Source: Hyphochytrium catenoides | Taxonomy: Eukaryota; Protista; Hyphochytriomycota | Reading direction: 5' to 3' | Assembly: GCA_900088475.1 (NCBI GenBank) | Contig: FLMG01003519.1 | Span: forward strand, 1 to 64,000 | Length of the DNA: 64,000 bases | In this document: piece by piece, positions 1-64,000 of the stretch | Numbering within the stretch: position 1 is the stretch's first letter | How the letters are laid out: every line of letters begins with the position of its first letter | Translations under genes and position numbers: made by a program | Notes under the pieces: model-generated | What the model saw: only the letters and a program-made list of their open reading frames with translations | Database searches by the model: none | Told to the model about the DNA's origin: nothing

Positions 1-3000
1 CATCCCTTCGCACGCGAGAGATCTTTCCGGGATAGTACTTGGATCGACCCTTGAAGCGCGCCTCGACCTTCTGTCCCTCTTCCAGCTTGGAGTCATCATC
101 CTTGTCTTTGTTACCTTTCTTCTCAGACTCCAACACGCGGATGAGGTCCCGTGTGATGCGATCCTCTTTTTCTCCATCGTCATAGTCAATGTCGTAGGTT
201 CCATCACTTCGGACGCGAGAGATCTTTCCGGGATAGTACTTTGAGCGGCCCTTGAAGCGTGCCTCGACCTTCTGTCCCTCTTCCAGCTTGGAGCCATCAT
301 CCTTATCCTTGTTGCCTTTCTTCTCAGACTCCAACACACGGATGAGGTCTCTTGCCACGCTTTCTTCTTTCTCTCCATCATCATAGTCAATGTCATAGGT
401 CCCATCCCTTCGGACGCGAGAGATCTTTCCGGGATAGTACTTGGATCGACCCTTGAAGCGCGCCTCAACCTTCTGTCCTTCTTCTAGCTTGGAGTCATCA
501 TCCTTGTCTTTGTTACTTTTCTTCTCAGACTCCAACACACGGAGGAGGTCCCGTGTGACGTGATCCTCTTTCTCTCCATCGTCATAGCTGATGTCGTAGG
601 TTCCGTCACTTCGGACGCGAGAGATCTTTCCGGGATAGTACTTGGATCGACCCTTGAATCGAGCTTCAACCCGCTGTCCCTCAACCAAATCTGACGTGGT
701 GTCATCCTTCGTGACCTTCTTTTCGTTTTGAGCAGGCCGAATGAGATCTTTTGCTACATGATCTTCCTTCTCTCCGTCGTCATAATCAATGTCGTAAGTA
801 CCATCGCTTCGAGCTCTGGAGATCCTTCCAGGATAGTACTTCGACCGTCCTTTGAAGCGCACTTCCACTTTGTGGCCAACCTCTAACTCAAACTCCTCGT
901 CATTTGCCTTGTTACTCCTATCCTGGGTCGCAATCACTTGGATGCGTTCCCTACTCACATGATCTTCTTTCTCGCCATTTTCGTAATCAATGTCGTACGT
1001 TCCATCACTGCGGACTCTAGAGACCTGGCCAGGATAGTACTTGGATCGTCCATTCAATCGCGCTTCCACCTTCTGACCCTCCTTTAATTTAGAGCCGAGT
1101 CCCGTCTCTTTCTTCTCGTTCTTGCTCTCCAGCGGCCTAATGAGATCTATAGTTACGTGATCCTCCTTTTCTCCGTCTTCATAGTCGATGTCATAAGAGC
1201 CATCGCTTCGTACTTTTGAGATCTTCCCTGGATAGTACTTTGCCCGCCCCTTGAAACGTGCCTCCACCTGTTGACCTTCCTGAAGTTTTGCCTTTCCTTC
1301 CTGTTTCCTTCCGGATTCTAAGGGGCGGATAAGGTGTCCGGACACGCCTTCCTCCTTCTCACCATCGTCATAGTCAATGTCATACGTGTCGTTGGTATGT
1401 ACTCGCGCGATCTTCCCGGGATAAAACTTGGATCGGCCCTTGTAGCGTGCTTCTACCTTTAATCCCTTTTCTAGCTTCGGGTTCTTCTCTCCTTTGTCGC
1501 CTTTGCTTCGCGTCTCCTCTTCTCCATTATCTAAGTCCCTGACGAGTTCAGCAGACACTTGGGACTCCTCTTCGCCGTCATCATACTTTATGTCATACGT
1601 GCCATTCAACCGAGTACGCTTGATGGTACCTGGATACCACTTGGATCGACCTCCAAAACGTGCTTCTATCTTTTGACCCTCTTTGAACTTCGCTCTGGTG
1701 CTCTTGGTTTTCGTTCTTTCATCCTCAGTTGAGTCAGTGGGAGCCGGAGCATTCTTCTTTGATGGTGAGACCGCCTTGGTTGAATCGGATTTTAAAGGTC
1801 GAATGAGCCCTTGCGATACGTGATCTTCCTTTTCGCCGTCGTCATAGTCAATGTCATACGTGCCGTCACTTCTACAACGGGTTATGGTCCCAGCGTAGAG
1901 CTTGCTCTTTCCTTTGTACCGAGCCTCAACTTTTTGTCCTTCTTTAAGCTTTGTCTCATTGCTCCTTGAGTCGGTCTCTGTCTCGCTAGCGCTCAACGGC
2001 CTTATCAGCTCCGCTGAAACCTGTGACTCCTTCTCCCCGTCATCGTAATGGATGTCATAGGTACCGTTCAGTCGAGCCCGACTGACTACCCCGGGGTACC
2101 ACCTTGAACGGCCACCAAAGCGTGCCTCTACTTTCTGACCTTCTTTGTACTTCTCCACCTTCAAGCCGTTTATCTTGGTCTCCTCTTCAGAGGATTCAAT
2201 AGCCCTTGCATTCTTCTTGGGCGACGGTTTAGTTGCCTTGGATTTTATAGTACGGATGAGCTCTCGTCCAACGTGGTCTTCTTTCTCGCCATCGTCGTAC
2301 TCAATATCGTAAGTACCATCACTTCTACATCGGGAGATGACCCCGGGGCAAAATTTGCTTTTGCCCTTGAACTGTGCCTCTATTCGCTGACCTTCTCGGA
2401 GCTTCTCAACCTTCGCTTGAGATGTCTCTGTGTCAATCTCCGCCACTGGTAGAGCTCGAATTAAGTCGGCTTTTACTTGTGTCTCAGACTCCCCGTCGTC
2501 ATATTTGATGTCGTAGGTGCCATTGAGCCTCACTCTGCTAACAGTGCCACGATACCACTTAGCTCGAGCACCCAATTGCGCTTCTATCTTCTGTCCTTCC
2601 TTATACTTGGTGGTGCTGCCCTTCTTATCTTTCCGGTCCTCTTCTGTAGTGTCCGAACTGGTGCCCAAAGACTTCTTTGTAGGCGACTTGGGCCTGGAAG
2701 ATTGTGGTTTCAGGGGCCGTATAAGATCGCGACTGACTCGTTCTTCCTTCTCACCATCATCGTACTCAATATCAAAGCTGCCATCACTGCGACAACGAGA
2801 AATGACTCCCGGCAAATAGGTAGGCTTGCCTTTGAACTGGGCCTCCACCCGTTGACCTTCCCTAAGTTTGCTACCCTCGGGCGCGCGCGCGTCGGCGCTA
2901 TCTGTATCCGTCTCTCCTGCTAGCGCTCGTATGAGGTCCCCCGAGACCTGAGTCTCTTTTTCCCCATCACTATAGGTGATGTCATAGGTACCATTCAACC

Positions 3001-4640
3001 TAGCACGTGTGATGGTCCCGCTAGACCACTTGGCACGGCCGCCAAACCTCGCCTCTACCTTTTGACCTTCCTTGAACTTTCCCCGCGTAACTTTTCTCTT
3101 TGGTACTTCATCTTCCGTGGAGTCTGAAGGAGCTAAGCTCTTCTTCGTAGGAGACTTTGACTTCCCAGACTCAGTCTTAAGGGGTCGGATGAGCTGCCAC
3201 CGAACATGATCTTCCTTCTCCCCATCATCGTACTCAATGTCGTATGTACCGTCACTGCGGCTCCTACTAATCGTTCCGGGATAATATTTTGACTTTCCCT
3301 TGAATTGTGCCTCCACGCGCTGCCCCTCTCTCAGCTTGACCTGCTCTATGTTACTGGAGTCCACCCCTTCGGAATCTGTACCACTTGAGATTGGAAGTCT
3401 TAGTGATTCTGGTGATACTTGGGTCTCCTTCTCACCCTGCTCAAAGGTAATATCGTACGTCCCGTTGACTCTCACACGGGCAATGACTCCTGGCCGCCAA
3501 TTCTTCTCGCCGGCAATCCTAGCCTCCACCTTCTGCCCCTCCTTATATCTCTTGCTTGTTTTCTTGGTGCCTTCATCCTCCGTCGAAACTGGATGACGAG
3601 TTCTATTTGTTGGAGACTTGGCCTTCTTGACGGCCCGGATGTTCTCAGGCATTACGTGTTCCTCCTTTTTGCCGTGTGCGTAGTCAATATCATACGTGCC
3701 ATCCCGCCGACTTCTAACGATAGTCCCAGCCAGCCAAGAGTCACCTCTGTACCGCGCTTCAACCTTCTGATCCACGGAGTACTTCTCATGGTTATTAGTG
3801 TCGCTACTGGAGGTCGTGGCAGGTTCTGGAGGATCCATCTTGCTATGATGACGGACATCAACCTTCTCTACTCTGGCCAGCGTGTCGCCTTCTTCAAATT
3901 CAACGTCGTACGTCCCATCACTTCTGGACTTGACCACCACCGCCGTCCTCCACCTTTCCTTCTTGTCTTTAACTCTAACCTTCTGACCCTCCACGAAGTT
4001 GTTGTTCGCTTTACCTTTACTTGATGAAGATCTGCCGCTTTGTCTGATGTACCGCTTGGAGATGCGCTTTTCCTCGACCCCATCGTCTAGACGGACATCG
4101 AAGGTTCCGTCGAGTCTTTCTTTACTAATCACACCTTTCCGCCATGTATCGTCGTCATCAGTCCTGACCTCCACCACCTGGTTCACCTCAAAACTAGTCT
4201 CGCAACTTCCCTTTTTGAGTGTTTGTAGTTGATGACGCTTTACAGTTTGGATCTCTCCATCGTCAAACTCTATTTCATAGATACCCCCGGCCTTGACTCG
4301 CACTATGGTGGCCGGAAGATGACGACCGCTGACCCGCGCCTTCACCCTATCGCCGCACGACAGCTTAGCGCCGTTTCCACCTTCTTCGTCGCTGGACAGA
4401 CTGTCCTTATCCTTGGGCAACTTAACAGAATCCTCATCATCTTTTCCTCCCTTCTTTGACTCCTTTCTCCGTTTCTGTGTTGCGAACCGGATATGAGACG
4501 CCAAGATGTTGCGTATCAACGTCCCATCCAGAAGCTCGATATCAAAAGTGCCGTTAAGGCGCTCCTTGACGATGTGTCCAAACATCCATTCCTCACTGTC
4601 TAAAAGAAATACTTCCACATCATCATCAACCTCATAACGT
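1..4640 (-). repeat. Coding tandem repeat array of about 22 Tudor-like units (about 200-250 bp period; 201 bp period at 1-700)
   Basis: gagatctttccgggatagtactt recurs at about 18, 219, 420 and 620; units become more divergent toward 4640. Confidence 0.9.
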
Positions 4641-6140
4641 GGCTTGTCCCGGAATGACTCGGTCTCTTTAGGAATGGAGTTGCGCCCATTGTCCTTAGGT
4701 TTTCGAGAAGAGAGGGCGTGGCTTCGAAGAGGTGCATAGCATATCTCGCACTTGGCAGAACTAGAATCATTTCCCGCGTACCCGCAGGAGGAGCATTTGC
4801 CTTTGGTGGTGTTCAGCTTGCTCTCCGGTCTGCTGGCCTCGCAAACCTCACACCTCATGCTCCAAGGAATCGACTGTTGGTGCCTACAGATAGGGCAACA
4901 CCATCCACCAGCAGCAATCTAAAAAATTGTGTCAAACATCAGCATACAGACCACCACGTAACTGGCCCTGGCCATGGGCTTCCTACCTGAGCTCTATTTG
5001 ATTCCTGACTGTGCCGAACAGCTGTCCTTTCCGGGAATCGGACTTCCTGGAAATCGAACGCCTTGATTGCCTTCGGAGGAAGGGGGTCGGCATTCACAAA
5101 CAGTGGCTGTGCCACTGGGTGACGCAATTGAGGCTGAAGAGGAGACTCCGAAACGCCAAAGTGCTTGGATTCCGGAGCCATATTCTGGAAAGCCACTACT
5201 TGCTTCATCGTCTCGCAGAAGAATCTGTAGTTGACTTGACTAGAGTTGTGAGGGTTCTCGAATTGGTCAGCGATAGCTATCAGCTCGTAGTCTGTCAAAG
5301 GTAGACCCAGCTGCTTACAGACTAGCAGAAAACTCTGTCGCTCAGTGAAGCCGTCTTGGAAAGCATCAAACGGTTTAAACATATCCGTGACTCGGAAGCC
5401 TTGAAAGGCGAGCCTTCTTATGGCCTCTGATAATTTGATCGCCACATCTCTCCTGACCGAAAGGGACGTTAACATCCCCAACTCAAGAGGGAATAGTAGC
5501 TCTTTCCTTACCTCTCATTATCGTCCAAGGCAATCAGGTTGAGGAACTGACCGTAGTCTATCCATCCGCTGGAGGTTCGATCAAGGTAGCTCTCCAGATA
5601 TTGCCACGTCTGGCCATCGAGGTGAGCCCCTACTTCCAAGAGCAACCTTTGGAACGAAAGAGTATCTACGTAGCCGGACTGACTTCTATCGAGGGTTTTC
5701 AGAGTTGAGGCAAGGCCCCGAGAGCTAGAGCTAATGGAGAAGCTCTGGCGCACTATAGTTCGAATCTGCCGCCCCAGATCAAGCCCCAGGGCTGGAGGCT
5801 GTGTCTGGATCAACTGCTGATAGGCAGGCAGGTTGGCGGTCTGCAAAGTTTCAACAAAGCCACCGGGGTAATTCTTACGCCCATTATTTGCTAGAGTTGC
5901 ATGTACCAGATTTCCTCCTAATGGGGTTGCGTTTTGCCAGTTGGAGTACGGTGGCTGCGTTGCTGGTCGGAGACTATCTGGCGAGTTGGGACTCAGATTA
6001 GATGGAAGGAGATAGGGTGGATATCTGACTGATGTTGATGCGTCGCTCTGTAGATCTGGCAAGGCAGAAGCAAGCCGTAAAAGCTCAACCAACTCTGGGT
6101 TATCGGGCTCGGCCGTTCGTGAAGGAATTCCATAGTCCAT
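1..6140 (-). CDS. Giant EF-hand + 2x RanBP2-type zinc finger + multi-Tudor/Agenet repeat protein (3' end off-window, start uncertain)
   Basis: EF-hand-like loops DRSQSGYVDTLSF, DRTSSGWIDYGQF and DAFQDGFTERQSF in ORFs 5508-6140 and 4939-5481, joined by GT-AG introns. The exon starting at 4918 reads WCCPICRHQQSIPWSMRCEVC and CSSCGYAGNDSSSAKCEIC, then about 22 units like EGQKVEARFKGRSKYYPGKISRVRSDGTYDIDYDDGEKE. The frame at 4918 matches the frame at position 100 and I saw no stop before the window edge, which explains its absence from the ORF track. Confidence 0.85.
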
Positions 6141-6753
6141 AGCTCCTAAGCCTACCGAAGTGGGGCCAGCAACAACCCTAATTCAAGCCCAGGATATCCA
6201 ACATGAAGCTCTTTTTGATAGAGTCCCCACTATTAGTTCCGCTCTAGACACCAGATCCCCGGATGACGGTTCAACCATTTGACTTTCCCGGAATCTCAAT
6301 AAGCCTGCATCTGCATCTGCATCTGACCCAAGCTTCAAACATCACCTTGTAACGCCCGCGTGATAAGACTCGACGGAGATGCAGCGCCATGTGCTTGGCA
6401 GGAATAAGAGCTCGTGGTATTTGTCATTAGCACATAAAAGGGTCATACATCACGGATATCGTACGGTGAGCGTTTGTCACACGCTAAGGGTTACTGCTTA
6501 TAACTACAACAACACTAGAGCGACAGGTGAAAGGTTCTATTTGAAGCTTTGTCAGATGCAGACGCGGATCATCTATTGGGACTCCAAAAAGCGAATGGTC
6601 AAACTCCTTCCAACCTCCCCAATTTATCGGCAATAGCAACCTTTAGACAGGCAGCGCACATTGATGAGGGAGGTATTTCACTCCTACAATTGCTTTTCTG
6701 AAGTAAAGTGCCGGCATTCTGATCCGTAGCGAGACGCTACATGAAGCTCTCCA

Positions 6754-9700
6754 ATGATTACGGCTAATAGTGTAGATGGTGCGGAGACAAAGGCAGCTAT
6801 CACCCTACAATGCTTTGTTAGGCGGCTTGCCAGCGCTCGCGCGCTGCGAGACCAAGCGAGTGCCATCTATGTCTTACAGAAAGGTAATTACGTGTTTAAT
6901 CAGCCTTTCTTGAGCCAAGTCCTTTAGGCTTATGCTCCGATAAGCAGATGAAAAATCAGGCGGCCCGACGTACTACTACAACAAGCATCGACAGACAAGG
7001 GTCCCGGAGAACGCTTGGCACCGATGGCTGAAGCTCGGGCGGCTAAAGAAGCCATCTCTTCGTGCCAGGGAAGAAAGCCAAGCCGTGATTCGTCTTCAGC
7101 TTGCTTACCGGACCTTCGCCGCTAGGCTCCGATTCCGGGCCATTTTACGTGACAATTTTCTGAAGGTCTACGGTTGGTGATGACGAAGCGGTAGACGATG
7201 TTATCGACAATGACTAAGTATTGATTTCTTAGACTCCAAGGTGAAGGAGTTCTACTATGTGAACTCAAATACGCGGCAGGTGCTTTCTGCCAAGCCCAAA
7301 TTCCTGTCGGACAATGACATTGAGGTGGAACATTTCATCCATCGCCGTGCGGTATGCCGGATTGTCGTACCGGACGCATCTGAGAGGGGCAGAACTGCTT
7401 CCGTCTCGAAGGGACAAAACTTGAAAGGACAGCAGAATCCCTCAGCTCCCTTGGTTCACAATTCAGCTGTCCTCGTTACATACCATGGTTTGCCCTGTAT
7501 CTTGGCAACTAACTCGGCCCTAGGAAGCGTCTCCGTGGCAGAGGTTGCTAAGGCACAATTTGACTATGACGGAGGTATACTGCAGCCCACGTCGGATTGA
7601 TGTGTTTATCCAATAACAGTTCCACACAGATCCTACGTCACACCCCTTCTGCGTCAACCTTAGGCCAGACATTTTGTTCTTCTCTTCGGATACGCCAATG
7701 ACAGCTTATCCCTCGGAGAAGGAACTCAACTTTTCTCTTGTCGCCTGTGACGCTTCCACCCTTGACGAGAGTGGCTCCGCCAGGGCAATTTCCCTCCAGC
7801 AAAGCGACGCAAAGAACTCATGCTCGGCTGACATTCGAGATGGTCCGTTCGAAGTCCTCATTCAATCCTTCAGCTCTCTATCATTATCAATCCATTCGAT
7901 CCTCATTCAATCCTTCAGCTCTCTACCAATATCCTTATTAACAAGCTCCCCTTAGGTGATCCCGTTGAGATTGTGGGACACTCAGGCCAACAAGTGCGCG
8001 CAGTTATCCAAGGGATCATTACCGGCGTTAGCAAAGACAATCAAGGGAAGCCAACCGACATCGCTTATGAAGTGTCGCGATCACTAGGCATGCTTGTCGG
8101 TGCCCCTATCTTTAGACATGGTAGACTCGTTGGGCTTCACCGCTCCGCAGACGAGTTATCCAAGAAAAGCTATAAGGGTCTTGGCATCACGCGGCTTATC
8201 GCGTACATTGAACGAGCCGCAGGTGCGCTTCTTAGCTGATGAGGTCAGCGTCCTTATGCTTTAATATACTGCTCCTTACGTCCTCGCATACCAGCAACTA
8301 TCAATCTAAGCTGCACTAACAACTGTTTCGCTACCATAGTGCCGGAACCGCCGCTCATTGTAGACTGCCTAACGACCGAGAAGTCAATTGAGTTGAATTT
8401 CACTCGACCACTGTACCACACCGAGATCCATGGTCTCGAATCAGCTTTTTTGTTGGAAATGGCCTACGGGGATGCGCCCCGGGCTAAGGAAGGAAACCTA
8501 GCGGGAGGACGTAATGCCAAAGATCTCGAGTTCCATGAGGTTTATCGTGGCCAAGAAACCAGCTTCTCTGTCTTTGGACTTTCTGCTAGCACAAGCTACA
8601 CTTTCCGTCTGCGACTAATCAACCAGATCGCTAGGAGCAAGTGGAGTGATGCCCTCACAGTTAAGACAATCCCAGGTGAGGTCTTCCGCTTCACTACCAG
8701 CAAGTTACGCCCATTTGGCTCATCCTGCCTATACTACTTTCTAGCCATAAACCACCCTTCTCTTACTACCAAGCTGGATGGTGACGGATACCAATCAGTG
8801 AAGGTTCTTATGAAGCATTGGCAGGACCCACGCATTGTAATGGAGGCAACCCGGGCACTCTCAACGCTTTGCTTAGGGAAAAGTTGTACGGAAAAAGTTC
8901 GTTCGTTATCTGTACCGACCCTTCTGTTAATACACTTGCTGCCCCTTGGACTGCAGACAGATGGCGCGACGAAGTCAGGTCCACTGAGAAGCGATATCTT
9001 GATTGTGTGAAGTGTCTTGTAAATATTCTCGAGCAGCCGCCCGAGATATATGACAGTGAAGGGAGGTTCTATGCCAACATTGCCTGCATACTTGAGGCAG
9101 TTTGCGTGGATGGAGGTACGGCGAATGACTCCGGCTATAAAGTACAAGTACAGCTCTAACAGTGTCATGCTATTGGTCAAGGGGATCTTTTTCCCATGAG
9201 GGCCGACAGCCAGGGTTTGCTAGCCGCCCTTATATCATTTATCCAAAGTTGCACCGTCACGAGACCAAGGTGTCTTGGATCAATTCTTAGTCTGGTCCTG
9301 GAGCTTGTTTCCACTTGTGGTCAGTTTGTTCAGCTCCTCATGTCAATCTACCCGCGTCACTGAAGGAATGTAACTTCACAGACATGCTAAAGCATAAGCT
9401 TCTTACGCTAAATGGAGTCCAGAAGCTTTTGCGTGCTCTGGAGGAGTTGTTAGATTTTGATGACGTAGTTAAAGAGGCATGTCGACTCATTGCTACACTG
9501 GCGCTCAACAATGGTAAGGTAACATGTTGTTGGAAGCGGATTTGTCCTGCCAACACAGTCCTCCAATCTGCACAAAATTCCCCGCTACAGTCCCGTTCCA
9601 GACCGCAATGATGGAACACGGAGGACTCTCCTTGCTGTCTGAAGTGCTCACGTCTGCCGTTGCGGATGACTTTGGGGTTGCCAGATGGGCACTCCTTGCT

Positions 9701-10364
9701 GTGGGTAATACCCTCTATATGAACGGTAAGTATCAAACATTAAAGGGTTAATTAGTCAATGATCAAGCTGATGCTTCAATTCACAGAGGCCAATAAGGAA
9801 GCTGCTGATAGGTGTGAGCTCCTAGATTCAGTATACAAGAGGCAAGCTTACGCAATCAACTCACTCTGTCGGCTAAAGGCCGAAATCGATGAATCTGAGC
9901 GAGATCTAGAGGACCAAAGAGAACAGCTCGCGTCTCGTTATGATTTTGCGGAGCTAACCAGGCTGGAGACTCAACTCCAAGAACTGAAGGGCCAGTTTGG
10001 CAACCTTGAGAGAGAGCAAGTCTTACAATGTGCTAATTATGCTGCTGAACAGATTCCTCCCCTTATCTTCAACCAGAAAGTCAAAGCCCTTAGAGCAGCA
10101 AAGTTAAGGATAGAAAGAGCAATGCTAAAGCTCAGTCTCGGTAAATGGGTCAGGGTTACGAAGGAGCAACAGCTTGGGCACGCACTAGCTTCTACCTTAG
10201 AGAGGCGCAGACTGAAGCAGCTAGCGAGAGGATTTGAGAGATTCCGAGCCGCGTGCCAGAGCAACGGAGGAGGATTCCGGACTCTCCTCAATAGAGTTCG
10301 GCGCAAGAAGCCGTTATTTAGCACGAGTACTACAGGGACCACCAAGATCTCTCCCGAAGTATGA
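6754..10364 (+). CDS. Multi-exon IQ-WW-IQ-WW / inactive trypsin-like / FN3 / ARM / coiled-coil protein (start uncertain)
   Basis: Spliced exons give AAITLQCFVRR (IQ), DEKSGGPTYYYNKHRQT (WW-like), AVIRLQLAYR (IQ) and DSKVKEFYYVNSNTRQVLSAKP (WW-like). These are followed by trypsin-like AVCRI...GAPIFRHGRLVGLH, FN3 VYRGQETSFSVFGLSASTSYTFRLR and ARM-like EACRLIATLA / ARWALLAVGN. Confidence 0.75.
7855..7925. repeat. 26-bp exact direct repeat inside an intron
   Basis: tcctcattcaatccttcagctctcta at 7855-7880 and 7900-7925. Confidence 0.85.
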
Positions 10365-11317
10365 AGGAAGAGTGCCCTTGGGTGTCCTCTGCTCGACTGG
10401 AAACTGTACAAGTAGTAGTTCTACAGGACAAGCGGGACACGCACTCAAGTAATAATAGGCCTTCTTCGTCTATCATTCAAACTGCTCCATTCGGGGTTGC
10501 GCGTGTGTGCAGATCGCAGAAGGGAGGACTGTACTGTAGTTTCTACGGGCCCGAGATAACAGTGAGTAAAACAGTAGTAGAACTACGAGTAGAACTCCCG
10601 TCTACGAACTACTTGTAGTTGGGAGGTCAGCTCACGCTCCATTGCAGTTGTTGGTAATAATAAACCTGCGGGATATTTGTTAGAGATCACTTCACTTGGA
10701 TCGGCCACTCTAGTTACTAAATGCTTCATATGCTAGTTACCATTCCTTTTATGGGGTATGGGTTATCGTTGCCTGCAGTTTTTGATTACCAGGAGCTGGG
10801 ACAGCCCTTGTTGTTCCCTTCCTGTCTCTCTCTCTTTCCCACCACTGGCTGAATGGAAGAATGGGGCCATGTTTAGAAGCCCAACAAAAGAGGCAGAAAG
10901 GGGGCTAGAGAAAGGAGCGGCGACTCACAGCAGAAATCAATTCTTCTCTTCCAATATTATCTTTTGGCGCCGACGATTCTGAGTGTGCATTACTTTGGTG
11001 GACAAGCGTGAGACTGGGATCTTGCGTCTAGTAGTATGAACCCAGTCTTTCATTATCTGTTGAGTTCTTGGTAAGCCGTAGTAGGATGACTGCGGGCGTC
11101 TATGGCAGTTTCACCACGTAGCACTTTGTGTTTGCTATATGTTTCGTGAGCGTCATAGATTGTTGTTACTCGTCACCGCGTGTCGTTCTTCGGCTTCGTC
11201 TGTTTGAGACCACAGTCATCTTTCAATTGCGTCTTCGTCGATCGCGATCTCTCTAGGAGAGACCGTCAAATAGTTGTCAGTCACAGTCCCACACTTTGGC
11301 CATCCATTGTCTGTCAA

Positions 11318-13253
11318 ATGATGTCCTCAAACAGTCCACAAGAGTTTGAGGAGCTGGAAGCTAGAGGTGAGCATTCTTCCGTACTGTCATCACTAGAACT
11401 GGGACTAGAGCTCTTCTTTCCTTGTGACAGAAGCTGCAGCCGAATCCTCTGGTCTCCAACCTGGGGATGATACTAGAGGGGAAGGTCTTATAAAGCTCTT
11501 TGTTGGCCAAGTAAGTAGAGGGAGATAAGATGCGCTGACAGAACCACCAAGGGTGACGAGTGACCTTGCACACAGGTACCGAAAGTTATGGAAGAGGAGG
11601 AACTTCGGCCTATTTTTGAGGAGTTCGGAGATGTCGCTGCAGTTTCGATTATACGGGATAAAGTGAATGGATCCCATAGAGGTGAGAGCCACGCTCCCAT
11701 GGCCCATGTATAGCAGCGCACTAACGCTGGCGTAGGCTGTGCATTTGTCTCCTACGCAGAGAAAGAACAAGCGGAGGCCGCGATTGCCAGTCTACATAAC
11801 CTGAGAATTCTACCACCTGTAAGCCTGGAACATGCAATGTGTCGACACCTTTGCGATCTTCTCACTTTCTTCCCATGCAGAGCACGAATCCTCTTCAGGT
11901 CCGCCTAGCGGAGGCACAAGAACATAAGTTATTCATCGGCATGATCCCCAAAAACCTCAACGCGGAGGATATCACAGCGGTTTTTGCGCCATTTGGGAAG
12001 ATAGAGGAGGTAGGGACCGCTAATATATTGGGCTCGGGGCACTTATAACGCGAAGTGAACTGTAGGTGTACATACTGCGAGATCCTGTAACCGGTCACAG
12101 CAAGGGTTGTGCCTTTCTGAAGTTTGAGTCTAGAGACTCCGCATTGGCGGCTATTGATGCCCTTAACGGAAACGTGACCCTTGAGGTAGGAATATCGCAG
12201 CATGCCATTGGTGACTCTTATCACTAATCGACATAGCAGGGTGGTCGGCATCCAATTGTCGTCAAATTTGCCGACAATAGAAAGCAGCGTCAGCAAAAGC
12301 ACCGTGCCAGGGCAAGTAGCAGAAACTTCTATCCCTATGGGTCTGGCCCGGCTTATTCTTACCCTGGCATCGAGCACCTTCAACCCCAATACATGGCTCC
12401 CTCTGGCTTTCCTCGACAGGGACCAGGTAACTATTCTGTGCTCGTATAGGTTTGCTCAGGTTTGTTCTTACTTGCTCTTGGTGGTAGACTCTCCAGCAGG
12501 AGTTCAGGGAATGAATTCTCCCTATCTCTACTACAACATGTACCCTGGCTATGGCTATGGCTTTGCATCGCCCAATGGGGCCAGTCAGGAATATGACTAT
12601 GGGACTTCTCAAACTGGAAGCGATATGGTGAAACCGGGCGGTGCTGTGGGCCGTCCTCCTCCAGTAAATGCGGCCCCTTCACCAACTAATGCAGGGGAAC
12701 TTCCTATGTATAGCAAGCAGCAGTCCTCCCGAGTTCTAGAAGGTGAGATGAGCTTGGTAAGTGGACTGCTGTCGGGTAAGAAGCATAACGATGTTTTGCG
12801 CAGGTCCTCCTGGGGCAAACCTCTTCATCTATCACTTACCCCACGATCTGACTGACGCGGACTTGGCTACGGCTTTCGCGCCGTTCGGAACTGTCATAAG
12901 TGCTAAAGTCTTTGTGGACAAGAACACTGGAGAGAGCAAGGGATTTGGTGAGTGTTGAACGGATTCGTAGTTACTGTTGTTGGAACTTATTCTCCTTCGT
13001 CTTGATAGGGTTTGTCAGTTACGACTCCCCACCAGCGGCGGAAGCTGCAATTACGAGTATGAACGGCTTTCAGATCGGCAGCAAGCGTCTAAAAGTGCAA
13101 CACAAGCGTGTTCACCATTCTGGATCCGGCAATGACTTGATGCAGGCTGCTCCTCAAGGTAGCGCCACTGGTGAAATTACTTTCATGGAACCGAGCCGTG
13201 GCATGGAGAACATGTTGCACCAGTCTGTCGCCAATTTATCCCTTAATGAGTAG
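11318..13253 (+). CDS. CELF/Bruno-like RNA-binding protein with 3 RRMs
   Basis: IKLFVGQ|VPK...HRG|CAFV (RRM1), [10 protein letters not shown]...SKGCAFLKF (RRM2), EG|[12 protein letters not shown]...SKGFG|FVSYD...[16 protein letters not shown] (RRM3); canonical short introns. Confidence 0.92.
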
Positions 13254-13359
13254 AGCCGTCGCCCGGTGGGTGACTGGGGAAGAGGAATGTGGGACGGTAC
13301 TTATGTTATTGAATATGCCTCTACGGCCATTGCTGTCTCCATGTTTTGCCTTTAAAATT

Positions 13360-14459
<1,100 letters not shown>

Positions 14460-15034
14460 ATTTATCTAGTGCGTACACAATTCTAAGCCTTCAATCAGCG
14501 AAAGTATCAATAGCAACCGATGGAGCCTCTCTCAGGCTGATAATGGCACTTTGGAATCTTTCTATTCCGAAGCTCATTGGGATCCGACAATCGACGAAGA
14601 GCTCTTTGGCTTTCTGGAGATTGAGTGAGCACTTCAGATCTCTGCCAGGTCATAATAATTGCCCCGTATACATAGGGTAAAAGGGCTTACTCGCATAATA
14701 ATACGGTTTCACCTTACTTCTTCACATATCCTCAAGGCTCTTTAAGATCAAGATAGGAGTATAGCTCTTAAGACTTAAAGCTTCATTGCCCTTCCAGTTA
14801 TCAATTCTGTGCCATCATTCACACCCATCATTCGCATCCCGTCATCCTCCTCCACTTTTCTCAATGTCATTGCCGATGTCAGAGCTTCACGTCTCTTCTC
14901 ATCATCGTCTGCTATCGCTATTTGCTGAGGAATTCTGCGGTCGGGACAGGACTCTTCGTTTTATCTCTGGACCACGTTGGAATTGACCGAGGTGGAGTAT
15001 CGCTGCCCTGCTCTACTTGGGCAGTCACGTGACA

Positions 15035-16855
15035 ATGGCGCTGTATCGAAATGTCTGTCGAACTCTTGAGGTGAAAGGTGAGGAGGCTCATTATCAGAGG
15101 CGTCGTTGTAAGCTAAAAGACTCATCAGCTCCTCTAGGACCGTCCTTAAAGCGCCCATGGAGAACCTTCTCAACCACAGGTTTCAATCGTTTAACAATTC
15201 AAGTAACACCAAGAAAGACGCTGAAGGCCTCGACTCATTTCCATAGGTTCTATCCAGAAAGGCTTCATTTACTCAGAAGGCGAAGGGCTGTCTGGAGCTC
15301 TGGGCCACAGTCTCGATCTAGCCCACGCGCCACTGACCAGAGCAGATATCCATGGGCGCGAAGACTTTTCTCAGATTTCTACTGGTTGGTAAGTGATTCT
15401 CTTTGGCTGCTTCTTCGTTCGAGAGCTCAAGTATTTGTGCAGGGCACACAGCGGAGCTGTAACTCCTGATGGGGTAGTATACTTATGGGGCCGCACACAT
15501 GACATGCGACACGTCTTCGCCATGCCCAGACTTCAAAGGCTTATGCCAGGCTTCAGGCGATTCATAGGAGCAGGAAGTATTGACATGTTAGCGCCCTCTG
15601 TGATCTACGCCACTAGTGGGAGTACAAGCCTTGAAGGGAACCCGGTGGCCGAGGTTTATGCACATATAGAGGACGTCCATCGCGCGGTTAAAGTCGTCTG
15701 CTCGGCTGGTTTCTCTATGATATTAACAGGTACCGTAACGTTTGAAGGACGGACTACTAAGCTTTCAGCAACTCTAAAGGTTGTTGGTCAGCATCTGGTC
15801 GTCTTTTAAGCTTTGGGACAAACCAACAAGGTCAGTGCGGGGTAGGGACCCGCGCCACACCAGCCACATACCAGCCGACGGAGGTTGTTGGTATTGATGA
15901 GGATGAGCTGGTCATCGACGTTGTGCTAGGTTTCCAGCATGCCGTTGCCCTCACAGGTAATGATTGCAAAATTTCTGAAAGGATCCCACCAGTTTGGCCC
16001 AACTTGGCTACATGTCTAGCATCTGGCAAGCTTTACTCCTGGGGCAAGGGAGAGCGGGGTCAACTGGGCTTTCAAAGGAACGAAATGGAGACGGTTAGAT
16101 ATGAGGCGTGGCCTATTGAGCCGCTTCTAGGAGAAAGGATAGTGAAAATATCTTCGGGTTTCAACCACACCGTGGCGCTTTCAGGTAAGCAAGGCGAGTC
16201 GTTGTTGCCGTCCCTAGTAGTTTCTCTTCTAACCCTCACTCAATTGACAGACAAGGGAGAAGTGTATTTATGGGGCAAGTTCCAGGCCGGGAAATACTTA
16301 TACTTCAATGACGCTGTCCTTGGAGACCAGTTCGTGCCCCGAAAGCTCAAGCTGGACGCCAAAATAGTAGATGTGAAGTGCAGTCAGTTCCATACCACGT
16401 TGATGACAGGTGCGGCTGGGCTTTTACGAGACCGCCATTAGCATCCTTTTGATAATTGACGCACGCAGAGGACGGCCAATTAATGGCGTTTGGCATGGAG
16501 GCGAGGTCTCATATGAACGGCACTGCCATACCACACAATACGCCGGAAGTAATAGAGCAAGATTGGCTGCAAGGAGAGAAGGTCGCAAGGCTCTGTCAAG
16601 GGTTTTCTCAGACTCTTGTCTTAACAGGTAGCCTTCACCAACTATGTTGTAAGGTGACAACAACTGCTAACTATAAACTAACAACACGCAGAAACGGGGA
16701 CTCTCTATGAATGGGACTTCAAGGAAGCTCTGCTATCTCCGGTAGACTCCGCTCTCGGCCTGCGCGTGAAGGATGCTGTGTTCTCTTGGAAACATAAGCT
16801 CTACTTATGTGATGACATGAAAGAGGATGGCGTGATCCGAGAATCGGCCATTTGA
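15035..16855 (+). CDS. RCC1-repeat protein, possibly mitochondrial RCC1L/WBSCR16-like
   Basis: RCC1 blades AHSGAVTPDGVVYLWG, GFQHAVALT, KLYSWGKGERGQLG and SSGFNHTVALS..KGEVYLWG; basic N-terminus resembling a transit peptide. Confidence 0.8.
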
Positions 16856-16869
16856 TAAATCAGTTGGCA

Positions 16870-19936
<3,067 letters not shown>

Positions 19937-21389
19937 GAATTTCCTCATCCTACGTTCGGAAAGACAGCATGGCCGCTGTTACGCTCATGCTAACAGAGAG
20001 AAAGGGACACTCTGTCGTCCGCGCTTACCTATTTTTCTGGTCGTGCCCAGCTATGCTTGTCGAAGCGTTTGCATCTCTCAGAAAGGTGCTTCCATAACCG
20101 CAAGGGGTGCAGGGATATTATGTCTGAGTTCGATGTGTATGATGAGTATCTGCCGCTGCTGTTCTTGTCTCCATCTGAAGCGCTATACAATTGATAAAGA
20201 TCATCGTTCTAACCAAGTTGCCATTGTTCCGCCCCATTGTAAGCTGCTAACGGTCGATGATACTTCGGGAGAGGTGATCGGGGCATCAGGGCTATGTGTT
20301 GGAATTTGTCTGTCAGGTCGGTATTGGGGCAGAGCGGTGCTGCTGCTTGGTGAACTGTGAGCTCTGGGCGGCAGAATGCTACTGTAGGAAGTGGACAGTC
20401 TCCTCACGCGCTGGCGAACGCTAAGAGAAGAGAGGCCAAGGATGAACAGGGCGGACAGGCTTCGCAGACGTCCCTCCCGAGAGAGGGAAAGAACCTTGCT
20501 TCGTCGTTTCTACGTTATCTAGCTGTTGTTTGGCTCACAAGCCAGCAGGCGGTACCTTATAGATGCCGCTTTGGGCTCTTGTATGAAAGATATGCAACAG
20601 CTCGGATTGTGAGCGTGTAGGCTAGTGTGCCATTTGACAGGAAGACTTGGATTGCGGAATGACATCTCTTCCTTCAATCTGCCTTGCAAAATTGGGAAGA
20701 TTTGCAAGGTGTGAATCCCCTCGGCGCGGCCTCCAACACTCCGAACCGAGCAACTGCTTAGGATTCCTACTCTATCGCCTCAACGCCTACATCGTAAGAT
20801 TTATATCGCACGTCACAATTCTATCAGATGACCTTTGCAATAGAGGTGACTTCACCGCAGCGGCGCATATCTCTTTTTATGGATAAGTAAGGGTAGGCTC
20901 AAAGGAAGAACGAGGCGATCCGGGGACAGCGCACCTTCCTTGCCCAAAGCCAAGAAGCCACGTCTGCTGTTAGTTATTGAACAAGCCGTTCAGAAAGCTT
21001 CGGACTCAACTGCTGCTTCCTTGTCCAGGGGAAGGACAGCGATCCGGCCTTCTTACAAGGATGAATAGGCATTGTAGCGTTAACTTTACGGCGTCCCAGT
21101 GCCTTTACCTTGGGATTGGCGGTGGGAGACTTCAGCAGGCTTGGGGTTAGATTCTATATATTTACACCACCAGTCAGGAGAAGACAGCAGCGATTGCCGC
21201 CGTAATGTTGCTGCTCCGTGCCACTCTAAGAAATAACTTCATACTATTATTAGCGACCTCCTTCAAAAGGCCCCGATGACATATTAGTTCTTAGGAGAGA
21301 AGCAGATGAACCCGTTGAAGCAGTCGTGGCCGCCAGAACTACCATTTGCGGGCTCTAGATGCACCTCCTGCTTCCCTCCAAAGGTCCTC

Positions 21390-21575
21390 CTATATTGAGA
21401 TCTCTCAGTGGTTGCGATGCGCTGATGAATCTCCTGCAGTCAAAGATAAAGACGGTAATGCCTTCTGCCTTAAGAGGCTTCTCACCCTGCTCGCTATCAT
21501 CCGCTCCTTAAGAGGAGCCTACGGGTATTGTGCATGTAGGAAAGCCCAGCACTTCTTCATTCTGCCGCTCATCAA
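21390..21575 (+). pseudogene. Possible decayed hAT transposase C-terminal dimerisation fragment
   Basis: Read across frameshifts: EISQWL...FCLK / HPARYHPLLKRSLRVLCM* / PSTSS, loosely resembling the hAT pattern 'YP.L...A..VL.IP.TS'. Weak and by eye only. Confidence 0.2.
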
Positions 21576-21684
21576 CAATCTGCCGCAGATGGTGAAGAAG
21601 AAATTAGAAGACTCCTCGTCCAAAGGTGCCTGCTGGTAGGTCTAGCTGCGTCTAATGTCCCTGCAATCAACCAAGCCTCTTTTT

Positions 21685-21834
21685 ACCGCCTAGGTTTATC
21701 AAGAGAAGTACAAGTAGCCAACGCGGCAGTATGGTAGGTTTTCCGGAAACTTTATGGAGCAAGATGGTTGTTGAAGCCACACAGGTTCAACACGGGAGGG
21801 CCTCGAAAGGCCACGAAGGCGAACATTGAGCGCC
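21685..21834 (+). repeat. 150-bp direct repeat, copy 1
   Basis: accgcctaggttta...cattgagcgcc, roughly 90% identical by eye to 23100-23252. Confidence 0.9.
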
Positions 21835-22123
21835 ATCACCAGGCAGGACGTCCATGCCCCCATCATACCCCTCTATGTCCCCCACAACAAAATAGTAGTC
21901 TGCAACCACCCCGTTCCTAAAAAAAACAGCGGACAATGGTGGTGCTTCACAACGAATATCGTCCCCGCCAGCACCAGCCGAAACTGAGACCCGCGGCACG
22001 CTTCTTCATCAGGTGAAGTCGCCTTCTGCTCTTACTGCTGATTGACTTCTGTGGCCACCGCGTTAGCCTCCGATCATAGAGCTTGACGTGAGCATCGCAC
22101 CCCCAGAGTCTCTGGAAGGCATC

Positions 22124-22770
22124 TCATCTGTTCGGGAAAGGCAGGCAAGTGCCAGAAAGGTAGAACATCAGATTATCAATGAAAAATCTCGTAGAGTATA
22201 GAGGCTTCGAAACACAGCGGAGAATAGAGGGTGCGCTTGCCTCTTCGCAGTACATCTGACGGCAGCTTTGCAGTGGCTGGGTAGTCAACCGTTGAGATAT
22301 TGCCCAGGACGGACAAATGAACCTTCGCGCAAGCCGGCTAAATTGCCCTCCGCGCGTAGCATAACCATGCCACTGGTCAATGATATATACTGCCCTACCG
22401 TCTGGATCAAACGGTTCAAGAAGTTTTCCACCCTTCCTAATTTCCCCACCAGGAAACTCCTTACGGTACTCCATTAGCAAGCGGTAGAGCAGTACCTGCG
22501 GTTTTCGTCTTATTGAAGCCGGGGCTGGAACCTCAGACAGGGACGCTTCTTCCACTTTCTTATACCCATAGTTTGAGACTCCTGAGAATGACAAAGAGGA
22601 TTGTTGTCCTGCACCAGCATACCCTACGCTTAGAGCCATAAGGGGCTCGTTCCTTTTTCGATGTGCGCAGCCACTCCCATACACGAGAGCAGTATTGACC
22701 GAACGATTCGGCTGCTTCACTTGTAAGAGGCATTGTTTCTTCCTAGCAACGTACGTAGACTGGTGACGGC
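22124..22770 (-). pseudogene. Degenerate pogo/Tc5-like (DDE_1) transposase fragment
   Basis: NTALVYGSGCAHRKRNEPLMAL, GRAVYIIDQWHGY and TTQPL fall in the order expected for DDE_1 (T.L....ADG.KL.PL, LL.LD...H, QPLD). No intact catalytic set. Confidence 0.35.
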
Positions 22771-23099
22771 CTGATGAACAGAGTTAGCGACGCCAGTCAG
22801 GGACAATTAGGTGAGGAGGTGGAAGTAACTGCTTGCTGGATCTGCTGCTGCTGGGTGAGGGCGACAACCCCGATGACAATCGAAACACAAATGCGGAGCA
22901 GGGACTAAACTTTCCGGACAGTGAGGCCTAATGTGATCGAGTCTAACAGCCCGTACCTTAGAGCTAACAACACCTACAGTTATTCAAGGACTTCACCCAC
23001 TCACACGCCTTTTACCTCCAAGGATGTACCTTCACGATGTGCCACATATTTTACTGTCACATCGTAGTAGCACATCGTTCGGACTTACTCAAAATGTTG

Positions 23100-23252
23100 A
23101 CCGCCTAGGTTTACAAAGAGAAGTACAAGTAGCCAACGCGGCAGTATGATGGTAGGTTCTCTGGAACGTTATGGAGCAAGATGGTTGTTGAAGCCACACA
23201 GGTTCAACAAGGGGAGGGTCTCGAAAGGCCACGACGGCGGGCATTGAGCGCC
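23100..23252 (+). repeat. 153-bp direct repeat, copy 2
   Basis: Matches 21685-21834 with a 3-bp insertion and scattered substitutions. Confidence 0.9.
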
Positions 23253-24764
23253 GCTAGTAGTGATGATGCACACCAAAAAGTGCTGGAAGGGTGTAGTGGG
23301 GCCTGCTCTCTGAAAGTCTTTTTGCACTTTGTGCAACGTCGAATGTTGTACGCTTGCAGAATTAGTGATCAGACCTCGATGTAAGCCAAAACTGCTGGCT
23401 CTGGAGGCACGACGAAGGTCCAGCTAAGCGTGGGACGATAGCTTAACTCTGGCAGGTAGCAGGGCGAAAGGTATCAAAAAGGGAGAATTATTCTATCGAC
23501 GTACCTGGCGTCTTCCAGCGCACTTTGCAGTTTTTCATACATTCATGTCCTGTCCTTCTTCTACTTCTGCTGTAGAACTACCGTTTAGGCTACTTACAAG
23601 AGCTTCACACACATATACACATAGACATTCACTGCCAGCTGCCTGTCAGCTGCCAGTTGCGGTCATTGTGGTTGCAGGTAGAAAAGCGAACTAAAACCTC
23701 TATCAACTAGCAACCTGTGGCTAGAACTACTACGAGTCGAGGGCTACTCGTACTACCGCTTGCACCCCGACACAACTCATCCTACGTACAGCCCAACCAC
23801 GTACTGTGAAAAAGGTACTGTAGGCCCAGCCCGCTAGCGACAAGCACGAGACCATGATAGTAGAGTAGTAGTAACACACTGCTCACAAACCCCTGATCTA
23901 GCAAAGATAAGGGTCCAGAAGTGGGAGTGTCCTCTCAATTATTGAAGAAGTAGGAAAGAACTGGTTATTGAACATTGTGATTAGGCTTTTTGTTAGAGAT
24001 GGTAAAACGGTAGTCTGGCCACTGCAAAGTATGGGTGTTTGGGTAGGTGAAGAGACGGCGAAGGGTGAAGCGTGTGTATGTCTCTCATCACTATCTATGC
24101 TTCATAGCATACCATAGGTCTGTAGCGCCGGGCATAAGTCATAAGTCATCAATGTTTGAGTCAGACCCTTTTCCTTCTTGATGTCTCAAGTATTTGAGGT
24201 ACGTTGGAAGCTAAAAGCCTTTGAAGAACGGAGGAAGTCTCACGGCACTCGTATGTGTTCAGAATATTGTAACCTCCAGTTGAACCATCGAACTCGCCTG
24301 TCTCACTTCTTCTAATCCTACTTCTGGTGCACCAAATCACTTTTCTCCCATCATCTGCCTACTAAAAGGGCTGAGGCCTCTCGAGAAGGAGTCTCACACA
24401 AGGACTCTATGCCCTTGGGCATTTGTATGTGACGGGTAAGAAGCGGAAGAATATTCCCCCACGGAGGTCAGAAGGTACCGCTTCGCCTCCGAGCTCTATG
24501 GAACAGACCCATCTACAAAGAAGTTGGGTTAGGAGTCCTCGATCTGTGGTCAAGTAAGTCTCTGACATGAGCATCCATTGCGGCTCATTCTTGCTGCAGA
24601 GCCCGATGGGAGTCTCCTCTTGCAAGATCTCTTCCAGAGGCATTCAATCAGTCATTGCAACGCAGGAGCAAACACCCACACCTGCTCCGTCGCGAAGCTC
24701 GCAACCCCGAGTGATTGCAGAGACTCTCAGCTGCTACCGGACACCCTCACCGGCAGCCTGAAGC

Positions 24765-25679
24765 ATGGCTTTATTGAGAATGCCCTTCCTAGCTCTTTTG
24801 CTAGCATGCTTGACAACAACTTTTCGTGTGGATGCCGCTGGAGGCATCTGCACAGTTCCCTGCTGGCAGCGAAGCTCGCCTAATGAGCCCGGTACTTTTT
24901 GCGACATCAGCAAGGGTGACCGCTGCTCTACTTGCAGAGCTCTCAATGACCACGGAGAAGCAGTCTGTTCTGAAGTGATTGACGGTGTCTGCCCCTCCCA
25001 AATGACAACCTGTCCTATGGCTCAGCTATCGATGGCGTCTCTGATAGCAGAACTGGCATCTGCCAAAGGCAATCTTCAGCCAGTAAAGTCATCTACTAAT
25101 ATCATCACGGATGCTCCAGGAATTCCGTCCTCAACTTCGACTTCCTCTTCCGTGTTGATCTCAGGCCTTGGAGAAATCGACGTTTTGCAAGGTGACGGCA
25201 GTCAAGCAGATGACAAGCAAGAGACCTTGGCTGTGCAGGCCTCGCCAGCGCCTGCATCAACTGTAACAGAACCGGACTTGGGTCAAGTGCTGGCTGGGGC
25301 GGACATGATGTCCAACCCAGCATCGTCGGCACAGACGCAGCAGCTCGGGACGGCTACACGTTCCTCGAGTGATAGGGAAGCAGTAGGTTCAGCTTCCAAC
25401 TGGGTCAAACTGCTTGTCGGTTGCTGTATAGCCGCTGGGACTGGCTTCTTTGTGTTTGCCGCAGGGCTCGCGGTAGTCAAGCTGAAGGTTCACTTGGATA
25501 GAAAAACAGCTGAACGCGTCCTTGCGACGTCTGCACCATCACCTGGACTCTTTCTGCCCGTCCCTTCGCCAACTGTCCCGCTGTATGACTTGGAGAATTC
25601 GAAGCGCTACGCGACCGAGTGCATTCCTTTCACGAAGCCAACCAAGAAAGACCTACTGGTTACCTACCAATGCCTATGA
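24765..25679 (+). CDS. Type I membrane protein: signal peptide, 8-Cys domain, S/T/A-rich stalk, TM helix, cytoplasmic tail
   Basis: Intronless 304-aa ORF; MPFLALLLACLTTTFRVDA signal; Cys-rich CTVPC...MTTC; TM LLVGCCIAAGTGFFVFAAGLAVV followed by KLK. Confidence 0.75.
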   Translation: MALLRMPFLALLLACLTTTFRVDAAGGICTVPCWQRSSPNEPGTFCDISKGDRCSTCRALNDHGEAVCSEVIDGVCPSQMTTCPMAQLSMASLIAELASAKGNLQPVKSSTNIITDAPGIPSSTSTSSSVLISGLGEIDVLQGDGSQADDKQETLAVQASPAPASTVTEPDLGQVLAGADMMSNPASSAQTQQLGTATRSSSDREAVGSASNWVKLLVGCCIAAGTGFFVFAAGLAVVKLKVHLDRKTAERVLATSAPSPGLFLPVPSPTVPLYDLENSKRYATECIPFTKPTKKDLLVTYQCL

Positions 25680-25910
25680 GACCCAACCTAACACGCATCT
25701 CTTTCATAAAGTTCGATGGTCCTGTTCATAAGCCCTTTGTTCTATAACTGCATCTGTTTATATAAATGCACATCCTCTCCTCGGTGACTTCTGTTCGAAG
25801 TTCTCATCCGCACCCTCGTCCGACGCCTTGGCTAGCAGCAATCTATGACTTCTAACCCTCAGCACTATGTGTAAAGAGCATTCACGTAAGGGACAGCAGT
25901 AAGTCGTTTG

Positions 25911-25974
25911 ACTCTTGAGATCACATCTTATGGCAAATATACTCTTGAGATCACATCTTGTGGCAAATATACTC
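25911..25974. repeat. 30-bp tandem duplication
   Basis: actcttgagatcacatctt(a/g)tggcaaatat twice, plus a partial third start. Confidence 0.9.
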
Positions 25975-26106
25975 CCAAAAGTCAAGCTATCGACCTTCAA
26001 AGAGTGTTAAGGTCTGCTCCTTCAAGTCTGCTCTTCACCCAAGGTGAACAAGCTAGCGCTGTTAAGCTAACAAACTACTTTCATCCGCCTCATCTACCGG
26101 CACTTT

Positions 26107-29100
26107 CTAGGCAAAAGGGTACAGGTAGGGTTTTCCAGGCTCAGCCATCTGCTGCTTGTCTTCAGGGCCCGGCACGTGGTCTCCAGGTACGGTCAAAATC
26201 TAATGATTTGACACGTTAGCCGCAATCACCTACCCCTAAAAAATGAATGACATACCTGAACCTCCTGCAGACCTAGCGAGCTGGCAAGGAACTGTTGATA
26301 AAACTGTAGCACCTCCATCTCGTTAAAGGGCATTCTGTACAGAAAGAAAGAGCATGACAATTTAGTCTTCCACTTTGCCCATTAGCAAGTATGCATTGCC
26401 ATAGCAACTTACACAAGGTCCAGCGCTTCCACTCCCACAGCCTCGACCTCACTCTTCTGGAACGCAGCAAACTGCATCACCAGTTTCATCAACTTTTTCA
26501 GCTCTGGTTTGGAGTCGACAAACTGTTTAAGCAGCTTCATAAAATCTTGGGGGAAGCCTCGCGTTGTCGGATCATAGATAGAACGCATGTAGGTCATCAG
26601 CTGCTCTTTCCATTCTGGGTATGCTGTGGCAACGTAGAGATAGGCCTTAGTAGGAGGCTTTGCAGGCTCGGCGGGCTGGCCCTTTTTAGCTTTCTTTGGC
26701 TGTGAAGCCTTGATCACTGAGTCTCTGAACTTCTTCATGTTGGCCCGGAAATAGTTACCGGCCCTAAACAGAACGCTGTCCACCTGCTGAGTGGCAGGCA
26801 AGCTGGGGATCACAACTTAGACTAGTTAACATCTCACTATGCAAGGCAATGGTGAGCCGTACCCAGCCTTGAAGACGCTCTCTTTGTTGCCTAGAAGACC
26901 CCATACGTTCTCGCACCAATGGGGAGTTATAGGAGCCATAATCCGCACAAGCGCGTCAATGAACTTCTTTGTCACCTCAACATGCAGGCCCTAAATAATA
27001 AGACAAGAGTAGCCCGCAAGGTGAGGCCCCGAATAAGCATAAGCCACGCCCATTTGGTAAGTACCATTCCCTGACGAGTGCAAACATCCCGATAGAAGTC
27101 CCGAGCTAGGAGTAGTTCGAAGAAGCCGGCATGCAGTGCATCACGGAATCGCATATTGTCATAGGCCGTCTGGGCATCCTCAACCTGGATAGACATGGCC
27201 GATGGAGGTTATTGGTCATCCTGCTTCAAGGCTAGGGTGCTTTTGCGGCTGTCAGTACCTGTTTGTTCACCTCATTCTCGAAGATGCGATCGCTAAGATT
27301 AACTTCTCCTGAACGGAGCTGGCCAGCCAACTCCTCTTCAAGAACTGCAGTTAAAGGAGAGTCCTTGAGAACGATGCAATAGCAACTACAGGTCGTCTCT
27401 GCTGCGAAGACGTACCTGATTTGATCCAATCCTCCTCAGTGGTCAGCCTGAGAATGGCAGCATTTGCAGTATCTCTGATAGCCATATAACTCGGTGTGAG
27501 ATATGACACTCCTACTTGCCAAGAGTTTTCAACCCAAACCTTGCAAAGTTGGCATCATCCATTCCATCGCCTGCATCTGCTAACGCGATCCTTGTAGCAT
27601 CAGCACCCCAGATCTCCACGGCGTCCTTAAGCATGATAAAGTTTCCTTTCTGCTTACTCATCTTCTCAGCATCAACCAAAATGTGACCATTTGTAAAGAA
27701 ACTCCTTGGCCACTTTGACGGATCATCGCTCCAGATCTCAGTATGATTGTAGAGAGACATTGTCAAGTGATTTTGGATCAAGTCCTTTCCTAAAAAGAGT
27801 GGGTCGGTGCCTTGTATGGGGGGCAGGTTTGAGACACCGCGCTAGACCTTACCTGAAACTCTAAGGTCCAGAGGATACCAGTAGTTGAACTCGGATTTCA
27901 GGACGTCCAGCTTCTCCTTTGGAATCGAACAGTTCTCAGGGTACGGAGCCTTCAGGAAAATGTAGTTCCAGACGTCCAGAGTCTAAGGGCATGTGACAAA
28001 TTGCATGATAAGAGAGCCCAAAACAGTGGTCGAAGCAGAATCCGTCAGCTTTTTACGTCATTTTGAGCGAAGTGTCTGCACATACCAGCTCTTCCGGCTT
28101 TATGCCCAACGGCCCAGCTGCTGATCCCTCCATATTTCCTACGGATTAACGGTAAGACTCACAGACCCAACTGCTACTAGCCTTTTCACCTTACCTTGAA
28201 GATGGTGGGCGACGGTATAATACGCCATGTAAATTGTTGAGTCTGAAAGAGACTCAATTACCCACTTCTCATCCCATGGAAGATGTGTGCCTGTTCCATT
28301 TTTGTGAGTACAACCGGCACCTTCAGAGGGGAAACTTCAAGCACTTACCGAGACCAAATTGCCTAGAGCAGGCCCACTCGTGGAGCCAGGACAGAGTGGC
28401 CTCAAACTGGCTGAGTACCACAGGGTTGTACGTAGTGAATTTTTCTGACTTGATATGCTTCAGAACACGCTCTTTCCAATCTTCCTCCCCATAGGCCAAA
28501 TACCACTGCTCAGTCAGTGCGACGACGCATTCATCGCCTGAACGGGACATAACTGTCGACTCGGGTTCGAAATAGGGCAGAGCCAAGCCCGCTGCAATGA
28601 GCTCCTTTCGGACAAGCGGCTTGGCGTCACATACTTTCTGACCCTAACGTGGTACCAATGTCAGAAATCTGCATTAGCCCAAGCCCTTTGCGATGATATA
28701 CCTTTTGGCTTCCGACAAGCATTCTTCCCTCATAAAAGCCCTTTAGGTAGACTTTTTCTTTCGCTTCCTTTAACTTTTCGGTGTCATTTTGGCTCTTGAT
28801 CTTAAGCTCGTCACACACCGTAACAGCCGCCTTGTCGCCATAACCAGGAATATCAATGATGGGCACCACCTGATAGTAGCGGGGCAAAATTTAGGGTTAG
28901 CTCAAGCCCTTCTTCCGATGCTGTTGTGAGCCCATACCTCATAGGGTAAGACCATATGATCCTCAAGATGAAACTTTTGTCGCATCGCCGGCTTCTCTTT
29001 CAGATCACGAAGAGCAGCATAATCGTCTGGAGCATCGCTAGGTACACTCGTAACCACTCCGGTTCCTTTCTTCATTGAGATTGTCAATAGAGGAAGTGTA

Positions 29101-30862
29101 TACACGACTTCGTAGGTGGCATTTGGCGCGGACAGAGGAGCTCCGAGCAGGTCCCAGCCCTTAAGCTTCAGCAGGCATTCCACCTTGCCCCAGACGCGGG
29201 ACTTGTTCTACGGTGAGAGGATCAATCAGGTTTTCGAACGTGACGAAGCCCTTCATATGAGGAAGGTCGATACCTGGTGTGCAAGGTTAAGGGCTGATCT
29301 TTCACTGCAAACAAAGATTTCCTCGTCGTCTATCTGGAATGCTCCGTAGTCTCCGTCCGGAAGAACGAAACAGTTTGTCTGGCCATACCTGTGCGAAGGC
29401 CGTCGGTGACATACCATCAATCAGCGAGTTTTGCAATCTACAGTCCACCCGCGGTTACTCACATTGTCTCCGGGCGGAGTGTCGCGGCAACTAAGAAGAC
29501 CTTTTTGCCAGCGAGTGGGGCAAGCTTTGCTGGGAATGGCTCTACAATTCTCAATTTGATGAGTGTGTACTCTTGTGGGCCAACACCTTCTCCAGATGCA
29601 CGATCATGATCTGCACAGACCTAAGAACTCAACTTTAGTAATGAGACTCAATGCGAAGCAGCGACCAATAATGCAGGACAGCGACAAATAGAGCCTCTAG
29701 GGAAATTACATTCATTCGTGCAGAGGAACAGGATTATTTGAAGAAGGAAGAAGACAGTACTAACTTGGCCGTCGAGAGCTGAGTACACCGCTGGTCGTGT
29801 ACCAAAAAGAACTCTCTTCTTCTCCCTGAGGATGTGGAACTGCCACCGAATGAAGGAGTCATAGTAGGGATTGACACTGGTCGTGATGAACGCACGCCGC
29901 AGGTCCACGTGGAAGCCAAAGAGCTCCAAATCTTCCCTTCCCAGTGGCGGGAAGTAATGCAGCCAATAAACTGGGTCCACAAAGTTGGGAATGAGCTCTT
30001 CGGGTACCTAAGGGTAATTTGTATGTAAGACATAACTAATGAGAGTAGATATTGCTCCCCAGGCATGACTGCAGACTAGGAGGGCATACCATCATCTTTA
30101 GAATATCCCATTGATATTTCACAGCACCCGTCTTCGCTACTGCCTTTGACTTCTTGCCCTATAATGGGGATTGTTAGAGCTTCGGAGGTACAAGTAGAGG
30201 CCTAATAGGATTCGACCTTAAAAGTCCCAGGATTCTGTTCTCCCTCTGCCGGCTTCCCTTCAGCTTTGGCTTGTGCGACCGTCTCTGCAAATAAGGGGTC
30301 AGTGGTATCAACCCCCACCTCAGATATGGTATGGTATCATCATACCCTCAGCACCCTCTTCCTCCTGTTTGGGAAACTTTGGCGGGCATCCAAACTGCTC
30401 TAGCTCTGCCTTCAACTTGTTTGCGGCTGCTTGAATTGGCATACCCGAACAATGGAAGCCGTATGGGAATATTGCATTCTCACCCTTCATCTTATGGTAT
30501 CTAGGACCTCAACAACATTAGCAATAGAGGAGTTGCATGAAGTTGTTGCATAAACCTACCCGACAGCAAAGTCTGCCTTTGTCATTGTAAAGCCATGACC
30601 TAGATGAAGGCGCCCATTCATGTACGGGTACGGGAAGGTGGCAAGATACTTCTTCTTGCCAGGAATGGGGTCAGCCTCGAAGGTCCTTCCTTCTTTCCAT
30701 TTAGCTTGTACTCTCTTCTGCATATCAATGAGGTGGTCTCTCCTAGCAAAAGACTGAAAAGATGGTTTAGTGCTCACAGTCCACTGACTTGCCAAGAATC
30801 ATGATGCTAACCTTTGGGGCAGATGCTCCATCTGCGGAGCCTGACACTGCTAGCTCCGCCAT
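26107..30862 (-). CDS. LARS1: Cytosolic leucyl-tRNA synthetase
   Basis: [15 protein letters not shown] (HIGH), [46 protein letters not shown] (CP1 editing), [17 protein letters not shown]; many GT-AG introns. Confidence 0.96.
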
Positions 30863-31661
30863 CTTCGTGGTGGGTGGTGCTTCCATCCTTTAAAGCTTTA
30901 GTCTCACTCTCAATCCAGACGAAGGAATCGATTCGTTTCTCCTAGATCCGCAGTGCGCAATGAGTAGAAACGGCGCTGATGAAGCAAGGCGTCCAAGCTT
31001 CAACCACGAAGAAGAGCTTATGGTCAATGCCTCTGCGCAGCATCTGAAAGCTGAAGGCGGAAGATGTTGAGGGTTCGGATGGTGATGACTCATCACCGCC
31101 AGAGACTTTTTTCCACGGCTCTGCTGGAGACTGTGGCAGATAGCCGCTAACGATCATCATCTTGGAACTTCTACTGTACATCGGACAACGTCACTGAACC
31201 ATATGTGATGACACCATAATAATAAAAGGCCCTTATGATGTACGGAGTATGACCTTTCAGGCTAAGCGATCCTGGCTTGTCAGACACAGCTTCATCATTA
31301 AATCTTTGGATAAACCGGTCGGTCCCACAGAGGCACTGACATTAACCGGCACCGTTTGGAATAACGTAGAAATGCAAGTTGTAGTGCTGTACTTTACGGA
31401 TATTGAGATTGCTGCTTGCTACGGTCTTTACGCTGAAGTCCTGGCTAATGCTACTACCTTGTACACTTGTAAGTTTCCTATTTAGAGAGAATGTGCGCTG
31501 GGTCCGCTATTGAGCAGCGGCTTGCCATCTAGTTTGTCATTGACTGCGGAGGAGAGGGGGAGGGGGGAGGATTCACGCCTGTGGCCCGAGATGAGATGAG
31601 GGACGTCCATGTTGTAGTCACGTAGGGCAATTGCAGTAGTAACACGTGCCGCTGTACCACT

Positions 31662-33076
31662 CTAGTCGTCCCAAAGTAACTCCTGGACCCGATGAACTTG
31701 TAGCTCATTGGAGCCAGACTCCTTATCCATATGACGGAGAAACACGAGATTCTCAATCTCCCCTACTACCACCTAGACAAGACAAACATTTAGGGCTAGG
31801 GCTGCATCGAGTGAAAGAGAGTGGTCACTGTTGTTACCTCAACTGTCGTCAGAACAGTTCCTTCAATCAAGCTTCCTCCAATAACGCGACCGTCAGAATC
31901 TGACACTGCAATGTTGATGCTATGGGTCTCTCCTGGCCCAATAGTGCCCGACAATGACACTATTTCAACCGGTGCGTTGATCACAATAGTATTGTCCGTG
32001 GTGCTCTCCATCGTAGGAAGGGCTGAGGCAGTACGTAAGCTTACTGTCTTCAAGTTGCCAACCACTGTCTGAATGAAAGCAGCCTTAAGACGGTTCTTTC
32101 GGGCGAAGCTGAGAATGGTATTCTTGAGGTCTTGTCCAGCGCGTAGCCTCATCGCATACACGCGGACATGACCGCCACCGCTTGAGACAGGCAAATCCGC
32201 TGTAAAAGGGCGAGTCAGCTCAATATTACCACCCGTTTTTCTTTCCTCTAATGGACAAAATCTCCTTTTTGCTGAACGTGACGACTAAATCAACTTACAG
32301 GCCATGTAATCTGCATCCATGTATTCTCCTCCTTCTCCCAAGATACGGCGACGCTTAGGTCTTGATATCGCCGTCGGATCAGAACCTTCTAGCGCTGGTA
32401 AATTAGCAGGAGCACCGCTAAATAGGTAGAACGGAGCAAGTCAGAATACGTAACGATTGATGTATACCTCACCAGCTCACGTGAGCTCCCAGATTCTTTG
32501 CTCTACATCTTAAAGCTTACCCTTTCTTTCTCAGGCTAGGATTGGTCTTAATGTATGCCACAACTACGTTCTTCGGGATGTTTGAGAATTTTTGATGAAT
32601 CTGTTGCGTGCATACGAGTGAGCTACCGAATAGGTGGCTAGCGAAAAGGGGACCCATACCACTTGATGAACTTTGTTGATTCCAGCATAGCCAAGCTTGA
32701 CGCGATAAATCTGATCGATCGTATCAAACCATTCCCGGGGAGGACAAACCCTAAGCATGGTGCTCGTTCCTTGTTCGCTTTTGCTTCCCTGGCGAAAAAG
32801 TGCATATTTTGGTTGAGATCCATCGGGAGATGAGCAAAGACGTCTGGTAAAGTCAGTCTTTAGCATGTGCTTGAGCTTTGCAATCCGAGCTCGGTCCATT
32901 CCTTCCCATCTATGTGGGTTGGAGTCATCCAGCAGCGAAAGGTATAGGTCGTACTTCTCGTCGGTGATAATTTTCTGGGACTTCATTATGTCGGATGCGA
33001 AGACCAGCCGCTCAAACTCAGCTTTGTGGTCCTCGCGGCTGATCACCGGTTCATTGGCCACTCCCGGAGACGTCAT
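31662..33076 (-). CDS. Integrase-H2C2-like domain (zinc ligands lost) + NLS + PPC/DUF296 domain protein
   Basis: Five exons join in frame through GT-AG introns: ...EWFDTIDQIYRVKLGYAGINKVHQV|IHQKFSNIPKNVVVAYIKTNPSLRKKG|GAP...RPKRRR...YMA|SDLPVSSGGGHVRVYAMRLRAGQDL...VEIVSLSGT...GRVIGG...TTVE|VVVGEIENLVFLRHMDKESGSNELQV...DD*. Confidence 0.8.
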
Positions 33077-34310
33077 GATGCCAACCCTTAACCCTATCAA
33101 CGAACTCCAAGCAGAAGTAGACGTATCTGATGGCAAGCTCCGTCTTGCCGGGCAATCTGCACTTGTCGCTTTGATCGTCGCAGCTCTGCAGAAGAACTCG
33201 CTGAGCTTGCTCACTGGGCAACAACAGCAAAAGCTGGTGAACGGAGAAATTCAAATTCAGAAAGAAGCCAGAACAGACAAAGCCCATTGTCGATGAGAGG
33301 GCCGTCCCACCCATCCTGCCTCTATAAATAGGATGTAATATTTGCCAAAACGGGTGGGCCATCTCCTGGGTTGCCAATAATGTCAATAAGTTTGAGACAT
33401 GACAAGATGTGAATAACAATTATTCACAATACATCACAAGTAACCTCCAGGCAGCTGCTTACTTACTGCTTATCTTGTACAAAATCAATAGCTGCATTGT
33501 CAATTATGGACTCTTAGCGTTAGTGAAAGATTGAGATTATTGACTAAGCACTGAAAGGGCACAGCGGAAGGTGCATTGTCTATGGTGCTCAAGAGGTCAG
33601 TATATTTATCGGCTTATCGGCTGATCATCGCAACCGAAAGAGATTTTGAAGATGATCAGCCAGTCATCGGAGGAATCTATCGTGCGTGATAATGGGAGAG
33701 GGAAGCAAGCTTTGCATGTTGGTGACCAAGCGGTTTGCTGAAACATCTGTCTTTTCAACAGCCCAATAGCCCCACATTCGGTTCGCATCCATAAACGGAG
33801 ATCTTCTACGCCCTCGGAGCAGCTAGCTGTAGTCGATCCGCTGGGAGTGCGGCTACCTTGGTAGAGTGTGCTTTCCTTTCAGCTCCCTAAGCGCCAACAT
33901 TAGAGGCGGCGGCCGGGATTGTGCAGATCCGAAAGGTCGATCGACCTCAACTGCAGATCTCTTACTAATAATTGTTCTTAGCTCATCAGCGCACTATGTT
34001 AATGTCTCTGGCTCTCAGTTCCATCCCGGACTGAGCAATTCCTAAACAAGGATAAGAAGCGCTTCAAGATCCGTTGTTATGAGCCCTAGTTGATGTTATG
34101 AGACCTCGGGAGTTGGATAGAGAACATCTTACACAATATCTTACTCGCAGCGCAGATAGAATGATGACCATGGGTTACTCAACTTTTATTATGATCGACA
34201 CGTAGATACAAAGAAGTAGACGGACATAAGGCAACGACAAACAGATATAGCTAAAAGAAAGCTCTTCCTTTCTATCCTCCTAGAGCCATTTTGAGGAGTG
34301 AGGAAGGATC

Positions 34311-37300
34311 TTACTGAGAAGTAGCTGGTCCTTTGAGGAAGAAATTGGACAGCGAGGCTACAGGTCCTCCACCTTGCCTTGGGCCGACAGGAGTTTTCAT
34401 CGTCACGTAGTCAACTATTCCTTCTCGACTCTCGTAGGCACCAATCTTGGGGAAAGATGGTGAAGCGATTGGCGCTGCTTGTACCCTTGTACTCACGATG
34501 CCCCCCTTCTGAAACCTATCGAGTGGTTCTGTCGGTGGCATATCTGGCCCCCTGTTCCCTTGTCTTGACAATCTTGAAGCAATGACGGAAAGGCTAAGCG
34601 GAGGAGCTGCATAACTCTTCTCAAACGGTGCAGATCCAGACCCGGAGTGAATCGCACTTAAGAGTGTGCCTCGCTGTGCAGGCAATGTCGTATGACGGTC
34701 ACGAAAGTGAGGACTAATCCAGCCGTCAGGCTCCAATATGTCTCCATTCTGCTTCTCCAAAAACAGGTGGTTGGTTAACGCTAAAAGGCAGCGTCTATAT
34801 TTCGTTAACAGGTGGCTGCTAACTTTGCGGTTGGCCCTGCGCACACGCCGTTCCAAAAAGGATGGGTTGATCATCACACTTCCGACCTTGGTGATCACGA
34901 CCTCAGTGCCGATATGCTTGAAGTTTTCTCCAATCCAGCCGGGCATGGATAGGATCCCGACAATCATGTCTCCATCACAGACGAGGCGGTAGGCATACGG
35001 GATGACTTGATTGAAGATGTTTGCGAACTGGAGGTTGCCCACTCTTGGAGATCCGAAGTTGACTAGTCCAACCCAGTTGCGCAATCTGCCCTCTAGCTTC
35101 AGATCAAGTGCAGCGAGTGTGGCGAGGGCGCCGCCAAGACTGCAGATGAAAGAGAGGAGATAGTTTAGTAAAGAAGCGTCAATAATGAAGACTAGAAAAA
35201 AAGCAAATCATATAATACCTGTGTCCGGTACAGAGTATATCCCAATTAGCCGTTGGACCGCTTCTGACAATCTCCAACACGCTCTCTAGAACCTCCTCCC
35301 GAACTGCGGAATAGGCTTTCCAAAACCCCGAATGAATCTTGCATTGGCGAGCTTCGCCTTCCACAGTGAAGGTTGCCTTGGTCTTGACAAGCAGGACATC
35401 AACGCCGACGTTCCTTCAGAAACGGAGAAAATGACAGCCCAATTATGACTCAGTATTGACCCGATCCTTGCGACTACTGCTCTTACCTGAAGCTGCTCGT
35501 TCCTCTGAAGGCTATCACTATCTGTCCTCTCCCCACAGCGATGAGCCCATGAGTATCATGCTCTTCATTGTGGATATACTTCACAATACGGTAGCCTAAC
35601 TCTTCGAAGCGGAGCTCATCGATGGTAGCCTCCATCGAAGTACCAATGGCTGGATGAAGAAGTGTGACATATAGGCGCGCAATGCGTGGTGGACTCAATT
35701 CATCGAGGAGAAAAGCGATTGTAACAGGGACATAGAGATAAAACCAGGAATAAGGCCCACGACAAATTCAAGAAGACTCTGACAGGAGCCGTGTCCCCTA
35801 GCGATAGAGATTGCGGTTTTATGGCGAGTGTACCTGTTGGGGGCGGGAGGTAAACTTCATGCGAAAAGTTGAACATGTTGCAAGCAGTTTCCACGCAAAA
35901 GTACTTTTTATGCTGGGACGGGCTCTTAGGATCTTTCCCTACTTTCCTGTCGTACCTATAGAGAGGACAAAGAGGACATAAGACCGAGATATGGGTACTG
36001 GCCATCATCATTCTTCTTAGCCTGTGCATTCATCAACTTACCTCAAGGCCCCATTCTCTCGGTACACAAATTTCCTTCTGATCTTGCTCTTGCCACTGGG
36101 CACATAGAAGAAGAACGCCAAAGTCACGACCATAGTGAACTCAAAGAGCGCCTTCAATCTTGGAATGTAGGGTCTCGCCAACCCAGATACCACTAAAGAG
36201 CAGTGGTGAGGGCAGGTTAGAGACGTCACCTGCCGAGAAAATTTACGGATCATCTCACCTGAGGCCTCTGTTTCGGTAGGGACTGACTGGAATAAGGCAG
36301 GTGGGGCGAGGAACTCCACGCTCTTTTCCACAAAGTAGAGTATCAAGTAAAGGATGAGCTGCGGTAAGAGACATTGGTCGTTTAGAGGCTATTCCTATAA
36401 GATACGGAGGGAAAATAGTCGTACTCACCATGGGGCGAAGGGTGCGGTAGCTCAACTGCTGAAAGCGAGAAGAAATATAGGGGATGGGCCTCAAGAAGAC
36501 ACCCGTTCGATACAGGACGAACATGAGATAGAAAAGAAAGAGGCAGTTCATTCCGAACATCACGCTCATCATCACCACAACGAGAACTCCATCTTCAGTT
36601 GAAGTCAGGTCTACTCCGGTCATGGGGTAAGGGTCGGGCCTCTTCTTAAAGTAGAGAATGGCGCAAGCATGGACCGCTAAATGGGCGATGACATATAGTG
36701 TTTTGCCGATGTAGAAACCAGCTGTCGGAGAGGTCCCATTTAGACGAAGACCGTCCTAAACAGATTGTAGAAGATATCTTTGAATACAGGGTCCTAAAGG
36801 AGAAAAATTTAGCTGCGCTCTTACCACCAGACAGACGAGGAAGACGTTGAAAAAAACCCGTGCTAAGCCCCCTAATATTGATGAGGCTAGTCCCAGTGAG
36901 TGACCGTAAGCAGCTCCAAGCTCCAGTACCAATCCTGCAAGATTCTAAGGATGAGCGTGTCAGACCCATAGGAGGCCAGCATACGCGTGAGAGCAATGAC
37001 ACAATCCACACCTGCTTGAGAATCATTGTCACAACCAGCAAGCAGACAAATCTTCTCTCAAGAAGCCAGTTCTGCCAGCCTTTGCCAAACTTGAGCAATG
37101 CGCGCATATAAATGGCTAATGTCACGATGGACAATAACACCATAATGATAGTACTAGCAGCGAGGAAGTAGCCCCAGAAGTTTGGTGAGCCCGTATAGAA
37201 GACAGTCGGGATCGCATGCTTAGCGTTCCCTGCCAACGCGATGTTCGTTTGGCGGAGAACGACCTTCGCCGGGAATATACTTGTCGACTCGGTGGAACTA

Positions 37301-39099
37301 CCCTTAGTTTCCGCCTAGGACAGAGGTACCAGGCTTAGGGCGATATAAAGAAGACAGCTGGCGCAAAACGTTTTAGGTGTACCCTAAACACATTTTCTCC
37401 GCAATAGAGCTTGTATTTCTCTGCCTGTGCTGGCGATGCCCCTTCCAGACCTTGTTTGGATCCGGAGCATGCAAAGTACCAAGCTGTGCCGGTTACGTTT
37501 GCCTGAAAATTGATGCTGAAGTCGGAGAAAGAGCCTTGTCGGCCCTGTGGCAGAAGAAAAGAGTCAGGTTAAAAGGCTGGAGAGACATGCACGGTGAAGC
37601 TAACTTAAGAGGTACGGTCCTACGTGAATATCTGAGCCGAACGGCAGACTGAAGACAGGTCTTTTAGTGCAGATGGCCCGATTTTTAGCAAGGTTCTTTG
37701 CTGGTGTCGTGGTTTGGTCCCTCCAAAGCGGCACAATTGAAGAGCTACCGCCGGTGCAGACTGATGGTGCTGGAGGATTGAGCTTCTGAATAACCTGGAC
37801 CCGTTTTCCGCCCCTTGTTCCCATCATCGAAACAGTGACATCGAATGTCATGTCCATAGACCAGCCATCAAAGATTGGTGTTTCGCTGGTATTCCCGGCA
37901 ATCGGTGCCGCAGCTGCTAGTTGGTCCCAAAAATATGTTCTAGAGCCATTCGCTACCCTGTACACAGGGTTTGAGGAGGAACCCCTTAGCGTTGTTTCGT
38001 CCAAAATGAGTGTTAGTAAGTCCTTCTCAGTGCCGACGTTTTGAAGATAAACTTCTGGTGCCCATGAGTATCTATAGCCAATGCTGTCCAGCAGCTCTCC
38101 ACCGGTAGAGAAGGTGAATGATCCAGACATCAGGGTAGAGGATCCGAGGGTCTTGTATAGGAGTAGATCTGGATTCTCTAAGATCCGAATTTCCCCACTG
38201 CTAGAGGCTTGAAGGACAATCACAATCAAGGCGATAACTGTCAAGAAGACGCCGAGCATCCCCATAAAAGTGGCTTTGATAACTCCAGGAGACAGTTCCT
38301 CCAGCTTGATGCGATAGCTGTCCATTGTGACGCCGGACGGAGCGTACGCAAGCTAGGGATAGAGATACCATCAGCGGGCATATGATTTGGAAGACGACGT
38401 GGTGCTTCTTCGGAGTTGACTTACCCGTCTGGGATCTACCCATCCCTTCCTCTCAAGCCGCTCAATCATTGGATTGGCCACAGCGGCCTCTTCTAAGTCT
38501 TCAACCTTTGGATTGCGATCTTTTATATGGCTATGGGGTCGTTCTCCAGCTGCATCACCAGAGAGACGGGCGAAGGTATGGGCAGCTCTTTCAGAGATGA
38601 CGCGGCCATTAAGATGCCTTATTCCCACACTAATAAGGCTAGTGAGCTTCTTCTTGGTCTTTTTTAGCTGCCTTCCTCCCCAGCAAGAGGTGACGACGCA
38701 GCTGAGTAACATGAGGCAGAAGGTAAAGATTACCAGCAACGGCATAGAAAACCATACTACCGTCCCTACTCCCGTAAGCTCGCAGAATCCCTGAAACACT
38801 ATGGTTTCATTGAATGCCGTCACTGCCCTTCTCTGGCACTTTGAGAGCCAATCCAAACAAGAGCACTGCAAGTTCCCAACGTTGATGCAATTTCTAGTCG
38901 AGTTTGACACGTCTACAAACGGTGTTTTGAGCCCCACCATGGACATGTAGCCCTCATAGAAGTTTTGAGGAAGAAGCCTAAAGCTCCTGGGAGGAAAGAG
39001 GCGGGACTCTTGGATCGTGCATTGGTGGTCGGCCGTCACCTGAAGGAGCTGCAAGAGCTGTATGGAACAATGCTTACCATTAGCTGGGTCTGGGAACAC
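34311..39099 (-). CDS. TMEM181/Wntless-like multipass membrane domain fused to a class-3 lipase (5' end uncertain)
   Basis: WQNWLLERRFVCLLVVTMILKQ|N, CLV|DGLRLNG...FYIGK and FLFYLMFVLYR...RF parallel TMEM181/WLS. Lipase motifs: IVIAFRGT, KIHSGF, TGH|SLGGALATL, NFGSPRVGN, DGDMIV, FKHIGTEV, SSHLLTKY. The upstream ORF 38371-39099 splices in frame (DPRR|LAYAPSGVTMDSY). Confidence 0.85.
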
Positions 39100-40621
39100 C
39101 AGACAGGAAGTAAAATAACCTTACCAGTCCAACTGTAAGAATGGTTAGCTGCATCTTCTGAGCCATCAGGCTGCACTGAACCATCATATTAGGCTACTAC
39201 GAGGTGTAGCAAGCATTACTTGAAGGTAATAGAGGTTCATCCCGGCCTGCGCCTCCGACAGCATCTACTTGGCTGCAGCATGGCATCATATATCTACCTC
39301 TTTGCAAGGAAGAGAGGATGGGGTCTTTTTTCCTGGAGTCTTCCTATCCAACGCTAATGAACACGCAGCATCGAGTTCCCTGCAATGGACTTTAGACGGA
39401 AGATGATGATAGTGATGCACATCTGCAGCGACTGTTACTGCTAGAGCTTTACGAGGGATCCTGAGGGCGCAGGTCTTACAACGGGTGGAACTAGGAAGTC
39501 TGAGTTTCAGGTAAGTTCCTTCAGCGCCGAGATCTCTCTGAAGCTCCACAGATCATCATGCTGGCGGGCAACTCTCTGCTGCTTCAAGCTGGCTTCATTG
39601 AACATCATCTTCGGTAGTGTATGCAAAGCCTTTCTCTATGGGCTGATGATTGAGAGTCAGTCCCCTGACCGCTTTCCACACTTTAGACTAGATCCTCACT
39701 TCTCGTGATGGAAACATTTCAAGCAATCGACCATGGAACTTTGTTTCTTTCATACGGAGTATATACAGGAGAGAACACCAGTAATTTAGAATATAGTGGG
39801 CTTGGCGAGTACTGTAGTTTTTACCCAATCAGTGGATAATACAGATAGATAGGGAAGTTAAGGCTATCCAGGATAGCAAACTTGCAAAACCTTCTTCACA
39901 ATAATGTCAGGAAATCTACAGGTCAGCTGGTCTAAGAAGGAGGGAGATACACTCCCTACATCCACTGTAGAACTGACTCTCATCAGAGTCAATAGTTGGG
40001 CCTTCTGGTGTCCGTCCGATAACCCTCGAGGAAGATGCAGGTTGGGACGTGTGATGTGAGGAGAGGGCGGAGAGAGGAAGGAAGAAAAGTTGCCATCTTC
40101 GTAAGGCCTTCATTACGAGTAGAACCTCCTCCTGGTCAAATCTCTTCTGACTTGCTCGTTGAGGCCTCCCTAGGATGGCCTGTGGCAGAGTTTGGATTGT
40201 TATTATTGCTGTTGCTAACCGTTTCCCTGAGCCGCTAACCGCTAGAGAGTGCACCTGTAGAAGCCTGGAGGAGAAAGGTAAAGGTGCATCATGGGCACCC
40301 GAAAGGGCACACTCCTCACGCCTGATGATGGAGCAGTAGGATAATATAAAAGCAAGCTAAGACGCACATTCAATAAGTTTTAGGGCTATCTGGAACTCCG
40401 AGCTGCCTCTCTCTCTTGTCTCTTATAAAAAGACCTGACCACCGCGTTTGATCCATAAGCTACGACTATTACGCATTCCTTCTGATCACCTTTTCCTTCT
40501 CTTGCTCGCCTCCTGTAAGTCTTTCTCCTTTCTCCAAGGCTGCTTGATGATGACATAACGTGTCGAGGGATTGCGCAACCAAAGCACACTTCGAACGTGG
40601 CCTAAGACACGCTCAAGAACA

Positions 40622-41690
40622 ATGATGGCCACAAGGAAACAGAACGTAAGTCCAACGCCTTGACTCTCATGTCTGCTAAGTTTGCACCGGTAAGTGGTAT
40701 GAACAAAGGGGACTCATGATCCCTCTCCTCAGTCGAGTGGCAGGCCTTCTGGAGGGCACTGTGAGCTTGATCCTTGCGAACATAATAATCCTGTGGCGGA
40801 TGGCGTTGGTCCGGAGCTGAATGCAGAAACAGCGACAGACAACCAAAAGTCGCAGGAGTCTGGGGTTCCTGCATGCCTCTCACAGCTCAGGTACATACCA
40901 AGATGGAATTGGTGGATATCGGCCCCTCAAAACACTGCGCAGGCGGGCATTGCAGGATTTAAGGGCTGAGCGTGACCATTGGCTCCAGAAAGAGAAAGAT
41001 CTGGCCAAGTTAGTGAGTGCTTTTTTATATGACGGTGACCTCAAGAAGGTATGCGAGTCACGGCGTCGGGCCTCGAGCTCTCAAACCTCACTTGGTGACA
41101 GAGTCAAAATGTAGGGTGCGGAGCTTCAGGCAATGTTCAGCGGAAGGCTATCCTCTAGCAATTCCAAGGTAGACACAACAGGGCTAACGTTCTCCCAGCG
41201 CTTATAGTACTCATTCTAGTGCTCCATAGGACAAAATTGCAGAAGCCGAGAAGGTTATTCAGCACTTAGAGCAGCACTTGAGTGCATCATCAGACATCAG
41301 AAATGCAGAGAAATCAACGACGGTTGGCCCCAGGGACATCGACAGGAATAGCACGGTGGGATCGGACCGCTGCCAAGGGTGTTCCCACATGCATAAGCAA
41401 CTGAAGGCAGAGCAGCTGGCGAAGCTGCAACTGATCCGAGAGAACGCGATGTTAGCTGATCACATTGCTGACTTAGAAAAGCTGGTAGGTACCCGAGATG
41501 CGAGATTTGCATGACTAGCCCTGATCCTTATCTATGCAGCTCGAGTCCTAAGAGTCTCAAGTCAGACTCCTCAGTCACAGTAAGTTAGATTCCCCTTACT
41601 CAAAAGTAGATACCTTTTCTTGACACCCAGGAGATTGGAAGAGCAGCACGACCCTCTTCAAGAGTTTCAAATGATTATCATTGAGGTAGC
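40622..41690 (+). CDS. Hypothetical coiled-coil protein (exon structure uncertain)
   Basis: Exon-like segments DLRAERDHWLQKEKDLAKL, DKIAEAEKVIQHLEQHL and KQLKAEQLAKLQLIRENAMLADHIADLEKL, flanked by GT/AG sites. Confidence 0.4.
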
Positions 41691-42215
41691 GCTGAGCCTA
41701 AGGTTTCGATATGAGGACTGGGGAAAAAGCCACATTGCGAGCCAGTCTCACCTTCTCTAAATCATCATGTGTTACCGCTCCGCTACATATAAAGGGCAGC
41801 AAAAGGGTTGGTGCCTCAGGGTGTCATAGTCCCGATATAATAAGCCTCCTACCTTATGATCCGCATGACCAGGTCGATGTGCTGCTTTAACATGTGGTTG
41901 TCTGGTTCAAGCCAGTAAGCTGAACGCAGAAGCCCCAACGCACAGCTCTGGGTATCATTGTGCTCTAAGTGGAAACGTTGACGCTTTAGGCTGGACGCCC
42001 CCAGATAGCACAGAGCTGACTAATCTCAATATGAGCTACATGTGACAAGATTTCACGTAGACCGACGAAGAGCGGCGAAGATCGTACCTTATAAAAGGCT
42101 AGTGTATGATTGGGAAACCTTCATGGTAGACAAAAGAGGATGGAGTTAGCAGTTCCCTCAAAAGCGCAAACCGGCGCAATGCAATCACCGATTGAGTAGT
42201 TCCAGGAACGTCTCC

Positions 42216-43000
42216 CTAGCCTTCAGAATCTGAAGCAAGAGGTCTCTTAGCACTAGCAAGGACTTTGCAGCGACAAGCTGGCCAAGTTATGCTTACATCA
42301 TCCTCGCCCACAGCGGCCTCAGCTTCCTCATAGAGGTAGACGGCTAGTTCAACCTCCTCTGCTGTCAACCTTTGGCCGCGTCTACTTACAGGTCTAAATT
42401 TAGAGTGATGGAAGACCGTTGTACGAGAACTAGATGAGTACCTGTTAAGTAGTCTACGTGCCGCCTTCACGAGCTCGAAGCGGTCAGGGTTATAATCATA
42501 GGTAAAGCTGCTGCTAAACTGTGATAAAGTCCTCAGTCAACCTAATTCAGACAAGACTGGGTACGTAGCTCACCAACTCTGCTCTGGGTAGCGCCAGAAG
42601 GGGGAATGGCCTCCAGTCAGGGTCTTCGCGGACTAGCTTCTCAACCTGGAAGATGTCAGAAGATTCTTCATCAGTGCCTAACATCAATTAGGCCAACCTG
42701 CTCTGATGCCGACTCATCTAATATTCGCGATGGATAGAGACTTGGCGCACTGTTGTGCGCTGGATTTGTAACTATCTGCCTGCAGAAAGCGACAGCTTCA
42801 CACAGAGTTCAAAAGTTCCACCTTAAGAACTAATGGCATATTACCGAAGCTTCAAAATCCGAACCCTGCGGTCCTCAGCCACGCTTCCTGATTCCTCCAC
42901 CTTCGTCGATGGCCGGGTACCGACATCAATCTCCTCAACCTGACTGGAGCCACCAGCTGTCGCTTGCGGAAGCTTTAGGGTCCCCAGGGACCTCATAGCG
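42216..43000 (-). CDS. Hypothetical multi-exon protein (5' end unresolved)
   Basis: Phase-compatible exons ..LDESASEQ|VEKLVREDPDWRPFPFWRYPEQSC|SSFTYDYNPDRFELVKAARR...; no family recognised. Confidence 0.3.
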
Positions 43001-43969
43001 ATGCCTGAAGGAAGGTCTTCTACATGTAAATAGCTGTTGAGTACGTTTAGCGATCACGGGCAAGAACAGAGGAGGGTCCTCATCGTAAAGGAACAAGCGC
43101 TTGGTAGCTACTAACGAGTGCTCGAGGTTGCTTCCCAGCTTCAGAGTTCATTGCAGGCGTCGCAAGAGCTGAGTACTGCTGCCGATGGCCGGTCGGCTTG
43201 GTATGATGACGGAGGCAAAGAGAACGCAGAGGTAGCGGAGGACGCTGCCGTCATCTTGTCTCTTCGTTTCGCATTGACTCTGGTTTACCCACCTTCAACA
43301 TCGTATCATCTCTTTTGCTACGAACTGTTGTTGTACAACCACCATAGTCTCCCAAGATAGCCGCTTTTTACAACTCTTTGCACGTATAAGGCCCCCTTCC
43401 GATCCCAGTTATGATGTTGCCCAAGCAGTGAGTGTAACTTGAGGTGACCTCCTCCATCATCTGTCAGGCAGGTTCAATCCTTCGCATCTTCTTCATAGTA
43501 GTGTAGGCCTACTTCTTCTTCTCCTTATTGCGTCATTGTCCTCTCTTCGTCAAGCTAATAATGTGTTCTGGTGGTCGTTGCACCAGTCCCTCGTCAACCA
43601 AGATAACGATATAATGCAACAACGCCTTCTTGTCACCGCCCACTACCAACAGCTACCTACTACTGGGAATCGCGGTTCTCACTCATAATAACTACTTAGA
43701 GTTGTCCCTGTACCCCCAGAGAACCTAGACAGGCCCATGCATTCTTCCTCGAGCGCTGAACAGACGCAGAAGTGCACAAGCGACTATTGTATTATCCGCT
43801 ATCTGGCGGATTGGGGCGATGTTTCCAGCTAAGTCTTGTTGGAACCACGGTTGTGTACAGCAGCTTTTCAATGCAGTATTCTTACTCATCGGTACAATAA
43901 TAACCGGCTGGTTATGGCACCAAATCTCCGCATACGTCGGTCCGGGGGAGGGAGGTACAGTGAGGAACC

Positions 43970-44890
<921 letters not shown>

Positions 44891-45681
44891 CACAGCTAAG
44901 ATTGCCAACCCTAGTTGGTGAGTGCCCTACTTTTCAGGAGCTTGTGATATGCTTTCTTGGCCCTTGGATACAAGCAATAAGCTTGCCCTAAAATAAAGCA
45001 AAAGCCGTTTACAGACAGATACTCCAGGAGGCCCGTAATAATAACACGCAAGATCCTCCTGTGGCCTTCAATAAGAACCCGACGCAATCCTATCTGGTAA
45101 CGGCTAGCCTTAGATTGTCTGTTCTTCGTTCACTGTGTGCCTTTTCAATAGTAGAACTAATCTCTTTCTCACCAAACGAAGAAAAAGAGCTTTCCAGTTC
45201 TGCAGGTGGTACACAGAGCTCCTCCCTTAATAACAGCCGGCCGCTCTGAACAAGTGTCCAGTGGAATGGTGTTGCAAGCAGTTTCCTTGATCTGATTCTT
45301 CACCGTGCTCAAGATGAAAGGCTGCCGGTAGTGTCTGGGCAGCCATTGCCTCTTATTTCGTCCTAGTAGCAGCACCAGGGTTCAAAATAATAATGGCTAT
45401 GCCTCTAGTAGTGAAGCACCTATTGATAGAGGCAACAATATCTTCAAACGCCTAGTAGCTCCAGCAGCATAAAGTTCAGTCCTGGGGTCCATATTAGCTG
45501 TTGCTTGTAGTAGGCACTGTGCCTCTCTTTGGTTTGCCCTCAGTACCTGAGCCGACTGAACCTTGAACAACCATCGTATGCCGCTCTTCCATCTGTGTCA
45601 CTACTCATGTGGCCAACGCTTATTACAAAGAAACACTTGTATGGATTACTCTATGACGTTACGTTATGGCTACAAGGGCTA

Positions 45682-46518
45682 TTATGATATACAGCACGAG
45701 CGGACTATCTGGTCAAGACGAAACTCCTTAGCTAACTCCTCTTCCATCAGCGAGAAATCGACGTCTTCGAATCTCATGTATGATCTCTTTGAGAAGAATC
45801 GCCCGTAATCATACTCGTTTACCGTAGGTTCACCGCGAACAGCGATCTCGTAGTATCGGAGTTGGTCGAAGAATCCGTGGTTCACTGACGCCTCTGGTCT
45901 CTTCTCCTTTACAATACTCAGAGCCTCCCTCAGGCTGAACCTGGCGGGATGGGTAAGGTACGCGATGGCAGCTGTTGGGGACCTCGAGATCCCCTGCTCG
46001 CAGTGTATGAAGACTCGGCCACCGCTGGCTTCAGCCTCGTCGATAAAATATGCAATTTGAGGCATATGCGCTATAATAGCGACATCCTCGGGAACATCCT
46101 CGGATGGGACACGCAAATACTTGAGCGACGCAATGCAAGCACTTGATGCCTTCGTAGGCGAATAAGACGTTGTTGCCATTTCAATAGGCTCATCGTTCTC
46201 TGGGGAGAAGTTACATTCAGCTCCATTTACCGTCAGGACTGTTCCCTTCTCTAGTAAAGTCCTGCTTGCTTCGAAGAAGTTTGGGACCCTCGTGGTCACG
46301 TTAAGCACATGTGAGATACCAAGTTGCCGCAAGAGCTCCCCATCCTTTGCATGGTGTTTTGTTCCCACATATATGCTATCTGTTATCTTCGATGGAGGAA
46401 GTTCACAGGCTCTGTCGCTTCCCATACTGCTGCTGCTTGTTGCGGCTTCTTGCTCTTCTTCGTCGTCTTCGTCGCCCTCGTCAGGGAGTTCAAGAGTTCC
46501 ACTGAACCCTCCGCCCAT
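45682..46518 (-). CDS. Dual-specificity protein phosphatase
   Basis: PSKITDSIYVG, LGISHVLNVT, VFIHCEQGISRSPTAAIAYL (HCX5R), VNHGFFDQL. Confidence 0.9.
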   Translation of the reverse strand: MGGGFSGTLELPDEGDEDDEEEQEAATSSSSMGSDRACELPPSKITDSIYVGTKHHAKDGELLRQLGISHVLNVTTRVPNFFEASRTLLEKGTVLTVNGAECNFSPENDEPIEMATTSYSPTKASSACIASLKYLRVPSEDVPEDVAIIAHMPQIAYFIDEAEASGGRVFIHCEQGISRSPTAAIAYLTHPARFSLREALSIVKEKRPEASVNHGFFDQLRYYEIAVRGEPTVNEYDYGRFFSKRSYMRFEDVDFSLMEEELAKEFRLDQIVRSCCIS

Positions 46519-47198
46519 GATCTCATAAGCTAAGCAGAGCTCACTGCGTGATCTCGCTGTCCCTGGAACGGGTCTTTTATCGCCATTTTCAGACTGGTTC
46601 GGTCATGGGTTGTGGTCATCATCAGCAACAAGATTTCTATAGGATTATAGGTCACTGCCAAGGCACCCAACAACAGCAACAACGTCTCTGTCTTACTTTT
46701 TTGGCTCTATCAGCTTCACTTTGGCCGAGGATATCGGGAGCCATACATCACTGGGGTAAAGACTTGAGCTTTAATCACTGTGTTCAGCTTGAGATCCCAA
46801 GGTAGGTCTCTGTCGCAGTTTATTCTGTCTCCCTTGCTTGGTGGATGGTTGAGATGATGATGGCCAACAGCAACAGAAAGAGAACACTGGGAGACAGAGA
46901 CACGACGAAAAGTGAAGGCACAGTTTCTTATCCCTTGACATACAGCCGGTTACGGCTAGTGATCCTGGGGAAGCTCTGTAAATAGTTCCAGCAGCAGAGC
47001 TTCATGTTCCTTGCCATCTTGGTTCCAAGGATTATTTGACCGTGCCGTGTTCTCTCCAAAAGGAAGACTGCAGACTGCAGATCTGCATTATCCGGTCTGT
47101 TAGCTTCAGCTCAAACACACTCTTTAAGCCGCTTGACCCACTGACTGCGGTGGAAAGCATGCCTCAGAGCCTGCGCGAAGAAGCGCCACCTCTAGATT

Positions 47199-48000
47199 AT
47201 GGGGAACTCGGCTAGTGCCCCCACCGACAACCAGCATAGAGTCGACAGGAGGCGTGCGGAACCATCGAGGTGTGATCCGATGCCGTTATCCACTTGCTGT
47301 ATATGGCCACACTTACCCTAATGCTGCCCGCCCGCCTCTAGTTATGAAGACCATTCATTACCTGCCAATCCCTTTTCATGTGAGTAATCCTTTGGGGTTT
47401 AGTCACTGTTCTTCGGCACTTGAAAGCCGTTTTGTTGTGACTTACAGCTAACTCGACGGTCTTGAAAATGTAGCTCGGAGCCTCTTTAGCGCACCACGAC
47501 ATGAAGGCCCAGTCTCGAGAAATGCAGTTTACGATGGAGAATTGGGGGTCGGTAGTCTGGAGGGACGTGTGCCGCAGCCCCGGCATGTATCCCTCGAAGG
47601 ACCCTCCACGAGGCTAGAAAACAATGGACTGGAGCCGGGGATTAAGCTTCTACAAGTGCCTTACAGTACGATGATGGCGGTTGAAACTCAAGCCAACACC
47701 GCCAAGGGAGTAGCAGTTTTGCCTTGTCATCTCTACAGGCCTTCAACAAATTCAACTCCAGATCGGGCCGCTTCCGGAAATGGTGATGGGTACAATCAAT
47801 GCGTCATATGTCTAGGACGTTTTAAGGAGGGAGACCGCTTATGCCGGATGCCGTGTCTGCATACTTTCCATCAGGCTTGCTTATTGCAATGGCTCTCTCG
47901 CCACTCTGCTTGTCCACTTTGCAACAATGAAGTCCAGAAACTGCTGCAGGAAGAAGAGCGGTTAACCCAGCCGCCTAACTCATCCGCAGGTGTATCCTAG
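47199..48000 (+). CDS. RING-H2 E3 ligase with a predicted N-myristoylation start (MGNSAS)
   Basis: CVICLGRFKEGDRLCRMPCLHTFHQACLLQWLSRHSACPLC; two phase-compatible introns link back to ATG GGG AAC TCG GCT AGT at 47199. Confidence 0.8.
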
Positions 48001-48141
48001 CGGACTGACTAACCGTCGGCTGGCGCTCTCTATACGTCTCTCTCGTTCTTCCTGTTCAATAACACCTTGTAAGATAGCTATTTTATTCAGTTGGGGGCTG
48101 CTTTTATAAATTAATACTTGGAAAAGGATGAGGAGCAAATG

Positions 48142-51100
48142 CTACCCAGACTCTCCTTTCTCATCAGTGATTTTCTTCATCACCTTTGTCTGAGACACTT
48201 GCTTCTCCCACAAATCAAGCGTGAGATCTTCTAGTGCGCTATCCTCGGCACCTTTGAAGTAGAAACGGTCGTGATGCATCCTCTGTAACGTTGGGTCAGG
48301 AGCTGCTAGCTGAGCAGCTCCGCCGGTCTTCTCCAGTGCTTCAATCGTCTGAGCTAATCGATACATCTTGGAGATGTACTTCCTCATGCGAAGAGTGCAA
48401 GGTATATGTGGCATCAGACTCTTGCCTGACAGAACCATTTCATTGCCTTCTCGAATCATATCTCGACCTTGAGATAGCCTTGCCTGATTCTCACTTATGA
48501 GCTTTTGTAGAGCCTTGGCCTGTGTCATCCCTAACACTGAGACATCAATGTAATAGACTCCGTTATTATATGCGGGAATCGTGTTCAGGGCTTTTTGGGC
48601 TTCATCGATTACTTCTTCTCCCTTCATAACTAGCAGTTTGCCTTCTTCAATTAGCTTTTGGCCTGACAGTAGACATAGATGAGAAATTGAGATCTTCGAC
48701 CACCCACAGAGAACCGGTACAACCGACAAAACTTCCCACCTTTGCTGCCATCTTTAGAAAGGTGAACTAGCCCTCGTGTCCTGGCCTCAAAGACCCATTT
48801 TCCGATTCCAAGAATGACATGGAAGTTCTCAAAACCCGGTGGTAGCCGCCGAGCGTTGCGGTACAGCCTTCGTGCTAGATTCTGAGACTGATAGAGAGCT
48901 TGCCGAACGTCCGCTGTCCGCATCCGCAACATGTGTGCAAAGTGTACGTCTGAGATCTACGGAGGAAAGTGCGAGTCTTTAGTAAAAGCTTTGCAGTGGC
49001 TTGGACCTGACAGTATAGATAGGTCGGACAGGACTTTTTAAAATTTAGGGGTAGCATATCGAGAAAGTAAGCCCACTAGCCATTGCCGAGGTAACCGCTG
49101 ACAAGGGTTGTCAAGGAGGAGAATTAGGAAGAGAAGCCATTGCCCAAATTTCATCGAACCTTTGATTGATAGTCAACTCCGTCCTCCCAGTTCTCGGCGG
49201 ACACTGCACTGCTGGAAGACCCCTCACTGCTGCTGCTGTAGACTGTGGTAGTCTCATCTCCTTCTTTGCTAGCCTTTCCTCCTGATATTCCTCTCTCCTT
49301 CTGTTGCATGGTCCAGCAGCTTTGAAGAATGTTACCGTGAAAGGAACGGCGGATAATGACGCCCAAAGCGCTAATAGCGTATGCACTTTCCCAGGTGCTG
49401 AAACCAATTACGGCGTCAGAGCTTGGGTCATCGCCAAACACTTGGTACGTGCCGTCTCTTGGTGCCTGAGAAGGGTGAAGGTAATGATACAAACGTTAGG
49501 CCACATAAACAGCTGATTGGCACAGAGTTTGTGCCAATTAACTACTGATTGAAAAAGCCATGACTTAAGTTCCTTTCGGGGTAACAACAGGAATCGGGAC
49601 CGCCACGTATCGCTCTTAATTCTTGCTTCGCCTGCCACAACTCTCTGCTTTGTATAGCTCTTCTGTTCACCAGTTCTCACTGACCTGACCAAACCACTGA
49701 CTCTGGTGACCTCCGTCTGTCATAAATCGGATGCCAACCGGCGTTCCATCTAGGCAAACGTCTACTCGCACCACGATCTCTAACTCAGGAGCCTCAAATC
49801 GGTGCTCAGTGCCGTAAGCCCGGCCTTAACGAAAGGATGAAGCAGTGGATTTATTGTCGGAGATAGCTATTGAGTGAGTAGTGTAACTTCAGCTTACCAG
49901 CCAAGAAACCTTTGAATTGACATCCACCAGCTCTGTACCAGCACTGAATACCCTCCAATCGCTCCTTGAAGAAAAGGGAGACAGCGGTCAAATGAGCTAC
50001 CGGACTGGGATCCACATCCTCCCGATAGTCTCCTTCAGTTCTGCCACAGGGCGGAAGCTTAAGTAGCTGGAGACATAGTAGAACGTGTGCGTTAGGAGCT
50101 GGCTGAGAAGGAGGCATATATACCCAGTACGTGGGGTACGACCTTGTACATTGGAGCGAAGCGCTCCTCAAATGCCGTAAAAAGTAGTCTTCTTTCTAGC
50201 CTCAACCTCTCGCCAACCTCCTCTCCCCATCGTTCAAGCAGATTCTTCATTGTAGGGTGGCGCCGATTTAATCTCTGTCTGTAGGCCGCCCTCCATCGTG
50301 AGAACTTTGAGATTCTAGAGGAATAGAGACCCCGATCGAAGAAGACAACAGCATCGGAGAGTAGAGAGAGATCATGCGATAACCGTTTATCCATAAAAGC
50401 ACGCACAGCATGCCTCTCTGTAATCGTGTATTGAGGCTTCAGGTGCAACTTTAGCGCATAAAAGATCCGCTGAAGAACGCGAAGCTTAGCCCTGACGTAG
50501 AAGTGTTAGTCTATCATTTTGCCTATCCGGCGTTCTCGGATGTGATCCCTCTCATAATGGATTTGCCGTGCTCTAACATTTGCTATGTCAGTTTTTCCCA
50601 CCTCCTTCTGCAGTATTTAATCCTTATAATTCGTTCTCGAGCTCTGGCTTTTTGATTACCTTGTCCTGTTGGTCTCAATTATTTTGCGTCTGATCCTCTT
50701 TCTCTGGCACGTCTCCACCCATCGAAGGAAGATCCCCTTCTCATCTTGTCCTAAGCTCTGATATGTGGCTTCCACACCCTGAGGCCGAGTGTCTGTCTTG
50801 AGATAGCCGCTAAAGAGCCCTAACAGGTACTGCCAGACGAGGTGGGAAGAGTTGTGTCACGGGATGATTGGGAATTGGATAAGGGTCAACGATATAAGGT
50901 GTTGAGCAAAGGAAGAATGATACGCGGAACCTCAACTTCATCTACTCTTACCCTTCTTCTCCTAAGCTCTTTAGGCAAGTTGGGCGAGGCATACTTATGC
51001 CTCTCTTTAACCCAGAGCAGCCAGCGAGAGAAGATACCCCACTTTTGCTTTAGGGTGTGAAAGAGAGGCATTCCACGTAGGAGGTATCTATGGCGGGCGC

Positions 51101-54100
51101 AAATCTTGAGCCAGTGCCGTAGCTGAGCCCGGTTCCTAAGAGGGATAGAACTGTTTGCAGAGGAGAGAGGTAGAGATTGGTTGAGTAGCGAGTTCGTACG
51201 CGGAGGTGAAGCATGTAGTTTGAACGGGAAGTTTGTGACCAGCGATGTCGAAAAGAATGAGAGACAGACACGAACGCCTATGGCTAGAATTCCTCCGCTC
51301 CCTTCTCCGCCGTTCCCTAAAGTCTTAACTTTTGGCACCCTATTTGCCGAACGTCTCCGTGCCCCAGTCCTATATAACCTTTCGTTGACTCCATCCTTTA
51401 AAGAATCTTAACTTTGTTCTCACCCTTGGTTTGCACTTACTATTTTGTCTCTATAATGTAGAATCTCCAAGCCCTGAGGACAGCTTTCAGGGTTCTCTCC
51501 TTACACTGCTCCTGCAGGCCTTGAAATACTTTATCCATCGCGTCATGCAGTACAACGGCGCGGTTTACGTAGAGCTGTGTGACGAAAGCGGATGAAGATC
51601 AGACAGTGATCTAAGGTTAGGACCAAGTTGAAGATTGAGGTTCACGGCCGACTAAGGCACTGGATAAGTACGTTGACAGGCGCGCGACCCAGCCAACCCA
51701 GGGCAAGGATCGATAGGTATAAAATACGAACAGGGACGCCTTGGAAAAAGCAAATAACGGAGACGAAAGGCTATGCGAAGCAGGAGTGAACCCTTACTCT
51801 TTTGCCCACATCTTGAACAGCTCGCACTGTGCTCTGCGTGTTCTGCTCCTTTGCTTGGAGCAGAGTTGTTTCTGCCTGAAGAACTTGTTCGCGTTCTTTC
51901 TGCTGTAAGCCCAGACGGAGCTGTAGGTGCTCCCCTTCTCCCTTAACGGCCTGGACCTGCTCCTTTGCTTGTTGTGTCTGTTCTCTAACCTTTGTTGTTC
52001 CTACGGAGAGATTATCGGAGATGTGATCAAGGAAGGAGACCCACACACAGAAGATAGGCAAGGCGTTTCATATTAGAGCTAACCGCCCAATCAGGTAGAA
52101 GCCATAAAAAGAAAAAGATGAAAGAATCGAGTCTTTAAGGTACTGAGCGAGGTAGGAGCAACCCTGGAAGCAGAATGACCACCGGCAGTCCCACGGAATC
52201 CTTGGCGGCTGACTGAGTGGACACTAGAAAGTGCAAAGGTCTTGGTTACCTTCTCGACGCCAGCGCTCATCCATCTGCCATTCCTCCAGGTGCCTCTGCT
52301 TGGAATCGATAGAGGACTCTCCTCCTTGTTGCCTGATAATCTTGACCTTGTATTGTTGTCGTACGGTAGACGGATCGGCGCTAAAGGGCTTCAGGGTCTT
52401 TGTAAAAGAAATTGACGATGACGAATGATTAGTGTTTAGAAACTGAGCCTCTGGGGAATAAGAGTGCCGAGAAACACGAAGATGGAAGAGGAAGACTCTG
52501 TATCTTGCTCTGTAAATAGCTAGCAAACTTCTCACTCTTTTTGTTTTTGAGATCTTGGACCAATGGCTGAAGAACTCCCTGGAGGCTTTCTTTCGCCAAT
52601 AGGTATCAGCTTTCTTTCGATTTCTTCGCCTCACTACATTGTCCCTCATGCCTTGGAATAGACTGAGCGCAATGCGTACAATTCTCGCTCTCTAGTTGGG
52701 AAAGACGATAGAATTATCGAAGGTTAGGGTTAGAGACAGACATTCAGATGTGTTGAATAGAGGTGTACAAGAAACCTAGGAAAGCTCTGGTCAAGACGAT
52801 CTCCCAGGCGATGGTGGACTCTGAAAGGGGATACTAAGAAAGGGGCCAGCTGGAGTAGGCACCTTACCGTGAAGCGAATTATAAACTTCTGGACTTTTGT
52901 ATAGAGCTTGTGCACGGCTAAGAAGGAAGCTTGCGAGGAAAGACCTCTCTCTGGCCACCAAAACTTTTCCATTGCTGGCTGGATTAGAGGCACCGGTTGG
53001 CGGTAGAAAATCTCCTTCAAGTGAGTTTTGGATATCCGCGCACAGTTCTTGCGGCAGTCCAAAAGATATCTGCATGGGCAGTGAGAAATCAACATAAGTC
53101 CGACAGCCTGCAACCGCGTCTGCAGCGTCCCAGATCTTTGTGTTGATTGAGTTATATAAGGCTTCCCTCCCGAAGGGTATCAACTGGTATACTGGATACT
53201 TCTCTACCCCCTCCTGCTCAGTGACGCCTGGATAGAGTCTTTCGATTGGCATCCAGTTTGTTGGCACTCTTTATCACCATCTCCAGTGCGCTATCTTCTC
53301 TCTCCTCCTTCAACCCTCTTCTTCCTCTCATAGTCGTTGCACCTCATACCTCAGATTATAAAAGATTTCGGAGCAAATGCGCAAATAGTTCTTCTGAGTG
53401 TACTGATTCCACGCCTACATTTATAAGCCGTAAATGACGTCAGATACGGCTGGCGAACAAGTTGTCAATACGAGAACAAGGTAGTACTTAGGCGATCAGA
53501 GCTATTGACGCCGCCTCTCAAGCCAAGTGGAGATCAAGTTTCATAAATATGGAGCTGGAAGGACTACCAAATCGACCAATGAGTGAGTCAAGAGCCAGGC
53601 GCAGAGGGCCTAAAGGATAGGCGCCGGAGGTGAGGCTAGATAATAAACACCTACCTTCTTAGAAGCCACGGACTGTATGGCCCTGCGCCGCCAGACCACA
53701 AGGAATATCTTCAGCTGATGCCTCCGCACAACAGTATGATAGAACTTCTTTGCACGATTCTTTTTCTCAATCTGTAGCACGTGCATAGGTCCCATAAGCG
53801 TGAGATGCGCGCTTCGGGAAGTCGAGGGACGTGAACAAGGACTCACCTTCCTCATCAGCACGACCCGCATCGCCCTGAAGTGTCGCAGAAGCTGGTACGT
53901 GTTCCAGAGTCTGACGGCGAACTTCGCCTTTCTCCGAACACGAACGGCGAAGTTTGCTTCCCTTCGCCATACATGAAACGGCCAGAAAAGGGAGCGGAAC
54001 AGGAAACGCTTCCGAAGGACGTACTGGGAACAGCAGAGGACAGACTTTGTTAGACCCTGGGGCTTACGCCTAGAAAGTGGTGCCAACCACCGCTTGAACG

Positions 54101-57100
54101 CCGAAGGCCGGTGTTCAGAATCTTGAAGTCGGTGTATCTTCTAAGAGGCTTGAGTATCCTAATACCAAGGTCCTGACGCATTCCGCATTCCTCTTTTGTA
54201 TCGTATTGTACCTTAGTGTGCGCTCTCCAGGCAACCACTTTTCTGAGTACGTAGTGGTTCATAAGCTTCTGTCGTGCGCAGCTATTTTTGAAAAGCCAGA
54301 GCCATTCTCTCAGCCTGTTTGCTTTGCTTTCTCGGTGGAAGGAGATAAGACGGCTAGTAAACTGCCGCAACTTATACCCACGGTAGAATGTTTGAATCCG
54401 GACTGCTGCGCAATGGTAGAACGCGGTGAACGCCTGCATTGAGAATCAATGGCAGAAGTTCACCATACTAATGTTATTCAAAAGAAGAGAGTGGGATGCA
54501 TTGGATATTGAGGTGCGCACAAGAGAAAGCCATCAGAACGAGGAGTCATGAGATGCATATCTAGCTTTTCCTTCTCGGGGGAATAACAGGCCAGTGAGTC
54601 TACCTTAAGAAGCTCTTCTTGGTGTTGGTTGATAGAGCCTCCTTTTTGTATAAAATGCTCCTTCATCAGCCCGAAGATGAGAGAAAGCATTGTCTTCCCT
54701 TTCTTCTTCGCCTGAAGTCGCATCAATTCCTCGATTTCAAGCTCTCTCTCCTCCTCATCATCTCCAGCTGCTTCTTCTTCTTTCATCGATGCTTTGGCGC
54801 TTTTCTTTTCGTGCTTCGTAGACCTGAGATCTGCTTTCTTTGCTTTCGAGAGACATTCTTTTGCCTCCGACTCTTTCCTTTGCCGGTACACCTCCCAGTC
54901 AACAGTGCAGGACTTTCTAGGAAGACAGATCAGGTCAGAAAGCACGAGCGAAGCATCGTACAGTCGCCATCATGCTCCTCTCTTTCTACTCCCAAGCTCT
55001 CAGCTTTGTTAATATGCTCATCTTAGTGTTCTGCTCTCCTGAGGTCACATTCAAGCGATACATCCTCGGGCCCGCGTACCTGATACTTTCTCTTGCACCT
55101 CTCCATCCCTGGGGATGCGTTGCGTTAAGCTTTGGAGCCAGATAGTCGATGGAGTCGAAGACGTCCATTAAAGAGTCGGCGGAAACCTTCACGTGCAATA
55201 CCCCATCCACGATGAAGGCTAGGGCAAAGGACCATAGTAAGCGCGGGGTGAGAAGGGATATCAAGGGCGTAAAATAAGCCAAAAAGAATCTGTACAGAAG
55301 TGCCTGGGATCGGAGATAGTTATGTCAAAAGCGAAGTCAGTCGTGCAACCGATTTGAGGCTCCATTTCACTTTGTTAGAAGGCGGCAGTCCGCGGAATGT
55401 GTAGGTAAGTGGAAATGATGTGAACAGGACAGTTCCTGGGTCTACCTTCCCCAATAGGACGGAACAGGGCCAGCTCTATCTCTTCCTCATCGTCGACACT
55501 GCTTATTTCCTCCTCTCCAAGGCCAGATGTGGTCTCCTCTTCTTCCCCGCTGCTTTCCCCTCTGTCGGTCTGCCTCGCAGAATACGCCTTGGAACTCGGC
55601 TCCGCGCAGTCTCCTCCGTCAACCCCGACCGTCCTCGTGGCTATCGTTGACTGCTGTAGCGCAGAACCTCCGTCTTCTACCTCCTTCATGCCCTTTCTCA
55701 ACCTTGGATTCTTGACTCCATTACGTAGGAAAAGGCCTTTGAAAACCTGGGGCATCATATGAGAAATGGATAAAGGGCTATCTTGGTGGTTCTGGTTGAC
55801 CAGCGACTTATTGCGCTAGTATCTCTCCTTCATCCTCAAGGTATTGCTATTTTGCAGCCCCTTGCCCCTTTCGCTCCACCGTCACAACCTAACCTCCTCC
55901 GCTAAGCTTTTTGGCTCTGTCCGGAAACTCACCTCGTGGTGGACTGCCATGTCATTAATGCCTTCTTCCCGCAGTCGCACCCGCAGCTTTGTCAATGCTT
56001 GGCTAGTTGTTACTTCTGATTCCGTCCATCTTGCTCTCTTTCCTTCCACAGCAGTGTGTTCCCCTCCTTCCTCAAGAGCATAGAGAGCATCCGCTATAAT
56101 GGTGCCGCAGTGTCTGTAGACATCGTTCTGATAGAACTTTGCCAAGTCAAGGATTATCCTTCCCATTTCCTTTCTAGTAAGGCTTACGGGAGGACTATAA
56201 AGAATAAGGAGGAGGTGGGATAGAGAAAGGACTCGTTTGGTCGACAGGGACGGAGGAGATTCCCAGGCTGCTATGAGGTTAGAGAGTGGCTTCACATTCG
56301 CCATCGACATTGCTCGCTGGCCATTTTGCACAACAGTTGTAGTCTTTCGCCTGAGTCCTATCCTTTCTGTCTCGTGCTCTGCTTTGCTTCGTTCTGCTAA
56401 GTCTGAAGCCTCAAAGGCCTTATTGATCACTGGAGCAGCTGCTCGAACTTTTCTGAGCATGTGCTGTCGCGCGTACTGGTACAAGTCCCGTAACTTTTCC
56501 TTGATCTTTCTCCTTGGCTTTTGTGGCCAAAGCCTAGATAGATACTCCATGTCGACGATATGGCTCTGGTCGTATGAGAGAGTGACAAGAATGTAAGGCA
56601 AGACGCCAAGGATATCTTCGTCAGCCTTATTAGACCCATATGAACGAGAACAAGCAGGAAGTTCAGTTGACCGAAGAAAAGCGAGGTTGAAACAGATGAC
56701 GCTGAAGACCACTCTGCGGAGGTCGGCTACAGAGTTGGTAGGTCAGAGCAGGGTGGGAATCATATTTGTGGATGGACGGAAGAGAGTGGAAGGGAAACCG
56801 CCACTGAAAGCGAACCATCCACTTATAGGGTATCGGGAAAGTGCCTGACCTCCTCCTCCCTCGACGAGAGCGACACATTGCGACTCTGATGTGAGGGTCC
56901 TACGGATGGTAGTCCTAAGAGAGAACTTTCTTGAAGGCTCAGCAGAAAGTTGTGAAGATCCTCATCAAGCGTCTTAACGGCTCCAGCAGCCAGCATCTGC
57001 TCCACATCTGCCAACGTAAGAGCGGGGCCCAAACCAATGTTCGCCTGGTGGTGTAAAGAGGATTCAAATCGATAAGATCATATGGCCTATGGTTTAGGAC

Positions 57101-58140
57101 GGGGCGACCCTTGGTGCAACCAGCGACAGACTTAAAGCAAAAGAAACCTATCGAAGAACCTCAGCGATCGTAGAGCCGCAAGGATCGAAAAGTGAGGCTC
57201 TTACGACCTGCAAGCTCAAAGGAGGCAGTATATTTGTTGACGGCAGTGAAGTTCCTGAAAGAGAAGCAGCAGGGCAGCGTCAGCAAGAACAATGAGATAA
57301 GCGGAAACAGAGGTTCAGCCATTGGCAGGGGGATAGACTGATTCCTTGTGTTCGTTCAAGACCCTTTCCTTTGTAACTCTAGGAGAGTAACCCAGAAAGA
57401 GGCTAAACGCCCCGCTGAGAAGAAATATTAATCCATCGGCTAATAGAACAACTGATGGTATGATGGCATGGATATCAAAGGGCCGGAGAAGGACAGACCT
57501 AAGGATTATGGCGTTCTTCCTAATCTCCTTGCTTATCTAACTTAGTCATCTTCTTCTATTCTCCCTCTACGAGGTCTCCCCGTTGTATACTGACCTCGGG
57601 ATACCCCTTTAAAAGAAGAAGATAGGAGCTCATGTCGAGCTTCGTCGATGGATGAGGAGGAAGGCAGCACGGCGACCGTGCTTGGCCGGTTCCTCTCTGG
57701 TTTAGCAGCATTGGAAGGGCTCTGAGGACTGGGAGCGGAGGACCGGCGGCCTTTATGCAATAGAAGAGTCGCCCACTCCGGACCCTGCACCTCATCCTCG
57801 GCGTATATCTAAGAGACAGAGTTCAGGAGACGAGTTTAGTGCTCTTCTCTCTGTCTCTTTTCCTTCTCTTGCTCAGTCTCTCTCTGTGTCCCTCAGCCAT
57901 CTTCTCCCTTTCTCCATGTTCGTCCATCTCTTCCCACTTCTCTCCCTCTATCTTTTCATTCTCGTCTTCACTGATGCTCCAACAAAGTACCTATCCCTGT
58001 TTTTAATGGGTCACATGCTACAACGTCTTCCTTAATGGTCTCATCTTTACCTTGCCAGGAGGTCGCCCACTTGTCTTCTTCGCCAAATCTGGAAGCAACC
58101 TTTCCTTCTTGCCTGGGCTGCCCTCAGTGACAAAGCTCAT
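48142..58140 (-). CDS. Very large multi-exon basic helical protein with an IQ motif and Sfi1-like repeats (possibly more than one gene)
   Basis: Chain of minus-strand exon-like ORFs from ATG at 58140. IQ motif AAVRIQTFYRGYKLR; Sfi1-like spaced F..W motifs (FWPFHVWRR, IFLVVWRRR, EFFSHWSK, IFSRWLLW). Not all junctions were resolved. Confidence 0.5.
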
Positions 58141-58768
58141 TCTTGCAATAGTCCAAACCTGAAGGCCAGGACGCTGCAGAAGTTCCCAGGTTGAGCTATA
58201 CTAAGTCTCTGAGGCTGGGTAGCGCATTGGGCTTATCCTTGTGCCTGTAAAGGACATCGCTGTGGAAATGGCTCGTCTCTCTCCGACCCAGAAGCGTGAT
58301 GTTCTTATGATCCTATCATGGAGGTACTCATTTGCATCCGTCATACTTCCACCTCTTCAAACTGTCAGCATCAGCACTGGCGTCTGTCTTTCTACACCGA
58401 TCACCGGCAGACAATGCGTGAGCGGGGACATGCTGGACTTGAGCTTGATGGGAACCTTCTTCCTATTGGCGGCGGCGGCAGAGGACGGGGTGCTGCTGGT
58501 CTGCAGACGAGGGAGACAGGCAGCCCCATACTTCGGGTCCTCCGTGTACCGTGGACAGAGAGCCTTGTAACGCCGCAGCCTTTCGACAAACACGACATGT
58601 AACCTTATTCGGAATACGGTGTATGATGCAATCATGAATCCGGAATGATAGTCTTTGTTATTAGAAATACCTCCACAGAGACGTGAATAAGTTATGCTTC
58701 GAGACAGCTAACAGTTTATAATGAGGGACGGTAAGCAGAGGTCCGGTCCTTCAACACATGGAAACTCT

Positions 58769-61700
58769 TTACACGGCATCAGGCGCGGCAGTGGTGGCAT
58801 TAGCTGCATTGCCGGCATTGGAGTTGGCGGCGTTTGCCTGAGGATTGGGTCCACTGTTGCTGAGCATCTGTGCTTTGAGAGACTCCACGGTCGGTTTGGT
58901 CCACTGCGTGACGCCGAGTCGGGGATTGCAATAGTATACACGACCTTTCGAGCGGGAGACCTAGGTCGAGGAAATGATAAGGATGAAATGTTAGGGTCGG
59001 ATGTGAAGCCGCTGGTTAACTGCGTGGAATCTACTCACCTTAGCAATCCATCCAGGCGGCAATGGTTCGTCCAGTGCATCGAGACTGAGCGCTTCGGGAG
59101 CAGGAGCTGAAGCAGCCTTCTCCTGGCCACCAACAATCGATGATAGCCCTGTTACACTGGTGGAGATCGAAAGTGGGTTAATCCTAGCGTTAGATCTTTC
59201 CGAAATCGATCCACGCTAGTACCTGTTCGATATGGTGCCAAACGCGCTAGCTAGACCGCCGAAATAATTTGACTTCCGGGAGGCGCCGTTTGCCAGCGAC
59301 TGGCGACCAACCATTGACATTGACGATCGCAGTTCTAGGGATTTAGTCAATAGCATCCGTCAGAGTGGTGACAGGACAGTAAGAGTGAACATCAAGATGC
59401 AAGAGTGAACATCAAGACGCAAGTGTCCAGGCCATTAGTCGTACCATTCGAGCTGTTTCTGCCAGTAGGGGAATTGAGCATTGGTGTTCGCTGTGCCTCC
59501 TCCGGAATGGAGGAAATGGGAGGTAGGGACGGCTTCTCCTGTCCCTGAGGAACGCCTGATGCTCCCTTGAGCTTCGACCCAGCAAAGCCCAAGAAGGAGG
59601 CAGCTGTCCACCGAGAGCCAGCCTGTGTGCCATCCTCAGCCGTAGACCCTGCATTTATAATTGAGTGCCTCTATCTTCATAACATCCCCACAAAGTAATC
59701 CACCTATTAGTGCCCCATATTCCTTGAACTATGGCCCTCTATACATATGTACGTATTATAGAGTTGCTCTAGGTGGAAGGAACTCTTACCGAGGCCGCTG
59801 CCCTTCTCAATGGAGCGCTTGGCAGGCTCCTCCTTCTTGGCACCAAGAGTCCTGAAGTAAGAGCGAGACTGTGACTTTTCCAGCTCAGCAGCCTCTTTCT
59901 CTGCCTGCTTCTCCAATAACTGGAACAGCTGATCCTTCCACTTTTGAGCATCTTCTCTGTACCGCGATGTCACTTTCTCCTTATCTTGGAGCTGCAGAAG
60001 GATAAGACACGCAGCTGTTAGTAGGAAGGTCTTTAAAGAACGAGCAAGAGACATCACAATGGAGAAAGCTGCAGAGCACAAACTGCGAGGAACAATAGCA
60101 AGACAGAGCATTAACAGGGCTGTATCGATCACCTCCCCTTCCAGCTTGCGAATCTTGACATGGGAAGTGGCTTCGATGTACTCCTTCTCGTTTTTAAGCT
60201 TATCATTTTCTCTCTTCAGCTGATCGACCATCGTCTTGTACTTGGCAAGCTCTTCTCTTAGCTTCTTGCCTTCCTGTTGAAGCGTATCTGGAAGAGATAG
60301 TGAAGGTCAGAGATGACAGGGGAAACCGCACACAGGAGGAACGGTTGAACGCGATTGAAGAAGAGATGACGGCTTGGAGAACAATACGTTGAAGTACATT
60401 TGGTCCAGGAACCGATAGCTTACCTATCATTCCTCCTGCATCAGCCATGACGTCCTGCGTTACTGAACCTCGACGTTCTCTTCCTTGAGGAACTGATGTG
60501 GCGCTTAAAGAGGCCCTCATAGCCTCCTCTTGTGCCCTAGCGATAGCCTCCTGAGCTCTCAACTGCTCCTCCTGTTTCAGGGGTGTAAAGTCAACATTTA
60601 GAAAGCAGACGCAAAGTGTCGAATAAAAGAGAACTAGTACTAGGCCAGCTAAGCCACTAAGTTGTACACCCAAATCATTAATCCAGTCAACGGAGCCAGA
60701 TATCTGATACGCAGATCGCCCCAAAAAAGAAGCAGTTTTCTAAGTCGCTCACAGTCTCCATTACCTTCAAGCGCTCTTGAAGTGCCTTCAGCTGATAAGC
60801 CATGTCTGCCTCCCTCTTCTTCTCTTCTAACATCTGGAGAAATTTTGGTCTCCAGAGTACCATTCTTACAAAAGCTTGAATTTTGACAGATGCCTTCCGC
60901 CTTCGAAGGAACTTGCGGCTGCCAAGTGAAGACAAGGTATTTCAAGAACCGATAAGGTAAGGTCAGAACTAAGCTCTGGCCGCAAAAGTTAGACGTTCTG
61001 TACTAAGCTAGAATGTGCAGCCCTTCCAAACAGTGAATAGCAATGGATAGGGTGAAGACAGATTAGACCTTTAGGCAAAGTGCAACATACCGCTGAATGA
61101 AGCCTCTCACGTGCCGTTGAATAATGATGCTTGCACGCTCGCGCCTCAGAGCGGTCGCTACCTGACGACCCTTATAGCCTGCAGAGAACCTCAATTGAGC
61201 ATACAAACTCAATGTAGGAACCGAGGAAGGGCTAGTTTCAAAAAAAGGCTAACTCCATCTAGTAAAATAAAGCATCACACTGGAGCAGAGGGCAGAATGG
61301 TTGCGCTACCTCTCCAGCGAGCCTGAAGCTTGACCATTCCCCTCTTTAATGTCCTATACCGGCGCATGTGGTAGAAGCATCTGAAGACTGCCTGAAGCTT
61401 AATAATGGCGTATCTTGCCCGCTGATAGCGAATAACAGCCATAAAGCCGCGCATGATTCGCTGCAGAAAGGTTGCTTTCTCATCCAAAAACTTCTTGCGG
61501 CGGTCTTCCATCTCTTCCATGACGCCAAACTGAACAAAGAAAAGAGAGTGTGAACTTGATAGGTCGTCATGAGAGGAACGTGGAGAGAAGACGCCAACTG
61601 AAAGAGATCGCCAACGAGGAACGGCAGGGCAACCAATGCCTTAGCGGTGTTGTGAGCATTACCTGGAAGTAAATCTTTGTCCTGCCCAGCTGGAAATTTT

Positions 61701-64000
61701 TTGGCGGTTGGTACCCCAAATTGAGCATCATTTGTTCACACCTAATAACACGCACAGCAGTTATAAGCACGGCCTTGTTCTATGAGCTCTGTCCTTCTCT
61801 TGTTTCCTTACTTGGCCATGGCGTTGCCAGTGATCTTGCTATTCAAAAAGAGTTTGAACCTTGTCAGGCACTGCTCGTGCAGCATCTTATTTGGATAACC
61901 TGCTCTGCTGATACGAATAGCCTCAATCACACCGGCGCAGCGAAGCTGACCGGCGACCTAGAGTCATGATGTCATTACCGACGTGTTAAGGCTCTTCGTC
62001 CAAAGCTCTAAAGTTACATGCCTATCTTACCTGATTCAAGTCCATCTCTGTTGAACTCTTCTTTGGGTTCGGCTTTATGCACCGGACATAGTGGACTTTT
62101 GTGCTCTGAATGTTCGTCATAAGCTCAGTCAAGCTATTCTTGAATTGAGTTCCTACTGTCGAGGTCGCAAGCGACCGCCTCTGCACTCCTCCTCCACCTT
62201 GAGATGTCCCTTCCTTGTCAGCAAACAGCTGGGAAAAAGAGTTTCGTAAGCCAAGCATAGTCTTAAAAGGGGACGCACTAGCAGACTAAAGCCTTAGGAA
62301 CGGATGGTAACCAGGACTTAAGGTGAGAAAGGGATAGTAAACCGGAAAGCAGCCGGAGAAGTCTTCAAATTCACCTCTACGACGAAGGGTATGGAGCTTG
62401 ACCTCATCAAGTCCGTCAAGTCTGGCAAAAGTGCGTCTTTATGCTTCTCTAGAAAGCCTACTGCCTCATAAGTTACGACGCCAGCATAGTGCTTGATAGC
62501 AAACTTGGTTCGAGAGGTCCTGATAAACTCTATAACCTGCACCTCGTCGTCTTTGTGCAAAGTCTGCAACTTGCTGACGAAAGCTTCCTCTGTACCCTTG
62601 GGGCGGGTTACTTCCTCATTGAGAAGAGATATTATACCCATCTTGCTCTCAATAACATCTAACACATCTTGATTGTCCTTGAACTCAATATGATCCCAGG
62701 TTACACCTGCACAGAAAATGAGAAACGATGGATAAGAAGCCTCAAGCCGTCTTCACAAAGGCCAACTAGTAGGACGCGTGAACAGTTCACTCAAACAACT
62801 ATAGCGACGATGTTAGAGAGACGGAGTCTAGACACGAAAGATATCTAACAGAAGATAACAGGAACCACCAGAACCCTGCACTCCGTACTCTTTCGTTACC
62901 CAACTACCTTCTTCCTCGTATTCAATCTGAACGGTCTTGAAGACATCCTGAGTGAATTTTTGCTGCAGCTTCTCATTGGCATAGTTGATGCAAAACTGCT
63001 CGAAGCTGTTGTGCTTGAAGTGCTCGAATCCAAAAATATCCAATATTCCCACTTGAGTGACCATCTATGACCAGGGATTTATTGGGCAAAGACAGGCAGG
63101 GTCAAATAACGAACAGAAGCAAGGAAACCCAGAATGGTTCTGTACAACAACCAGCTTGCTGGGGAGCTGCAAGTTAGCGGAAAGTGCGGCAGAAAGCCCT
63201 TCGCTCACCTTGGCATCATTAGACAGTGAGTTGTTCATAGTTGACACGATCCAGTTGAACATGTTTGAGTAAAGCGCTTTCGAGAGAGCGTCTCTGCAAT
63301 CAGCAGCGTCGGACGCTTTGAGCTGGACTGAGTATACATCGTTTCGGGCCCTATAATAAGTGACTGTTAGCAACATGCGACGCATACGTATAAAGTAAGA
63401 AAACGGCGGGCGAAAGGACGGAGCCAACGGGCGATTTACTTCCCATCCGAGAACTGAGAAATAAGCCCAAAAGAGGGAAACAAAGAAGCATAATTGTTCT
63501 AACCTCATGGTCCTAGTGCAGAATGCCTTTTCAATAGCTTCCGGAGCACAACCTAGAAGTTCCGTCACAGCAGCAAGAGAGTCTTTATTTGCAATCTCCG
63601 ATTCCTCATCGTTGGACTCCTTCGGCTTGAATGTGATCTCTCCAAGGTGGAGAACGGCGCTTACTGTCCTCATTAGCGCTCTGAGAAACGTCAATAACAA
63701 TTAGCTTTAGATTGATATTTGTCAAGTGGCAAACAGATCCTGAGAACAGTTTGATCCTGGAAACAAGCACAGAAAGGCACAGACAATCATGGAGTCGAGC
63801 GTCGCAGTAGGACTCCAAGTACCCTAGAATCTGGACAGAAGCGCAGTTGCTTTTTACCGAAGTGTAGCATCATCAAGTCCGATCGCTCTCAGCGCCTTGA
63901 CAGTCACTTCCCACGTAGGAGAGTCTCTCGCCTTCTCATTCTTACTACCTCCAAAATATACGTAGTCCTTCGCCTTATTTACTAGGTACTCTGCAGCCTC
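58769..64000 (-). CDS. Unconventional myosin: motor, 4 IQ, coiled coil, C-terminal WW (5' end off-window)
   Basis: [72 protein letters not shown]; IQ motifs; spliced [10 protein letters not shown]|[23 protein letters not shown]; TAA at 58769. Confidence 0.93.
59381..59423. repeat. 20-bp tandem duplication in a myosin intron
   Basis: aagagtgaacatcaaga(t/c)gc twice. Confidence 0.9.

Follow-up and report, generated by a model that had tools for sequence, protein, structure and literature searches.

A likely host gene of Hyphochytrium catenoides combining a Ginger2-type integrase N-terminal domain that has lost its zinc ligands with a PPC domain

Results

Gene structure and coding potential

A gene of five exons is predicted on the minus strand between positions 31662 and 33076 of the analysed stretch of Hyphochytrium catenoides DNA (64,000 nucleotides of contig FLMG01003519.1), which is referred to as the window below. 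The ORF track shows two separate minus-strand frames at this place, one of 216 aa (32564-33214) and one of 132 aa (31796-32194). A preliminary description had claimed that four GT-AG introns join the two in frame, and reading and translation of the sequence bore this out. After removal of the introns a single frame of 1089 nt with 362 codons, encoding a protein of 362 aa, extends from the ATG at 33076 to the TAG at 31664-31662. The introns have GTAAGT-like donors and branch sites of the CTGAC/CTCAC type.

Exon 1 (32660-33076) begins with the ATG at 33076 and encodes 139 aa, in which predicted helices at the N-terminus and a beta hairpin precede the first half of an H2C2-like domain. Intron 1 (32601-32659; 59 nt, GT..AG) lies inside this domain, the second half of which is encoded by exon 2 (32521-32600; 80 nt). 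The end of exon 1 reads EWFDTIDQIYRVKLGYAGINKVHQV and the start of exon 2 reads IHQKFSNIPKNVVVAYIKTNPSL; exon 2 closes with the basic residues RKK. The complete H2C2 (HHCC)-like module, delimited by profile comparison, comprises residues 110 to 165 approximately (32523-32749). Intron 2 (32418-32520; 103 nt, GTAAGC..TAG with a CTGAC branch site) marks the boundary between the part assigned to a transposon and a linker. The linker is encoded by exon 3 (32299-32417; 119 nt), which had no family match and contains the basic cluster RPKRRR (32345-32362), read from the sequence as a candidate nuclear localization signal.

Intron 3 (32200-32298; 99 nt, GTAAGT..CAG) is followed by exon 4 (31838-32199; 362 nt), which encodes the main body of a PPC/DUF296 domain. 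Intron 4 (31773-31837; 65 nt, GTAACA..TAG) lies inside the PPC domain, and exon 5 (31662-31772) adds 36 aa and the stop codon, contributing the last PPC strands and a short tail. Pfam, PDB, BLASTP and local alignment placed the PPC domain at about residues 218 to 352 (31695-32164). The peptides quoted in the preliminary description were all present in the predicted exons, with SINIAVSD and GGSL in exon 4 and RPKRRR in exon 3.

Coding potential was estimated with a crude codon usage test, for which the remaining long ORFs of the window served as the training set. In all five exons the predicted frame gave a positive value and the other two frames gave negative values, and the introns were negative in 11 of 12 frame readings. 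Taken together, exons 1 and 2 are open over 165 codons from the ATG, and only in the predicted frame does their codon usage resemble that of coding sequence. The evidence for intron 2 consists of its splice signals, the frame and the codon usage.

Splicing in environmental RNA

The only public runs containing part of the stretch were two soil metatranscriptomes from two studies, in which an identical contig of 265 nt was found. This contig spans positions 31948-32197, continues with 15 further letters and comes from a relative that is about 98% identical. The 15 letters at its loose end agreed with the spliced exon 3/exon 4 form at 14 positions and with the unspliced genome at only 3. As the end of the contig fits the join of exons 3 and 4, intron 3 was removed in the RNA of this relative. 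The RNA support that had been called for was therefore obtained for the junction at 32200-32298, one of the four, through 15 letters of exon 3; introns 1, 2 and 4 lie outside the contig. The contig differed from the window at four positions within the PPC exon. All four differences affect third codon positions and are synonymous, a slight hint of purifying selection acting on this exon.

Characterization of the PPC domain

Exon 4 matched the Pfam family PF03479 (PPC/DUF296) with an E value of 3.6e-22 and a score of 79.3 bits, the cut-off being 25, and the match extended over positions 1-109 of the 117 in the profile. Solved bacterial PPC proteins were also found in the PDB with this exon (2p6y, E 5.8e-15; 2hx0 and 2nmu, both about 4e-11). 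Exon 5 aligned with a bacterial PPC protein in a BLASTP search (P0001, residues 104-129, E 2e-6). In a local alignment the join of exons 4 and 5, which reads TTVE/VVVGEIENLVF with the slash at the junction, was gap-free against the bacterial sequence TTAE IVIGEATALIF. Intron 4 is supported by this result, because its removal restores a gap-free PPC alignment. The C-terminal half of the protein is thus a PPC domain, as had been proposed, and exon 5 completes it.

The nearest relatives of exon 4 were bacterial single-domain proteins of 131 to 149 aa with 39 to 43% identity, found in a word search that covered proteins of 89 to 283 aa only; language-model features from a protein atlas agreed with this assignment. 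No relative of the PPC exon turned up in a search of metagenomes. The domain carries an insertion of eight residues relative to the bacterial members. The histidine triad (H-x-H and GGH), which is invariant in the bacterial relatives compared, is incomplete. The bacterial sequence H-LHIAVSD ... GGH corresponds to HSINIAVSD ... GGS in this protein, so that H298 is kept and the other two histidines have given way to N301 and S315. The preliminary description had assumed that the histidines of both motifs were gone. This applies to the second histidine of H-x-H and to that of GGH, that is to two of the three, but the first one was retained.

Searches with the N-terminal exons

No Pfam match at E<=1 was obtained when exons 1, 2 and 3 were searched singly. 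Pfam's own H2C2 model (PF17921) matched neither exon 1 nor exon 2, the exons being scanned separately. No relative of exon 1 was found among PDB sequences or in a word-index search at two length windows, and a phmmer search with this exon against 1.84 billion representative proteins returned 0 matches. By its protein-atlas language-model features, exon 1 was placed beside eukaryotic clusters without a name (Arthropoda, Mucoromycota) with a score of 0.96. Among named families PF17921, Integrase_H2C2, came first with a score of 0.88, a weak lead that preceded the use of any sequence pattern.

Structure models of exon 1 were predicted with AlphaFold. Confidence was low both for the exon alone (pLDDT 59) and with seven relatives supplied as an alignment (pLDDT 56). 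The two models had in common four helices, a beta hairpin at about residues 91 to 111 and a helix starting at about residue 113. A fold search with the model of pLDDT 59 gave TM scores of 0.41 or less and was uninformative.

Comparison with Ginger2-type transposases

Inspection by eye of the Ginger2 H2C2 rows in the supplement of PMC2836005 revealed spacing and consensus positions in common with the protein. A degenerate DNA pattern was derived from the published Ginger2 consensus, H-x-G-x-x-K-T-x7-[FY]-x-N-[ILVMF]-x4-[VIM]-x2-[FY]-x3-C-x2-[C/H-like], and was chosen with the query known. A search of viral contigs with this pattern found nothing, and a search of metagenomes yielded seven contigs (L002-L008). 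Each of the seven has H..H..C..C within a long open frame. Six of the seven matched PF17921, and in three cases the cut-off was exceeded; the rve core was matched in addition by L002 and L006, and Znf_SCAND3 by L002. Because of these matches to PF17921, rve and Znf_SCAND3 the seven sequences are regarded as Ginger2/SCAND3-type transposases or derivatives of such transposases. Even the intact members reached only 18 to 30 bits against PF17921, which explains why a copy without ligands and split by an intron escapes Pfam.

The N-terminal regions of the seven transposases were aligned (alignment A1), and the resulting profile, which consists of seven sequences only, was compared with each exon. 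With hhalign, residues 2-23 of exon 2 were placed on profile columns 120-141 with a probability of 91% and a P value of 1.1e-6, and residues 110-137 of exon 1 were placed on columns 90-116 with a P value of 0.01. The two matches are collinear and gap-free across the join at intron 1, and they therefore support both the homology to H2C2 domains and this intron. Of the 2117 stop-free fragments obtained from the six frames of the window, the one with the exon 2 frame was matched best by the full profile. In an alignment made with MAFFT all of exon 1 was collinear with the transposase N-termini; the first 105 residues or so gave no significant similarity alone (1.1 bits). Among solved structures the A1 profile came closest to the N-terminal HHCC domains of the integrases of foamy virus and MLV, which it matched weakly (E 0.4-0.8) and in the right region.

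The preliminary description had read the four ligands H/H/C/C as replaced by Y/Y/N/L, and the alignment confirmed this reading. The invariant columns for H and H hold Y124 and Y130 of exon 1, and those for C and C hold N159 and L162 of exon 2. Agreement was also seen at positions outside the pattern, namely K143, I156, K157 and the basic residues that follow the last ligand position.

Since the seven sequences had been picked by a pattern that the query partly fits, the 11 selected columns were masked in a control. Local hmmsearch was run with the full and the masked profile, and each query was shuffled 3000 times. The joined N-terminus scored 34.6 bits with the full profile (best shuffle 10.0) and 17.2 bits with the masked profile (best shuffle 8.9), and none of the 3000 shuffles reached the score in either case. 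Exon 2 scored 16.9 bits with the full profile (best shuffle 8.3, 0 of 3000 reaching the score) and 5.7 bits with the masked profile (best shuffle 6.4, 2 of 3000). For exon 1 the values were 6.2 bits (best shuffle 6.3, 2 of 3000) and 2.1 bits (best shuffle 10.0, 68 of 3000), respectively. The masked similarity was thus modest when the exons were taken one by one.

These data were weighed against the explanation that the N-terminal module is not derived from a transposon but is an unrelated or convergent helical domain, whose likeness to H2C2 arose by chance and by selection bias. The searches with PF17921, in the PDB and with phmmer against 1.84 billion proteins all remained without a match, the four defining ligands are all missing and the masked scores of the single exons are small, as this explanation would have it. 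It is nevertheless considered quite unlikely. The joined module with the masked profile exceeded every one of its shuffles, the two exons matched adjacent segments of the profile in exact register, and residues at unselected positions agreed as well. The protein-atlas features gave an independent hint to PF17921. Judged by sequence comparison, residues 105 to 170 approximately very probably descend from an H2C2 domain of the Ginger2 type. The relationship to Ginger2/SCAND3-type H2C2 domains that had been suggested for the N-terminal module was upheld for this segment only, and residues 1 to 170 as a whole are probably transposase-derived.

Sequences surrounding the gene

According to the preliminary description no DDE core follows the N-terminal module, and none was detected. 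Exons 3 to 5 gave no Pfam match to an rve/DDE core, and tblastn with the transposase cores of the fetched sequences found no trace of a DDE relic in the whole window. Terminal inverted repeats flanking the gene were absent from positions 29500-35500, and no further copy of the gene was present in the 64-kb window. An AT-hook was not found either: RGRP does not occur in the whole model, and exon 3, which reads AISRPKRRRIL at this place, had no Pfam match at E<=1.

Integrase-bearing elements are abundant in the genome. The gene could accordingly be cargo of a mobile element, that is a non-autonomous Ginger2 derivative in which the transposase core was swapped for a captured PPC gene. This explanation is thought to be very improbable, as the flanks lack terminal inverted repeats between 29500 and 35500, all zinc ligands have been lost, introns are present, and neither a DDE remnant nor another copy was found in the window.

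Discussion

Origin of the gene

The preferred reading is that of an expressed host gene, which likely arose by exon-level fusion of two unrelated modules, a transposase N-terminal domain and a PPC domain. The similarity to transposases extends as far as the basic RKK at the end of exon 2 and thus ends at the exon 2 donor, and intron 2 is therefore taken to mark the point of fusion. Replacement of the four ligands, loss of the catalytic core and the presence of an intron inside the domain together point to a long residence as a host gene.

A different origin would follow if the gene model had merged two separate things, with exons 1 and 2 being a decaying transposase relic and the PPC gene standing alone. 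In that case the PPC gene would start at a methionine in exon 3 (MDADYMAS...), and the in-frame GT-AG joins would be fortuitous or unused. The RNA reaches only the exon 3/exon 4 junction, intron 2 rests on its signals, and bacterial PPC proteins normally stand alone with a size of about 130 to 150 aa; all three points would agree with such a merger. On the other hand, exons 1 and 2 have retained their 165 open codons from the ATG onwards, their codon usage looks coding-like in no frame but the predicted one, and the intron inside the supposed relic has proper signals and restores the register of the domain exactly. Neither the open frame nor the register-restoring intron is expected of a dead relic, and the homology to transposases stops exactly at the exon 2 donor. 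A merger of two separate things is therefore considered unlikely, and the fusion into one host gene is retained as the preferred reading.

If the gene arose by fusion, the first module would be the pre-catalytic N-terminal part of a Ginger2/SCAND3-type DDE transposase, consisting of the beta hairpin and the HHCC helical domain. The second module would comprise a linker of 40 residues with RPKRRR and a complete PPC/DUF296 domain of the bacterial type. A PPC gene that already existed may have captured the transposase N-terminal exon through splicing, and the methionines in exon 3 may represent the original start of this PPC gene.

Proposed function

HHCC domains of integrases are small helical modules that serve in multimerization and in contacts to DNA ends. 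RPKRRR fits a classical monopartite nuclear import signal. PPC proteins were reported to be trimers, and in plant AHL proteins the PPC domain mediates multimerization, nuclear localization and contacts to transcription factors (PMC4209074).

The PPC domain of the H. catenoides protein would be expected to trimerize, as was reported for solved prokaryotic PPC proteins and for plant AHLs, and the RPKRRR cluster would carry the protein into the nucleus. The trimer would then present three zinc-free helical modules resembling the N-terminal domain of integrases, which could bind DNA or a partner protein. Such a protein might act as a regulator of chromatin or transcription, or as a binder of a related transposase or its DNA ends. 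We infer that a nuclear PPC trimer with three zinc-free, HHCC-derived modules, acting on chromatin or on a related transposon, is the likeliest form of the product.

Two further proposals, taken together, are possible but doubtful. The protein might be a multivalent decoy or repressor with which the host acts on the source transposon; here the zinc-free integrase domains on the PPC trimer would still recognize Ginger2 transposase subunits or transposon ends. Otherwise, it might be an AHL-like chromatin factor that was invented independently outside the plants from a transposon part.

Comparison with known systems

Host regulators that took up parts of transposases are well known from animals and plants and have rarely been described from microbial eukaryotes. 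As a rule, the DNA-binding or catalytic core persists in such domestications together with its metal sites. In the protein described here only the small HHCC module would be left, with all zinc ligands lost, and it would be attached to a PPC domain of the bacterial type. Provided that this module has kept the ability to fold and bind, it would represent a zinc finger that was turned into a zinc-independent fold in nature. Such chimeras slip past standard family scans, as both Pfam and the search of 1.8 billion proteins were blank on the N-terminal exon.

With regard to the PPC half, bacterial and archaeal stand-alone proteins such as VCA0587 of V. cholerae (PDB 2p6y) and PH0802 of P. horikoshii (PDB 2dt4) have the same full-length domain, and the identity to bacterial members from metagenomes is 39-43%. 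In comparison with these proteins H-x-H is changed to H-x-x-N and GGH to GGS, and the domain of H. catenoides has the 8-residue insertion, two introns and an N-terminal extension of 205 residues. Plant AHL proteins resemble the predicted protein in their layout, with a basic segment and a small module that putatively binds nucleic acids ahead of a C-terminal PPC domain. They differ from it by the AT-hook (R-G-R-P core), which is absent here, and the host is not a land plant. Furthermore, the closest relatives found for the PPC domain are single-domain proteins of bacteria, and DNA binding by the N-terminal module is putative. As the AT-hook is absent, the relation to AHL proteins is one of analogy and not of membership. 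Of the AHL-like architecture suggested earlier, the PPC domain following a basic segment can be kept as an analogy, but membership in the AHL family does not hold. If the proposed function is true, the gene would represent a second route, independent of plant AHLs, from the PPC scaffold to a nuclear factor.

With regard to the N-terminal half, the HHCC N-terminal domains of retroviral integrases (e.g., residues 47-107 of the prototype foamy virus integrase) show a remote likeness, which was seen through the Ginger2-like profile and is weak (E 0.4-0.8). In contrast to these integrases the protein has no zinc site and neither catalytic nor C-terminal domains. The H2C2 module is of the Ginger2/SCAND3 type, and the relatives fetched from metagenomes carry H2C2, rve and Znf_SCAND3. 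The mammalian genes SCAND3/ZBED9 and KRBA2, which are derived from Ginger2, and GIN1 and Imagin, which are derived from Ginger1, are likewise host genes in which a Ginger-type transposase part is fused to unrelated domains. In SCAND3 and KRBA2, which are domesticated Ginger-derived genes, the DDE core of the integrase has been retained and, according to the available descriptions, so have the zinc ligands (PMC3575427). GIN1 and Imagin have also kept the integrase core, unlike the gene described here. In comparison with SCAND3, KRBA2, GIN1 and Imagin only the N-terminal part is left, which has other residues at all four ligand positions and is joined to a PPC domain. No description of an H2C2-PPC fusion was found in the literature searched. 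Domestication of a transposase domain by fusion is thus of a known kind, and the combination of H2C2 with PPC would be a new variant of it.

N-terminal module and metagenome comparators

The best intact comparator for the gene's ligand-less N-terminal module was found in L002, one of the seven metagenome contigs fetched by the Ginger2 H2C2 pattern. This contig (Ga0116229_10060713) is AT-rich (31% GC) and carries on its minus strand, at positions 758-2527, a frame of 590 aa comprising an N-terminal region, H..H..C..C, an rve core and Znf_SCAND3 (PF23663), apparently a complete Ginger2/SCAND3-type transposase. Contig L003 (Ga0314743_1000931; GC 63%) contains an open frame of 610 codons on the plus strand (3-1832), in which a Ginger2-type H2C2 domain with intact ligands occupies residues 196-240 (PF17921, E 3.8e-5). 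This frame lacks an rve core and has only a long tail rich in Gly, Ser, Pro and Gln. L003 may come from a different organism in which the H2C2 domain alone was domesticated separately.

Upstream region, transcription and PPC domain

Roughly 0.5 kb upstream of the start codon, at window positions 33601-33679, lies an inverted repeat with imperfectly matched 29-nt arms (72% complementary, spacer 21 nt). It partly repeats the sequence of 33023-33048.

An identical spliced contig of 265 nt, covering window positions 31948-32197, was present in two soil metatranscriptome studies (2023 and 2025), indicating that a close relative of the source organism is transcriptionally active in soil.

Alignment with bacterial PPC proteins revealed an insertion of eight residues, LPTMESTT, in the PPC domain (31997-32020, minus strand). 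None of the four bacterial relatives has these residues, nor do the solved bacterial structures in the alignment.

What the first reader, a model, noticed from the sequence alone, without database searches (positions are those of the whole stretch)
34311..39099. Wntless/TMEM181-like membrane domain fused to an apparently active class-3 lipase
Seen: the spliced gene encodes a multipass region matching TMEM181/WLS (MIG-14 family) in several ordered motifs. WLLERRFVCLL..KQ|N compares with W.IEQKW..LL..L.YND, DGLRLNG..FYIGK compares with HGIRVQG..FYLPK, and there is a large luminal loop after the first TM. This runs into a C-terminal Lipase_3 domain with intact GHSLG, an Asp in DGDMIV and a His in SSHLL. 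Established: animal WLS carries palmitoleoylated Wnt in a membrane lipid cavity, and Wnt ligands are animal-specific. Inference: in a Wnt-less protist this fusion may couple lipid binding or transport to deacylation, hinting at the ancestral, pre-Wnt role of the family. An extra Cys-rich TM module upstream (38371-39099) adds a further domain.
Basis: partly seen in the sequence, partly recalled or inferred. Interest (0 to 1): 0.8.

Follow-up and report, generated by a model that had tools for sequence, protein, structure and literature searches.

The report
Wntless-like membrane domain fused to lipase
This protist gene most likely joins a membrane domain of the Wntless/TMEM181 type, known in animals for carrying lipid-modified Wnt signals, to an apparently active lipase, and golden-brown algae carry the same undescribed fusion, so relatives of the animal Wnt carrier exist outside animals as parts of lipid enzymes.

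Summary
On the minus strand, 38325-34311, eleven exons joined by ten GT-AG introns give a 1057-codon frame. It encodes one N-terminal membrane helix, a luminal region of about 290 residues with sequons, seven more helices, and a class-3 lipase with Ser, Asp and His in place.

No membrane exon matches Pfam WLS-like_TM, WLS in the PDB or any database protein on its own. The link came through a relative. Beside the lipase on metagenome contig L001 lies a reading frame that passes Pfam WLS-like_TM (51.5 bits, cut-off 28.3) and runs straight into the lipase head.

That frame belongs to a chrysophyte-type family:
- One MMETSP transcript ORF covers the whole fusion.
- 24 of 40 members pass PF06664.

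A profile of this family hits only exons 3, 5, 8 and 9 among 1692 open stretches of the window, in order and with family-like spacing.

So the architecture is supported, by transitive homology. The upstream Cys-rich module is unresolved and is not a family feature. No RNA data were available. The scan noted this same stretch before (s1-345857).

The parts
37624..38325 (-). Exon 1: ATG, short cytosolic N-terminus, membrane helix 1 (FMGMLGVFLTVIALIVIVL), and the first 190 or so residues of the luminal region with sequons NGS and NTS.
   Evidence: ORF and hydropathy peak of 2.91. AF2 is confident only for the helix. The I-x-LE motif before the helix resembles the family consensus P-x-I-x-LE (by eye).
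37383..37544 (-). Exon 2: luminal region, sequon NVT, two Cys.
   Evidence: Open frame between CACAG| and |GTACAC, phase 0. No significant similarity to relatives.
37012..37314 (-). Exon 3: end of the luminal region, helix 2, a basic cytosolic loop, and the start of helix 3 with WLLERRF (37048-37068).
   Evidence: Family HMM 16.6 bits as the exon and 9.5 bits as the whole open stretch. hhalign gives 88% (P 2.9e-6) to family columns 284-330, which hold the EQKW motif. tblastn places it inside the Pfam WLS-like_TM span of L001.
36825..36944 (-). Exon 4: rest of helix 3 and helix 4. The conserved 'QN' is made by the exon 3/4 splice.
   Evidence: Hydropathy 2.08. The distance from E(RRF) to FY(IGK) is 69 residues against 68 in the family consensus (counted by hand). 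No significant hit on its own.
36429..36755 (-). Exon 5: FYIGK, helices 5 and 6, and the cytosolic loop IPYISSRFQQLSYR (36444-36485).
   Evidence: Best anchor to the family: HMM 30.3 bits (E 7.5e-8 among all 1692 open stretches of the window), hhalign 94%, and tblastn to L001 at 45% identity over 44 residues, E 2e-6.
36259..36358 (-). Exon 6: helix 7 and the start of a short luminal loop.
   Evidence: Open frame, donor CAG|GTGAGA. The 66-nt intron that follows is in frame and has no stop. Splicing it gives a spacing of 56 residues against 60 in the family; retaining it gives 78 (hand count).
36042..36192 (-). Exon 7: helix 8 and the basic cytosolic linker.
   Evidence: Hydropathy 1.76. Weak but colinear hits to the family. 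Donor GAG|GTAAGT.
35834..35955 (-). Exon 8: linker and the N-terminal helix of the lipase domain (YFCVETACNMFNFSHEVY).
   Evidence: HMM 15.1 bits, hhalign 87%. The same motif lies in L001 inside the same uninterrupted ORF as the WLS-like_TM domain, and it opens the stand-alone Coccomyxa lipase P0009.
35487..35649 (-). Exon 9: lipase strands up to AFRGTSSF.
   Evidence: HMM 22.3 bits, hhalign 96%. The length between the exon 8 motif and GY fits the family to within one residue.
35219..35413 (-). Exon 10: HSGFWKAY ... CTGH, plus the first two bases (AG) of the nucleophile Ser codon.
   Evidence: Pfam Lipase_3 27.4 bits, cut-off 22.
34311..35139 (-). Exon 11: third base of the Ser codon, LGGALA, catalytic Asp (34968-34970), catalytic His (34812-34814), a 160-residue low-complexity tail, and stop TAA.
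   Evidence: Pfam Lipase_3 46 bits. The Asp aligns with D203 of Rhizomucor miehei lipase 1TGL. Asp57 and His109 are invariant in nine relatives.
38425..39120 (-). Candidate upstream exon ('E0'): Cys-rich segment with two sequons, one membrane helix, KKTKKK, and a charged tail of about 85 residues. Whether it belongs to this gene is unresolved.
   Evidence: Open for 249 codons, with codon-usage score like the real exons (0.14). A CGG|GTAAGT...CCCTAG| intron of 72 nt would join it in phase to 38352. No Pfam family and no similarity to relatives. The 22 relatives checked have only one helix before the luminal domain, where their N-terminus is present.

Best explanation
This is one gene for an integral membrane protein of about 1057 residues. 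Its N-terminal two thirds are a divergent member of the Wntless/TMEM181 branch of the GOLD-plus-seven-helix (GOST) proteins: one N-terminal helix, a glycosylated luminal domain, and a seven-helix bundle. Its C-terminal third is a class-3 (fungal-type) alpha/beta-hydrolase lipase with a complete Ser-Asp-His triad.

Shown here: the exon structure, the lipase identity and triad, homology of exons 3, 5, 8 and 9 to a chrysophyte-type family with the same fusion, that family's Pfam WLS-like_TM membership, and its WLS-like predicted fold.

Inferred: by the WLS topology and the positive-inside rule, both termini are cytosolic. The lipase would therefore work on glycerolipids of the cytosolic leaflet of secretory or endosomal membranes. 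The GOST module would place it there and perhaps gate it in response to something bound on the luminal side. That is the logic of the seven-helix-plus-enzyme 'GPCR-bigram' proteins of stramenopiles and of the membrane-anchored diacylglycerol lipases.
For: Gene model: ten GT-AG introns, consistent phases, 3171 nt.

Lipase:
- Pfam Lipase_3 scores 27.4 and 46 bits, above the cut-off of 22.
- The Asp aligns to D203 of 1TGL.
- Asp and His are invariant in relatives.

Fusion in relatives:
- L001:7444-9060 is one ORF holding PF06664 (E 1.2e-13, 51.5 bits, cut-off 28.3) and the lipase head.
- P0144 carries both Pfam domains.
- P0162, in the 90%-identity cluster that also holds an Ochromonadaceae sp. 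CCMP2298 protein, is a 1289-residue MMETSP transcript ORF with the whole fusion.

Window to family:
- The family HMM hits only exons 5, 9, 8 and 3 among the window's 1692 open stretches (27.6, 20.8, 13.0 and 9.5 bits; the next best is 2.2), and the hits are colinear.
- hhalign gives 88-96% for the same four exons.
- Spacings between motifs agree to within 1-4 residues.

Family to WLS:
- 24 of 40 members pass PF06664.
- The AF2 model has pLDDT 73.8.
- The top four Foldseek PDB hits are human WLS, E 2e-10 to 7e-9.
- The top two Atlas clusters are WLS-like_TM with WLS_GOLD/TMEM181_GOLD.

Topology: hydropathy peaks and sequons.
Against: - No exon of the membrane part hits PF06664, WLS_GOLD or TMEM181_GOLD, or any PDB WLS chain by sequence.
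- The family profile does not find WLS in PDB sequences either.
- The luminal region (exons 1-2) shows no similarity to the family's luminal domain, and its fold could not be predicted.
- Exon 5 found nothing in 1.84 billion representative proteins.
- There is no transcript evidence for this genome.
- Substrate, location and any regulation by the membrane module are untested.
Confidence: 0.75

Rival explanations
1. Coupled handover: the seven-helix cavity binds a lipid or a lipid-modified cargo and passes it to the fused lipase for deacylation. This lipid-handling job would be the ancestral role of the Wntless family.
For: The fusion is conserved between this genome and chrysophytes, which argues for functional coupling of the two parts. 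WLS holds the Wnt acyl chain in its helix bundle, and GOST cavities open to the membrane (PMC9711517).
Against: The cavity of WLS and TMEM87A opens to the luminal or outer leaflet (PMC9711517 abstract), while the C-terminal lipase should be cytosolic. No residue of a lipid cavity could be mapped in the window protein, and there is no experimental data.
Confidence: 0.12
2. Two adjacent genes: a membrane protein that stops at TAA 36040-36038, and a soluble lipase that starts at ATG 36029, which lies in frame with exon 8.
For: That ATG exists and is in frame (ORF 35700-36029). Stand-alone lipases of this subfamily exist, for example Coccomyxa P0009. No RNA data.
Against: The stretch between them is a textbook 86-nt intron, GAG|GTAAGT...TCTCTATAG|. 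Two genes would be only 8 nt apart. In relatives the junction is one uninterrupted ORF and one transcript.
Confidence: 0.05
3. The membrane part is an unrelated multipass domain. The resemblance to the WLS-like family reflects helix composition plus a shared lipase.
For: No direct Pfam or PDB hit for any membrane exon. Exons 1, 2, 4 and 6 are not significant against the family.
Against: The strongest match is a polar loop, IPYISSRFQQLSYR against LPYMSTRYLQLSFR, not a hydrophobic helix. Other helices in the window (exon 1, E0) score nothing. The hits are colinear, have matching spacings, and fall inside the Pfam-matched span of L001.
Confidence: 0.06

Closest known systems
Unnamed chrysophyte-type family found here (MMETSP transcript ORF P0162 and NCBI KAJ1407808.1 of Ochromonadaceae sp. 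CCMP2298, both in one 90%-identity cluster; Mallomonas annulata EukProt EP01041_P002489; metagenome contig L001)
   Same: Same order of parts: N-terminal helix, luminal domain, seven helices, linker, and a class-3 lipase of the same subfamily (FCV-x-x-A head, DPSF-x-E...S-x-H-x-L tail). The conserved motifs and their spacings are shared.
   Different: - Only about 25-45% identity, and only in the best blocks.
- The window's luminal region is about 80 residues longer and not recognisably similar.
- The linker is about 19 residues shorter.
- The window lipase lacks the long disordered insert of P0162.
- The window gene has ten introns, while L001 has few.
Wntless (WLS) and TMEM181, Pfam PF06664 WLS-like_TM, the GOST family (PMC9711517, PMC11605061)
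   Same: Extra N-terminal helix plus luminal domain plus seven-helix bundle. Among the human GOST proteins compared in PMC11605061, that extra helix is noted only for WLS and TMEM181. Relatives of the window protein pass PF06664 and superpose on WLS over its whole chain.
   Different: - Animal WLS and TMEM181 have no enzyme domain.
- The window exons do not hit PF06664 directly.
- No GOLD-domain Pfam model is matched.
- There is presumably no Wnt client, since Wnt ligands are animal-specific (established knowledge).
sn-1 diacylglycerol lipases DAGL alpha/beta (my own knowledge, not tested here)
   Same: A class-3 lipase domain held at the cytosolic face of a membrane by an N-terminal multipass anchor, followed by a regulatory tail.
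   Different: DAGL has four helices, no luminal domain, and no relation to WLS. No sequence comparison was made here.
GPCR-bigrams of oomycetes and other protists, such as GPCR-PIPK (described in bioRxiv 10.1101/2025.04.15.649019)
   Same: A seven-helix domain followed by a cytosolic lipid-metabolising catalytic domain. An unchecked note of this scan (s1-331299) reports a GPCR-PIPK fusion in this genome.
   Different: The seven-helix part here is GOST/WLS-type with a luminal domain and an extra helix, and the enzyme is a lipase. In the one paper my search for 'GPCR-bigram' with 'lipase' returned, each word occurs only once, in a study of oomycete metalloproteases; I did not open it.

Membership tests
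Class-3 lipase (Pfam PF01764 Lipase_3) | Sequence match above Pfam's gathering score | tested here: met
   Exon 10 scores 27.4 bits and exon 11 scores 46 bits, against a cut-off of 22. PDB hits are Rhizomucor and Thermomyces lipases.
Class-3 lipase (Pfam PF01764 Lipase_3) | Ser-Asp-His triad with the nucleophile in G-x-S-x-G | tested here: met
   GHSLG forms across the exon 10/11 splice, AG|T. The Asp of DGD aligns with D203 of 1TGL. Asp57 and His109 of exon 11 are invariant in nine relatives, 52 residues apart against 54 in 1TGL. Activity was not assayed.
WLS-like_TM (Pfam PF06664) | Direct match of the window's own sequence to the Pfam model | tested here: inconclusive
No hit at E up to 10 for any membrane exon taken alone. 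Exons of 33-109 residues against a 247-position model have little power.
WLS-like_TM (Pfam PF06664) | Significant homology to proteins that pass the Pfam cut-off, over the Pfam-matched span | tested here: met
   L001 ORF scores 51.5 bits (cut-off 28.3) over residues 153-417, and 24 of 40 family members pass. Window exons 3, 5 and 7 map to L001 residues 150-198, 302-344 and 402-419.
WLS/TMEM181 branch of GOST proteins | One extra N-terminal helix, then a luminal domain, then seven helices | tested here: met
   Six clear hydropathy peaks (exons 1, 3, 4, 5 twice, 7), plus helix 3, which is split by the exon 3/4 junction, and the less hydrophobic helix 7 in exon 6. Positions match the family, whose model shows 1+7 helices. 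Sequons occur only in the predicted luminal parts, except one in the exon 5 loop.
WLS/TMEM181 branch of GOST proteins | Luminal domain with a GOLD-type beta sandwich | tested here: inconclusive
   The relative's model has a beta sandwich at residues 63-242 that superposes on WLS. For the window itself, exons 1-2 give no Pfam WLS_GOLD or TMEM181_GOLD hit and no similarity to the family. The single-sequence fold failed, pLDDT 38. The Atlas feature search gave only a weak lead to LEA_2-type anchored beta sandwiches.
Wntless proper | Binds and carries lipid-modified Wnt | not testable with these tools
   Wnt ligands are known only from animals (established knowledge). The gene's relatives are chrysophyte algae.

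The most novel reading that the evidence does not exclude
The Wntless/TMEM181 branch of GOST proteins is older than animals and began as the membrane or lipid-presenting half of a lipid-hydrolysing enzyme. The stramenopile fusions would preserve that state, and the animal proteins would have kept the lipid-binding seven-helix cavity after losing the lipase, later turning it to carrying the acyl chain of Wnt.
Probability: 0.1. Interest if true: 0.85.

Novelty: new variant of a known kind. Interest (0 to 1): 0.58.

Why it matters
WLS is studied only as the animal Wnt carrier, and TMEM181 has almost no known function. A 2025 survey did not detect either in choanoflagellates.

This report gives a conserved, intact, non-animal relative that is physically joined to a lipase. 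That is a concrete, testable hint that this branch of GOST proteins works with lipids in general, and it offers an experimental handle: lipase activity as a read-out for what the membrane domain binds.

It also adds a seven-helix-plus-enzyme architecture that I did not find described in the papers searched. The sequences already sit unannotated in databases, or are auto-labelled 'Wnt-binding factor'. So what is new is the recognition and the link between two stramenopile lineages, not a new fold.

Tried and rejected
- RNA evidence: no RNA run was listed for the stretch, so read laying was never used.
- Exon 5 against 1.84 billion representative proteins: 0 hits.
- Exon 1 word search: 0 hits.
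- Exon 5 against metagenome contigs: 233 pattern matches, none confirmed.
- Pfam and NCBIfam on raw ORFs and on trimmed exons: nothing for the membrane part.
- phmmer of exons 3 and 5 against PDB sequences: no WLS, only chance hits to an adhesin repeat and an integrin helix.
- Family profile against PDB sequences: only lipases and feruloyl esterase.
- Atlas feature search on exons 3 and 1: uninformative, or a weak LEA_2 lead.
- Single-sequence AF2 of exon 1: pLDDT 38, only the helix is confident.
- hhalign of exons 1, 2, 4, 6, 10, 11 and E0 against the membrane-plus-head alignment: no signal. Exons 10 and 11 lie beyond that alignment.
- Rejected: two separate genes, and a chance hydrophobic match (see rivals).
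- Literature: I found no description of a WLS-like plus lipase fusion.
Full report
**What is in the sequence**

The minus strand between 38325 and 34311 reads as one gene of eleven exons.
- All ten introns start with GT and end with AG.
- Nine introns are 66-86 nt and one is 184 nt.
- Donors are of the GTAAGT/GTGAGT kind, and acceptors follow pyrimidine-rich runs.
- Exon phases add up to 3171 nt, or 1057 codons, from ATG 38325 to TAA 34313-34311.
- Each exon scores positive in its own frame and negative in the other two in a leave-one-out codon-usage test.

GHSLG exists only in the spliced message, because its Ser codon is split AG|T by the exon 10/11 intron.

**The lipase**

- Pfam Lipase_3 is above its cut-off on exon 10 (27.4 bits) and exon 11 (46 bits); the cut-off is 22.
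- Against solved structures, exon 11 aligns with Rhizomucor miehei lipase. The second Asp of DGDMIV falls on the catalytic D203.
- In an alignment with eight relatives, this Asp and the His of SSHLL are invariant. They lie 52 residues apart, against 54 in 1TGL.
- The nearest lipases (35-44% identity) come from algae and protists such as Symbiodinium, Coccomyxa and Galdieria. They share a distinctive head (FC-x-ETA-x-NM) and tail (DPSF-x-E...S-x-H).
- The head lies in exon 8, so the lipase domain begins one intron after the last membrane helix.

**The membrane part, tested directly**

On its own it is an orphan.
- No membrane exon hits Pfam WLS-like_TM, WLS_GOLD or TMEM181_GOLD, even at E up to 10.
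- Exons 3 and 5 find no WLS chain in PDB sequences.
- Exon 5 found nothing among 1.84 billion representative proteins.
- Exon 1 found nothing in the word search.

**The bridge through relatives**

I fetched the contig of one lipase hit (P0006). This is L001, a 27-kb JGI metagenome contig that also carries an elongation-factor-G/EF-2-type GTPase gene and a CFAP61 gene, so it comes from a flagellated eukaryote. Just upstream of the lipase, on the same strand, lies a 538-residue ORF that passes Pfam PF06664 WLS-like_TM. It scores E 1.2e-13 and 51.5 bits against a cut-off of 28.3, over profile positions 13-245 of 247.

tblastn of the window's exons on L001 gives colinear matches in that frame:

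| Window exon | L001 position | E-value |
|---|---|---|
| 3 | 7891-8037 | 0.08 |
| 5 | 8347-8475 | 2e-6 (45% identity over 44 residues) |
| 7 | 8647-8700 | 0.15 |
| 8 (lipase head) | 8845-8907 | 2e-4 |

The exon 8 match lies inside the same uninterrupted ORF as the WLS-like domain. Exons 10 and 11 then match further downstream. Exons 3, 5 and 7 fall within L001 residues 150-419, which is the Pfam-matched span.

**The family**

The L001 ORF has 50 database relatives.
- Named members come from chrysophytes: Mallomonas annulata and Ochromonadaceae sp. CCMP2298.
- One member, P0162, is a 1289-residue ORF from an MMETSP transcript. It contains the N-terminal helix, luminal domain, seven helices, GHSLGG, DGD and the tail His in one reading frame. 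That is transcript-level proof of the fusion in a relative.
- 24 of 40 aligned members pass PF06664 at E 0.001 or better (best 4e-16). P0144 carries both Pfam domains.
- Most members stop before the lipase core because their contigs end or introns intervene. Their shared consensus still runs into the lipase head, up to the FRG strand.

**Is the window gene really one of them?**

I searched an HMM of the family against all 1692 stop-to-stop stretches of 25 or more codons in the six frames of the window. It picked out exactly four stretches:

| Exon | Bits | E-value |
|---|---|---|
| 5 | 27.6 | 7.5e-8 |
| 9 | 20.8 | 8.7e-6 |
| 8 | 13.0 | 0.0019 |
| 3 | 9.5 | 0.022 |

The hits are in model order, and the next best score anywhere is 2.2 bits. 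hhalign gives 94, 96, 87 and 88% for the same exons, a weak colinear hit for exon 7, and nothing for exons 1, 2, 4 and 6.

The best-matching piece is a polar loop, IPYISSRFQQLSYR against LPYMSTRYLQLSFR. It is not a hydrophobic helix, so composition does not explain the match.

Hand counts on the consensus show matching spacings:
- 69 against 68 residues from E(RRF/QKW) to FY-x-x-K.
- 19 against 20 residues from the head motif to GY.
- 56 against 60 residues from SYR to helix 8, if the in-frame 66-nt intron is spliced out (78 if it is kept).

The conserved Q-N of the family is created in the window by the exon 3/4 splice. These agreements also support the intron boundaries.

**Is the family WLS-like in fold?**

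An AF2 model of P0162 residues 30-790, built with 37 sequences, has mean pLDDT 73.8. It shows a long N-terminal helix, a beta sandwich, seven helices, and then the first lipase strands.
- The four best Foldseek PDB matches are human WLS (7DRT, 7KC4, 8TZR, 8TZS; E 2e-10 to 7e-9). TMEM87A follows.
- In the ESM Atlas, the two nearest clusters carry WLS-like_TM with WLS_GOLD/TMEM181_GOLD.
- Among the human GOST proteins compared in PMC11605061, the extra N-terminal helix is noted only for WLS and TMEM181. The family has it, and so does the window protein.

By sequence alone the family profile does not reach WLS in the PDB, so the relation to WLS proper is remote. I could not test whether TMEM181 or WLS is the nearer branch.

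**Topology and likely working**

Hydropathy gives helix 1 in exon 1 and helices in exons 3, 4, 5 (two) and 7. Helix 3 is split by the exon 3/4 junction, and a less hydrophobic helix 7 lies in exon 6. That makes 1+7, as in the family.
- The region of about 290 residues after helix 1 has three sequons and four Cys.
- The loops after helices 2, 6 and 8 are basic.

With the WLS topology (both termini cytosolic; established from the WLS structures), the lipase and its 160-residue tail face the cytosol. The most economical reading is a membrane-tethered, cytosol-facing lipase of the secretory or endosomal system. Most GOST proteins are reported at the Golgi or Golgi network (PMC11605061). The GOST module would supply location and perhaps control.

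It has to overcome the fact that the WLS and TMEM87A cavities open to the outer leaflet (PMC9711517). None of this is tested.

**One gene or two?**

An ATG at 36029 lies in frame with exon 8, so a separate lipase gene is formally possible. It would start 8 nt after the TAA that would end the membrane protein. The sequence between them is a model 86-nt intron. Relatives have this junction in one ORF and one transcript. I put two genes at about 5%.

**The upstream module**

The ORF at 38371-39120 looks coding. It could join in phase through a 72-nt GT-AG intron, giving a topologically consistent extra helix. However, it has no relatives and no Pfam family. The 22 family members checked have only one helix before the luminal domain, where the N-terminus is present. 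It stays open.

**Organism**

I did not identify it. Other agents' unchecked notes call the genome a stramenopile close to oomycetes. That fits a gene whose only relatives are chrysophytes. It would place the fusion in two distant stramenopile lineages.

**Limits**

- No RNA run was listed.
- The scan noted this same stretch before (s1-345857, the same reading), which is not independent evidence.

Noticed in passing
window 38371-39120 (-): A 249-codon open stretch encodes a Cys-rich segment, one membrane helix, KKTKKK and a charged tail. Codon usage looks like real exons. It has no homologues and no Pfam family. Its stop lies only 45 nt before the ATG of the main gene. It may be a 5' exon, via a 72-nt in-phase intron at 38424-38353, or a tiny separate gene.
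   Followed up: partly
window 36029 (-), inside the exon 7/8 intron: An ATG in frame with exon 8 could give a soluble lipase-only isoform if the intron is retained or an internal promoter is used.
   Followed up: no
window 36258-36193 (-): The exon 6/7 intron is 66 nt, in frame and free of stops. Retaining it would add 22 residues to the last luminal loop. Spacing in relatives favours splicing.
   Followed up: partly
L001:10071-10135 compared with window 35218-35140: The relative on L001 also has an intron inside the GHSLGG motif, 5 nt downstream of the window's position (after the first base of the Gly codon rather than inside the Ser codon). This could be intron sliding or independent gain.
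   Followed up: partly
protein P0160 (NCBI RYY85295.1): A 754-residue member of this eukaryotic family is deposited as 'MAG: hypothetical protein [archaeon]'. It is probably a eukaryotic contig mis-binned into an archaeal genome bin. JGI auto-annotates other members as 'Wnt-binding factor required for Wnt secretion'.
   Followed up: no
same genome, other pieces (notes s1-365064, s1-331299): Earlier unchecked notes report another lipase-3 fusion (with J-domain and EF-hand) and a GPCR-PIP-kinase fusion in this genome. The organism may have several lipid enzymes fused to membrane or signalling modules.
   Followed up: no
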